A stretch of 64,000 nucleotides of DNA from Heteronotia binoei (Eukaryota): assembly GCF_032191835.1 (NCBI RefSeq), contig NC_083223.1, forward strand, positions 254,448,001-254,512,000. The letters are read 5' to 3'. The translations under genes were made by a program, and so were the position numbers. The notes beneath the pieces are model-generated. The model saw nothing but the letters and a program-made list of their open reading frames with translations. It did no database searches and was not told the DNA's origin. This document shows positions 1-64,000 of the stretch, piece by piece (the stretch's first letter is position 1; each line of letters opens with the position of its first letter).

Positions 1-52
1 TTAATAATAATTAAGTGCCGTCAACTTGCAACCATTTTATGGTGACCCCTCA

Positions 53-445
<393 letters not shown>

Positions 446-836
446 TTACTCAGTCTCACCTAGAAGTCTTATTTACCATCATTTATCTATCAACTATATT
501 GGAGGAATGTAAGAATGGAAAATCCTTTCTGGATCAGACCACCTAGTTCAGCATCCTGTTTCAAACAGTAGCCAAATCAGAGACTTTCTCCTTCAAAACA
601 CTAATAGCAGGAGAGGAGGGATTGCTTTGAATAACCAAACCGAGTACACCAAACCGAGTAGACAAACTATCCTTACACGGTAGATGAACTACCCTGTCCT
701 TACATGTCTTCAAGATGCACTGAGGCTGCACAAACCTGGTTAGTATTTTATGGACTGAATGGGCATGCAATATCCATCTCATCTGTTTTAGCCCATTGTT
801 GCCTAGGAAGGGACAAGATAAGAGCAGCTGCTGTAC

Positions 837-945
837 CTGTGTATATGGAAGCCTCTCTGGCAGCTACAGGCATGTTGGATGTATTGGCAACGAGTGAAGT
901 ACGTTTCATGATGGTCTCTGTCTTGCCACCCACTTCCATAGTAAG
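837..945 (-). CDS. ATP6V1A: V-ATPase subunit A-like, coding exon 7 ([36 protein letters not shown])
   Basis: Homology; cttag|CTT acceptor, G|gtac donor; 109 nt; phases fit both neighbours. Confidence 0.95.
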
Positions 946-1391
946 CTAAGAGAGAGAGAAGAAAACCAAGTTTGGAGCAAAGAAGATACAGCAGGGGAAA
1001 GGCACAGACCATGAATGGGAAAGTGGGGAAGGCTATAGGGGAAAACTGGAGGGGAGTAAGAGACTGGGGAAAGACCCGTGCTTCCTTCAAAGAGTTCAGG
1101 CTGACACATGATCTCACAACAAGAGTAGGTACAGAAAGAAGTCAATTTTCTGACATTACATCTGTGCATATGGAGAACCTCCCAACCACACATAAATCTT
1201 CCTATTGTCGTGATGTCTGAATGGCAATATATGCACTTTGCATCTGAATACAGCTTTCATATGTGCAAATGACTGGATTTTTTTTCATAGTTCTGGTTCA
1301 CATGTACCAAAACTATAGAAGAACAACTTTCAAGTCCTGTAGCACTTTGAATACCAACAAAATTTTCAAGATGTAAGCTTTTGAGAGTCCT

Positions 1392-1594
1392 GACCTAGAT
1401 AGCCCATGCTAGCCCGATCTCATCAGATCTCAAAAGCTAAGCAGGATCAACCCTGGCCAGCATTTGGACGGGAGACCTCCCAGGAATATCAGGGTCATGA
1501 CATGGAGGCAAGCAATGGCAAACCCACCTCTGAATGTCAGCTCTAAGGGGGTCACCATACGTTAGCTGTGACTTGACGGCACTCTCCACCACCA
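1392..1594 (+). mobile_element. 5S rRNA-derived SINE with Sauria/BovB-type tail
   Basis: Head resembles 5S rRNA (GCCCGATCTCATCAGATCTC..AAGCTAAGCAGG..GGGAGACC); tail GCAATGGCAAACC..GCTGTGACTTGACGGCAC; related copies near 19965-20110 (+) and 33340-33510 (-). Confidence 0.75.
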
Positions 1595-2294
1595 GCAGCT
1601 TTTTACAGTCAAAGCTCTGACAAAGGGGGCTTTAGCTCTTGAAAGCTGATGCCCTGGATACCCTGTTGGTTTTTAAGGTGCTACTGGACTCAAATCTTGC
1701 TCATGTGCCAAAGTTGTATGTGTTGCCCCTGTTCAGGCAGCACGGGAACTACAAATACTGGGAGCACTGCATATAGCGAAAGCTCCCAATATGTACAGTT
1801 CCTGAATTCCCAGTATGTGTAGATGTAGCATCTGGAAAAGACTAATGAGGGAGTTGCCACTGACCACCATATTTGCTTCTTTGCCAAGTAAGGATTGGAA
1901 CACGGGTCTTCCCAGTTGTAGTCCCCCATTTTAATAATTACACTACACCAGGGGTGGAATTCTAACAGGAGCTCCTTACAACTCCTGATGTAGCCAATCC
2001 TCCAAGAGCTTACAAGGCTCTTTTTTTTATATGCTGTTGGAGGACTGGCTACATCAAGGGGGTGTGGCCTCATATGTAAAGAAGCTCCTGCTAGAATTCC
2101 ACCCCTGCATTACACTATCTCTCTGGATCCCTGCTCCAAACCCTGGCACTCCAGTCAAAGGGCCTTGTAGAATTACTGCTGTTCGGAATAGACAGTGCTA
2201 GACTAGATGAGACAGTATCAACCATCAGACAAATCTGTCTGTCTTGGTCTTAGGCAACATGGAGAGTCCTCACCCACTTCCCTGTGACTCTCAC

Positions 2295-2457
2295 CTCGGG
2301 GAAGTCCCTCAGCACCTCTGACATCTCATTGCCCCGTTCCCCGCAGCCCACATAGATGATGACGTCACTGTTGGAGTACTTGGAGAGCGACTGCGAAATG
2401 ACTGTCTTGCCACACCCAAAGGCTCCTGGGATGGCCGTAGTCCCACCTTGAACACAC
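2295..2457 (-). CDS. ATP6V1A: V-ATPase subunit A-like, coding exon 6 with P-loop ([54 protein letters not shown])
   Basis: Walker A GAFGCGKT intact; cag|G acceptor, GAG|gtgag donor; 163 nt. Confidence 0.96.
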
Positions 2458-3303
2458 CTGTGAAAAATTGGAAGAGAAGAATGTGCAGAAATGTAGCATC
2501 TCTGCTACCCCAGAGGGAATGAGAACCAGGAGACTTTGAGACAGTGGCCCCAGTTGCAATTATCACATGACTGTGTTCCACATTATAAAAGAGGGACCCA
2601 GTACTATTTCCAAATTCCATGGTACCATTACTGGCATAAATCAGAATCCCTGTTTCATTCATTCAGATCTGTCTCATGGCAGCTTTACATCAGTTTTGCA
2701 ATGCTAGGAGTCTGCAAAAGAAGCACCACTTTTAATTAGCAGCCAATTGTTCTCTGAAACTTTTTTTTTTTGCTCTCAGGTCTTAGCCAATTTATGGCGA
2801 CGTCATAGGGTTTTCAGGACAAGAATTACAACTGATCTCCAGATGACAGAGATCAGTTCCCCTGAAGAAAATGACTGCTTTGGACAGTGATGAGGACTAT
2901 GACACTCTACCCAGTTGAGGTCTCTCCCCTCCTGAAACCCAGCCCTCCTCATGCACCACCCACAAATTTCCAGGGATTTTCCTCACCCAGACCGATTCCC
3001 CACTAGCCTTGTTCCGATCTTGTTGCTCCTTTTCCCATGGAGCTTCTGCTGGATTTCGCACAAGCTGCCCCAGGGCAGCAAGTTGCCCCCCATCTCTTTT
3101 CAAGTTCCCTCCATGGCAGGCAGAATCCTCTGAAAACCAGTTTCTGCCTGCCACAGAGGGAACTTGAAAAGAGGTGGGGCAACTCGGCACCCTGGAGCAG
3201 CTTGTGTGAAATCCAGCAGAAGTGCCATGGTAAAAGGAACAATGAGACTGGATGTCATGAGCCCTGATGAGGGGGAGCTGGAAGGGTCAACAGACCTGGA
3301 AGA

Positions 3304-4005
3304 AGATTTCAGGTTTTCACGGCTGGTAACATCATTAGGGTTTGTAGAATCTTTCGGGATCAAGTGCCGTGTTCTACTGGAGAAAGTTTTCCTTCCAGAC
3401 GTTTTGTTTCAGGCGGGTATGATAATGTGAGACCGTAGAAACTGAAGTCCTTTCTGCGGTCTCACATTATCATACCCGCCTGAACAGAGAAGCTATTGAG
3501 ATTTACAAACACCAGCACAATTTTAACAGAAAGGAAGAAGGCATTTTCATCCACCAATCTTGGTACCCAGCTCTGCAAAACACCCTACAGACTATAAATT
3601 GCAGAAAGTCTCAGAACAACCAGCAAATTCCACAGAACAATCAGCACAGTCAACAACCATCTTCCTTATCTTCAAACCCCTTCCAACCCTCCCAGCAATT
3701 AACACAGAACAATGGTCACATTCAACAGCCAGTTTCCTTATCACTACCCTTCCAGGAAGCCCCACCAAACAATGGGCACATCCACAAACCAATTGCCCTT
3801 TCATCACACCCCCTCCAGCCTAGAAATAGCAGCTCTCCAGCAGCCCTGGCTCCACTCAATGCACAGCAGCCAAGAAGGTCTGAGCACCTGCTCCGGCTGC
3901 AACGCCACTGAGGATGTTCTCCGCAGCTGAGAACGAAACGTCTGGAAGGAAAACTTTCTCCAGTAGAACACGGCACTTGATCCCGAAAGATTCTACAAAC
4001 CCTAA
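3304..4005 (+). mobile_element. 5'-truncated Penelope-like element with inverted 3' end
   Basis: Encodes ETEVLSAVSHYHTRLNREAIEIYKHQHNFNRKEEG (GIY-YIG C-terminal-like); 70-bp perfect inverted repeat 3335-3404/3936-4005; 12-bp TSD AGACCTGGAAGA (3292-3303, 4006-4017). Confidence 0.8.
3905..3945 (+). ncRNA. Minimal type I hammerhead ribozyme motif in the Penelope 3' region
   Basis: CCA-CUGAGGA-U-GUUCUC(loop)GAGAAC-GAAA-CG-UC^UGG; core, 6-bp stem II and 3-bp stem I all intact. Confidence 0.7.
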
Positions 4006-4666
4006 AGACCTGGAAGAGTTGCCAGCCAGTTCCTCAGCTGAAAAAACAGCAGCTGGCCCATCAATCACTCTCCATGCACCAGTGATGATCATGCACCAGT
4101 GATGATGTTGATGATCAATCTCCTCCGAGCTCTCCTCCTCCCATCTCAAGAGTTCAAAGCAGGCTCTAGAAAGAGCTTTCAGAGCGAAGACATGAGGCGC
4201 GCCGATGCTTCAGATCTCTCAGCCCTGAGTTCTAGCAGAGTCACTGCCACCCAGGGAGCAGGCTGATTGAGGCTCCTACATAGCTCCCACCCAGGACCTG
4301 GTAACCTTGTGGAAGCAACAAGTCTATTCTCTGGCTTGCATCCACGCTCCTTCCTGATCTGCTTGATTTCCTTGGCACCCTGACCTTTTGGCTTTTGGAC
4401 ATTGACTTCTGATTCCAGTTTGTGATTCTGCATTGGTGACTTGGCTCCTGCTTGACTTCCTGGACTTTGACCTTGGCTTTGGACTCCTGCCTGCCTGCAC
4501 CCTGAGAACGTGACACTGGAACAGGGCTAATGGGAAATCGGTCCCAGGGTTGGTAACCCTAATAGTTAGCTCAGAGTGGACTGGAGGCCCACCAGAAAAC
4601 CACAAGGTAGCAGCTCTGATGGCATCTTTTCCTACATTTTGGCTGAGTCAGGAAAGGAAGGCTTAC

Positions 4667-4818
4667 GGGAAGAGGGCATCCAGGACTCTCTGGCCAGTCA
4701 GCAGTGGGTAATTTGCTGGCAGCTTCTCTGCAACGGGCCGTATTTGCCTCACAGGCCACACCTGCACCATCGTCAGTTTCTCCTTCTCTCCCTCAAAGTC
4801 CAGCTCCAACACCACATC
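4667..4818 (-). CDS. ATP6V1A: V-ATPase subunit A-like, coding exon 5 ([50 protein letters not shown])
   Basis: Homology; aag|GAT acceptor, CC|gtaag donor; 152 nt. Confidence 0.95.
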
Positions 4819-4996
4819 CTTAGGAAAGGTTGGGGGGGGTGGGGGAGTCAGACAGAGGCGATACAACATGGTGGTTAAACAAGCTGCAGCCAAGGAGGTT
4901 GGTGGTTCATCTATTTATTTAAACATTTATACTCTACTTTTATTTCCTCTAGCAAACTGAAATGGCTTACCATATCGCTGAAATGGCTTACCATAT

Positions 4997-5432
4997 GGCC
5001 TAAGACCTGCCTACCTTAGGGACCGTCTCTCCTCACATGTTCCCCAGAGAGTACTGAGATCAGGATCTCAAAATCTGCTTGTTATCCCCGGGCCAAAGGA
5101 GGCCCGCCTGCAATCCACCAGGGACAGGGCCTTCTCTGTAACGGCTCCTTTCTGGTGGAACCAACTGCCGGAAGAGGTGAGGGCCCTGCAGGACCTTGGC
5201 CAGTTCCGCAGGGCCTGTAAGACAGCCCTCTTCCGGCTGGCTTATAATTAACTGGCACTGGAAGCTGAGTGTAGTTTTGATAGACCACCGTTATATGTTT
5301 TATTATTTTACTGTTTTAACTGTGTAAAATGTTTTAAATTCAAAAATTATGTTAGATTTTTATGTGTTGTGAGCCGCCCTGAGCCACCTCGGTGGGAAGG
5401 GCGGGATATAAATTTAAATAAACTTGAAACTT
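4997..5432 (+). mobile_element. L2 LINE 3' fragment
   Basis: Translates as ..LRDRLSPHVPQRVLRSGSQNLL..RAFSVTAPFWWNQLPEEVR..; tail TTGTGAGCCGCCCTGAG..GGCGGGATATAAAT. Confidence 0.7.
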
Positions 5433-7139
5433 GTCCCCTCCTCCATTTTATCCTCACATAAACAAATGTGTGAGGTAGGTTAGACTGAGAGAGAGTGACT
5501 GGCTATAGCAGTCATAGCAGAGCATGGATTCAAACCTGGCTTCCCAGATCCTCGTCTGGCACTCTAACCATTACAACACACAGCTTTAAATCTTACCTCA
5601 GCCAGGAACTCACTGGACAGCCATAAGCCACTAACATTTCTCTCAGCACCACCCTCATCCTGCTGTCATGATGGAGGAATAATAATACCAGCCTTAAGGA
5701 CCACTGTGAGGAAATCTTGATTATGTATATGAAGCAATGAGAACCCTTAATATGCTGTATATGTACTACGTGCTATTAGTCAAAAGAGATGGTATAGGAT
5801 AACTGACAGAACGATCAGGAAAAAAATATCCAAAGACTCCACGGTCTGGCTAGCAAAGTAGGCATAATTAAAGCGATTTTAATCAATTAATCCTATGAGT
5901 TTAAATCAGCATAAATTGGCATAAGAACAACACCATTTTTTTATCTAAGCCATGACATGGCAAGCCCTTCCCCAAGCTAGTTGGAAAATATTGGCTATCC
6001 TGGCTCATGAAGGCCTCTGAACTGTCAGAAAATGAGTAAGCTGACATATAGAATAGATTTCAAAAACAGTCTTTATTCTTTAGTGTACTTGGGAAGAAAA
6101 TAGGCTCAGTTCGCTGTTTCCTTAAATAGATATTCTGATCTTAATTGAAATGATGCTATTTTCTGTAATAATTTTCCTTTTTTGTTTGTGGGACAGGAAT
6201 GGGAATGCTACTTCTAAGACATTGGACTCTTCTGATTCCTCATTTTCATTGCTTGTGTGTCCCTATTGCTTCAGGTTGCTTTTTCTTTTCTTTTCCACAC
6301 AGCTTTTCCCCCTCTAGTGGTTGATTCGATATTACATCAGGGTATGCCCAGTATATGCAGGTTTTGATGCCAGGCATATAGCAATATAATATTGAATTGA
6401 CCACTAGATGGAGCAAAATATGTGCAAAAAAGAAGAAGAAATAGGTGGGACACAAAGCAAGAAAAATGGGAATGCAGAACAACCAGTGCCTACTTTTAGA
6501 TGAGTATATTAAACATATTTTTCCAATGGCTGTCTGATTGATCAGAGTAATAATTTCAGAGGAGTAGCCATGTTAGTATGTTGCAGAAAATTAAATAGTT
6601 GTCTTGACAACTGTGTCAAGACAAATGTGTTTTTACAAGAGAGGGACCTGTGACATCCTTATCCCCCCACTCGCCAGCCTGCCCACTGCCGTTTCCATTC
6701 GCCCAGTTTATACAAGTTGATGCCTCTCCTGATTCTTGGCAGGCAGGCAGCAGTTTAACACAGTTGAAGACCTTAAGGTAGCCTGGGGAAGAGCCAGTTT
6801 CTCCACCAGATAGTAGAGGTGGCTGCCCCAGCAGGGAAGGGGAGAGGTGTCTGTGGGAGGATGCTCCACCTATGTTGTGTGGGACAATTGGCCCCACAAG
6901 AGGAGAAGAAATGCTCCATCAAAATAGTGGCTATTTCTTGCGCCACCTTAATGTTTTAATAATTTAATTCCCCTTCTTTTATTTGGATTTTTGTGCAATC
7001 CCAAGACTGTCCCAGGTTTGCATAAACATCTCCCTTTTCAGTACTTGACTCCAGTGTGCAGAATCAACAGTCTTCATGCAGAATTTCCCCATTCAGAATT
7101 AAAACTATGATTCTGCCATAAGCAGGAAGAACATCCTAC

Positions 7140-7277
7140 CGAAATATCGTAGTTTCCAGCTGGAGCCATATGAGTCACAGTGCCCCGGCACCGGGATGGC
7201 ACCATAATCTTATGTTTGATGAGAGAGTTTTCTTGCACAACTCCATAAATATCCCCACCAGTTAAATGGCTTCCAAC
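7140..7277 (-). CDS. ATP6V1A: V-ATPase subunit A-like, coding exon 4 ([46 protein letters not shown])
   Basis: Hand translation (too short for the ORF track); tag|GTT acceptor, TCG|gtagg donor; 138 nt. Confidence 0.93.
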
Positions 7278-7551
7278 CTAAGATGAGAGGAAAACAGAAC
7301 ATAAATGTTAAGAGTTGCAAAATAAGTTTCTAGTCCTTGTAACTGTGCTAATGGGATTATGTGGCTATCCCCACCCAAATTAAGTCAAATATCTGCACAA
7401 TGCATCATTGCACATTTTAAATTATGGTTTCAGAATTAGGCTTCCCTCAATAGTAGAACTGGTTATTTGATTCTGTGCAACAGAAGCAGAAATGGCTCAT
7501 TATGTACTGAAATCTGGCTTCCACCAGCTCAGTTAGGTTCCTGTATCTTAC

Positions 7552-7766
7552 CCGGATGTTTGGACTTGGGGTGAAGTCCCATTTGATGTCCCGGGACAAA
7601 GCTGAGATATTGATGCCCCGGGGGATATAGATGCTCTTGGTGAGTTCTGTGATGTCCTTCAGGGGGCGTTGGATCCCATCAAAAATGGAGCCCATGATGC
7701 CAGGGCCAAGCTCCACTGACAGTGGCTTGCCAGTCCTTAGCACCGGATCCCCTACACAGACCCCCG
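7552..7766 (-). CDS. ATP6V1A: V-ATPase subunit A-like, coding exon 3 ([71 protein letters not shown])
   Basis: Homology; cag|CG acceptor, CGG|gtaag donor; 215 nt. Confidence 0.95.
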
Positions 7767-7827
7767 CTGTAGCAAGTGCTCAGGAAAAGCTTTTGATTGA
7801 GAAAAGAGGGAGGCAGGAAAGAAAGGA

Positions 7828-8005
7828 GAGGGTACACAGGAGGCTACCTTATACTGAATTAAACCCTTGGTCTATCAAGATCAGTATTGTCTTCTCTGAC
7901 TGGCAGTAGTTTTCTGGCTGAGGTCTTTCATGTGACCTCATACCTGGTCCTGAGGTGCCAGGAATCGAACCTTCTGGATGCAAAGCAACTGCTCCACCAC
8001 TGAAC
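7828..8005 (-). mobile_element. tRNA-derived SINE with CR1-like 3' tail (degenerate)
   Basis: B-box GGTTCGATTCC on the minus strand; tail matches the copies at 51277 and 54785. Confidence 0.6.
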
Positions 8006-8064
8006 CATATATATATAAAAGATCCTATGTTGTAGTGACAGCAGGGAGATCCCAGCAGGCAGCC

Positions 8065-8180
8065 ATGTTGGTCTGAAGCAACAGAACAAAGCAGTAGACA
8101 AGTGCACCTTCAAGACCAACTAAGTTTTATTCAGAATGTAAGCTTTCGTATGCTCTTCAGCAGACTTCATCAGACAAAAT
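8065..8180 (-). mobile_element. Penelope-like pseudo-LTR fragment with hammerhead core
   Basis: Minus strand CTGATGA-A-GTCTGCT GAAG AGCATAC-GAAAGCTT-ACATTCTGAATAAAAC; same family as the 43.86, 44.35 and 45.35 kb fragments. Confidence 0.6.
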
Positions 8181-8700
8181 GGGAATGGAAGCAGCAAATC
8201 TTAATATAAATGGGCAGTGTAAAATCATGGGAATGTTTTTAGCAGATTAAAAGAACTGCAAATAGGGATCTGTGTTTGTTAGTGTTAGGACAAAGCAGGG
8301 CTGAAAAAACACTGGAGGGTGACAAAAAGCAGACTGCTGTTGTAGGTGCGAAATGCCATAAATCTAGGTAACATTCTGGCTTAGTTAGTTTCAATAGAGG
8401 GCATGGTTTCTCAAGAGATTATAACATCCATCATAGTTTGCCATTAGAAAAAAAGAAAGACATTAAAATACAGTGGAGGATGGGTTGGTGTATGCAATAA
8501 GGCAGGTTTTTATTTTCTAAACAGAGAGTACAGTTGACTGAACAAATAGATGCTGCATTGCTTACATCTATCATGCATACGCATATTTATTTGTCTCCCC
8601 TGTGAGAAGACAAAGGGGTTACATCGCTCTCCTCTCCTCCATTTCATTCTCACAACAACGGTGTAGGTTAACCTGAGAACATGTAATTGGCCAAGGTCAG

Positions 8701-8976
8701 TGTAATGTACTGAGTGACGAGACGTGTTGAAGGCAACATGCTTTATTAGCAAGTACATCACAAGGGCAAGAACGCGGGCCGGGTCCCCATTTATATACAC
8801 AACCCAGAACAACCCTCTGCCTGGCCAGGTCCAATCCTGGCCAGTTAAACTTCCCGCCACAGAACTTGATTGGCGGAGCGTATTTGTGAGCTACGTCCGG
8901 TGACCTGTGGACTCCCACTGGTCACCTCTGTAGCGTTCGCAGTGTTGTAATTTCAAGACACATGCAAGACACAACA
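8701..8976 (-). mobile_element. Probable solo LTR inserted in a SINE
   Basis: TG..CA ends; near-TSD GTCAG/GTCAC; minus-strand CCAAT, TATATAAA and AATAAA in promoter-then-polyA order. Confidence 0.45.
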
Positions 8977-9508
8977 GTCACCTAGCAAGTTTCTAGGGCA
9001 AAGTGGGAATTCCAGCCTGCATCTTCCAGATACTAGTCTGACATACTAACCACTACACCATGTGGGCAAGAGAAGAACAAGAGAATACCTGTATATCATC
9101 CGTACAAGCTTAATGGTGGACCTGTATTAGAAGGGTTAACTTTTTGGAATGATAATCATAGCCCCCAGTACAGCTCTGAGGAATGGCTGCATTTCTTTGT
9201 GCTACAGACAATCAGATTTATAAGCACACAGCTATGAACCAGGGGATTTGCAAAGGATAACAAGCAACTCCTTCAAAAATCAGAGATGGTCTTCTAGGCA
9301 TCCAGGAACACATGATGAGAGGTGTGTTGTAGGAAAGTGAGGATAAAAAAGGGTTGACTGAGATGGCGACAGAAGTCCAGAAATAAAGTGTGGGAGGGGG
9401 CAGGACCATTATCAAAATCAAGGGGGAGGACAAGTACCAAGGCAGATGGTGAAGAGAAGAAAGAGTCAACAAAGCAGAAGACAATATTCAATCTTTAAGG
9501 AAGGATAC

Positions 9509-9637
9509 AGGTCTCCTCATACACCTGGACAGTGGCCAGGTCTCCCTCCAGACGAATGATTTCGCCTACCAGCTCAGCATGGCCCACACGTACCAACTCA
9601 TACATGGCAGCCCCAGACATCTTGCAGGCGATCACCA
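9509..9637 (-). CDS. ATP6V1A: V-ATPase subunit A-like, coding exon 2 ([42 protein letters not shown])
   Basis: Hand translation; ccag|TG acceptor, T|gtatcc donor; 129 nt. Confidence 0.94.
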
Positions 9638-10575
9638 CTGGGGACAGATGAGAAGAAGAGGAGGGTAATTTCATGTGGGGGGTTGTTGTATCCCAGCCAG
9701 TGCCAGAGTCAGGATAGCAAGTAGATTTCCCAACTTACAACACTGCTCTACACCTCCTCATTTTCTTATTACATTTTTTTAAAGCCTTTTAAGTTTGCAA
9801 CATGTCAGCTTCCATTTAAAGTACCTCCCCTGGGTAGGAAAACAAATCTTGTTAAAAGAATCAAATGGTTAGTGCCTCCCAAGCCAGTATAACTCCAGAC
9901 TTCATTCACTGGACCTGCACACCTATGATAGCTCCTAGCTCAGGGTGACTTTTTTCAATATCTTTATCACCCTTGCGCTCAAGTGACCCTGGAAAGAAAT
10001 CTCTCAGTGACTGTGATCATGGCAGGACTGATAGATGAGTTAGCCTGTGTGAACTTAAAGCCTGCACTATTACCTTAAAAAGCCAATTAGGAGCCATATT
10101 AGGTGTCACCCTAAAGCTTGCACTATTATCTCAGAAGCCAATTCAAGAGTCATATTCAGCCATGCCTTGCACAGAGAATCATACTTGAATAAGGAGATAT
10201 ATTGAAACAGCTTTGACATAAGATCTGCATTTGATATTCAGATACCTATTTTTCCTAAGCAACTCTTTAAGTAGGTGAAAGTTCAGAGCTCCAGAGTGGT
10301 GAGCAGACAAAAGGAAGCTCCCCGGGTACATTCCTAGGAAGGGAGCCAAGAAGTAGAGAAAACAAATGTTATCACAGCCTGGCCATCCCAGAATAAGATC
10401 CACGTTTCCACAGCAATGAGCTTCCTATCTGGCTATATTCATCCTTGGGCAGAAGAGTGTTTACAGAATGTATACAAAAATAATTTTTGTTCCAGAAAGC
10501 AAATTACTAAAAAGACACCTGGGCACCAGCTCCTGTAACACAAGGGGAAATTGCCCAATATTGGGCAGAGTCATG

Positions 10576-10851
10576 AAGAAGATATTGGATTTATATACCA
10601 CCCTCCACTCCAAATCTCAGTCTCACAGCGGCTCACAATCTCCTTTACCTTCCTCCCTCACAACAGACACCCTGTGAGGTGGGTGGGGCTGAGAGAACTC
10701 TCACAGCAGCTGCCCTTTCAAGGACAACCTCTGCCAGAGCTATGGCTGACCCTAGGCCATTCCAGCAGGTGCAAGTGGAGGAGTGGGGAATCAAACCTGG
10801 TTCTCTCAGATAAGAGTCCGCACACTTAACCACTACACCAAACTGGCTCTC
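10576..10851 (-). mobile_element. Squam3-like (MIR/Ther1-derived) tRNA SINE
   Basis: GAGAGCCAGTTTGGTGTAGTGGTTAAG..GGTTTGATTCCCCACTCCTCC head; several copies in this window. Confidence 0.75.
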
Positions 10852-11019
10852 TAGTCATGAATAATTATGAAGTCATGAATAATTAGCAAATTAAAAATTA
10901 ATTGTACCACGCTGGACATGCTATCGAACTATAAACTCTTGTAATGGACCTGATTCTTTGAGAGAAACGCTGATAAACACTTGGAACAGAGAGATCTGTG
11001 TGTGTGCATGTTTGTCGCT

Positions 11020-11778
11020 ATACTGCAAATTATTAGGAAGGGAATCGAAAACAAATCAGCCAGTATCATAATGCCCTTGTATAAATCGATGGTGCCTCCT
11101 CTTTTGGAGTACTGTGTACAATTCTGGTCACCACACCTCAAAAAAGATAATATCATATTGGGGAAAAGTCCAGAAAAAGGCAACTAGAATGATTAAAGGG
11201 TTGGAACACTTTCTCTATGAAGAAAGGTTCAAACGCTTGGGCTTTTTAGCCTGGAGAAACATCAACTGAGGGGTGACATGATAGAGGCTTACAAGATTAT
11301 GTATGGGATAGAGAAGGTAGAGAAAGAAGCATTTTTCTTCCTTTCTCACAAAACGAGAACTCGTGGACATTCAATGATATTGCTGAGCAGTCAGGTTAGA
11401 ATGGATAAAAGGAAGTACTTCTTCACCCAAAAGGTGATTAACATATGGAATTCACTGCCACAAGAGATGATGGCAAGCATAGCCAGCTACAACCATAGCC
11501 AGCTTCAAGCGGGGATTGGATAAACATATGGAGCAGAGGTCCATCAGTGGCTATTAGCCACAACATATTGTTAGAACTCTCTGTCTGGGGCAGTGATGCT
11601 CTGTATTCTTGGTGCTTGGGGGGGCAATAGAGGGAGGGTTTCTAGTGTACTGGGCCCACTGATGGACCTCCTGATGGCACCTGGGTTTTTATTTCTTTTT
11701 TTGCTGCTATGTGACACAGAGTGTTGGACTGGATGGGCCATTGGCCCAATGCAACATGGCTTCTCTTATGTTCTTATG
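11020..11778 (+). mobile_element. CR1 LINE 3' fragment
   Basis: ORF2 C-terminal remnants (PLYKSMVPPLLEYCVQFWSPH; RKYFFTQKVINIWNSLP); terminal TCTTATGTTCTTATG repeat. Confidence 0.85.
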
Positions 11779-11996
11779 TCTCCTGGTTTACCGATAAGCT
11801 ATCATGCACCTGCTGTCTGAATCACAGTGACTCTGCGACCACGTACATCTCTCACAGATTGGAAGAGGGAACATGAGCACAAGTTTGTGTATATCTTAAA
11901 GAAGATCAAGATCAAGAGCATATTAAGAAAGTGAGAATTAATGAATGACGATATTCCCTGTAAATAGGTAAAGTGTTTGATGGGTGATGGTGGGCA

Positions 11997-12468
11997 TAGG
12001 GTTACCAGATCCAGACTGAGGAATCCCTGGAGATTTGTGAATGGAGCCTAGGGAGGATGAGGGGCTAAGTGGGGTACAATGCCATAGAACCCACCCTCCA
12101 AAGCATCTATTTGCTCCAGGGGAACTGATTGGTGTAGTGGTTAAGTGTGCTGACTCTTATCTGGGAGAACCGGGTTTGATTCCCCACGCCTCCACTTGCA
12201 CCTGCTGGAATGGCCTTGGGTCAGCCATCGCTCTGGCAGAGGTTGTCCTTGAAAGGGCAGCTGCTGTGAGAGCTCTCTCAGCCCCACCCACCTCACAGGG
12301 TGTCTGTTGTGGGGGGAGAAGATATGGGAGATTGTAAGCCATTCTGAGTCTCTGATTCAGAGAGAAGGACGGGGTATAAATCTGCAATTCTTCTTCTTCA
12401 TCTCTGCATTCTGATGAGCTGTAATTCCAGGGGATCCCCAGGGCCCACCTGGAGGCTGGCATCCCTAC
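11997..12468. mobile_element. hAT MITE (TAGGGTTGCCA family) interrupted by a Squam3-like SINE (about 12129-12400)
   Basis: TAGGGTTACCA..GGCATCCCTA termini; the MITE body resumes after the SINE. Confidence 0.65.
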
Positions 12469-13796
12469 ATGGCCTAAACTCTATCCGTTCTGAATAGGAT
12501 AGCTGATGGAGGAAAGGGGAACAGAAGCCTCAATAGCTGCTGGCTCATTGTCATGAACACACATACAAACTCTAAGCTCCTGGTATAATACCAAAGAGCC
12601 AGGATCAAAGCATGAAAGGAGGTGGATTCACTTGTTGGTGCCAGGTAGTTTATCTATTGGAGTAACGATCGCAGACATTAGGGAATTGGGAAGTGAAAGT
12701 TTTTAAACACCCTCTTTGTTCTTGACAAAACTCAGTACAAGGCAGAAACTTTGAAGGGTGAGGAGATGTGAGCCAACTGAGACAGCTGAAGTCCAAAATG
12801 GCCCTTGTGATAGCCCTTAGATATAAGGATGCTGGACAGATGTTGCTTTGTGACTACAGGACATGCTTTATTTCTCCTGCATCTGCATGATCAAACGTGT
12901 ACTCTGAATTCCATGTTAGGGACAAAGTCTGCCTTCTCCAGGTTCCGCCCCTCACTTTCCAGGAATTTCTCGTCAAAGCTGGCCACCCAACCATATACAG
13001 TCCCCCTCCCCATGATCAGAAATATTTAGAAAGCAGTTCCGCAGTTCATGCGGAGGAAGCTTACATGTGAACATTGCCTCCATGCATGGGATGCCATGCT
13101 AATGAGCTGGTGATCGCACGGGGGTGGGATCAGCATACTCCTCCCACCCACTCTCCCTGTCTCTGTGTTTATTCAAAACAAGGACTGGTCACATCTTCAC
13201 AGCTACCAAGTCAGACACTGGCTTATCAATTTCAGCATTGTCTATTCTGACTGGTGGCATTTCACCAGTATCTCAGGTGGAGGGCTTTCCCAGCACCTTC
13301 TGCCTGCTCTTTTTAATATGCTAGGGATGGAAGTTGGAACCTGTATCCAAAGCAGCAGGCACTCTATCATGGACCCAGAACTAGCACTTTGAACCAAGTA
13401 CAGGAGCAAAGGAGCTGCCAGACAAGGCTTTTAGGGCTGGTGAAATCTGTTTGTAGCAATAAGCACTTGCTGAAAGTTATGTTGCTGGGTTTTGTACCAA
13501 TTTCCATTTCCAAAGGCATGTCCATGTGCAGCACACAGCAGGAAGGCCTAGTCTTGCTGTACTGCACCTAGTATTGCTTCTTCTGCTGCTGGTTATGGCT
13601 GTCAGGAATGAGAAGGCCTTTCCAAACACCTATGCCTTCCCTGTAACAGCAAACACTGAACCTGAGACCTTCTACATGAGCTTGAGCACAGAACTCTCTC
13701 CCCACCAACAGTTCAGAAGCTAACACAGGAATAGCTGTTGAAAAGCAAGCAAACAAAATATATGACAGGTAGAGAAAGACTGCTGCAGGGCAGGGT

Positions 13797-14000
13797 GTAG
13801 AGTTGCCAAACTCCAGGTTTGTAACTGGAGATCTTCTGCTATTACCACTGATCAGTTCCCTGGAGAAAAATGGCTGCTGTGGAAGGTGGACTCTATGGCA
13901 TTATACCCCACTCAAGTCCCTCCCTAAACACCACCCTCCTCAGTCCACCTCCACCTCCAATATCTTTGGGTATTTCCCAGCTTGGAGCCAGCAACCGTAG
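13797..14000. mobile_element. hAT MITE (TAGGGTTGCCA family), degenerate
   Basis: TAGAGTTGCCA..GCAACCGTA; shared core GATCAGTTCCCTGGAGAAAA. Confidence 0.6.
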
Positions 14001-14035
14001 TAAGTGGTGTAATTATTCAAGAATTACAAATGCAT

Positions 14036-16328
14036 GTCAATCTCCTTGTCGATCTTGGCATCTGAGGAGATGATGCACCCCAGGTAGCTGAACTGCTGGA
14101 CTGTCTTCAGAACTGATTCACCCACAGTGATGCAGGGAGGGTGATAATCTTCCTGGGGTGCAGGCTGGTGGAGAACTTCTGTCTTCTTCAGACTAACTTC
14201 TAGGCCGAATAGCTTGGCAGCCTCTGCAAAGCAGGACGTCATATGCTGCAGAGCTGATACCGAGTGGGAGACGAGTGCAGCATCGTCAGCAAACAGTAGC
14301 TCTCGGATGAGTTTTTCCATTGTCTTGGAGTGTGCCTTTAGTCGCCTCAGGTTGAACAGGCTGCCATCGGTGCGATAGCGGATGTAGACACCATCGTCCT
14401 CATCTAGATCTACTGCGGCTCTTTGAAGCATCATGCTAAAGAAGATCGTAAAGAGAGTTGGCGCGAGAACGCAGCCTTGCTTTACACCTGTGCCTATTGG
14501 GAAGGGCTCCGAGAGGTCGTTGCAGTGTCTGACTTGGCCTCGCTGGTCTTCGTGTAGCTGGATGATCATGCTGAGGAACCTTGGGGGACATCCTAAACGT
14601 TCCAAGATTTGCCACAGGCCTTTCCTGCTAACGGTATCGAAAGCTTTGGTAAGGTCGACAAAAGTCACATACAGACCCTTGTTCTGTTCCCTGCATTTCT
14701 CTTGGAGCTGCCTGAGAACAAATACCATGTCGGTGGTGCTCCTGTTAGCTCTGAAGCCGCACTGGCTCTCTGGGAGGAGTTCTTCTGCAATGGTGGGCAC
14801 CAGTCTGTTCAGGAGTATTCTGGCAAGGATTTTGCCTGCGATGGAGAGCAGGGTTATCCCCCGGTAGTTGGAGCAGTCTGACTTTTCCCCTTTGTTCTTG
14901 TATAGGGTGATGATGATTGCATCGCGAAAGTCCTGTGGTAATTTGCCTTGTTCCCAGCAGGTGACAAGTACTTTGTGAAGTGAGCTATGTAGTACTGTGC
15001 CCCCATGCTTCCAGATCTCTGGTGGAATTCCATCAACTCCTGCTGCCTTGCCACTTTTCAGTTGCTTGATGGCTTTAACAGTCTCTTCTAGGGTGGGGAT
15101 CTCATCCAACTCTGTTTTCACCGGTTGAAGTGGGGTGAGGTGGATTGCTGAATCTTGAACTACGCGGTTGGCACTGAAGAGAACCTGAAAATACTCCGAC
15201 CACCGGTTCAGTATGGATGCCTTGTCTGTGAGGAGCACTTGGCCGTCTGCACTATGCAAGGGACTCTGAGCCTGATATGATGGACCATATACTGCCTTCA
15301 GGGCTTCGTAGAACCCTCTTAAATCACCAGTGTCTGCACACAGCTGGGTTCTCTCTGCAAGCTTGGTCCACCACTCGTTCTGAATGTCTCGAAGCTTGCG
15401 CTGGAGGTTGCTACATGCAGCACGAAAGGTTGCTTTTTTCCCAGGACAGGAGGGCTGAGCAAGATGTGCTTGGTAGGCAGATCTCTTTTTTGCCAGTAAT
15501 TCTTGGATCTCTTGATTGTTCTCATCAAACCAGTCCTTGTTCTTCCTTGTGGAGAACCCGAGGACTTCTTCAGAGATCTGCAGGACGGTAGTTTTTAGGT
15601 GTTCCCAGAGTGCTTCTGGAGAAGGGTCTGTGGGGCAACTGAGGTCCTCAATTCTTGACTGGAGTTTTGCCTGGAAGGCAGCTTTAACTTCGGCTGACTG
15701 GAGGCTGCCAACCTGAAACTTCCTCCGAGGGATACCTCCTCTCCTGGGTGTGGGTTTAAAGTGAAGACGGAGATTGCAGCGTACAAGACGATGATCCGTA
15801 TGACATTCTGCGCTGGGCATTACTCGGGTGTGTAAGACATCTCGAAGGTCTCTCTGGCGCACCAGAATGTAGTCGATAAGGTGCCAATGCTTGGACCGTG
15901 GGTGCATCCAGGTTGTCTTCAGACTGTTCTTCTGCTGGAAGATAGTGTTGGTGATGGTGAGCTGGTGCTCCATGCAGAATTCTAGCAGGAGGCGCCCGTT
16001 GTCATTGCAGTTGCCAATGCCGTGTTTGCCAAGTACTCCTTTCCAGGCTTCCGAGTCTTTACCTACTCTGGCATTGAAGTCGCCAAGGATGATCACCTTG
16101 TCCTCTGTAGGGGTCTTCCGTACGAGGTTGCGTAGATCAGCATAGAACTTGTTCTTTTCTGCAGGATCTGCTTGAAGGGTTGGGGCATACACACTGAAGA
16201 GTGTTGCATGCTGCTTGTTTTGAAGTGGGAGGCGCATGGACATGATGCGATCTGAGTGACCTGTTGGAAGGTTTTCGAGTTTGGAGGCAATGGAGTTCCT
16301 GACCATGAAGCCAACGCCAGAACAGGCC
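14036..16328 (-). CDS. RTE ORF, endonuclease plus reverse transcriptase portion (stop-free, N-terminally truncated)
   Basis: Lies within the 802-aa ORF 14024-16432; element-derived part runs SGVGFMVRNS..KIDKEID. Confidence 0.85.
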
Positions 16329-17061
16329 AACAGGCTGGCAAAGGCAAACCGTGCATTTGGCCGACTGCACAAAAGAGTGTGGAGCAACAAGCATCTGAAA
16401 AAAGGCACAAAGATCAATGAAAAAAGGCACAAAGATCAATGTTTACAAAGCGGTTGTGATGACAACCCTCATCTATGGCTCCGAATCGTGGGTTTTATAC
16501 CGTCATCACCTGCGACTCCTTGAGCGCTTTCATCAGCGCTGCCTTCGCACCATCCTCAACATCCACTGGAGTGACTTTGTGACCAACACTGAAGTCCTCA
16601 AGCGGGCAGAGGTTACCAGCATCGAGGCACTGCTGTTGAAGATGCAGCTGCGCTGGGCAGGGCATATTTCTAGGATGGAAAACCACCGCCTTCCCAAGAT
16701 TGCCCTGTATGGCGAACTCTCCACCGGCCATCGTAATAGAGGGGCACCAAAGAAGAGGTACAAGGACTCCTTGAAGAAATCCCTTAGCACCTGTCACATC
16801 AACCATCACCAGTGGTCTGACCTAGCCTCAGATCGCAAAGCATGGAGGCACACCATCCACCAGGCTGTCTCTTCCTTTGAGAACACACGCATAGCTGGTC
16901 TTGAGGACAAAAGGAGATTGAGGAAGAATCGCACTGCTACAGGACCAACCCTAAATCAGACTTTTCCCTGCAGCCGCTGTGGCCGGACCTGCCTGTCCCA
17001 CATTGGTCTTGTCAGCCACCAGCGAGCCTGCAGCAAACGTGGACTATTGCACCCTTCTTAA
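16329..17061 (+). pseudogene. RTE ORF C-terminal portion, frameshifted by a 22-nt tandem duplication
   Basis: NRLAKANRAFGRLHKRVW..CSRCGRTCLSHIGLVSHQRAC; duplicated unit 16398-16419/16420-16441. Confidence 0.85.
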
Positions 17062-17179
17062 ATCTTCGTTCGCGAAGCCAAGCCGAGAGAGAGAGAGAGA
17101 GAGAGACAAATGCATGTATTGTAATTTGTGTTTGGGAAATACTGAAAGGGTGTGCTTCTTTAGCTAAGAGGGTACCTAC

Positions 17180-17261
17180 CAGGTCCAGAGACACCATGCA
17201 CAAACCCCAGCAAACTCTCGTTCTCTGCATCCCCAAGCTTCGGAATTTTGGTGAAATCCAT
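17180..17261 (-). CDS. ATP6V1A: V-ATPase subunit A-like, first coding exon (MDFTKIPKLGDAENESLLGFVHGVSGP); exon begins at 17283 with 22 nt of 5'UTR
   Basis: ATG at 17261; G|gtagg donor; tctacag acceptor at 17284 implies an upstream non-coding exon; 82 coding nt. Confidence 0.93.
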
Positions 17262-18017
17262 AGCTTCAGGAGATCCGTTGGGGCTGTAGAGCAATCACAA
17301 TGGATACAATGTCTGTAGCAAAAGGAAATATAAAACAAACCTAAAAGAAAGAAAGGCAAAAACATGAGAGGGGGAACTTTATGTAGTGTAGTAGTTAAAA
17401 TGTTGGAGTAGGAGCTGGGAGTCCCAGGTTCAAATCCCCATTCTGACAAAGAAGTTTGGAGATGACCTTGGGCCTGCCACACACTCTCAGCCTAACCTGC
17501 CTCTCAGGGTCATTGTGAGGATAAAATGGAGGAGAGGATAATAATGTAAGCTGCTTTGAAGAAGAGTTGGTTTTTAAACACAGCTTTTCTCTACCTTAAG
17601 GAGTCTCAAAGCGGCTTGCTTCCTCTACCCACAAAAGGCACCTTGTCAGGTAAGTGGGACTGAGAGAGTTGTGGGAGAACCATGACCGGCCCAATACTGC
17701 ATGTGGAGGAGGAGTGGAAAATCATACCCAGCTCTCCAGTTTAGAGGCAGCTGCTTTTAACCACACTGGCTCTCACTTGAGAGGGAAGTAGACTATAAAT
17801 AAACAAACCAATAAATATATTAAAAACATGCTGCCCATGGAGGAAAGGTGAGATTAAAATGTAGGTAGTTAGATTCCCACAGGGCAGTTGGTCACAAACT
17901 GCCTTGTCAGTTTGTAGAATTCAGCTGATGGGTCACAAGAGATAACTGGACCAAGGCCTTGGGTATTTTTCAATCATATTTTTTAAATCCCATTCATCTT
18001 CCAAGTGGCTCAGGGCA

Positions 18018-18695
18018 TAGGGTTGCCAAGTCCAATCCCAGAAATATCTGGGGACTTTGGGGGTGGAGCCAGGAGACTTTGGGAGTGGAGCCAGGAGACA
18101 CTGGAATGGAGCTAGGGGGGAGGGGGGGGAAACGGCGCCAGGCAGCGTGGCGAACCGCCCCGTCTCGGAGCGGGCGACGCCGCTGCGCGGCTGCCGCCTC
18201 TTCTCCACTCGCTGTGGCTGCTCCTCCGAGATGGGCTCAGGCTGAGCCCATCTCGGAGGAGCAGCTGCAGTGGGGCAGGGGGGGGCGGCAGCGGCCTCAC
18301 CCGCTCCGCCTCTGGGGTGGAATCCGAGGGGGGGGTAGAGGCGGGCCAGGGGCGTGGCGAGCCGCGAGTTCGGGTCCTAGAAGGGCCCGGATTCACAGCT
18401 CGCCATGCTCCTGGCCTGCCTCGCCCTCCCCTTCTCTGGTTTTGCCTGCGCTGCTGCCGCCTCTTGGCTGCTCCTCCAAGATGGGCTCAGCCTGGGCCCA
18501 TCTCGGAGGAGCAGCTGCGGTGGGCGGGGAGGGGGTGGCAGCGGCGCGGTGGCCTCGCCCGCTTCAGGATCGGGCGGCTCGCCATGCTCCCCGGCGCCGT
18601 TTCCCCCCTCCCCCCGCTTCTGTTTTTTTGGGGAACGGGGGAAGAGGGTGGAAATCCTGGGGTCCCCCGCCAGGGCGGGAGGGTTGGGAAGCCTA
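18018..18695. mobile_element. GC-rich non-autonomous hAT element with internal hairpins
   Basis: TAGGGTTGCCAA..TTGGGAAGCCTA termini; perfect 8-bp TSD TCAGGGCA; related element at 29512-30016. Confidence 0.85.
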
Positions 18696-18880
18696 TCAGG
18701 GCACTATATATAATTTTCTCTTAGTCTAGTTTATCCTCACAACTGTACTATAAAATAGGTTATCAGCAAATTTTCTCCAGGGGAGAAATACGGATCAGCA
18801 AATTTTTATAATTAAAGAGCTATAACATCAACATTTAGAACAAGTTATTAAGAGAGAACCGGCAGAAGGAAGCCCATTTG

Positions 18881-19123
18881 TATAAGAACATAAGAGAAGC
18901 CATGTTGGATCAGGCCAATGGCCCATCCAGTCCAACACTCTGTGTCACACAGTGGCCAAAAAGATTATATATATACACACACACATATATATACACACTG
19001 TGGCTAATAGCCACTGATGGACCTCTGCTCCATATTTTTATCTAACCCCCTCTTGAAGCTGGCTATGCTTGTAGCCGCCACCACCTCCTGTGGCAGTGAA
19101 TTCCACAAGTTAATCACCCTTTG
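18881..19123 (-). mobile_element. CR1 LINE 3' end
   Basis: Reverse complement of the CR1 tail (ATAAGAACATAAGAGAAGCCATGTTGGATCAGGCC); similar copies at about 47741-48005 and 62590-62900. Confidence 0.8.
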
Positions 19124-19169
19124 GATGACAACTTAAAATCGATAACTTTACATTAAAATGGATAACTTT

Positions 19170-19362
19170 TAGGGTTGCCAAGCTTCAGGTGGCATATGGA
19201 AATCTCCCATGTTTACAATTGATCTCCAGCTGGCAGAGATAATCTCCCCTGGAGAAAATGGCTGCTTTGGACTCTGTGGCCCTGCCTTCCCCAAATCCCA
19301 CCCTTTCCTGGATCTACCCCCAGAGTCTCCAGGTATTTTCCAACACAGACCTGGCAACTCTA
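19170..19362. mobile_element. hAT MITE
   Basis: TAGGGTTGCCA..TGGCAACTCTA; 8-bp TSD ATAACTTT. Confidence 0.85.
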
Positions 19363-20659
19363 ATAACTTTACATTATTCATTTCTGCAGTCCAAACACTG
19401 GTTGTCATAAGTCTTTTATTAGGATGTGCCACACATGAGATCTCACACTAAGTAATCAGTGTATACAGGAACACCCCTGTGCAGTTGTTTTAGCCCACTG
19501 GCATAAATCTGTGGATAGTTCATACTGGGATCACTGCTACCTGGTCACCTCTTTCATTGTTCTTTCTGTGAAGCATCTCTTTAAAAACCCTTCAGACCCA
19601 TAAAAATCTCTGCCTGCCATTCTCATCACACACTGGTTATTCTGGCATGCCACCTACCCCCTCTAACGTATCTTGGCTTAAAAATTTCATTGTCCCCTTT
19701 AAAAAGCCATAGTTGGCTCTGAACTAAGCTACGTTTGGCTCTAGGGCCGTAGGTGGCAGAAACCTGGGTTAGACTGAGAGGGAGTTTACTGGCCCACGGT
19801 TACCCAGCAAGCTTCATGGCTGAGTGGGGATATGAACCTAGACAAGTCAGATGCTCTAATTGCTATAGCATGACGGCTGTCAAAGGGGATCAGACTCATC
19901 AGATTCATCCACCTCTTACAGATTCAGATTCTAGAGACTCTGGGGATTTGCTTCCATAGAAACCCAGCCTAGCCCAAATCTCATCAGAGCATGGAAACTA
20001 AGCAGAGCCAGCCTGAGTTAGTACTTGGGAGGGCACTGCTGTACAGAGGAAGGCAACAGGAAACCACCTCTGCTCATCTCTTGACTTGGAAACCCCATCG
20101 TCTTGGGCTTGTCAATTGCTACTCGATAGCACACAATTACTATGATTAAGGTGAGCCATACCTTACGTTTGCCAACTTTCTTTTTTGATAGGGCTCCTAT
20201 ACCTTTAGAACCGGCTGTTCTTGGCAAGACGTCAACAGAGGGCAAGCTTTATGGGCTGAATTTCTGCAGTTATTAAAGGCAGAGGAGTAAAAAAAAAAAC
20301 CAAGTAACCCTGTTCAGCCTCTCCCTCCCCTCATTTCTGCATGCCAAGCAGTGTCGGATTAAACCCTACGGAGGCCCCTAGGCAGTCAAAAACTCGGGGG
20401 TCAACTCACAAATTATCTCAGAGTCTGGGGAACCACGCATGCGTCAAATCGGTTAAGACGCTCCCAGAACGTACTCCCGGAGAAATTTGTTATTAAGCCA
20501 TCGAAGAAGAGAGATAAACTTTTGAAAACAGTTTGAAATATTTGTGGAAGGAAGCAAGACCTGGAGGGCATTAATCAGAGTGAGTCTTTGGAAGTGTGAT
20601 TTCTTATCATCTCTTTACTCTCCGCTCCCTGGGAGGAGGCCAGAAAGCGAGAAGAGAAC

Positions 20660-21502
20660 ATGGCGACTAAAAAGGAGCTGAAGGATTTAACACAGCTCAT
20701 TGCTTCTTCAGAACAGAATGTAAGGGGCGATATTAAAGCTCTTAAAACAGACTTGAGACAGATGGCCATAGAAATTAAGAACATAAAAAAGGTGGCTGAT
20801 AAGGCAGCCAAAAAAGCTCAAGTTAATGAAGACAAAATTAAAGAGCTAACGAGCAAATTAGCGTTTGTAAGCGATCGTCAAAGGAGAAGAAACATTCGCT
20901 TATCAGGCATCCCTGAAGAGATTACACAGAAAGACCTTGAATCAAAACTACTGGAATGGCTTGAGCGTTATGATTTAAGGATACAAACGGAAGATATAGA
21001 AAGAGTACACAGATCTCTCCGCCCCAAGCCAAGCCTGGGAGCAAAGCCAAGGGATGTTATTATGGCTTTTGCAAGAGAGAAAATAAGGGACAATATTTAT
21101 AAATGTTTGAAACTTCAGAAGGATTTACAGCTTGATGATAATAAAGTTATAGTAAGACAGGACCTCTCTCCAGAGACACTCCAGCAAAGAGCAATACTAA
21201 GACCTTATACGCAAAGTCTTTTTGAAAATGGAATATTATTTTCATGGGGCTACCCGGCAGTGATTTTGGTTTTTAAAGAAGGCAAGCTGCTGCGAGCTAA
21301 AAATCCAGAAGAGGCAAGAAAAATGTTGGAGAGATTGGGAATCAACATGAGGCCGTTAGAACCAGGAAATGTGGAGGAGCAAGAAGACGAGCAACAGGAA
21401 CCTTGTGAGAACACTTCAAGTAGCAGTGAAGAAGAAGGAGAGTCGAGTCAGACATTGCAAAGCAAGCCAAAGCGTTTGAGAAAAGACACTGGGGGCTCTT
21501 AG
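20660..21502 (+). CDS. L1 ORF1p (coiled coil plus RRM-type RNA-binding domain), 280 aa
   Basis: RRRNIRLSGIPE, IERVHRS and PRDVIMAF motifs typical of L1 ORF1. Confidence 0.88.
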   Translation: MATKKELKDLTQLIASSEQNVRGDIKALKTDLRQMAIEIKNIKKVADKAAKKAQVNEDKIKELTSKLAFVSDRQRRRNIRLSGIPEEITQKDLESKLLEWLERYDLRIQTEDIERVHRSLRPKPSLGAKPRDVIMAFAREKIRDNIYKCLKLQKDLQLDDNKVIVRQDLSPETLQQRAILRPYTQSLFENGILFSWGYPAVILVFKEGKLLRAKNPEEARKMLERLGINMRPLEPGNVEEQEDEQQEPCENTSSSSEEEGESSQTLQSKPKRLRKDTGGS

Positions 21503-21793
21503 TAATGAGGGTCTCCAAGGGAACTTAATATTGCTTTCAATTTACTTTAAAAAAAAAAAATTTTTTTTGGAATAAGATGGCTTATAGAGAAATATTGAAA
21601 TGAGTTATATTAATTAGATAGGGAGGAAGGGAAAGGAACGTGGACCCCAACTTAGCAACGAAGAGGTCAGGAGGTTATGCCACCTGTATACCCTTTGAGG
21701 GTTCTTCTTCGGGGAGGGGGAAGGGGAAAGGTAGTGACCATCAAGTAAGAGAGGATAGAAATGAGCACATATGTATGAGATTTACAAAGGAAA

Positions 21794-24700
21794 ATGGTTG
21801 AGACAATTAAAATATTATCTTTAAATATAAATGGGTTGGCTTCAGATTTAAAAAGGTATAGACTGAAAAATATGCTAAAAAAACAGGGAATAGATATAGT
21901 GTGTCTCCAGGAGACCCATAAAGGTAAAAAAGATAAAAAACCCCTACTAAACTCTACACTATGGGAAACAAGGGTGGAAGCAAGAGGAACTAGGAAGGCA
22001 AGAGGGGTAGCGATACTTACACATTCTAGCTTGAAGTTAGAAGTACTGGATCAAATATCTGATTTAGAGGGAAGATATGTTTTTTTGAAATTTAAGTTGA
22101 ATAGTAGGAAGTTTACAATAGCATCTATCTATGCCCCAAATATGGGTCAGGTGAGCTTCTTAAATAAGGTATTCCAGAAATTGCAGAACTTTTATGAAGG
22201 GGATGTGGTAGTGGCAGGGGACATGAATTATGATTTTAAGAAAAGTAAAACCTTGAAATTTAAGAAATGGAAATTGAAAGATGTGTTCACATATGAAGGG
22301 AACAATCCTCAACCTACATATTTCTCTAATAGATTTAAGACTTTTTCATATATAGATTATATTTTAGTAAAGGAATCAAATGAGTTAGAGGTGATGAAGG
22401 CAGTAACTGAGCCATTATGGATTTCGGACCACGCTCCTTTAAAGGTGCAATTTAGAATAAGTGAAGAGAGAAAAGAGTTGACTTGGAAATATAAGGCATA
22501 TCTGCCCTTGACAGGAAAAGATCGGATGGATTTAAGAAGGGATATAGAATGCTATTTTAGAGAAAATAGAAATTCAGCCACAGAAGGAGTAGTTTGGGAT
22601 GCGGCTAAGGCAGTTATAAGAGGAGCTTATATAGCTAAGGAAATTAGAATTAGAAAGGAAAATAATAAGGAAAGGAGTAGGATAGTAAATGAGATTAAAC
22701 GAATACAGAAAGACCTGCAGGGAAATTATAATAGGCAGTCATATGAATTATTCAAAAAACTTAAAAAAGATTTAGAGAACTTGGATTCATTATCTATGTG
22801 GAAAAAGGATATATTAGTTAAGAATGAGTACCATAGAATTAATATAAATACAATGAGAAGAATGGCGAATTATTTAAAGACGAAAAAGGAAAAACAAAAA
22901 ATTGGATGTATTAAGGGAAATGGGGATAAACAATTTTTTAAAAACGCTCGGATAAGAGAGGAATTTGCTACATTCTATCAACAACTATTCAAATCGGGAG
23001 AAAACCAAAGATTCGAGGAACAGTTAGATAATAAATTAACGATAGAACAGAGAGAGAGCCTGAATAAAGAAATTACCCGGCAGGAAATAATAGAGGTATT
23101 AAAAAGGTTAAAAAATAGGAAATCCCCTGGTTTGGATGGTTTTACGGCAGAATATTATAAAGAAATGGCAGAGTTAATGATACCAGAAATGCAAAGTTTA
23201 TTTAATTATATTTTAAAAGGGGGGAAAATACCAGATTCATGGAAAAAAGCTGAAATTTTACCAATTTTGAAGCCTCAGAAGGATCCCCTAGAAATAAATT
23301 CATATAGGCCAATTAGCCTGATGAATCAAGACTATAAAATATTTACAAAAATTCTAGCTAATAGATTAGAAAAATATTTACCAAACTTGATTAAGGAAGA
23401 TCAATATGGTTTTGTTAGAGGTAGATTTATTGCAGATCCATTGAGAAATATATTGAATGTTTTGTTCTGTAAGGATAAGAAAACTTTAGCCTTGTTAAAA
23501 TTAGACGTGTATAAGGCGTTTGATACGGTAAATCACAATTATTTAATGCAGGTATTGGAAAACTTTGGTTTTGATGGGCCCTTTTTAAATGTTGTAAGGG
23601 AAATCTATAGGGGGGGTAAAGCAGTAATTAGAATAAATGATGGGCACTCTAGAGAAATTTCGATACAGAGAGGAGTAAAGCAAGGTTGCCCATTGTCCCC
23701 TCTGTTATTTGCATTAGCAATTGAACCCCTAGCAGATAGGATACGAAATAGTGGTAGAATTCAGGGATTTCAAATAGGTAAGGAAGAATTGAAATTAAAC
23801 CTTTTTGCGGACGATATTTTGTTGACAATAAGTAATCCACTGCAGGCAATACGAGAATTATTAGTTATTTTAGAAGATTTTAAGTTATGTTCGGGACTTG
23901 GAATAAACATTAAGAAATCAGAAATAATGTTTATTAATGTAGGTGGGGAAACCAAGAAGGCAATATTAGCCTTAACGGGGATGAAATCAGGAGTTAGCAA
24001 AATTAAATATTTAGGAGTTTATCTTAATAAAAATATAGAGAGGCTACAAAAAATGAATTATAATAAGGTGTGGTTAAAGATTTTAAAGAAATTGAAGGAA
24101 TGGAAGAACAAAAATCTGAGTATCCTAGGGAAAATTAGAGCAATAAAAATGTTTATACTCCCAAAGCTGCTATATTTATTTCAAGTACTTCCTATAAGAT
24201 TAGATCAGGAAACGATAAGGAAATGGGATGAACATATTAAAAATTGGGTCTTTGGTCGGAAAAAAGCAAGAATACAAAAAAAGTTGATATATATGCCCCA
24301 AGATGAACTAGGATGGGGAGTTCCATATTTACAAGCTTATTATGATGCAGTTCAGTTGAAAGCATTGATGGAGCTAGAATGGAGGAAAGGGGATAAATGG
24401 GTAAGACTTGAATCTGCAGTCAATAAGGGAGCAGGTAGTAGTGGAATTTACACGAGAGAGATAAAAAAGGTAATGATACAAACCGAAGGTCCAAGAAAAA
24501 TAGCTTTAATGGTGTGGAAGAGGTGGAAAAAGATCTTAATGCCTTTAACCTCGAAATGGACCCCACTTAAGGATATCTGGGAAAAAGAGATGAACCCAAA
24601 ATTCTATGAAGAGCTGCAAAGGGAAGACATAATAAGAGTCAAGGATTTGTACAATAGCCAAGGGGCCTTATTACCACTTCAGGAGTTGAACTGTAAGATA

Positions 24701-25525
24701 GGGAAACAATATTGGTTAAATCTAATGGGATTATATCAAACAATCCGACAAGAAAAGTATAAAGATGCTATTAAAAGAGATGACAATTTTATAGAAAAGG
24801 TACTATATGTGGATGAAAGGAAGAAAGGACTGTCAGGGATTATTTACCTTGAATTGGTAAAAGATAAGGAGTTCATGTATAGAACCTTAAAGAACAAATG
24901 GAATAAAGAAAAACAAATAACTGATGGGGAGGTGAATAAGTTAATGATGAATTTGAAGAAAATTAAGATAGAGAAATATAGAGAACTGGAAAGGAAGATA
25001 ATCTTGAAATGGTATAGGACGCCGGCTCAATTGGCATATATGATTAAAGGGATGAAACCAAATTGTTGGCACTGCAATGCAAAAGAAGGGTGGTACTCCC
25101 ACTTATGGTGGGAGTGCCCCAAGGTTATAGAGTTTTGGGGGAAAATTCGGGGAAAAATAGTGGGGGTATGCAAGTTTAATATTGATATAGATGGGGAGTT
25201 GTTATTTATGGGGGTACTGGAAAATAATAAAATTGAGAAACAAAACCAGAGCATTTTCAAAGCAATGATATTAGCAGCACATGCAGTGATAGCATATGGT
25301 TGGAAGGAGAGTTCAAAATGGACCCTGGAAAGATGGAACAATTATTTGTATGAATATATACAATCAGACATATTAGAATGTTTAAAACAAGATAAGATAT
25401 GGGATAGAAAAATTGAAGAGATAAAAGAGAAATGGGATATATACTTCTCATGGGTATTTAAGGGGGAAGCCAACAAAGCTATATTTGAAAAATTGGGAAA
25501 AGTGTGCTCATGGTTAAAAATTTAA
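21794..25525 (+). CDS. L1 ORF2p (APE endonuclease, RT, CCHC finger), 1243 aa
   Basis: SLNINGL, LQETH, IDYILV, SDHAPL; QGCPLSP, FADD; CWHC..HLWWEC; no stops. Confidence 0.95.
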   Translation: MVETIKILSLNINGLASDLKRYRLKNMLKKQGIDIVCLQETHKGKKDKKPLLNSTLWETRVEARGTRKARGVAILTHSSLKLEVLDQISDLEGRYVFLKFKLNSRKFTIASIYAPNMGQVSFLNKVFQKLQNFYEGDVVVAGDMNYDFKKSKTLKFKKWKLKDVFTYEGNNPQPTYFSNRFKTFSYIDYILVKESNELEVMKAVTEPLWISDHAPLKVQFRISEERKELTWKYKAYLPLTGKDRMDLRRDIECYFRENRNSATEGVVWDAAKAVIRGAYIAKEIRIRKENNKERSRIVNEIKRIQKDLQGNYNRQSYELFKKLKKDLENLDSLSMWKKDILVKNEYHRININTMRRMANYLKTKKEKQKIGCIKGNGDKQFFKNARIREEFATFYQQLFKSGENQRFEEQLDNKLTIEQRESLNKEITRQEIIEVLKRLKNRKSPGLDGFTAEYYKEMAELMIPEMQSLFNYILKGGKIPDSWKKAEILPILKPQKDPLEINSYRPISLMNQDYKIFTKILANRLEKYLPNLIKEDQYGFVRGRFIADPLRNILNVLFCKDKKTLALLKLDVYKAFDTVNHNYLMQVLENFGFDGPFLNVVREIYRGGKAVIRINDGHSREISIQRGVKQGCPLSPLLFALAIEPLADRIRNSGRIQGFQIGKEELKLNLFADDILLTISNPLQAIRELLVILEDFKLCSGLGINIKKSEIMFINVGGETKKAILALTGMKSGVSKIKYLGVYLNKNIERLQKMNYNKVWLKILKKLKEWKNKNLSILGKIRAIKMFILPKLLYLFQVLPIRLDQETIRKWDEHIKNWVFGRKKARIQKKLIYMPQDELGWGVPYLQAYYDAVQLKALMELEWRKGDKWVRLESAVNKGAGSSGIYTREIKKVMIQTEGPRKIALMVWKRWKKILMPLTSKWTPLKDIWEKEMNPKFYEELQREDIIRVKDLYNSQGALLPLQELNCKIGKQYWLNLMGLYQTIRQEKYKDAIKRDDNFIEKVLYVDERKKGLSGIIYLELVKDKEFMYRTLKNKWNKEKQITDGEVNKLMMNLKKIKIEKYRELERKIILKWYRTPAQLAYMIKGMKPNCWHCNAKEGWYSHLWWECPKVIEFWGKIRGKIVGVCKFNIDIDGELLFMGVLENNKIEKQNQSIFKAMILAAHAVIAYGWKESSKWTLERWNNYLYEYIQSDILECLKQDKIWDRKIEEIKEKWDIYFSWVFKGEANKAIFEKLGKVCSWLKI

Positions 25526-27012
25526 TTGTAACTTTAGTATGGTCACTTGGTGGGGGGGAGGGATATAAATAGGGGTAAAAATGGTGTCACAAGAGAATTG
25601 GAAATGTATTCTATGTAATGTAATATTTGAGACACAATAAAATAAAAAAATGGAAAAAAAAAAAACAAATTATCTCAGAGTCTGAGTGTCTGTCCCGCCA
25701 CCCATGGCCCTCAGTGCAGCTGGCAGGCACCTTCCTAAACGCCATTTTTACTAAACTGCAGGGGAGAAGCAAACTTGGTGACAATGCCAGTAGCAGCCAT
25801 ACCAGGCAAGTTGGGCAAAGTTCAGTTGCTGGCTGCATGTGCAGGCTGGGAGGGCTGCAAGCAGGGGAAAAACCGGAGGGAGGGAGAAAACCAGCCCAGG
25901 CCTCCTAAAGGCATGGGGGCCCATAGGCCAGTGCCTATTTGGCATAATTGTTAATCCAGCTCTGATGCCAAGCCCCTGTCCTTACCTTCTGGAAGTGTGA
26001 TGCCTGAGAATAATAATAGAAAGTCCTCCTGTGAGTGAATCCTCAGCTCAGCCGGTCTCTCTCCTTCTGCCCTGGAGAGTTCAGCAGGCAGGCTTGGTAA
26101 GGTGGTGTGCCTTTGAGGAGGGGGGGAGGAGGTTATCATACAGCAAAAGTGGCAGAGAAAACAAGTATGGCATGGCTACCTTCTGCTCTAGAACTAGTTT
26201 CAACTCGATGTGTCCACAGGGAGCTCAGTAGAAGCTGGAGGTCATTGGAAGAGCAAAGCCCTCAGAAGGAACAGCAAACAGCCATTCTGTTTACTGTCAA
26301 CACCTTGGCCTCCTTTGTTATGCTTTAGGGAAGGATCTGGGTACCATAAACAGTTTGCTCAAAAGGCAGAAACCCGACTTGTCTCTATTGGGAAAAATTT
26401 CTATTTTATATATTTATGTCATTCAGTAGTCAATGTCCATGTTTTGTCTTAGTCTTTTCCTTTTGAAGATGCCTTGGTAAAATGTACTGAGTGTGAATTC
26501 TGAGCATGAGTTCTTAGTGCTGATATCAGTTGATATTAGCACTAAATGCCCCATGCTGCCACTAAGCTTGCTGGGTAACCCTGGACCCTTCGATGTTTCT
26601 CAGCCTAACTTACACCACTAGAGTTGTTCTTGTGAGGATAAAATGGAGAAAAGGAGACAGATGAATGCTGTCCTTGGAGGAAGGGTGGGATGAAAGGGAG
26701 AGCTTGTACATTCCTAAGGCATGGGTCTGTAATTTGAATTTTAGGTTATGATCTTGCCTGGTCTATTTGAAACCTATTATACAGCTAGCAAGAATTTTAT
26801 GCTCCAGGCCAACCAGAAGAGAAAGACAGAACACTCTAGGAAGGAGATGTGTATGTGTCCACATTCACTGTTTTAGTAGTTGTTATAATGCCTCCTGAAG
26901 GGAACACTATAAACATGTTTAGGGGCACTTCTTGCCTTAGCAGCATTTAAAAGAACCCTTCCCTGCAAGAGGCAGAAGGAACTCTGGATAAGCTCAGGGA
27001 CACAATTTGTGG

Positions 27013-27438
27013 TAGGGTTGCCAGTCTCCAGGTGGGAACAAGAGAGAACTGTGTTCTGCTAAAGAATAAATTAGTTATGTGAAGTTGTTTCTGAACAATG
27101 CTGAAACCCTTTGCAGAATAGTATATTCTGCAAAGGGTTTCAGCATTGTTCAGAAAAAACTTCACATAACTAATTGATTCTTTAGCAGAACACGGTTCTC
27201 TCCTGTTCCTAGCCTGTGTTCGTCCCTCTTGGTTTGCATAGCCTCCAGGTGGGGCCTGGAGATCTCCTGCTTTTACAACTGATCTCCAGCTGGCAGAGAT
27301 CAGCCCCCCTGGAGAAAATGGATGCTTTGAAGGGTGGACTCTATGCCATGCTGAGGCCCCTCCTCTCCCCAAACCCCACCCTCCTGAGTCTACCCCCAAA
27401 GTCTCCAGGTAGTTTTCAACACAAACCTGGCAACCTTA
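27013..27438. mobile_element. hAT MITE carrying an internal 175-bp palindrome
   Basis: TAGGGTTGCCA..TGGCAACCTTA; 8-bp TSD ATTTGTGG. Confidence 0.85.
27035..27209. repeat. Near-perfect palindrome, 86-bp arms, 3-nt loop
   Basis: 27035-27120 against 27124-27209, 4 mismatches. Confidence 0.95.
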
Positions 27439-27714
27439 ATTTGTGGTGCAAGGTTTTTTTAGAGCCAACCCACTACTTGCTATTATAACTTCCACCCACC
27501 CCTCTTCAACCTCTTCTGTTGCCATTTATTATTCCTCTTCCTGCTTGAAATGCTTTCCAGATTCCTCGTGATGTTGCCGTGCTGGCCGCAACCCAGCCCT
27601 CCACCCCTGGGTTATTTATGCTCCTGCAAACTTTACCACACTGAGCAAATGCTTTCTGGCAGGGCCTGCTTTTCTCTGTAGCAGCAGAATCCGTCATCAA
27701 GACACACCAGTGTG

Positions 27715-27744
27715 GTTGCTATGGGCTCCCGGTTGCCAAGTAAC
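27715..27744. promoter_or_regulatory. RFX X-box (27732-27744) plus half-site (27715-27724); candidate KLHDC9 promoter
   Basis: GTTGCC-A-AGTAAC fits GTNRCC(N0-3)RGYAAC; donor AAG|gtaggc at 27773 could join the KLHDC9 acceptor at 30398. Confidence 0.5.
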
Positions 27745-28057
27745 CAGGTTCTGCAGTGGTTTCCTCGCTTAAGGTAGGCCTGATTTGCGTTTTTTATCTT
27801 TAGAATGCAAAAAAGTCTAAATATCATGCTGGTTTGGGGTAAAAATTTCTACAACATAACTAGAAATAAAAATATTCCAGGATAGGCTCAGCATGAGTTT
27901 TTAAATAATGCAATCACTGCTGGTAAGCTGGCTGCATGTGGGCCCAGCCTTAGAATACATAGCTCTTGCAGGGCAAAAAATCCCTTGAAAAACCAGAAAC
28001 AGATAAATGAAATCCTAAGGTTCAGTAATAGTGTAGTTCAGCAAGATGGAAAAGGGT

Positions 28058-28259
28058 GTAGCAATGCCAGCCTCCAAGTGGGACCTGGGGATCTCCCAGA
28101 ATTACAGCTCATCTCCAGACTACAGAGATCATTTCCCCCTGAGAAAATGGATGCTTTGGAGGGTGGACTGTGTGGCATTGTACCCTGCTGAGGTCCCAGT
28201 CCTCCCCAGGCACCATCCCCAAATTTCCAGGAGTTTTTCAACTTGAATATAGCAACCCC
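28058..28259. mobile_element. hAT MITE, degenerate
   Basis: Same core as the other TAGGGTTGCCA-family copies. Confidence 0.6.
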
Positions 28260-28624
28260 ACCTCCCACTGGTGGCCAGGGGGGACCTGGCAACTCAGGGT
28301 GAGAGGTAAACAACACAGGAAGACCTTACTTGTGGGACTCCCACAGTGTGGAGCCTTGGCAGGCAAGCCTACTGCTACCAATCTTTGTCCCCTGCTGCAG
28401 CTTGATAGGGTGGTAGTAGTAAAATGGAAGGGATGAAATAGCATCCCACAGTGCCACAATGTTCACTTCAGACTGAGTAACTGAAAGTGATGTCACCATG
28501 TAGTGGGACACTCTAGTGTTGTCCTGAACTCTTTGGTTTCAGGTGAATCCTAGAGCGCCCCGTGGTATGTTGAGATCACTTCTGGTTACACAGCCAGAAG
28601 TGATATTGCCACACTGTGGGATGC

Positions 28625-28831
28625 TAGGGTTGCCAGCCTCCAGGTGTGGCCTGGAGATCTCCCAGACAGTTTTACAACTTATCTCCAGCCCCCCTGGAGA
28701 AAATGTCTGCTTTGAAGAGGGCTCTATGGCATTGTATCCTACTGAGGCCTCTCCCTTCCCCAGACCCCACCATCTCCCGGATCCACCCCCAAAGTCTCCA
28801 GGTATTTTCCAATACAGACCTGGCAACCCTA
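28625..28831. mobile_element. hAT MITE
   Basis: TAGGGTTGCCA..TGGCAACCCTA; 8-bp TSD TGGGATGC. Confidence 0.88.
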
Positions 28832-28857
28832 TGGGATGCAGTTTGGGTAACACTCAC

Positions 28858-29325
28858 CTTCTCCCGCCAGTCTCTGGAAGGAGTGACCCCTGTTCAGAAC
28901 AGATGGTCTGATTGTGGATACCAAGCCCTATGAGGAAAGGCTGAGGGGCTTGGGAATGTTCAGTCTGGAGAAGAGGAAGTTGAGGGGGGGACGTGATTGC
29001 TCTCTTTAAGGATCTGAAGGGCTGTCACTTAGAGGAGGGCAGGGAGCTGTTCCAGCTGGTAGCAGAGGAGAGGACTCACAATAATGGGTTAAATTAAAGT
29101 TGGGAAGGTAGCGGCTGGATATTAGGAAAAACATTTTTTACAGTAAGAGTTGTTCAGTGGCAGAATCAGCTTCCTAGGGAGGTGGTGAATCCCCCCTCAC
29201 CGGCAGTCTTTAAGCAGAAGCAGGATGAACAGTTGTTGGGAGGGTGGTGCTTTAGGCTGATCCTGCATTGAGCAGGGGGTTGGACTAGATGGCCTGTATG
29301 ACCCCTTCTAATTCCATGATTCTAT
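28858..29325 (+). mobile_element. CR1 LINE 3' fragment (second family)
   Basis: YEERLRGLGMFSLEKRKLRG-like coding remnant; ends GGACTAGATGGCC..CCATGATTCTAT. Confidence 0.75.
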
Positions 29326-29511
29326 CTCTTTTCTACTGACAAATATTGAATCTGTAACAATTCAATCCACTGCCAAATTTTTGGCAACTGATTTCTTCAA
29401 GGTGCTATCAAAATGGGTTTTATTTTTGTTAATGCTTCATGCGGAAATTGTACATCTGTATTTAAATATTTTACTCTGTTATATATTTTATTCTGTTACA
29501 TGCTTAAGACA

Positions 29512-30016
29512 TAGGCTTCCCAATTCCCAGGTCCCAGCGGGGGATCTCCTGGTTTTACAAGTTTCCCCCCGCCCCCCCCCCCCCAGCCAGCTAGCCGGTG
29601 GGGGAAGCCCCACCCCCCACAGCCTCCACAGCTCTAGATCTCCAGCAGTTTTAGGGAATAATGGGGAATTGATTTGTGGATATCAGGGGCTCCAGGGGGC
29701 TGCGTTTTGAGGTAGAGGCACCAAATTTTCAGTATAGCATCTAGTGCCTCTTCTCAAAATACCCCCCAAGTTTCAAAACAATTGGACCAGGGGGTCCAGT
29801 TCTATGAGCCCCCAAAGAAGGTGCCCCTATCCTTCATTATTTCCTATGGAAGGAAGGCATCTAAAAAGGTGTGCTGTCCCTTTCAATGTGATTGCCACAA
29901 CTTCCTTGGATTTCAATTATGCTTGTCACACCCTTGCTCCTGGCTCCGCCCCCAATGTCTCCTGGCTCCATCCCCAAAGTCCCCAGATATTTCTGGAACT
30001 GGACTTGGCAACCCTA
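29512..30016. mobile_element. Non-autonomous hAT element related to 18018-18695
   Basis: TAGGCTTCCCAA..TTGGCAACCCTA termini; no TSD found. Confidence 0.6.
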
Positions 30017-30409
30017 ACATCTGCACAGCTTTTTAATGAAAGGAAAGGACCAAACTGGGGGAGGAAAAGCACTTGTTGGTTTGGAAAGTGGCAGAGAAGG
30101 ATGCTACAGAATAAATGAGGATGGCACTTTGGCAGTAGTTATTTATATGAGAACATACGTGTTAGAAGCATGTCCCTGCTTTGTGACAAATGCAAAAAAG
30201 GCTCAACATTTAACATCCTGCTTGATGAAGCTTTCTAGTAAATTTGAAATCTTGCACATTTCTTTGTGAATGACCGCATTGCCCTAAGAAAAGTATTTCT
30301 GCAATGTACTTTCTCATGTGGATTCATAATAGCCCCATAATTCTTGACTGATTTCAATCCAGTTTGCAGTCTACCTTTGTACCTCTGCCTCCTGCAGGTC
30401 AGACCTGGT

Positions 30410-30918
30410 ATGACGGCTGCCGGCAGCAATTGGAAGTGGAATCCAGTTGCGCACAGTGACCTTGTGGCCCGTGGTTTCCATTCATGCAATGTGTTGCTGG
30501 GGAAGCTTTTGATCTTTGGGGGTCTGAAGTCGCCAGACACCCAGGAGCAGCCCCTAGGGGATGTGGTAGCTTTTGACCCAGCTCTGCAGACAATTCGAAC
30601 AATCGCTCCTGAATGTGGCTTCCGGCGCAGCCACCACGAGGCCGTGGTCCTGGCTGATCATTGGCTGTGCGTGGTGGGAGGCTGGGACGGCTCCCGAAGG
30701 GTCTCGGATGTGTGTGGCTTTGATGCTGAGAAGGCGCAGTGGGAACGCTGGACTGAGGGATCATCCAATGAGCCTCCTGTGGGGTTGAGCAGCCACACCT
30801 GTACCAAGCTAACAGACCATGAGGTGCGAGTGGTAGGCCGTGAAGGTGGGCTGCGTACTCAGAGGCGTTACGCCAGTATCTATACATTGCATATCAACCC
30901 TGCAACCAAGACTTACTG
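30410..30918 (+). CDS. KLHDC9: Kelch domain-containing protein 9, coding exon 1
   Basis: RSHHEAVVLADHWLCVVGGWDGSRR, GLSSHTCT, GREGGLRTQRRYASIYTL match KLHDC9; acceptor at 30398, ATG at 30410, TG|gtatgt donor. Confidence 0.92.
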
Positions 30919-31012
30919 GTATGTAATGTATTTATTTATAAGTCATGTATCCTGCTTGTCTATAAAACATATCCAAGGCTGCTTATGAGATGAATGATAA
31001 TAACTGAAACCA

Positions 31013-31190
31013 GGGCTTTTGTTGTAGCAGGAACACCTGTGCATATTAGGCCACACACCCTTGATGTAGCCAATCCTCCAAGAGCTTACAGTAGGCCCTG
31101 TAAGAAGAACCCTTTAAGCTCCATGAGGATTGGCTATATCGGGAGTGTAGCCTAATATGCAAAGGAGTTCCTGCTACAAAAAAAGCCCTG
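31013..31190. mobile_element. Palindromic hAT-type MITE (CAGGGCTTT..AAAGCCCTG)
   Basis: Self-complementary; relatives at about 1950-2107 and 31488-31593. Confidence 0.6.
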
Positions 31191-31275
31191 TTATAAACCT
31201 GCAGCTAGCAGGTGGGGGGGCAGATGGAAGTTGAGCTGATTTACCCTGTCTTTGTAACATCACTCTGTTTGCTAG

Positions 31276-31444
31276 GTACAGAGAAGAAGAATCTCACACA
31301 GCCTCACGAGCTGGCCACTCCGCAATGCTGCTGCGTGAGGCCAACTCCAGTGGAAAGAGCGGCGGCTACAAGCTGGTGGTGTTTGGGGGACGTGACTCCG
31401 CTGACTTTGACTTGGCTGGGCGGTGGGGAAAAGGGAAGATCCAT
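31276..31444 (+). CDS. KLHDC9: KLHDC9 coding exon 2 (YREEESHTASRAGHSAMLL..LVVFGGRDSADFDLAGRWGKGKIH)
   Basis: ctag|G acceptor, CAT|gtgagt donor; phases fit; 169 nt. Confidence 0.9.
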
Positions 31445-31804
31445 GTGAGTATATGCGTATGGAGGTGGGGTCCTGGATACAACTAGGCAGGGCTTTTTTC
31501 AAGCAGGAACGCAGTTTTGGCTGGCTTGGAACAGGGGGTGTGGCCTAATATGCAAGTGAGTTCCTGATGGGCTTTTTCTACAAAAAAAGCCCTGCAACTA
31601 GGGCAAAGAACTGACTTGAGTAGACAACTTTAGGTACAAGAAGGTAATTCAGATGAGAAAACTGACATGGCTCCCCATATAAACTCTCACTTTCTACCCC
31701 AAACAAGTCTTCCCAGCTGGCTGTTTCCTGCAGCACTCCGGGGAGAAAAGAGCTACAAGGTGGTAGCTACTACCCCACAGGCCTGGCTAGAGGGAGACAG
31801 AAGC

Positions 31805-32142
31805 TGTAAAAGGAAATGCTTCTTTACAGTTATGAAAATTTGCTGGATTTCACTGCCAAAGGATGTAGTGATGGGCACATGCACAGCCAGCTTTAAAAGG
31901 GGATTAGATAGATGCATGGAGAATAAATCTATCAGTGGCTACTAGCCATGGTGACTAAAAGGAACCTCCATTTTCAAAGGCAGCCAAATTCTGAATCTCA
32001 GTGCCGGGAGGTAACAAAAGGGAAAGTCCTCCACCTCTATGCCCTGTTGTTGGCCTTCCAGGGAACTGGCTGGCCACTGTGAGAAACAAGATGTTGAACT
32101 ATATGGACCACTGCTCTGATCCAGTGGAGCTCTTCTTATGTT
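31805..32142 (+). mobile_element. CR1 LINE 3' fragment, degenerate
   Basis: FKRGLDRCME-type remnant and CR1 3'UTR motifs. Confidence 0.6.
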
Positions 32143-32938
32143 TTGGAGATAACAGGAATCAACTTGGTGAGTTGGGGGCCTTGAAAGCTGAAGCTGGTTG
32201 GTCGTGTACCCCTGAACATTTCATAGGAATAGGCTTGCTGATAAGACCCATTTTCATGCCAGCAATCACAGCCTCTGCTTTGTCTTCTGTGCACCATGTT
32301 CATTTCATGTTTTCCACTGACTTAAGAGTCTACAGATTGGGTTAAAGAAATACTACATCATTATTGCTCTGCAATACAGAACCTGTTTTCAACAGACCTG
32401 AACAGTTGTGGAGTGTGAACTGGCAGGCAATCCACTGCAGGCCACTTTTGTGTTCAGGCATCTTTCCCAAAGTCAGAGATGATGAATCCATTTCACACTC
32501 TTGCATTTCAGAGACCCTGCAGAGGGAACTGACCCCTGAAAAATGACCATGCTAGCAATGCATGCTAACAAGAAGACAAAAACAAGGACAAAAAAGACAA
32601 TTCCGTATCAAGGGCAAATACTAGAAAACAGGGGCCATCCCTGATAAAGAACAGATGGAACATATGTAGTAGTCCAAATGAGTGTGTTTTTTCTTTTAAA
32701 CATTTTAAGTGTGGTTGCCACTCTTTGGTCTCAGACCTCCCTAGCTTCCTGAAGACCTCATCTACCAATTCCTCCATCCTATTTATTTCAACTCACTTTG
32801 GTTGTTTCAGCTACACTTCCAAGTAACCCCCCTGCCTTTAGGGCTATGAGACAGTTATTAACAGTATATAATCCTAAAGGTGTCCCTCCAGTTCTGTAGC
32901 CGCCTCCTCATAAGCTTCCCACCCCTTTTCCTCCCCAG

Positions 32939-33137
32939 GTTGAATCTGTCCATGCTCCTGAGCTGATAGAGCAGATCGGTCGCTTGGTCAGCACCAAAAA
33001 GGGATCCCAGCAGGCACCTAAAGGCTTGCGGCACCAGTCCTGCACTGTGGTGGGGCCTTTCGCCATCATCTTTGGAGGGGAGACCTTATCCAGAGGCAGG
33101 GATGCCATTTGCAACGATCTCTACATCCATGATACAC
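32939..33137 (+). CDS. KLHDC9: KLHDC9 coding exon 3 (..GLRHQSCTVVGPFAIIFGGETLSRGRDAICNDLYIHDT)
   Basis: cccag|GTT acceptor, C|gtaagg donor; 199 nt. Confidence 0.92.
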
Positions 33138-34077
33138 GTAAGGGAACACTTGTCCTTTGAAACAGCCTTATACTGAAACAAACCGTAGGACCATCAAGGT
33201 CAGTAGCATCTACTTGCAGCAGCTCTCCAGGGTCTCATGTAGAGGTCTTTTCTATCACTAATTCCCTTTTTTTTTGTGTACCCTGTATTTGTGTGTGTAT
33301 ATGTGTGCATGCATGTCTGGAAGTCATGGCAACTTCTGATGACCCCTACTAGGGCATGGAAGATGTTCAGAGAGGTGGCTTGATACACATTTTGCCTATG
33401 CCTCCCAGTCCTGGTATTCCAAGGATGTCTCCCATCCAAGTCCTTGCCAGGGCTGGCCCTGCTTAGCTTTTGAGATCTGACAAGATCTGGCTTGCCTGGG
33501 CTACCCAGGTCAGGACCTACCTAATTCCTTTTTAACTGGAAATTAAACCAGGGATCTTCTGAAACAGAGGAGGCACATTCAGTGCTTGCAGCCACAGGTT
33601 GTCCAAGTGATTCTCGCAATTCCCCAAAAAGGTGATTGCACAATCCATGACAAGCAATAAATGCTACTTTGTTTTTTCCAGTGGGTACTTTTTCATGATT
33701 TCTGTCTCATCGCAGTTCCAGTAGAAACACTGCAGATCTCATAGCAGGCAGGCTCAGAAAAGCATAGTTTAGTGAGACTTCAGATCAGCCCCCAACAACA
33801 ATCTACTTGGTTTCATATTGCAAACTGCTTCTCAAACTTATTTCAGAAGTGATTCTTTATGCATCCCTATGGTGGAAGGCAGGGGGGCCTGGCATGACTT
33901 GGTCCATTGGGTCGCAAAGAGTCGGACTCGACTGTGTGACTGAACAGCAAAAAAAATACAGAACATCTCTCATCTTCATCTAAGAGCTTCTTTTACACAC
34001 AGCTACACAGGGCAATACAATAGGAAAGGTGATGCTCTTCTCTGAATCTCAAAGATGCCTACTTTCTGCACATTCAG

Positions 34078-34244
34078 GGTCATCACCAGCAACCTGGTAC
34101 CACTTCCCTGGTTCTGATCGAGCCCAGAAGAGAGTTGGTCATCGCACCTGCCTTTGGAATGACAAGCTCTACCTCGTTGGGGGATTTGGGTCTGATGGCA
34201 AGACACCCTGCCCAGAGATCTGCGCTTTAGAGATCTCTGTGTGA
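34078..34244 (+). CDS. KLHDC9: KLHDC9 last coding exon (..GHRTCLWNDKLYLVGGFGSDGKT..ISV*)
   Basis: ttcag|GG acceptor; TGA stop; homology. Confidence 0.92.
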
Positions 34245-34346
34245 AGAAGACAAGGCGCCCATGCTGTTCAAGTGAGCCTCTGACCTCAAGTCTGCCAAAG
34301 AGCTCCTCTGCCTCAGTGGGGGAAGGCTGCCCTTCATTTACATGAA

Positions 34347-34352
34347 AATAAA
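34347..34352 (+). terminator. KLHDC9 polyadenylation signal
   Basis: First AATAAA, about 100 nt after the stop. Confidence 0.65.
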
Positions 34353-34800
34353 ACCACCCCCACCCCATCCGAGCTTGTCAAACAAGCTTCTCTGGTCTTT
34401 CTACAGGGAATGGGGAGCAGGGCTGATCCAAATGGCTGATGCTGCAAAGAAAATGCCTAAGTTTAAGGGGAGAAACTATTTCGAATTTAGGAATAAAGTT
34501 TTATCAAGTTGAAGGCTTGCTCGCAGCTTTGTAAAATCTGAGACTGATCCACTTGGGAAATACACATGTGAACAGTCTCAATGCTGTGAGCGTGGAGATC
34601 ACAGAAAATTGTGCAGCTAACAAACTCCACATGAGAAAAGCTGAATTCTTCAAACTATATAATGTACACGTGTGATTTCACTTGTTTTAAAGGCTATTGC
34701 CCATTTACAAGAACTCTTAGCCAAGTGAATGGGACTTTATATGAAAAATTTGAAGGAGAAAATAGAAGTTTCTAGTTAACACGTTATCTTTCAGCAAGAT

Positions 34801-35011
34801 GGGTAGCCGTTTTAGTCTGTCTGTAGCAGTAGAAAAAGTGCAGGACTCCATTAGCACCTTAAAGACTAACAAAATTTTTGGCAGGGTATGAGCTTTCATG
34901 AATCGCTGCTCACTTCTTCAGATAACGTGAGCAGTCACTCACAAAAGCTCATACCCTGGCACAAATTTTGTTAGTCTTTAAGGTGCTACTGGACTCTTGC
35001 TCTTTTCTACT
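34801..35011. mobile_element. Inverted pair of Penelope-like pseudo-LTR fragments (hairpin)
   Basis: Arms about 34828-34913 and 34927-35011; hammerhead core on the minus strand at 34887-34924. Confidence 0.65.
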
Positions 35012-35958
35012 ATCTTAGAGCAAACCTCACTGAAGAGGCATTTCATCCTGAGAGGAAAGGGAGAATGCCTTTAAGACATGCTTCATTTGTAAAGAACATG
35101 TATCTTTAAAAAAAATGTGCAGTGTTGTCTGATAAATTGGGGACACTTTTTTTTAGTCTATTAAAATGTGCTCAGTAAATTAATGTAGCCAGTGACCAAT
35201 TGTCAAGGCCTTCATTTTGCTCAATTCCATGGAATAATTTTAATCTTAAATATTAACTCTCAATCTTAAATTATATGGCAAAATTCTGCTGCAATTAAAA
35301 AAGCTATGCAAGTGTCTTGGCAAGTGACAGAGCTAAGAGGCACACAAAAACCTTGCCATTCATATGCAGCAACCATCTGTGCCATCAAAGGGGCTATAAA
35401 CGGGGGTTTTTGTAATAAACTTGAAACTGAGAAAATGAAAAACCAACTATCAAGTTGTTCTAATTCTGTGCTCATGCAAAACTGCAACATACACAGTTTT
35501 ACTTACAGAGAATGAGCCCACAGTCTGCTATTCTCACTGTTTCCTGCCTGTGAGAGAAGTTTTCCAGACCAGCTAGCAGAGATCCTTTTAAACCAGAGCT
35601 GCTACAGGTTCAACTTGGAACTTTGGGAATATAGATCTTTTGCTCTACCACTGAACAAGTAACCTATTAAGCAAATTTTGATAAGACTAAAAAAAAGTGT
35701 CCCCATTAATCAGACAGCACAGTGTACATTTTGTTTTTATATTGTTCTAATCTTTTGTATGTTTTTAACAATGGGTTTTTTTTTACTATAATTGCTTTAT
35801 TGTAATTATTTTTGAATATGTTGTACATCACCCAGAGCCATGCTATGGCAGGGATTGGGCGATCCATAAATTTAATCACTCTATCATAGGAAGAGAAGGT
35901 GATCCAGTGCCACTGCCCACTATCGCACAGGCCCAAATCAAGTGACGCACAAAAACTG

Positions 35959-35964
35959 TTTATT
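35959..35964 (-). terminator. PFDN2 candidate polyadenylation signal
   Basis: AATAAA on the minus strand about 137 nt after the stop. Confidence 0.5.
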
Positions 35965-36100
35965 TTAACAAAAATATTGTAAAGAGTGGACACCAAAATA
36001 ATAATAATAATAATAATATTAAAATTAAGCCTTTAAGATCAAGAACTGCAACTATGGAGCGAGAGTTGGAAAGTCCTTAGAGAGTGGGCCCCTCCTCTCC

Positions 36101-36280
36101 CTAGGAGACCAAGACCCCTGCAGAGCTGGCTTTGGCACCTGCCCCCTCGGGACTTTCCTTGGAAGGAGCTTTCTGGTCATCCTCGCCCATCAAACGAATG
36201 TTGTGCTTTTCCCGGAATTCATTCAGCTCCCGGCCTTTTGTTTGCAGCTGCTGGCTCAGCGACTCTATGATCTTGCTGAT
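36101..36280 (-). CDS. PFDN2: Prefoldin subunit 2, exon 4 (ISKIIESLSQQLQTKGRELNEFREKHNIRLMGED..ASSAGVLVS*)
   Basis: cacag|ATC acceptor; TAG stop; C-terminus matches PFDN2. Confidence 0.95.
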   Translation of the reverse strand: MSKIIESLSQQLQTKGRELNEFREKHNIRLMGEDDQKAPSKESPEGAGAKASSAGVLVS

Positions 36281-36558
36281 CTGTGGGACCAAAGCAGAGC
36301 AGGGAAGGAGAGTCAGGATGAGTAGCTGGACAGGTGAAGAGGTCTCTACAGGAATGGCAGAGGGGAGACTTCCTTTCCTGGACACTCCATCTAGGGATAA
36401 TGCCAGGGCATTTTGTATGTTTCACTGACATGTGGTGAGGCAAGCCTTTGTGTGACTATTTATGATCCCAGATAGGGGTGAAGCTTGTGGGATATCATTT
36501 ATAAAGGAGACAGAAGGAATCATGTATTGGTTCAAATATACCACAGTCCTTCACTTTG

Positions 36559-36833
36559 CTAGTTTGATGTAGTGGTTAAGTGTGCAGACTCTTATCTGGG
36601 AGAACTAGGTTTGATTCCCCGCTCCTCCACTTGCACCTGGTGGAATGGCCTTGGGCTAGCTATAGCTCTCACAGAGTTGTCCTTGAAATAGCAGCTTCTG
36701 TGAGAGCTCTCTCAATCCCACCCACCTCACAGGGTATCTGTTGTGGGAGAAGAAGATAAGGAAGTTTGTAAGCCACTCTGAGACTCCAATTTAGAGAGAA
36801 GGGCCGGGTATAAAGCTACGGTCTTCCTCTTCT
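36559..36833 (+). mobile_element. Squam3-like SINE
   Basis: Same head and body as the 10576-10851 copy. Confidence 0.7.
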
Positions 36834-37021
36834 GTGCTGTCAAAAAAAAAGGGCCTCTGTTTTACATGTGTCTGCCAGGGATTGTGAAAGTGGGGGTCAC
36901 AAATACATCCTTCCACATGTTAAGTTTTAAAAATGTGCACTGGAAGTATTAGGAAACATATTTGCATCACAGAAATAAGTGGTGGCAAGGAAAGAATGGT
37001 AGGTAAGTTACAAGGCAGAAG

Positions 37022-37232
37022 ACAAGAGTCACTTTAAAAGACAATAATGCTAGGAAAATTTGAAGGCAGTAGAGAAGAGGAAGACCCATCATGAGATTGG
37101 TTGACTTAAAGAAGCCATGGCTCTCAGTCTGCAAAACCTGAATGAGGCTGTCAATGATAGGATGTTTCAGAGGGCATTAATTCATAGGGTCGCTGTAAGT
37201 CAGAAGCAACTTGATGGCACTTAACACACACA
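37022..37232 (+). mobile_element. BovB/RTE-type LINE 3' end
   Basis: ACAATAATGCTAGGAAAA..GGGTCGCTGTAAGTCAGAAGCAACTTGATGGCAC tail. Confidence 0.55.
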
Positions 37233-37427
37233 AGTTACAAGCGTGCCATTCTTTATGAACTGTTTGAAAATGGGCACTGATTCAATTGCCTCTGTCAACT
37301 ACCAGTCACCAGTAGGAGACTGGGTAGAATGTTCTTGTAAATTGGGATGAGGGAGAGACTAACAACATTTTGGTCTAAGGGACCTGCAGGAAATTTGAAA
37401 CCTCCTTACTTTGAACAGAGACATTAC

Positions 37428-37551
37428 CTGCTCTTTGTTGTTTTCTAAGGCGGGAAGAACCTCCTTGACAGTGCGTTCCACTAACACTCCCCCCACCATC
37501 CGGTAGCACTTCCTGGTAGGATCCACCTCCCGGAGAGTTTCAATAACCAAC
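37428..37551 (-). CDS. PFDN2: PFDN2 exon 3 (LVIETLREVDPTRKCYRMVGGVLVERTVKEVLPALENNKEQ)
   Basis: cacag|G acceptor, CAG|gtaatg donor; 124 nt. Confidence 0.96.
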
Positions 37552-38243
37552 CTGTGAAGAGAAAGAAATATGGAAGATGGGTGTGTCCTGCAACAGCCTG
37601 CAACAGACATCCCTCGATCTAGAAATCCACCCAGCTAAGAGCCACGGATGTCAGGAGCCCTCCAGCCACAGAGGAAAGAATTTCTGCTTAATGCCCTGCA
37701 GCCAAAAGAAGGTTGCATCACTCGCCGCTTTTCTATCACACAGTAAAGGGTGCAAGGAGGCATCAGAGATACAAGCTAGGGTCACTAGGAGTACTTTGGG
37801 TAGTTTATTATAGAGTTTTACAGCCTGCACTTACAAAATAGAATTTCAAAGAAGATTTTAAGAAACAATAAAAACATCAATACCCAGAGAAATGGTGAAA
37901 TAAAAAATCTGAATGACCGGCAAAAGTCTATAGCCTTCCCACTCCAATCTAGAGGCTAACTTCCAAAAACTAACTGGAAGAGGAAAGCTGTCCTCTTTGC
38001 ACAGCCAGGCAGGGCACTTCAAAGCAGCAACAGAGAAGGTCCTGTTTCTCGCAGAGGTCAATCTGGCCTCTATGTAACCTGGTACTTGAGGCTGGACCTT
38101 TCCTGATGATCTCTGATCATGTGCTTATGTTAGTTCTGTGCAAGAGCTAACATCCCCCTAAGATAGGATCCAAACTATGCATTCAGCAGAATGAGACAGA
38201 GGCAAAGTCCAGAGGGAATAGAACAAAGAGTATTGTTTTACAC

Positions 38244-38856
38244 CAAGGGTGTCAAAACATGCAGTTCAGGGGCCGAATCAGGTCCCCGGAGGGCTCCTAT
38301 CAGGCCCCCAAGCAACCAGCTGTCATCTGCTTTCTTCTACCTATATCTTGCTTCCTTCTCCATAACAGTTTGCTTTGCAAGGCTTGCTCAACTGCACAGG
38401 AGCTACAGAGCAAAACCTCTATTTTCTCCATTGGCTGAGGCTCCTCCCTTGGGGAGGAATAGCTTGCTTTGCCAGACTCTCTCAATTGCACAGCAGAGCT
38501 ACTGAGCCAAGCCTCTCTTCTATTGACTGAGGTTCCTCCTCCCCAGTCCCCTGGGGAAGGCAGAAAAGAGCCAGAGCTTCCTTTGCCCAGTTTACAGGAT
38601 CCCATGGGAGAAATACAAAGAAAGTATCTTTAAGACCAATGAGTGCTAACATTTAAAGCAGGTTTTAAGTTTTTTTTAAAAAAAATACATTTGTGTTTGT
38701 GTTCTTTATAAAATTTATATCTCTGCTACCTAATCTTAAATAGGTACACACATGTCCAAGCTTGACATGACCTGGCCCAACCTTACACGGCCCGGCCTAA
38801 CAAGATCTCATTTATATCAGATCCGGCCCGCATAACAAATGAGTTTGACACTCTGT
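38244..38856. mobile_element. hAT (Charlie-like) non-autonomous element
   Basis: GGGTGTCAAAAC..GAGTTTGACAC; second copy at 57327-57910. Confidence 0.7.
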
Positions 38857-39147
38857 CGTAGACTATGGATGTGGGATCATATTTCTGAAAGTCTTCAGGT
38901 GTTAATAACAAGTCTCCCTGCAAGCAGAAAACTAGCACAGCAGAAATCTGGCTGGGACACAATGTCTCTCCCAAATGTGCTGTTAGTGGAACCAGAGCAT
39001 GCTCCTCCATATCATCTCCCACTGCAGCATTGCAGCCCACTCAACCACCTCATTGTAGTACACACAGATCAGTAGTCAAAGGAAAGCAACGACACAATAA
39101 AACTGTAAAGAACAACTATACTTTTAAAATCCCTGCCCAATACATAC

Positions 39148-39236
39148 TTGTGTTCGTTCAGCTCTATCTCCAGCTCAGCTGCCTTGGAGGCCAGGCTGCG
39201 CTGTTCCTGACGCAGGCGGTTAAATCCAGCCACCAC
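39148..39236 (-). CDS. PFDN2: PFDN2 exon 2 (VVAGFNRLRQEQRSLASKAAELEIELNEH)
   Basis: atag|GTG acceptor, AA|gtatgt donor; 89 nt. Confidence 0.95.
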
Positions 39237-40361
39237 CTATAAGGAGAAAATCAGTTGCAGGCTGAAACACCCTCCTCCACTCCAAGCAGCAACCCAATTT
39301 AATCACACAAGGGCTGGTTTTTTTACATTAGTCCTTTCTGTCCCCCCCCCGCCCCCGTTTCTCTTTCTCCCATCAAACTTCATCTCTGTGTTTTAGCAAC
39401 CGGGCTTAATTGTACTGATATTGCTGATAAGCTTGCTTGACACTGGTGCGAGACTTCCACAACAGCCAAAGAGAAGGATTCGGTTTGTGGGTCCTTGGAA
39501 CAACTGTTCACTGCCTTGTCTCATGGTTCCTTGCCTTTCCCTTCACAATCCACAAAGGGATAACACATTGGACATTTGATGGTTTCAAACACTGACTGCA
39601 TCCACACAGACTCCCCCCCCCCCCCCATTTCCAAACTGCTTTACTTTTGGACCATTCACACAATGTCATTCTATAACTATCTTTTCCCCAGGCATTCTCT
39701 GTCCTCAATATGTTCTTTCTCAAGTTTGATTGGAAGTGATCCAGAAAGAACACCAATCCAAGCATGGTAGCAAGCCATCTGAATGGAGAGGTGTACATTT
39801 TCAAAGGGCTTGTTCACATCAGTGCCATTTTCCCTCCATCAGCCTCAAGTGTTCCATTTTCCCTCCTGCTCCACCAAGGGGTTTTAAAAACAAACTACAA
39901 ATAATTACTACTACTACTACAAATAAATTTTATTTATATCCCGCCCTCCCCGCTGAAGCAGGTTCAGGGCGGCTAACAGGACATGGTATATACCATGATA
40001 TTGTATAAAACAATTATACTATTCCCCCACACAGCAATAACGTGATAATCTAGTGTCACCGTCTACTAGTTCCTCTGAATTCCTTTAATCTTTTATTTTT
40101 AATGAAAACTGTGAACTCAGAAACCCTAGTTGCTCATGGCAACAGATAGTCATGAATTTTTAAAAATCCTCTAGTACCATGGAAGGGAGAAAATGCAGCA
40201 TAAATTGCAGCTGACCAATAAAAGTATGTGCAAAACCCCTGTGTGGATGCTGCAACGTCAGTGTGCAGTGCAGTCATATCCATGAGGAGAGGAAAATAGT
40301 ATTCTTACAGGACAGATGCAGCTCTTGTCAACCATCCAGTTAGCAGACCACACCATTTGAC

Positions 40362-42642
40362 GGGACGTACTAAAACTCGGAACAGCGCCTGCCCATAGAC
40401 TATACACGCCTGCCCATAGGGAATAATGGGGACCACATTTCACCACAGGGAAAAAGAGAAATTCACCTAAGGACACCCCTTTCCCATAGACTACACATGC
40501 CTGCCCATAGAGAAAGCACACCTGCTCATAGGAAATAATGGGGACCACACTAGCCCTTAGAAGAAAATGGAAATTAAGCTTCACCTAAGCATAGCGCCTG
40601 CCCACAGAGAAAGCACACCTGCCCATAGGGAATAATGGGGACCACATTTCACCACAGGAAAAAGGCATATTAAGCTCGGTCTAAGGACACCCCTTGCTCA
40701 TAGACTATACACGCCTGCCCATAGAGAAAGCACACCTGCCCATAGGAAATAATGGGGACCACACTAGCCCTTAGAAGAAAATGGAAATTAAGCTTCACCT
40801 AAGCATAGCGCCTGCCCACAGAGAAAGCACACCTGCCCATAGGGAATAATGGGGACCACATTTCACCACAGGAAAAAGGCATATTAAGCTCGGTCTAAGG
40901 ACACCCCTTGCTCATAGACTATACACGCCTGCCCATAGAGAAAGCACACCTGCCCATAGGAAATAATGGGGACTACATTTCATCATAGAGAAAAAGGGAA
41001 ATTAAGATTTTACTTTCGTCCAAGTTTTCCCTCCTGAGAATTCCTAGGACTTCTTCCATGGGAAGATCAACTGCACGACCTGTCATATATGGATTGTTAA
41101 TTAAGCACTTATCTGTATCATTGCTATCTGTCATGTTGATAATTCAGGGACCACTTCACAGCTCCCTTGGAATCCAAAAATACAATGTCCAGCCAGTAGA
41201 AGGTGCAGAACAGCAAAGTCAAAGGTCATCCACAACTATACATAGTCTGAATATCTGACTGCAAAGGCCAACATGTGCAGAAATGACCTACTCCTAGTCA
41301 GCAGAGAACACAGCAAGCAGAGTTTTCAAAAGAGAAACCTAGAATATAAACTTTAAGTTCCTAATTAGTAGCTAAGCAACAGCACCCCGTACCCCTCTTG
41401 GGTAGTTGCTGGAGACCTTGACCTCTGGCTTCTGCACTGTGATTTATTACTATTGTTCTCCCAACAAGCAGGGCTTTCTGCAGCACTTTTTGGATTTGTT
41501 GGTGTTCTCTATCATGGGAAATAAGCTATTGACTGTTGTGAATTTGGTGATGTTCCCTTATTGAGATTTATTGCTATTTTGACATCGCCCCTCAAAGTAG
41601 AGCAACATCTTCAGTTAACCTCCAGTTTTCCTTAATCTACACTGTGCACTGAACAACAGTGATGTTCACCGAAGAATAAAGAAAGCTGGACTTTCAGATG
41701 GACTCTTGAAATTAGAGGTGCCATGTTGCCCAGTAAGCCGCTCATCTCAATCAGTGCCAGGGTAGCCTGTTAGGCGAACAGGGACAACGGAGAGATATGC
41801 AGGAGAAGAAGAATTGAAGTTGGAGGTGCTGGGAAGGGGAGCCACTCTGTGCCCCACCGCAACTGCCCACAGGAGGTGGTGACAAGAACACTAGCAGAAA
41901 GAACAAAATGGAAAGACAGCAGGGAGGATCTAGGTTGTTGGAATGAAGGAGGAGCTCTTTGTTCCATGCTCAGCGCCATTTAGATAATCACAGATTAGGT
42001 GTTTCCATGTGTGAGTGAGGAGATCAGATATTTTGGTAACATGAACGCCATTATTCCCTCTGGCCAAGCTGGCTCTCCATTATTCCTCATAGGCAAGTGC
42101 ACTTCTAATTCGTCCCTATTGGAGATTATGCATTATCTATTGGAAATCATATATTATGTAAGGGCAATAGCTCTCCATACTGGCCATGTGAGGACTGCAA
42201 TGTTTATAGAGAGAAGCTTTGGACACAACTATACATAGTCTGAATATCTGACTGCAAAGTCAAATGTGTCAAATGTGCTCTCCCTTATTGCCTATTGAAA
42301 AACCTGGTCTAAAGTACTCCCAGAGAAAAAGTAATCTCTATTATATTCCCTATGGGCAGGTGTGCTTTCTCTATAGGCAGATGTGTATAGTCTATGGGCA
42401 AGGGGTGTCCTTAGGCCAAGCTCAATTTCCCTTTTCTCCTATGGTGAAATATAGTCCCCATTATTCCCTATGGGTAGGTGTGCTTTCTCTATGGGCAGGT
42501 GTATATAGTCTATGGGCAGGCACTGTGCTTAGGTGAAGCTTAATTTCCCTTTTCCCTATGGTGAAATGTGGTCCCCATTATTTCCTATGAGCAGGTGTGC
42601 TTTCTCTATGGGCAGGCGCTATTCCAAGTTTTAGTATGTCCC
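40362..42642. mobile_element. Foldback/Mutator-like DNA element with long modular inverted arms
   Basis: 38-bp terminal inverted repeats GGGAC(G/A)TACTAAAACT.. with 3 mismatches; 9-bp TSD CCATTTGAC (40353-40361, 42643-42651); arms built from tandem modules. Confidence 0.8.
40499..40975. repeat. 214-bp higher-order tandem repeat (about 2.2 copies) within the left arm
   Basis: CTGCCCATAGAGAAAGCACACC at 40501, 40715 and 40929; CTAAGCATAGCG at 40585 and 40799. Confidence 0.9.
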
Positions 42643-43549
42643 CCATTTGACAGCAGCAAAATACTCCAAAAACATGAGAAAGATGGAAAGTGTTCCTTAT
42701 TGTTTCATTATGACCAAACCTATTCTCAACTGACCCAAAAGCCAACCCAAGCCTTCCAGCTTCAGAATACTTTCTTTCTACCCTCATCTTCCTCACCATC
42801 TTAAAACCTTACACAGCCTGTTTTGCTATAGATCCCTAGAGTGAGATCTAATTTATTTATTACCTGAAGATACTTATAGTTGCCAGAGATGCTCACTGCT
42901 TTATTATAGCCTGAAAAAAGTACCAGCGACGAGGACTGCTATTTACAAGAGACTCTGGCTTAAATGAAAACTTCTAAGTTTTGCTAACACTCACAGGACC
43001 TCTTTTTTACCTGCATTTAAACTCCCCCAGAAACAGAGAAACAAATAAGCAGCCAAATGTGCTTGCTCAGTGTTAACACAATGTGTTGACGAGTACTTTT
43101 CCGTTCAACACAACCTCATATCTTCCAGAATCATTCAAAATAGATTCAGGCTTACACGTACACACTGCACAGCCCCACTCCTTTTCTCAAAGACCTCACC
43201 TATCCCACGGCTATCCAAAACTGTCTTTCTAAGCCTGCAAACATTCGACCACAATCCCTTCCCCTCGATTTCAAAAGCCCGTCACTGCAGATCGGCCTTG
43301 ATTACATCATGCTCCCACACTCTGCACATGCCCAAAGGAGCTCCCGTCTTTCCTCTGAAGTCACAGCTAAGCAACACTATGGAAGGGTCCGGCTTATATT
43401 GGATCCTGCGTACCATACACAGGGAGTGAGCCGTGATTTACGCCCCGCCCTGCACTTTGTCTATGCCCAGAGGCACGCCACCCCACGGCTTCTCCAAGCT
43501 TGCCTCTCCTTTTGACTCCCCTCCCTCCTTCGCCTGCCCCGTTCAGCAC

Positions 43550-43651
43550 CTGCTCCGCTGTCAGTGGCTTGGCGGCACCTCCGGCTGCAGCACCGCCTCC
43601 CCCACCGGAAGGAGCCGCCGGGCCGCTTTTGCTCTTGCCGCTCTCCGCCAT
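43550..43651 (-). CDS. PFDN2: PFDN2 exon 1 (MAESGKSKSGPAAPSGGGGGAAAGGAAKPLTAEQ)
   Basis: AAGATGGCG start context in a CpG-rich region; CAG|gtgctg donor; in frame with exon 2. Confidence 0.9.
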
Positions 43652-43699
43652 CTTCCCTCAGCCCAACCGAAGAAGAAACACACCGAGCGAAGTTAACGG

Positions 43700-43800
43700 C
43701 ACTCGAACTTCCGGGGATTGGAGCCCACGAGAGCCCTCATGACCGGAAGTCTCGTTGTCTGCGTCCCTCACAGATTCACTTCCGGGACGCCGCTTCCGGT
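43700..43800. promoter_or_regulatory. CpG-rich PFDN2(/NIT1) promoter with four ETS/GABP-type sites
   Basis: ACTTCCGG 43707 and 43778, ACCGGAAGT 43742, GCTTCCGG 43792; inverted CCAAT near 43716. Confidence 0.75.
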
Positions 43801-43855
43801 CTTATAACTTTTCACTTCTACATCTTTAGAAGTCAGTCTTCGCGTGTGCATGGAC

Positions 43856-44440
43856 ATACGAAAGTTTACAATCTGAATAAAACGTTGCTGGTCTTAAAGG
43901 GGCAACGGGACTCCTACTTTGTTCTACTGCTTCAGACCAACACGGCTGCCCACTTGGATCTATCCCTAGAAGTAGAAAAGAGCAGGAGTCCAGAAGCACC
44001 TTAAAGACTAATACAATTTGCGGCAGGGGAGGGGCTTTCGTGACTCACGGCTGATTTTTTCAGATACAGCTAGAATGTACATTGTAGGATGTAGCTGTAT
44101 CTGAAGAACTGAGCAGTGACTCGCGGAATCTCCTGCCCTGCCACAAATTTTGTTAGTCTTTGAGGTGCTACTGGCCTCTTGCTCTTTTCTACTCTAACAG
44201 GGCTACCCATCTCGAGCTGTCCCTACCCAAATCAAAGGTTTGCTCAATTTGTTAATTTTGCTATTCTGTCATGGGCAAAAACAATTTTGCATTCTACACC
44301 ACTGCCTGCCAGCTGTATGTATTTCAGTTCACTGTACCCCATTCCTGCCTCGTCTGAAGAAGTGTGCATGCACACGAAAGCTTACATTCTGAATAAAACT
44401 TTGTTGGCCTTAAAGGTGCACTGGTCTCCTACTTTGCCCT
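43856..44440. mobile_element. Cluster of Penelope-like pseudo-LTR fragments including an inverted pair (43971-44193)
   Basis: Repeated GCACCTTAAAGAC(T/C)AAC..AGCTTTCGTG motifs in both orientations; hammerhead-like core at 44352-44385. Confidence 0.6.
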
Positions 44441-44622
44441 TAGGAGGATACTGGTTGTATTATTAATTAAAAATATACTCGCGAAGTTCTGATTTCCTGC
44501 AATACTTTCAATATTCCCATCTTTATTAAGAGAGTTAAGAATTACACTCTGTAGATAAGCGAAAATAAGTAAACTGAAAATGTCGGGAAGAAACCAACGA
44601 AGCCGGTGCAGGCGCCGACTGT

Positions 44623-44800
44623 GGTAACCATTTCCCGTCTTGTTGAGATCTAACGTCGCCATTTTTGTTGAGGGTTTATTCTGGCCTATGGTTACCTTGT
44701 GTCGCCATCCTAGCTAAGGGACCCCATGTATTCTATGGCATAGGGCGTTCTGTCGGCCATTTTTTTTACGGGTAACTTGGACTAGGAAGAGCCATCTTTG
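44623..44800. promoter_or_regulatory. YY1-motif cluster, candidate NIT1 promoter/first-exon region
   Basis: CGCCATTTT 44657, CGCCATCC 44703, GGCCATTTT 44755, GCCATCTT 44791; locally CpG-rich. Confidence 0.45.
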
Positions 44801-45348
44801 TTAAAGGCACTGACCGACTTCCCGCGTGGACTTTTGATCCTGGTCTTGGGGGCGTTCTCAGCCGCTTCCTATTTTCCGCTCATGTACGCATAAGGGGAAC
44901 TTAGGGGTCGATATGTGGGTGAAAGAAGAGCTTTGCTGGGTATGGTGGGCAGGAGGGGGATGTGACTGAAGACAGACTTCTGGTTGATATATTAGGATGA
45001 AGATGACACTCAGCATGTTGAGGGGAAAGAGCAAGCCTAAATCGGGGGCAGGACCAGGAGAACGCAGGGTTGAGAACTGGGTTGCTGTTCTGTGGAACTC
45101 CTTGTCACAATTATTTATTTTCACTGACAGCAGCCCGAGACACAGAAGCGCAGCTGGTAATGTTTCCTCCCAGGCTCCCATCCTGTATCCTGTCTAGGTT
45201 AATCTGCTTACATTCCCAATATTTCCCTTTCCTGGAATGCTTAGAAAAATGGGTGGTTTAAATACAGTCCCAGCTGTTTGTGCCTCCTCGTTGGCCGAGG
45301 TAAAATGCCTTTTTTTTTAAACTGGGAACTCTTAACAAAATGTGAATC

Positions 45349-45496
45349 AAGTAGGAGTCAAGTTGCACCTTTAAGACCAACGAAGTTTTATTCAGAATGT
45401 AAGCTTTCGTGCGTGAAGAAGTGTGCATGCACACAAGAAAGCGTATTTTCTGAATAAAAATTTGTTGGTCTTAAAGGTGCGACATGACTCCTACTT
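45349..45496. mobile_element. Inverted pair of Penelope-like fragments (hairpin)
   Basis: Arms 45349-45408 and 45437-45496; central palindrome GTGTGCATGCACAC. Confidence 0.6.
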
Positions 45497-45766
45497 TGTT
45501 CTACTGCTTCAGACCAACACCGCTGCCCCCTTAGATCTATCAAAATGAATCAGAACATTTTCCGTTGCCCTAAATCGAGCATGATCTGATTTAGCATATA
45601 AATTTTAAAATTAAACCATCTTAGTTTTGTCCCCAAGCCAAAAAAAAAAGTTTCTAAATCTGGATACGTATTTGCAGTTTTTCAAGTCAATGAAACACAT
45701 TTACATACAGACTTTTTGCCCAGAAGCCTTGCAAGATCACCATATTTCCCATCTTGTCTCTTTTAG

Positions 45767-45874
45767 GCTGAGAAGAGTGACCCAGAAATCTCTGCAAACC
45801 TATCTCAAGGGCTTCTTCCTTCCCAGGCCCTGGAAACAGTTTTGGCAGATCAAAAGCCAGACACCTGACCACAG
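45767..45874 (+). CDS. NIT1: NIT1 N-terminal (presequence-like) exon: LRRVTQKSLQTYLKGFFLPRPWKQFWQIKSQTPDH
   Basis: ttttag|G acceptor, AG|gtaatt donor; phase 2 at both ends fits the next exon; Arg/Lys-rich with no acidic residues until the end. Confidence 0.65.
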
Positions 45875-46533
45875 GTAATTAGCTCAGGGTCCAGATGCAG
45901 TAGCCGCAAAAACTGATCAGTGGCTAAGTTTCTATCCCAGCTTCCTTCAAAATATTCCTGTGCGGCTGAAAATGATTTGTGTCAGACTAGGATCTAGGAG
46001 ACTCCAGGTTCAAGTCCCCACGCTTGTTCTAACCCTAACCCATGGGTCAGTCACGTGCTCTCAGCCTAACCTACCTCACACAATTATGAGGATAAAATCG
46101 AGAGGAGAATGCTGGCAAGCTACTTTGGGTCTCCTTTGGGAAGAAAGAGGGAGTATAATTGAAGTAAATAAAAATGTTTGAACCCAGGCTATTCTGTACC
46201 CATACCACATAACTAGATTGTACATGGGCAATATTTTCTGGAAAAGGAATATTTAAGAAGTACAGCTAATAACTATTCCAAATAAATTTAATATTGCATC
46301 AACAGTTTTTATATTCAAAATACAGCTATTTTGAGTTTATGCAGGTCTTAGCCACCAATTGGAGGTGGGAATCTTGAATGTGTATCTCTTACAACAGCCA
46401 CACTGTAACTCATGGAAGATTAATTTTTTTAAAAAAAAATCTGATTTAACTATGCTGTTCCAGAACCATGTGATTAACCATGAACCATGTGATTGGTTAG
46501 AAAACCCTGTCTGCCTCCTGTTTGCTTTCTCAG

Positions 46534-46806
46534 ACTCTCTGCTGCCCCCTGTGGATTCAGAGGCATGTCTGCCAGCGCCAGAGCCCTGAAGCCCCTCATT
46601 GCTGTCTGCCAGGTGACCTCAACCCCCAACAAAGACCATAACCTGGAATGCTGCTCAAGCCTCATCCAGGAGGCAGCCCAGCGGGGCGCCTGTGTCATCT
46701 TCCTCCCCGAAGCCTTTGACTTCATTGGCAGCAACACAGAAGAGACCCTCAGCCTGGCTGAGCCCCTGGAAGGAGATCACATCCGGCATTACGCTAGCCT
46801 TGCCAG
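46534..46806 (+). CDS. NIT1: NIT1 exon (..GMSASARALKPLIAVCQVTST..FLPEAFDFIG..LA), contains catalytic Glu
   Basis: ctcag|A acceptor, AG|gtagg donor; in-frame ATG at 46565. Confidence 0.93.
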
Positions 46807-47416
46807 GTAGGACTCATGGGATTTCCTAGTAAGGAAAGAGTGTGCAGAGTCTCATCTCTGTGCTATGTTCTGGGAGTGGAGTAATGTTGGGAAGTAGAGA
46901 GTGGGAGGCTGGGAGAAAGCAGTATGACCCTGTTGGGAGGCTTACCCAGTGTCCTGCTGCTGAGGGTGGAGGGGCAGCTGCCACATCCTCCAGCAGTTAC
47001 TTTACATCCAGTTACTTTAGCAGCAGCTGTCACCACATCACACAAATCTTCACTGTTCCAGAGGAGTTAGCTGCATTAGATTATTGCTGCAAAATAGAGT
47101 CCAGTGGCACCTTTAAGACTAACAAATTTAATTGTAGCATAAGCTTTCAAGAAACACAGCTCTCTTCATCGGATCTTCACTGTGTGACTGAAGTAAAGCT
47201 ATGGCAATAATTTTGTGGCTGACTCTGCCTCCTGCAGCAGCCATTTTATTACAGCCATTTTGTAGCTGTGCCTAACACGTTGTGTCAGAATTCCAAAGGT
47301 GCCCACAAGCATTAAAATATTGGGGACCCCTGTGCTCTAAGGCCTGCAGTGAGACAGCAAATGCTGAGATTATTTTCCCATCTATGGTGCCTTCTGTTTC
47401 CCATCTCCTCTGCCAG

Positions 47417-47520
47417 AGAATGTGGGGTCTGGTTGTCCCTTGGAGGCTTCCACGAGAGAGGCAGCGACTGGGAGAGCACACACCGGATCTACAACTGCCA
47501 CCTGCTCCTGGATCCCAAAG
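47417..47520 (+). CDS. NIT1: NIT1 exon (ECGVWLSLGGFHERGSDWESTHRIYNCHLLLDPK)
   Basis: ccag|A acceptor, G|gtgaaa donor; 104 nt. Confidence 0.94.
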
Positions 47521-48533
47521 GTGAAAAGGCTTCTTTGGTAGTGGATCCTTTCTCTCCAAGTTGGTCAAGTCAATTTCTGTAACATGGGCTCAGTCTTCCC
47601 TCTCTAAACTTCCTGTGTCTTCCATGTCCTTCTCCAGAATCATCTCCCACCACTGTGCACATGCATCTCTTTGCTGTATACCTAAGGAATTGAGTTTTGG
47701 GACATGTATCCAATACTGGCTTTAGAAGGAATCCAGAGAACATAAGAACATAAGAGAAGCCATGTTGGATCAGGCCAATGGTCCATCCAGTCCCACACTC
47801 TGTATCACACAGTGGCCACATATATATGTACACACACTGTGGCTAATAGCCACTGATGGACCTCTGCTCCATATTTTTATCCAAGCCCCTCTTAAAGCTG
47901 GCTATGCTTGTAGCCGCTGCCACCTCCTGTGGCAGTGAATTCCACATGTTAATCACCCTTTGGGTGAAGTAATACTTCCTTTTATCCGTTTTAACCTGAC
48001 TGCTCAGAGTAGGATGTTAGACTCCCTCCTTATAACCAGCTAGGGAATGAACTGATATCCTTTTGTACCGAGGATACTCCTGGCACTACCAAAAGGCCTG
48101 TGTGGTTAAGAATGCAAGTCCAGGAAACAATCAAAAGAGGCTTTACTTCATTTATGTCCCACCTTTCTGTCCAAGGAGGACCCCCCCAAAAGCAGCTCAC
48201 ATTGCTCTCCTCCATTTCCTTCTAACAACAACCCTGCAGGGTAGGTTAGGCTGGAGGAAAGTGCTTCTGGTTGTACTTGGATCTTCTCCCCTCCCCCCCT
48301 TTGAACTATCCCTCCTCCCATTTTCCTATGAAATTTTGCCACATGAGCAGATGATTTTGTCTAAGTCCAGCAACCAGGATATTCCTTTCTCCACTTTTTC
48401 TGATGGCATCATACCTTTTAGTAGGACAGTGCTGTTGTGATTCTTGGTCCACATGAAAGAAGTATCTTTTACACCGCCAAACCTTCCCTGCCCACAAATT
48501 TACCACCTTGACCCTTGCCATGGTTGGCTTTAG

Positions 48534-48667
48534 GAACGCTGGTGGCTGCCTACAGAAAGACTCACCTCTGCGACGTGGAGCTGGAGGGACGAGTGTCCAT
48601 GAAGGAAAGCGCCTTTACCAATCCAGGTTCGGAGATTGTGTTGCCTGTCAGCACCCCGGCTGGAAAG
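48534..48667 (+). CDS. NIT1: NIT1 exon (TLVAAYRKTHLCDVE..PVSTPAGK), contains catalytic Lys
   Basis: ttag|GA acceptor, AAG|gtacat donor; 134 nt. Confidence 0.94.
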
Positions 48668-50759
48668 GTACATGTGAAATCCCTGGAAGGCCCATTAGCC
48701 AAAGTATTTCTTTTCCTTTGCTACATTGTTGAGTTTGAGACTTAGAAACCACCTCTGTTGTGAGTCAAGAAACTTCAAAATGCACATCCAGATTTTAAAG
48801 ATCACATTCCTCATCCCAGAAATCCATCCAGCGACACTATAAAGTAGACAAGGAGACCTTGGAAGCCCAAGTGTAGCCAGACCTTTGGCCCTTCCCCTAG
48901 AAGAAGGGTCTTATTTAGTGTCACACCCAGATGCTCTGAGCACAGGGGCAGATTGCCTGCTCCACTAACCACCTTCTAGCTCAGGAAGAGAGTGGGACAT
49001 CATCCCTGCAAGCAAGCAGTGTTCCCTCTAAGCTGTGTTAGCATGAGCTAGCTCACAGATTTTCAGTCTCCAGCTCACACATTTTTGTCTTAGGGACTTT
49101 CGGGGGCTGGAAAATGGAGAGCTGAACTGCTTCTCATAAGGGAGGCAGCTGGAACCTCTGTGTGGGGGTAGAGAAGGCAATTCAATGCCTACTACCTACT
49201 TTTCTCATCTAGAGAATAGTCCAAGACACGCTTGGGAAACTTGGAGGAGATTGACTTTGGCGGAAAGCGAGCTCCGGAGGGGGCTCCTTTGAAGCTTTGA
49301 AGGATCTCCGGCAACGAGTGTGTTACATCGTCTGCACAGGGTCTCCAGAGTCATTAAATTGACTTAAACTCACCAGGATCCAGCACCTCTATACTACAAA
49401 TAACATCTGGATTACAACTAGGATGGTGTCTACTTGGATAGCTGCTGCTGAAGATATTGATTTTTATCTTTCACTCCGGGACTAAAATAAGGATTTACAA
49501 AAATAACTAAAAGGTGGCAAAAAGACTATATCATGCTTATATAAAGAAGAGGAGGAGGGGTGAATTTGGGACTATTTAATATTAAAGAACAGAGTTTAAA
49601 AGTGAAAAAAACAAGAATGTTTTGAATACTTGCGGTTTCTGAAAAACACCATCGTCACAGCATTGCTGGTCAGTATAATTCCACAGGAAGTGACGTTTTG
49701 TATCATCGCGTGATTTGATTACCAGTGAGAACGGGATTTGGAGGCAAGTAAAGCAGAAAGTAACCATTGGAAGAAGGTCAGATTGCAAGTCAGCCAGCCT
49801 ACTCTAGGACTGAAAAACCATAGAAAAACATCGGTGACCATTAAAAGAAGGGAAAAATAAAATATTTTAAAGTGTTGGGGACTTCAAAAATTGGTGGAAT
49901 TGGCATATTTGGACATTATAAAGTTAATATTATTGGACAGTATTGCTGAAAGCAACTATAAAGGCCTGTAAAGGAAGAAATTTTTTTGAAAAAAAGGGGT
50001 AAGAAAAATCGCGAACGCCATTTTGGATATTTTAAAAAATTGAAATATTAATATCTCTGCTTGGGGTGCCCCAGGAGCAGTGATTTTAGGCTCATTGGAA
50101 AGAGCAGGTCTTGTTCTTTTAAATCTGATATATAGTTTTGCTGAGATCAAGTTTTTGAGTATTTTTTAACGTCAGATCACAAGCCAATTCGTACAAGAGC
50201 CATTTCAATGGAAAAGATGCAGGAGCAGTTAGAGGCTATGGAAGCAAGGCTGATGAAAGGGATGAAGGAACTCAAGAAAGAAATTAAAAAGGACATTGAA
50301 GCTAGTACAGTAGCTTTAGAGAAAAAATCTGAAGATCTTAAAAATGAAACTGTGGTAACATCAAAAAAAGTGGATGATGTGGAGAAAAAAGTAAAAGAAT
50401 ATGATTCCACCTTAAAAAGTGTGCAAGAGAAAGCTGTATTGCAGGACTGTAAGCTGATGGAAAACCTGGTACGTCTTAGAGGAGTACCTGAGAATGAACA
50501 AGATCTGAAGGATTATATAATAAAAATTATTGTGGATTTTTTGGAAGATGATTTAGAAACATCAAAATACCAATATGACTATGTGTATAGAGTCAATTCT
50601 CTCTATGCTAAGAAAAATAAATTACCAAGAGACGTGGTAGTAAAATTTTTGACACGGGATATGGTGGGAAGAATTATAGCTAAAAGTGTACAATAACTGA
50701 GAAGATTTTTGGAAGAACATAAAGAATTTGGTGACACAGCTTAAAGAAGGAAACATAAT

Positions 50760-50891
50760 AGGTGTGAAGGCAAATAGGTGTGAAAATCCTCCGCTTGAGA
50801 CCCTGGAGAGCCGCTGCCAGTCTGAGAAGACAATACTGACTTTGATGGACCGAGGGTCTGATTCAGTATAAGGCAGCTTCATATGTTCATA
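50760..50891 (+). mobile_element. 5'-truncated tRNA/CR1-tail SINE at the L1 ORF1-ORF2 junction
   Basis: GAGACCCTGGAGAGCCGCTGCCAGTC..AAGGCAGCTTCATATGTTCAT; short CATAAT duplication at the flanks. Confidence 0.75.
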
Positions 50892-51276
50892 ATGGATTAC
50901 AAATTATTATTTTGGAATGTAAATGGACTAAATTCACCTCAAAAAAGAAAAACAACATTTCATTGGATTACAAAGCAAAAACACAACATAATTTGTTTAC
51001 AAGAAGCTCATATGAAACAAACTGATTATAAATTTTTATGGAATAAGCAATTGGGTCTGGAATTTTATTCATTGGCTAAACAAAAAAAAGAGAGGTGCAC
51101 TTTTTTATATTAAACAGGAATTGGAGCCAAAAGAAATTTTTAAAGATAATGATGGGAGATATTTAGCAGTGGAAGTAACTTTAAATACAAAAAACCCACT
51201 GCTGCTGGGACTATATGCACCAAATGGTGCGAAAGTTTCTTTTTTTAAAGAAATAATGCAACAGCTTGATCAAGTG

Positions 51277-51523
51277 GGGAGGGACGGTGGAGGGACAGCT
51301 TGGGGAGGGACGGTGGCTCAGTGGTAGAGCATCTGTTTGGGAAGCAGAAGGTCCCAGGTTCAATCCCTGGCATCTCCAAAAAAGAGTCCAGGAAAATAGG
51401 TGTGAAAAACCTCTGCTTGAGACCCTGGAGAGCCGCTGCCAGTCTGAGAAGACAATACTGACTTTGATGGGCCAAAGGTCTGATTCAGTATAAGGCAGCT
51501 TCATATGTTCATATGAACAAGTG
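51277..51523 (+). mobile_element. Full-length tRNA-derived SINE with CR1-like tail, inserted in L1 ORF2
   Basis: A-box TGGCTCAGTGG, B-box GGTTCAATCC; duplicated 5' head; CAAGT flanking duplication. Confidence 0.8.
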
Positions 51524-54162
51524 CCATATGAACAAATTATGAACAATTTATGATAATTATGAACAAATTATGATAATGGGAGATTTTAATGGTACAATTA
51601 AAAATACATTGGACAGATTGGGGAGGAAAAAAAAATAAGGAAGGGAAATTGCCAAAATCTTTTTTTGAATTAGTTAAGAAAACTTGGAGGATTTATGGAG
51701 GAAGTTCAGCTCTGAGGTACGGGACTATACCTTTTTCTCAGCAAGACATAATACTTTTTCAAGAATCGATATGATATGGTGTACAAAAGACTTAGGACTT
51801 ATAACTAAAAACATAGAGATTCTTCCTAAAGTAAGAGCAGACCACAACCCATTAATGTGGTCAACTAAGTCAATTAAAAAAACCAGAAGGTGGAGGTTAA
51901 ATGAAGATTTACTACAAAACAAAGAAATAGGGATATCTCTAGAAAAAGAAACCAAAACTTTTTTTCAAATAAATGAAACTGAGGACATGGAATTTCAAAT
52001 GGTATGGGATGCGTATAAAGCAGTGATGAGAGGTATTTTAATTACATTGAATAATAAAGATTAAAAAAAAGAAAAACAAATGTTAGACATTCAAAATGAA
52101 ATAAAGAAAAAGGAAATGGAATTAAGGAAAAGACCTGGGAAGAAAAAAATTATTAGGGAGATTACAATGTTGCAGACACAACTGGGACATTTGTTGAATA
52201 AAGAAGTAGAGTGGAACTTGAAAAGACTGCAACAGAAATCTTTTGAAGGAGCAAATAAACCTGGTAAATATTTGGCTTGGCAATTGAAAAAAAGAAAAGA
52301 GAAGCTAAAACTATAAGAAAAATAAAGGTTGGTGGAAAAGAAATTGTAGATCAGGAAGGAATAAAAAGGGAATTTTTAAAATATTACGTCAAATTGTTTA
52401 AAAAATCAAAAATAAGTAAAGAAAAGTTGGAGGTATATTTGCAAAGTATTAATGTGGCTCCATTGACAGAAAATATGGGAAAAGTCTTAAATGAACCGAT
52501 ATAAAAAATGGAAATTGAAGCAGCAATAAATGTAATGAAAATGGGAAAAGCACCTGGTCCACATGGATTTACAGTAACATTTTATAAAGTCCTCAGAGAA
52601 GGGTTAATACCCAGACTACACAAATTGATGAATATTGTAAGAATGGAGGGGAAAGTACCGAATACGTGGAAAGAAGTAGTGACTTCTTTGATTCCAAAAG
52701 AAGATAGAGATGTCACAGATGTAAAAAATTATAGACCAATCTCATTGTTAAACGTGAATTATAAAATATACATGAGAATTCTAGCGGAAAGACTTAAACA
52801 GTTTTTGATGAAGTTTATTAAAGAAGAGCAAGCAGGATTTCTTCCAAGGAGGCAAATAAGAGACAATATTAGAACTGTTGTAAATATTGTAGAATACTAT
52901 GAAAGACATCCTGAAAAAGAAGTGGCGTTATTCTTTGCGGATCCAGAGAAAACTTTTGATAATTTAAATTGGGACTTTATGTTTGCGGTGATGGAGAAAC
53001 TGAGATTGGGAGAGAATTTTATTAGAATGGTAAGAGCAGTATACACTGAACAATGGGCAAGACTTTGTATTAATACAGATTTAACCGAGTATATGATGAT
53101 CAGCAAAGGAACAAGACAAGGTTGCCCTCTATCTCCGTTGTTGTTTATAATGACTTTAGAAATTTTGCTGATGCAAATTCAGGAGGATAAAGAGATAGAG
53201 GGACTGAAATTGAAGGGATTTTCCTATAAATATAGAGCATTTGCTGAAGATGTTATGTTCATAAATGAAAACCCATTAAAAGTAACACCACTGCTCTTGA
53301 GTAAAATACAAGAATATGGAGAACTGGTTGGATTTTATATAAATAAAGAGAAATAAAAAATTTTGTGTAAAAATATGAGAATTGAAAAACAAAGAATTAC
53401 AGAGCTTAACTGTGAAGTTACGACGAAAGTAAAATATCTAGGTGTGGAAATTACCATGAAAAATATTGATTTATATAAAAATAATTATGAAAAGTTATGG
53501 CATAAAATGAAAGATGATGTGTCAAAATGGAATAGACTCAATCTGTCTTTATTGGGAAGAATAGCCGCAATAAAAATGAATATTTTACTGAGAATAATGT
53601 GTTTGTTTCAAACAATTCCGATTGTGAAGGATAATAAACAATTTATTAAATGGCAAAGGAAAATTTCGGAATTTGTGTGGGCTGGGAAGAAACCAAGAAT
53701 TAAAATGAAAGTATTAACAGATGCTAAAGAAAGAGGTGGATTTCAATTACCAGATTTAAAACTATACCATGAAGCAGTGTGCTTGGTGTGAATAAAAGAA
53801 CAGATAACTCTGTTAGAATGGATAACTCAGCTTAAAGGGAACATTGCAAGCAAGGACTTTCAACTCGGTCTGTCAAGGGCAGTCTTGTCTACTGGAGAGC
53901 CAGTTTGGTATAATGGTTAAGTGCACAGACTCTTATCTGGGAGAACCACAGATTTGCCTGCCACGTTGACTGTTGCTTCTCATTCTGGTGAGCATTCTGA
54001 CTCTGAGCAGAGGCCACGGCTCAATTTTAGATCATCTGCTTGGCATGCACAAGAGCCCAGGTCCAGCCTCTGGCATCCCCAGCTGAAAAGGATCTCGGGT
54101 AGGGGGTGATGTGGAAGGTCTCTGCTTGAGAACTCGGCAGAGCCACCACCCAATCAGAGGAG

Positions 54163-54392
54163 TAGAAGAAGATGATATTGGATTTGTATCCTGCCCTTCA
54201 CTCTGAATTTCAGAGTTTCAGAGCAGCTTACAATCTCTTTTACCTTCCTCCCCCATAACATACACCCTGTGAGGTAGGTAGGGCTGAGAGAGCTCTCACA
54301 GCAGCTGCCCTTTCAAGGACAGCTGTGTTAGAGCTATGGCTAACCCAAGGCCATTCCAGCAGCTGCAAGTGGAGGAGTAGGGAATCAAACCT
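54163..54392 (-). mobile_element. Squam3-like SINE
   Basis: Matches the family consensus seen elsewhere in the window. Confidence 0.7.
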
Positions 54393-54784
54393 GGATTCCC
54401 CCCTGCCCCCAAAGGTTTGATAGTATCATCTCCTCCTTCCTCAAGTGACAGAGAGAGAGCGCCGATGAGAAGGATGAGTGGCTTGGGATCCGATCTGAAC
54501 CACGAATGTGTCAGTTTGCAGCTTGGACATGTAGCTTCTCCCCCAACATGACCCTACACTGTGAAAGGAAATCCATTCACAAAGTTCTATCACTGCCACG
54601 GCCACCTTAAGGCCGACTTGCATCCTTCCACGTCCACAGAAGTCTTAGAAAGGTGTGACTCTGCTTAGGATACCAGAGTTGGGAGATGGAAGGCACCTCC
54701 AGTCCACCTTGCCCCAGGAAGGACCCAAGATGGTTTGCAAAGTACATTGTCGGAAAGCAACACTGGTGTAGCAATCTCTGGCTC

Positions 54785-55000
54785 TCATATGAACATATGA
54801 AGCTGCCTTATACTGAATCAGACCCCCGGTCCATCAAAGTCAATATTGTCTACAGACTGGCAGCAATTCTCCAGGGTCTCAAGCTGAGGTTTTTCATGCC
54901 TATTTGCCTCAACCCTTTTTAGTTGGAGATGCCGGGGATTGAACATGGGACCTTCTGCTTACCAAGCAGATGCTCTACCACTGAGCCACCATCCCTCCCC
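54785..55000 (-). mobile_element. tRNA-derived SINE with CR1-like tail
   Basis: Reverse complement of the 51277 family. Confidence 0.75.
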
Positions 55001-55104
55001 TCTCGGTTTTAGTCCTAGCCCACTTCCACAGCTGCATTCAAACCAAGCACCCCCTTCCATCAGGGATCCCAGCCAACCTCCCACTTGTTCCTGTTTCCTT
55101 TTAG

Positions 55105-55230
55105 GTCGGCCTGGCCATCTGTTACGACCTACGTTTCCCAGAGATGTCACTCGCTCTGGCCCAGGAAGGGGCGGAAATCCTGACCTACCCATCTGCCTTC
55201 ACGGTGACCACAGGTTCTGCACACTGGGAG
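55105..55230 (+). CDS. NIT1: NIT1 exon ([42 protein letters not shown]), contains catalytic Cys
   Basis: ttag|GTC acceptor, GAG|gtaaga donor; 126 nt. Confidence 0.95.
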
Positions 55231-55354
55231 GTAAGAAGCTCTAGTGCTAAAGCAAGGGGTTCTCTGATCCCCCATAATATTTCAGAGAAACACTTTAATC
55301 TGTAGTGGTGGGCAGTGGGTATTCCCTAGATCCTCGCTGTTTCTCCTTCTCCAG

Positions 55355-55618
55355 GTGCTACTACGAGCTCGCGCCATTGAGACCCAGTGCTATGTGGTAG
55401 CAGCCGCTCAGACGGGCAAGAACCATGAGCACCGCACCTCCTACGGCCACGCCATGATAGTGGACCCCTGGGGCAGCGTCATTGCCCAGTGCCAAGAGGG
55501 ACCGGGCCTCTGCTATGCCGAAATTGACCTGGCTTACTTGCGCCGCATCCGGCAGGAGATACCCGTCTTCCACCACCGGCGGCCCGACCTGTATGGCCGG
55601 GTGGCCCCCTTGTCATGA
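55355..55618 (+). CDS. NIT1: NIT1 last exon (VLLRARAIETQCYVVAAAQ..HRRPDLYGRVAPLS*)
   Basis: ccag|GTG acceptor; TGA stop; homology. Confidence 0.96.
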   Translation: MLLRARAIETQCYVVAAAQTGKNHEHRTSYGHAMIVDPWGSVIAQCQEGPGLCYAEIDLAYLRRIRQEIPVFHHRRPDLYGRVAPLS

Positions 55619-55972
55619 GTGGGCGCGCCCTCACCTGCCGTGTCGAGGACTCAGCTGCTGCCGGACTGGCCTCCGGAATCGAGGTGCTACCCACGTGATT
55701 GTGAGGAAAGGAGCAGCCTCTAACCATCCTGGACCTAATGGATCAGCACTGTTGATTTGTGCCCCAGTAAAGAGCTGTGATGCTTGCAGAAGTGGGACTG
55801 ACAAACTGAGCACCATATAGGCTGCATTAAGAACACTTTACCCCATCTCTGCTAGAAAACCGAGTTTCTACTCCTGCTCAATTCTGCCATTACTTTTAAT
55901 GTCATCTTGGTCATAGATTTCCTTTTAGGCCTCTGGCACTCCAGCAGGTCCCAGTAGATCACATTTCACCTA

Positions 55973-55978
55973 AATAAA
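55973..55978 (+). terminator. NIT1 candidate polyadenylation signal
   Basis: First AATAAA after the stop. Confidence 0.6.
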
Positions 55979-57326
55979 GCTTAACTGCCACTTTACATTC
56001 CTCCAGGACCACGATCCATCCCTTTGTCTCCATTTCTGATCCCTGTTCATAATTGAGGTGGGGAGAGGTCGTGGCTCAGTGGGAGAGCATCTGCTTGGCG
56101 TTCAGAAGGTCCCGGGTTCAGTTCCTGACATTACCAGCTAAAAGGATCAGGTAGCATAGGCAATAGGAAAGACCTCTGGCTTGAGGTCTTGTAGAGCCAC
56201 TGCCACTGAATAGACAAGCCTGACCTTGATAGATACATGATCTGATTTGAAAGAAGGCAAATGTGTGTGTTTTCAATTCAAGTCAGGTTGGAGTGGGGGG
56301 AGGTTGGCAGAAATAAGTGTTTCTACCCCACAGGCCTTGGATACTTGACACTAGACAGAATTACAGTTCTGCCTTCAGGCAGCCCAAATTCTGCTGCCTG
56401 CACAAATTATATGTGAGCAGTGACTCACAAAAGCTCCTTCCCTTCCACAAATTTTGTTGGTGTTTTAAGGTGCTACTGGACTCTTACTCTTTTCTACTAC
56501 TATCAAGTGTACAAGGTGCTTTACCAAGTACAAGATGACAAGGCTCTGCACCAAGGAGCTTACAGTCTAAGAAGCAGCAGAAGATAAGGCAGGGGTGGGT
56601 GACACAGACAAGGAAGAATGGGTGTCTAAGGGCCACTCTGGTCTTAGGGCTGTAGTCCTTGACATTCTTTCAAGGCATCGTCCTGTCTAACAAAAACCAA
56701 AAACTCAAAAACCAAAAGCAGCTGAATACATTTTCTAACAGTGACTGAGCAAAAGCTTCGAGGTCTTTAGACCAATGGTTTCCAACCTTTTGGGCATGGT
56801 AACCCACAAAACTGAACTTACTTGGTATGGTGACCCACTCAGGACTGGCCAAAGTTATTTGTTGCCCCAGGCAAACTCTGACTTTGGCACCCATCTAGCG
56901 CAGCATTCCACTTTCTACAGTGATGAATCAAATGGTTTTGAGAAACCAGCAAACATCTTACAAAGGATGGAGCTAACTCCACTATGAACCCCTAGCAAGG
57001 GGTATTCTGACAGATACAGCTTTTGCATATGGAGGTTATGTTCCAGGCTTTGAGCAGCTTTTCTTTCTCCAATACTCCTCTAATTGTCCCTAAAATTCTA
57101 AAAAACTTGTTCCAGTAATCATCAGGACATGTTTTACATGATCAATATGTATATGCAGTGAAGAAAAAAAATAACTAATATATGACATGGAAGATACTGT
57201 TTCCAGGGTCAGATTTTGGTTTCTAAAATACAAAAGAGAGCAATGGAAAGGGGTAGCCATTAGGAAGGTGGTGTTGCAACCCACTTTTGGGAACCAACCT
57301 ACAGCTTGGGAAACATTGCTCTAGAC

Positions 57327-57910
57327 CGGGGTTTCAAACATGCAGTCCAGGGCTAAATCAGGCCCCCAGAGGGCTCCTATCAGGCCCTCAACCAACTGGC
57401 TGTCATCTGCTTCCTTCTTATCTCGTTTCCTTCTGCATAAGAGCTTGCTTTGCAAGGCTTGCTCAATTGTACAGGAGCTACAGAGCAAAACCTCGGTTTT
57501 CTTCATTGGCTGAGGCTCCTCCCTTGGGGAGGAAGGGGAGAAGGCAGAGTTTGCTTTGCTGTGCGTTCTCAATCATGCAGCAGAGCTACTGAGCCAAGCC
57601 TCTCTTCTTTCTATTGGCTGAAGCTCCTCCCCACCCTGGGGAAGAAAGGAAAACGAGAGCTTCCTTTGCCAAGTTCCCTGGATCCCATGGGAGTGATACA
57701 AAGAAAGCACGTGTAAGACTAACGTGTGTTAATGTTTTAAGGGATTTTTTTTTTAAAAATTGTGTTTGTGTCCTTTATAAAGTTTATATCTCTGCTACCT
57801 AATCTTAAATAGTTACACACACAGCCTGGCCCAACCCGACATGGCCCGGCCCAACAAGGTCTCATTTATGTCCGATCTGGCCCTCATAACAAATGAGTTC
57901 GACACCCCTG
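57327..57910. mobile_element. hAT (Charlie-like) non-autonomous element
   Basis: Ends GAGTTCGACACCCCTG; TSD CTCTAGAC; paralogous to 38244-38856. Confidence 0.75.
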
Positions 57911-58496
57911 CTCTAGACAAAGACTGCTGGGAACCTGCAAGGATCTTTTCACATATACCCCTTTTAACATATGGTAGCCCTGAAGCACAGCTCAGGCAGA
58001 GCCTCTCCTGGCAGCTAACTTGCAGCTAATCACGGCATTGGACAAAATGCACAAGCCCAGGAAAGCCAGATATATCTCCCAGCCTTAACACGTTCTGTTG
58101 CAAAGGTCACCAATGTTCTTTAATGAAACTGCTTCAGAGTCATGAAAAATATCCCAAGCTACTCTCCACCCCCCTGTATTACCAAGTTTCTTTTTCCATC
58201 CAAGATCTTGGGAGCCAAGCCTTTGGATGGGCTACCACCAAGACAGTCTAGAGTTGTATGCAGAGGTAGGGAATAGCAGACCACTGCTGTTAGTTCCTTA
58301 CCTTTGAAAAACCCACAGGGCTACCATAAGGTGGCTGAGGCTTGACGGTAAAAAACCAGGTGCAAGAAACAGAACGTGGATTAGGAAGAGCAACAGAAAT
58401 GAAGCTATTGACTAAGCAGCAGAGAAAAAGCCTTTGAAAGAAAAAAAAATTATGGAGAAAGTCTTGAGCAGACCTTTTCCTGGGTCTTCTAGAGCA

Positions 58497-58995
58497 GGGG
58501 TCCCCAACCCCCAGGCCGTGGACCAATACTGGTTGGTGGCCTGTTGGCAACCAGGCCATGAGTTGAATATTTATTTCATTATATATTACAATGTAGTAAT
58601 AATAACAATAAGACAACATTGGATTTATATCCTGCCCTCCACTCCAAATTTCAGAGTCTCAGAGCGGCTCACAATCTCCTTTACCTTCCTCTCCCACAAC
58701 AGACACCCTATGAGATGGATAGGGCTGAGAGAGCTCTCCCCAGAAGCTGCCCTTTCAAGGACAACTCTGCCAGAGCTATGGCTGACCCAAGGCCATTCCA
58801 GCAGCTGCAAGTGGAGGAGTGGGGAATCAAACCTGGTTCTCCTAGACAAGAGTCTGCGCACTCAACCACCACATCAAACAGAAATAAAGCGCACAATTGT
58901 ATCATCCTGAAACCATCACCCTCTTCCCCGGTCTGTGGAAAAATTGTCTTCCACAAAACCAGTTCCTGGTGCCAAAAAGGTTGGAGACCACTGCT
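58497..58995. mobile_element. hAT (Charlie-like) element interrupted by a Squam3-like SINE (about 58617-58872, -)
   Basis: CAGGGGTCCCCAAC..GTTGGAGACCACTG termini; TCTAGAG-type flanks. Confidence 0.7.
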
Positions 58996-59232
58996 CCAGA
59001 GGATGCACAAGGCACTCCGCAGCAGCTGCCAAGCTTCCAAACTACTCATGAGAGATGGCTGCTCTGCAGAGACGAAGGCAAAGCCCTCCTGAAAGCACTG
59101 GCCAAGCACCACGCAGACCACTAGTAATAAAAGGCAGATTTTTTTTTTATTTTGAGAAAACAAAGCTACACTGGGATTATGACCAGTTATACTGGAAGTT
59201 CCTTAAAAAAAAAGAGAGAGAGAAGCTATGGA

Positions 59233-59238
59233 TTTATT
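59233..59238 (-). terminator. Candidate DEDD polyadenylation signal
   Basis: AATAAA on the minus strand followed by a U-rich tract; a second AATAAA at 59146-59151. Confidence 0.4.
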
Positions 59239-62188
59239 TTTTTTACACAAATTTGTGCCAGAATTGATGGGAGTAATTGCGTGTATGTGTGCGCGCCCAT
59301 GTGCACACGGGAGGGAGGTGCACGCTCGGCAGAAACGCTCTTGAGAACGCTAAGAGCTGCCAGGTGCGGGTCGGGACTCGGGCCCTGTTTATGTGGTCAT
59401 CGATGGCAGCAACAGCTTTCCCTGGACTGTACCAAACCGGGCTGCAGTGCAGAAATGCCTGGCATGGCAAGGATGTGGGTAACCTGAAACTTTTGTCTTA
59501 AGTCCATTTTTGGAGACTTAATAAAAATAATAAACCTGTGGCCTGGGAGGTTTACAGTAAACGTGGCTGCAAAGAGGAAGAAGAGCAGAATCACAAAGCA
59601 CAGGAAGCTACCCAAAACGCCTCCTACCTCTTTTTTTTGGGGGGGGGGGGTTGCAAGGAGCCTTTCAAGGAGAAGCGGTGATTCTTCCCTTCTCCCAGCA
59701 GGGCTTAAAATGCTGCAGTCCAGGAAACAAGTGCCAGCTATTTCTCACTGACCATATGAACTGGCCCCACAATTGGAATTCCATTCAACCCCACCTTTAA
59801 ATGGGAGTTTGCCCGCTTGCTTACCAGGAAGGAGGAGGAGAAAACAACCATTTATGCCAAATGGGAAAAGGCTCGGGTGGGGGGGGGAGGGAGTGTGGAG
59901 AGACCCACAGAAGATCTTTGCGCACAGACAGCACATCTAGCACAGGTGCTAGACGTGTCCAAGCAGCTCTCTTGGGTAGCCTCCCAAACCAAAGTTCCGC
60001 TTCAGCTGCTTCCAGATTCGTGGGATCCAAATTAATGCAAGACACAGAGGCGACAAACAGGAAAACAAATTCAGAAACAAAGCTGATTTTAAAAACAAAC
60101 AAACAAATCCTACATGAAGATAGACTTGGATTCTCATTCTTGCTCCCTCCCCACCATTATAGCTTCATGTGATTTTTTTTTTTGTCAAGTGCCGACATCT
60201 CCCTTCTCTCCCTGCAACTGGAGCCTGAAGCGATTATCTCCTGGAACTGAGCACGAACAGGATTCTCATTGTACCAACATGAAGTTTTACGGAGACATGG
60301 ATGTGTCAATTTTTTGGACAGGGAAGTGGTAACCCCAACTCATCAGTGCTACCAAAACATAAAAGTGCCCTCGAGCTCTCCCAAATTCCAAAGCCACTTG
60401 TGCGGATGGCCCAGCAGCTCCGGTGAGCTTTCACAACCCCGACGTGTCTGCCCTTCCTAGGACAATGTCTCCTTTTCTCTTTCCCCACTCCGGCCTCAAA
60501 AGCCCTCTGCTGAGGATATTTATCCTGAGACGCTTCCCCGCTCCTCCTTGGAAAGCTCCAACAGTCTTTTTAGAAAATGCATCATGACATTTAAGGAACA
60601 TGAGAGGCAGCGGCCATGACACCCAGCAGCACCGATGGAATGGAAGGCAGGAAACCAAAATCCATCTCTTTCCTTTGTTCCTCCCACCCCAAGCGGGCCT
60701 CCTACGGGATTTGCTCCTAAAGCCCTTCACAGAGAGCCAGGCTAGAGCCAAATCCAGGTCCAAAAATGGGATAAGGAGTCCCAGCAGGCGAGGTGGGGAG
60801 CAAAAAGGCAAGGAAGGGCTGAGATGATGCAGCTGTGGGGACTCCCAGACTGGGATTTCTTGCCCTACTGCCTTTGGTCTGGCGTGACCGTTCACAGACA
60901 GCACGTTCCTCTTCCTTCCTCTGCTCCTGTAATCCCACCTGCCTCTTGAAGGCATGAAACAACTGAGATGGTCGGGGGTAGGGTAGGAGGGGTTCAAGGA
61001 GGTGAGAGGAAAAAGACCCCGAGGAGCATTCCTTTCTCTGTCATCTTTGGAGGCAGACGCTCCCTCTGACCAAAAAATGGTCAAGGGAAAGGCACACGCA
61101 GTGGAATCAGAGAGGTGCCGGACGGCTCTCCTTGCTCAGGAGGCCTGGTCAAGGGTAAGTGCTAGGTGCGGGGGGAGGGCGGTGTGGGGGGGGAACTCTT
61201 GGGGCCTGTTTTCATTTAGTGTTGCTAGCTGGGTTTGGAGGGGGCTTCAGAAGCAGGACCCCAAATAAATGTCCTCATCTCAAATGAGGACAATCCACCC
61301 CCTGGGGAGAGCTGATTTCAAAGAGGTCAGGTCTCTTCACCATCTTGCACAATGGATCCTCCTGCCTTCCACGAACAAGCTATTTCCTTCCAGAGAGAGA
61401 ACCCCCCCCCCAAATATTCAATTGCATAACAGTTCATAAATCCAACTGGCAGGACTCGCTGCCATCTTAAAGACAGTGCTACATCGTGGAGGTGGGAGGA
61501 CAGATTTGGTTTAAATTAAGAGCATCTTTCTGGTTCTCGTAGTCCAAGACACCAAATGCCTTCCCTTCTCTGCACATCGCCACCCTACCCCCACCCCAGA
61601 CTCACAGCTTTGAAAGAAAATACTGGCATAAGATGCTCCCCTCACAAGAACAGCTACGTTTGGGTTCGGTTTCCTTTTTCTTTTAAATATAAAGAGACAA
61701 GTTGAAGTCTCATTACTTCTGGATCAGGCTAAGACCCAGAAAGACTTTTCTGGGCAATAGCCAATTGCGCCAAAGGGTAGTCTAATTTTTTGGAGACAGA
61801 CAGTACCAACAAAAAACCCAAAAATAAGTAGTAGTAGAAGTAGACAGCACAAGAGAGAATGTGAAAAGGAAGGATGACAGACCTGGGGAGTTTCCGGCAA
61901 GAAGCCCAAAAGGCTCTCCCGGCCTGTGGAGAATGGCCCTCTCCAAAGACCTCGTAAAGAGGGGCCTGGGACCAACTTCTCAGAATTTTTTCCTGCCTCC
62001 CATTTTGGTTCCCAACCAGAGGGAGGGATGAAATCAACTGCATCGATTTCCACATTGGCAGGTCTTACAGTTGCTCAGGATTTGACTCCTTAAGAGAACA
62101 CACACCCCTTTTTTTTAAAGGAAAAAAAATCCCAATTCCATTCCAAAGAAGAGGCAAAGATGAGAAAAAAAGGGTTGAGGGGGTGGGT

Positions 62189-62565
62189 TCAAGGAGCCGT
62201 CTGGAGCATCAAGTTCCTCAGGAGTTTCTGGCGGCCCACCTCGTAATCCTCTTCATCCACGTTGACCAGGAGCTTGATGGCCTCGTGGCCCACTGCTTGC
62301 TTGAGCGAGTCCGTGATAAAGACGCCTTTCAGGGCCTCCAGCAGAGAGCCGTTGATGTAGTCGCGCCAGAAGGCGTCGAGGTAAGTGAGCTCCGAGAACT
62401 TTATGTCACAGATGATCGAGCCCAGGTCCCGGGATTTCAAGATCGTGTTGGCCTGGCTAAAGCGCTCAAATTGCCGCTCAAGAGGGTCCTGCTTGTTGGA
62501 GAAGACGTTCCCCTCCAGGGCTGTCTCATGCTGGCAATACTCCGCTCGGACTCGGAGGCGGATGT
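62189..62565 (-). CDS. DEDD: Death effector domain-containing protein, last coding exon (DIRLRVRAEYCQHETALEGNVFSNKQD..KLLRNLMLQTAP*); upstream exons lie right of the window
   Basis: tttccag|AC acceptor; strong match to the DEDD C-terminus; synteny with NIT1. Confidence 0.95.
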
Positions 62566-64000
62566 CTGGAAAGGAGACAATGGAGAATAGGATAAGAACC
62601 CATGTTGGATCAGGCCAATGGCCCATCCAATTCAACACTCCGTGTCACAAAGTGGCCAAAAAAACCCAGGTGCCATCAGGAGGTCCACCAGTGGGGCAGA
62701 ACTCCAGAAGCCCTTCTACTGCTGCCCCTCCAAGCACTGAGAATACAGAGCATCACTATCCCAGACACTATACCTTGTAGCTAATAGCCATTGATGGAAC
62801 TCTGCTCCAGATGTTTATTCAGTCTCCTCTTGAGGCTGTCTATCCTTGTAGCTGCTGCCACTTCCTGCAGCAGTGAATTCCACGGGTTCATTTCTCTTTG
62901 GATGTATATTAAGAACATAACCATTGTGGGAAATTAGACAAATACTCTGTTTGGCCAAGGAGCAAAATCAGATTGCTTCCGGAAGCCTGTGAGCAAACCA
63001 TGAAGCCCAAAACCTTCCTTCTCTTGGTCATCTGGTGCTTTTCCCCCCTCAGAGGTACACTGCTGCTAAACCAAGAGGCTCCATTTCATGATCATGGCTA
63101 GCAGTCACAACAGGACTGGGGGAAAGTTCCTGTCAGTGCCATGGTCAAACTCCAGAATGGAGAAGTGACCTGGGAAATAGACACATTGCATCAAGGCACT
63201 CTTTCTCAGGGCTAAGAACTCAGGCAGCCCCTTAGATTACTAGGAGGCTGCAGACGATGAAAAGACGGGAGATGGCTAGAGTGGCAGTGAAGGAAGACTC
63301 GGGATGAATCTGACAAGACACGGGCAAGAGCCTTTGAAAGCCTAATCCATGCTGGTGATGGCAGCAAAGAAACCGCATTTCTCCACCAGCACTGCATCTG
63401 CATTGTGTAGACCAGTGGGTCTCTTCCAGATAGCCAGGGGCCTATTGGGTTCTAGCCAATGGGAAGAGGTAGACTGTTCTGCAGCCTGTTGGGACCTTTT
63501 GCTAAGCACTTCGTGGATAAAATCTCTCGCGTCCTTTCCAACTTGCACTTTACAAGATCAGATGGTCCCAGGTTGCCGATTTCTTTAGCTGCATGGGATA
63601 CCTTTCAGCTTGTGCAGTCTGAGTATGCGGACAGTATTCCTGGAAGTTTAAAACTTACCGCCTTGCCCCTCCTGGCTACTCAAATCTGCCAGGGGAAGGG
63701 CTGTTCAGGAGACAACAAATGCCAAACTGAGAGAGGGGGTTGGTCACTCTTGCCTTGAAGTGGGCAGTGGTGCATCCATTACTAAAGAAATCTACTCTGG
63801 GCCCAGGACAGCTGATTAACTTGTCCAGTCTCAAATGTACCATTACTTGACCAAGGTGACAGAACCGGTGGTGGCTGGCCAACTTTAGAGATTCCTGCAG
63901 TGGATTGTCTGGATCCATACCAATCTGGATACAGGCCCACTTAGAGGACTGAAACGACCATGGTTCCCTTGATGGATCACATGCACTGGGAGATGAACAG

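What the first reader, a model, noticed from the sequence alone, without database searches (positions are those of the whole stretch)
40353..42651. Foldback/Mutator-like transposon with 9-bp TSD and asymmetric modular arms in PFDN2 intron 1
Seen: perfect 9-bp TSD CCATTTGAC; GGG..CCC termini; inverted arms of unequal length (about 640 bp left, about 310 bp right) built from ACACCTGCCCATAG sub-repeats grouped into roughly 100-bp modules and, on the left, an almost exact 214-bp higher-order repeat; about 1.3 kb of non-coding interior. Established: 9-bp TSDs with long G-terminated inverted repeats characterise the Mutator/MULE superfamily, and modular unequal arms characterise Foldback elements; few such families are described in amniotes. 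I do not recognise this family, so it may be undescribed. The arms would pair in PFDN2 pre-mRNA.
Basis: partly seen in the sequence, partly recalled or inferred. Interest (0 to 1): 0.75.

Follow-up and report, generated by a model that had tools for sequence, protein, structure and literature searches.

The report
Foldback-type DNA transposon in gecko PFDN2
A 2.3-kb non-coding cut-and-paste jumping gene with long repeat-built mirror-image ends sits in the first intron of a gecko housekeeping gene; it is real and tidy, but its enzyme family (Mutator-like or Merlin) could not be settled from this single copy.

Summary
At 40362-42642 there is a 2281-bp element with GGGAC...GTCCC ends (35 of 38 terminal bases match). 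A perfect 9-bp duplication, CCATTTGAC, flanks it.

- **Arms:** the left arm is about 650 bp and the well-kept right arm about 300 bp. Both are built from an 11-nt core, CCTGCCCATAG (15 and 8 copies), at 21-bp phasing, in 97-117-bp modules. The left arm holds two 214-bp units that are 97.7% identical. Weak arm-like modules at 42048-42186 suggest the right arm was once longer.
- **Interior:** the 1.33-kb interior shows no protein or RNA family match.
- **Host gene:** the element lies in PFDN2 intron 1; PFDN2 is on the minus strand.

It is best read as a non-autonomous Foldback-type terminal-inverted-repeat transposon. The Mutator (MULE) call is plausible, at about 0.6. This scan already noted an intact MULE transposase and 9-bp-TSD Foldback elements with 154-bp arms on other DNA of this gecko genome; the present element lacks that unit's GGATCC motif.

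Arm pairing in pre-mRNA is predicted only in silico.

The parts
40353..40361 (.). Left copy of the 9-bp target-site duplication, CCATTTGAC
   Evidence: Identical to 42643-42651; the neighbouring bases break the match.
40362..40387 (+). Left terminal 26-nt tip starting GGGAC; non-repeated end of the inverted repeat
   Evidence: Matches the reverse complement of 42617-42642. The terminus is found only at these two sites in the window.
40362..41009 (+). Left arm, about 650 bp. It holds 15 copies of the core CCTGCCCATAG in alternating 2-core and 3-core clusters at 21-bp phasing, in modules of 97-117 bp.
40467..40894 (+). Two tandem 214-bp higher-order units (40467-40680 and 40681-40894), 209 of 214 bases identical; a partial third unit follows
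   Evidence: family D4; period 214.
41010..42343 (.). Interior of 1334 bp with no recognisable coding or RNA family content
   Evidence: No similarity to the rest of the window.
41231..41266 (+). First copy of a perfect 36-bp direct repeat inside the interior; unexplained
   Evidence: a 46-nt extension at 91% identity (D9).
42224..42259 (+). Second copy of the perfect 36-bp direct repeat
42048..42186 (-). Degenerate arm-like modules in right-arm orientation; probable decayed inner part of the right arm
   Evidence: 64-71% identity to arm modules, E down to 5e-7; D7, D8, I20.
42344..42642 (-). Right arm, about 300 bp well kept, with 8 cores in clusters of 2, 3 and 3; it ends in GTCCC on the + strand
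42643..42651 (.). Right copy of the 9-bp target-site duplication, CCATTTGAC
43550..43651 (-). PFDN2 exon 1 (context): 34 codons from ATG, followed by a GT donor, in a CpG-rich block
39148..39236 (-). PFDN2 exon 2 (context): AG acceptor at 39238-39237; matches Prefoldin_2 profile positions 3-35

Best explanation
This is a non-autonomous class II (cut-and-paste) transposon of Foldback architecture. It most likely belongs to the Mutator-like (MULE) superfamily, and it inserted into intron 1 of PFDN2 in a gecko (Heteronotia binoei according to earlier notes of this scan). Inferred mechanism: a transposase supplied in trans binds the 11-nt core, which is repeated every 21 bp (two helical turns) in the subterminal arms. 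It pairs the two ends, cuts at the GGGAC tips and joins them to a target cut with a 9-bp stagger; repair of that stagger gave the CCATTTGAC duplication. The element encodes nothing itself. The left arm later gained a 214-bp tandem duplication and the inner right arm decayed, which together produce the unequal arms. The sequence shows the anatomy, the TSD and the intronic position. The binding role of the cores, the identity of the transposase and the order of arm changes are inferred.
For: - Perfect 9-bp TSD exactly abutting matched termini.
- 23 copies of one core confined to the arms, with 21-bp phasing.
- Hierarchical tandem structure of the arms.
- No coding relic in the interior.
- MULEs make 8-11-bp TSDs, commonly 9, and have long TIRs (PMC6446971; PMC5499845).
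- The MULE Muta1 has the same plan on a smaller scale: a terminal motif plus phased subterminal repeats, 8-9-bp TSDs, and more repeats strengthen transposase binding (PMC5499845).
- Foldback-like elements with 9-bp TSDs carry MULE transposases in nematodes (PMC3169594).
- Earlier notes of this scan, not tested here, report an intact MULE-DDE/SWIM/Ulp1/PHD transposase between mirrored repeat arrays 4.78 Mb away on the same chromosome, and 9-bp-TSD Foldback elements elsewhere in this genome.
- The insertion lies about 0.9 kb from the 5' CpG island of a gene. I recall maize and rice MULEs preferring such sites; that was not checked here, and this is a single data point.
Against: - Only one copy was seen. 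No family, no second TSD and no empty site could be obtained.
- There is no transposase remnant.
- Merlin fits the same TSD and terminus criteria.
- The arms lack the GGATCC motif reported for the 154-bp Foldback family of this genome. The known intact MULE may therefore not be its partner.
- The interior makes up 58% of the element, more than in classic Foldback elements.
- One survey doubts that MULEs exist in vertebrates at all (PMC6446971).
Confidence: 0.6

Rival explanations
1. A non-autonomous Merlin-superfamily element whose inverted repeats have expanded by tandem duplication.
For: Merlin elements have 8- or 9-bp TSDs, conserved 5'-GG termini and TIRs of 24-462 bp (PMC8101967). All of these are met here. 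Merlin is known, patchily, in vertebrates (PMC4350176).
Against: I found no report of modular Foldback-type arms of 300-650 bp with phased sub-repeats in Merlin. No Merlin transposon is noted so far in this genome (absence from notes is weak evidence). A MULE with Foldback arms is noted in it.
Confidence: 0.15
2. A Foldback-like non-autonomous element of another superfamily (hAT, P/Galileo-like or an unclassified one) that gave an atypical 9-bp duplication at this site.
For: Foldback architecture evolved independently in several superfamilies; Galileo, for example, is a P element (PMC3169594; PMC5499845). Earlier notes list hAT-ended modular elements in this genome.
Against: The TSD is exactly 9 bp. 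An 8-bp reading makes the ends unequal. From my own knowledge, not checked here, hAT ends are typically CAG/TAG-like; these ends are GGGAC. hAT TSDs are predominantly 8 bp (PMC5499845).
Confidence: 0.12
3. The element has been taken over by the host as a structured intronic RNA. Its roughly 300-bp imperfect double-stranded hairpin would serve editing, small RNA production or splicing control of PFDN2.
For: In the predicted fold of the sense strand, 283 of the 300 right-arm bases pair with the left arm. MFE is -972 kcal/mol against -656 +/- 6.6 for shuffles.
Against: Any inverted repeat gives this result. No RNA run was listed and no conservation data could be obtained. The arms are diverging at 80-90% identity, largely by transitions. 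That looks like neutral decay.
Confidence: 0.05
4. Not a transposon: a local inverted duplication of a minisatellite, with a chance flanking repeat.
For: Only one copy was seen in 64 kb.
Against: A 9 of 9 flanking repeat lies exactly at the ends of matched, non-repeated 26-nt tips; the chance is about 4e-6. Both arms share the same ordered layout inward from the tip.
Confidence: 0.03

Closest known systems
Muta1 of Aedes aegypti (MULE, 'type 2 foldback')
   Same: A terminal motif is followed by phased subterminal tandem repeats that bind transposase, with 8-9-bp TSDs (PMC5499845).
   Different: Muta1 is autonomous. Its TIR is 145 bp with nine 12-bp repeats. Here the arms are 300-650 bp with a three-level hierarchy (11-nt core at 21-bp phasing, 97-117-bp modules, 214-bp unit) and there is no gene.
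Tm1 Mutator/Foldback family of root-knot nematodes
   Same: Composite inverted repeats of variable length are built from short tandem motifs behind a short unique tip. TSDs are mostly 9 bp. Non-coding members exist, and the two arms of one element are imperfectly identical (PMC3169594).
   Different: Tm1 uses about 14-bp repeats and asymmetric 7-bp tips, and a Phantom-type transposase partner is known. Here the tips are symmetric, the repeats are different and no partner is known.
Drosophila Foldback (FB) elements
   Same: Long modular arms of unequal length. From my own knowledge, not checked here, FB elements make 9-bp TSDs and their arms have a hierarchy of sub-repeats.
   Different: As I recall, classic FB arms make up nearly the whole element. 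Here a 1.33-kb unrelated interior makes up 58% of it.
154-bp-satellite Foldback elements and the intact MULE transposase of this same gecko genome (earlier notes s1-322567, s1-340630, s1-340642)
   Same: Same genome, 9-bp TSD, inverted arms made of tandem repeats.
   Different: Those arms are 154-bp units said to contain four GGATCC motifs each (s1-322695). This element has none and has 97-117-bp modules. Shared termini could not be tested.
Merlin superfamily
   Same: 8-9-bp TSD, 5'-GG ends, TIRs up to 462 bp (PMC8101967).
   Different: I found no report of Foldback-type modular arms in Merlin. The transposase could not be tested.

Membership tests
MULE (Mutator-like) superfamily | TSD of 8-11 bp, commonly 9 | tested here: met
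   Exactly 9 bp, perfect. One copy only.
MULE (Mutator-like) superfamily | Long terminal inverted repeats (over 100 bp) | tested here: met
   93 nt at 88% from the tips; up to 256 nt at 82% in other registers.
MULE (Mutator-like) superfamily | Mobilised by a MULE DDE transposase whose autonomous element shares the termini | not testable with these tools
   No relic in the interior. The genome could not be searched. The intact MULE noted in this genome could not be read.
Foldback-type elements (structural class) | Arms built of tandem sub-repeats behind a short unique tip, of variable or unequal length | tested here: met
Foldback-type elements (structural class) | Arms make up most of the element, with little or no middle domain | tested here: not met
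   The interior of 1334 bp is 58% of the 2281 bp. It falls to about 46% if the decayed modules from 42048 inward are counted as arm.
Merlin superfamily | 8- or 9-bp TSD, 5'-GG termini, TIR of 24-462 bp | tested here: met
   against the criteria in PMC8101967. The arms here are longer than that range if taken whole.
Merlin superfamily | DDE_Tnp_IS1595 transposase partner | not testable with these tools
   No coding relic; no access to the genome.
hAT superfamily | 8-bp TSD | tested here: not met
   9 bp; an 8-bp reading leaves unequal ends.
P / Galileo-like foldback elements | 7-8-bp TSD (lengths from my own knowledge, not checked here) | tested here: not met
   9 bp.
Any transposon family | Several copies at unrelated sites with the same ends | tested here: inconclusive
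   One copy in the 64-kb window. Searches outside the window were blank, closed or cover no vertebrate DNA.

The most novel reading that the evidence does not exclude
This element represents a second Foldback-type MULE lineage in a gecko, distinct from the 154-bp-arm family. [quoted passage not shown]
Probability: 0.4. Interest if true: 0.55.

Novelty: new member of a known kind. Interest (0 to 1): 0.35.

Why it matters
If the MULE assignment holds, the element adds a distinct non-autonomous family to the very thin record of Mutator/Foldback transposons in amniotes. Its 23 phased copies of one 11-nt core would be an unusually clear set of candidate transposase-binding sites, testable against the intact gecko MULE enzyme noted elsewhere in this genome. 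For the host it is an ordinary, tolerated intronic insertion. It takes up 53% of PFDN2 intron 1 and is predicted to fold into a long imperfect RNA hairpin. Nothing shows that the hairpin matters.

Tried and rejected
- Other copies in the window: none.
- Word search of the protein collection with a 94-aa stop-free frame of the right arm, hoping to fish pseudo-proteins called on other copies: 1 candidate, none scored.
- Orthologous PFDN2 loci, to find an empty site.
- The look-up of sequencing runs: none was listed, so read laying could not be used.
- Earlier findings searched by sequence and by relatives: blank.
- Double-core pattern in metagenome contigs: 3 hits, all unrelated short coding-type tandem repeats with no further similarity.
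- Terminus and core patterns in viral and prokaryotic genome contigs: 0 hits.
- Full-text search for the terminus and core strings: 0 papers.
- Rfam over the whole intron: 0 matches.
- Pfam on all interior frames of 45 aa or more at E up to 10: only chance-level hits.
- An 8-bp or 10-bp TSD reading: rejected from the junction bases.
- The large HMMER protein search, the protein atlas and the structure tools were not used. The element has no credible protein and the operators flagged the cost.
No contig taken for human was fetched or compared.
Full report
**1. Observation**

- CCATTTGAC stands at 40353-40361 and again at 42643-42651. The bases just outside and inside each copy break the match, so the duplication is exactly 9 bp.
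- Between the two copies lies a 2281-bp element (40362-42642) that starts GGGAC and ends GTCCC.
- The first 38 nt of the two ends, read inward, agree at 35 positions. The three differences are transitions, two of them at CpG.
- The 21-nt terminus, allowing 3 mismatches, occurs only at these two places in the 64-kb window, with none expected by chance.
- A 9 of 9 flanking match at a fixed junction has a chance of about 4e-6. Together with the matched ends, this is an insertion footprint and not a coincidence.

**2. Anatomy of the arms**

Behind a 26-nt non-repeated tip, both arms carry clusters of an 11-nt core, CCTGCCCATAG. Cores within a cluster are spaced 21 bp apart.
- Reading inward, the left arm (40362 to about 41009) has clusters of 2, 3, 2, 3, 2 and 3 cores, 15 in all.
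- The right arm (42344-42642) has clusters of 2, 3 and 3 cores, 8 in all.
- Each cluster is followed by a shared motif of about 17 nt and a spacer of about 50 nt. This gives modules of 97-117 bp.
- One 2-core module plus one 3-core module form a 214-bp unit. TRF reports period 214 x 2.8 copies at 94% on the left and period 118 x 2.3 copies at 88% on the right.
- The two full left units (40467-40680 and 40681-40894) differ at only 5 of 214 positions.
- The two arms aligned in register are about 90% identical over the first 110 nt and 80% over 300 nt, with 35 transitions and 22 transversions.
- The 14-nt form of the core with at most one mismatch occurs 10 times, all inside the element, against 0.03 expected.

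**3. A refinement of the asymmetry**

A sensitive comparison finds weak arm-like modules, in right-arm orientation, at 42048-42186 and 42268-42295. They are 64-82% identical to arm modules, with a best E-value of 5e-7 in a very small database (also D7, D8 and I20). The right arm was therefore probably close to 600 bp once. The present inequality seems to come from decay of its inner part plus a young 214-bp tandem duplication on the left.

**4. Interior**

The interior, 41010-42343 (1334 bp), has no stop-free frame longer than 89 aa.
- Every frame of 45 aa or more was scanned against Pfam at E up to 10. Only chance-level hits appeared, and none was to a transposase, zinc-finger or protease family.
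- Rfam found nothing in the whole intron.
- The element has no similarity to anything else in the window.
- A perfect 36-bp direct repeat (41231-41266 and 42224-42259) stands out against the 10-20% divergence of the other repeats. I cannot explain it.

**5. Host context**

PFDN2 lies on the minus strand.
- Exon 1 is at 43550-43651: 34 codons from ATG, then a GT donor, in a CpG-rich block.
- Exon 2 is at 39148-39236, after an AG acceptor.
- Exons 2, 3 and 4 match the Prefoldin_2 profile at positions 3-35, 30-74 and 73-105, in order.
- Intron 1 is therefore 39237-43549. The element with one TSD copy fills 53% of it and ends 0.9 kb from exon 1.
- Earlier notes of this scan name the genome as Bynoe's gecko, Heteronotia binoei.

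**6. What it is**

Three features define a non-autonomous terminal-inverted-repeat DNA transposon of Foldback architecture:
- a TSD abutting matched tips;
- subterminal arms made of phased copies of one short core;
- no gene.

The closest worked example is the mosquito MULE Muta1. It has a terminal motif plus nine phased 12-bp subterminal repeats and 8-9-bp TSDs, and its authors call it a type 2 foldback element. In that system, more subterminal repeats strengthen transposase binding, and excision goes through hairpins on the flanking DNA (PMC5499845).

By analogy, I infer that the 23 cores here are transposase-binding sites. The 21-bp spacing would place them on one face of the helix. This is inference and has not been shown.

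**7. Which superfamily**

- *For MULE:*
  - MULEs make 8-11-bp TSDs and have long TIRs (PMC6446971).
  - Foldback-like elements with mostly 9-bp TSDs carry MULE transposases in nematodes (PMC3169594).
  - Earlier notes of this scan report, in this same genome, an intact MULE-DDE/SWIM/Ulp1/PHD transposase between mirrored repeat arrays 4.78 Mb from this window. They also report several 9-bp-TSD Foldback elements with 154-bp arms. I could not test these notes. They raised my odds for MULE from about 45% to about 60%.
- *Against a simple link to that family:* the 154-bp unit is said to hold four GGATCC motifs. This element has none, and its module sizes differ. It is a different family and may need a different enzyme.
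- *Foldback architecture is not diagnostic either:* it has arisen in both the MULE and the P superfamilies (PMC3169594, PMC5499845).
- *Poor fits:* hAT, whose TSDs are predominantly 8 bp (PMC5499845), and P (7-8 bp, from my own knowledge).

**8. RNA pairing**

The sense (minus) strand of the element was folded whole.
- The MFE is -972 kcal/mol against -656 +/- 6.6 for eight mononucleotide shuffles.
- 283 of the 300 right-arm bases pair with the left arm, in uninterrupted helices of up to 42 bp. The extra left-arm units loop out.
- So the arms would pair if the intron is transcribed as one molecule. Any inverted repeat would give this result, and no RNA data could be obtained.

**9. What could not be done**

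The PFDN2 loci of other geckos, found through the exon-4 search, could therefore not be fetched for an empty-site test.
- A word search with an arm frame was blank.
- Pattern scans of metagenome, viral and prokaryote collections gave only three unrelated hits.
- The literature holds no paper with the terminus or core strings.
- Copy number, the TSD length in other copies, the autonomous partner, the age of the insertion and catalogue status all remain open.

**10. Novelty and score**

- The record for such elements in amniotes is thin. A comparison of 23 vertebrate genomes detected MuDR only in human (PMC4350176).
- A eukaryote-wide MULE survey found limited evidence for MULEs in chordates and asked whether they are really absent from vertebrates (PMC6446971).
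- This scan has already reported Foldback/MULE elements and an intact transposase on other DNA of this genome. The present finding adds one more, distinct, non-coding family known from a single copy and with an unproven superfamily.
- I rate it a new member of a known kind, with interest 0.35.

Noticed in passing
window 41231-41266 and 42224-42259: A perfect 36-bp direct repeat lies 993 bp apart inside the element's interior. The element's other repeats are 10-20% diverged. It may be a recent internal duplication, gene conversion or a template-switch scar.
   Followed up: partly
window 42048-42186 and 42268-42295: Degenerate arm-like modules lie inside the 'interior', in right-arm orientation. 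They suggest the right arm was once about as long as the left.
   Followed up: partly
window 43971-44193 and 34834-35011: Two copies of a near-palindromic element of about 180-220 bp whose ends begin AGTAGAAAAGAGCA. One lies about 320 bp beyond the PFDN2 start codon, on the promoter side; the other lies about 1.1 kb beyond the PFDN2 stop codon. The ends resemble the AGTAGT-ended miniature foldback noted elsewhere in this genome (s1-323885).
   Followed up: no
window 27035-27209: A hairpin element with 86-nt arms, 95% complementary and 3 nt apart. It lies just beside the KLHDC9 / V-ATPase head-to-head region that another note flagged.
   Followed up: no
window 10588-10841 and 12129-12382: A 254-nt inverted pair (89% complementary) 1.3 kb apart inside the V-ATPase A paralogue gene. 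It is probably two copies of one interspersed repeat in opposite orientation.
   Followed up: no
protein search: No PFDN2 protein identical to this window's exon 4 was listed. The best match is 98% identical, on a 4.1-kb Logan contig. The nearest named gecko protein, Sphaerodactylus townsendi, is 93% identical.
   Followed up: no
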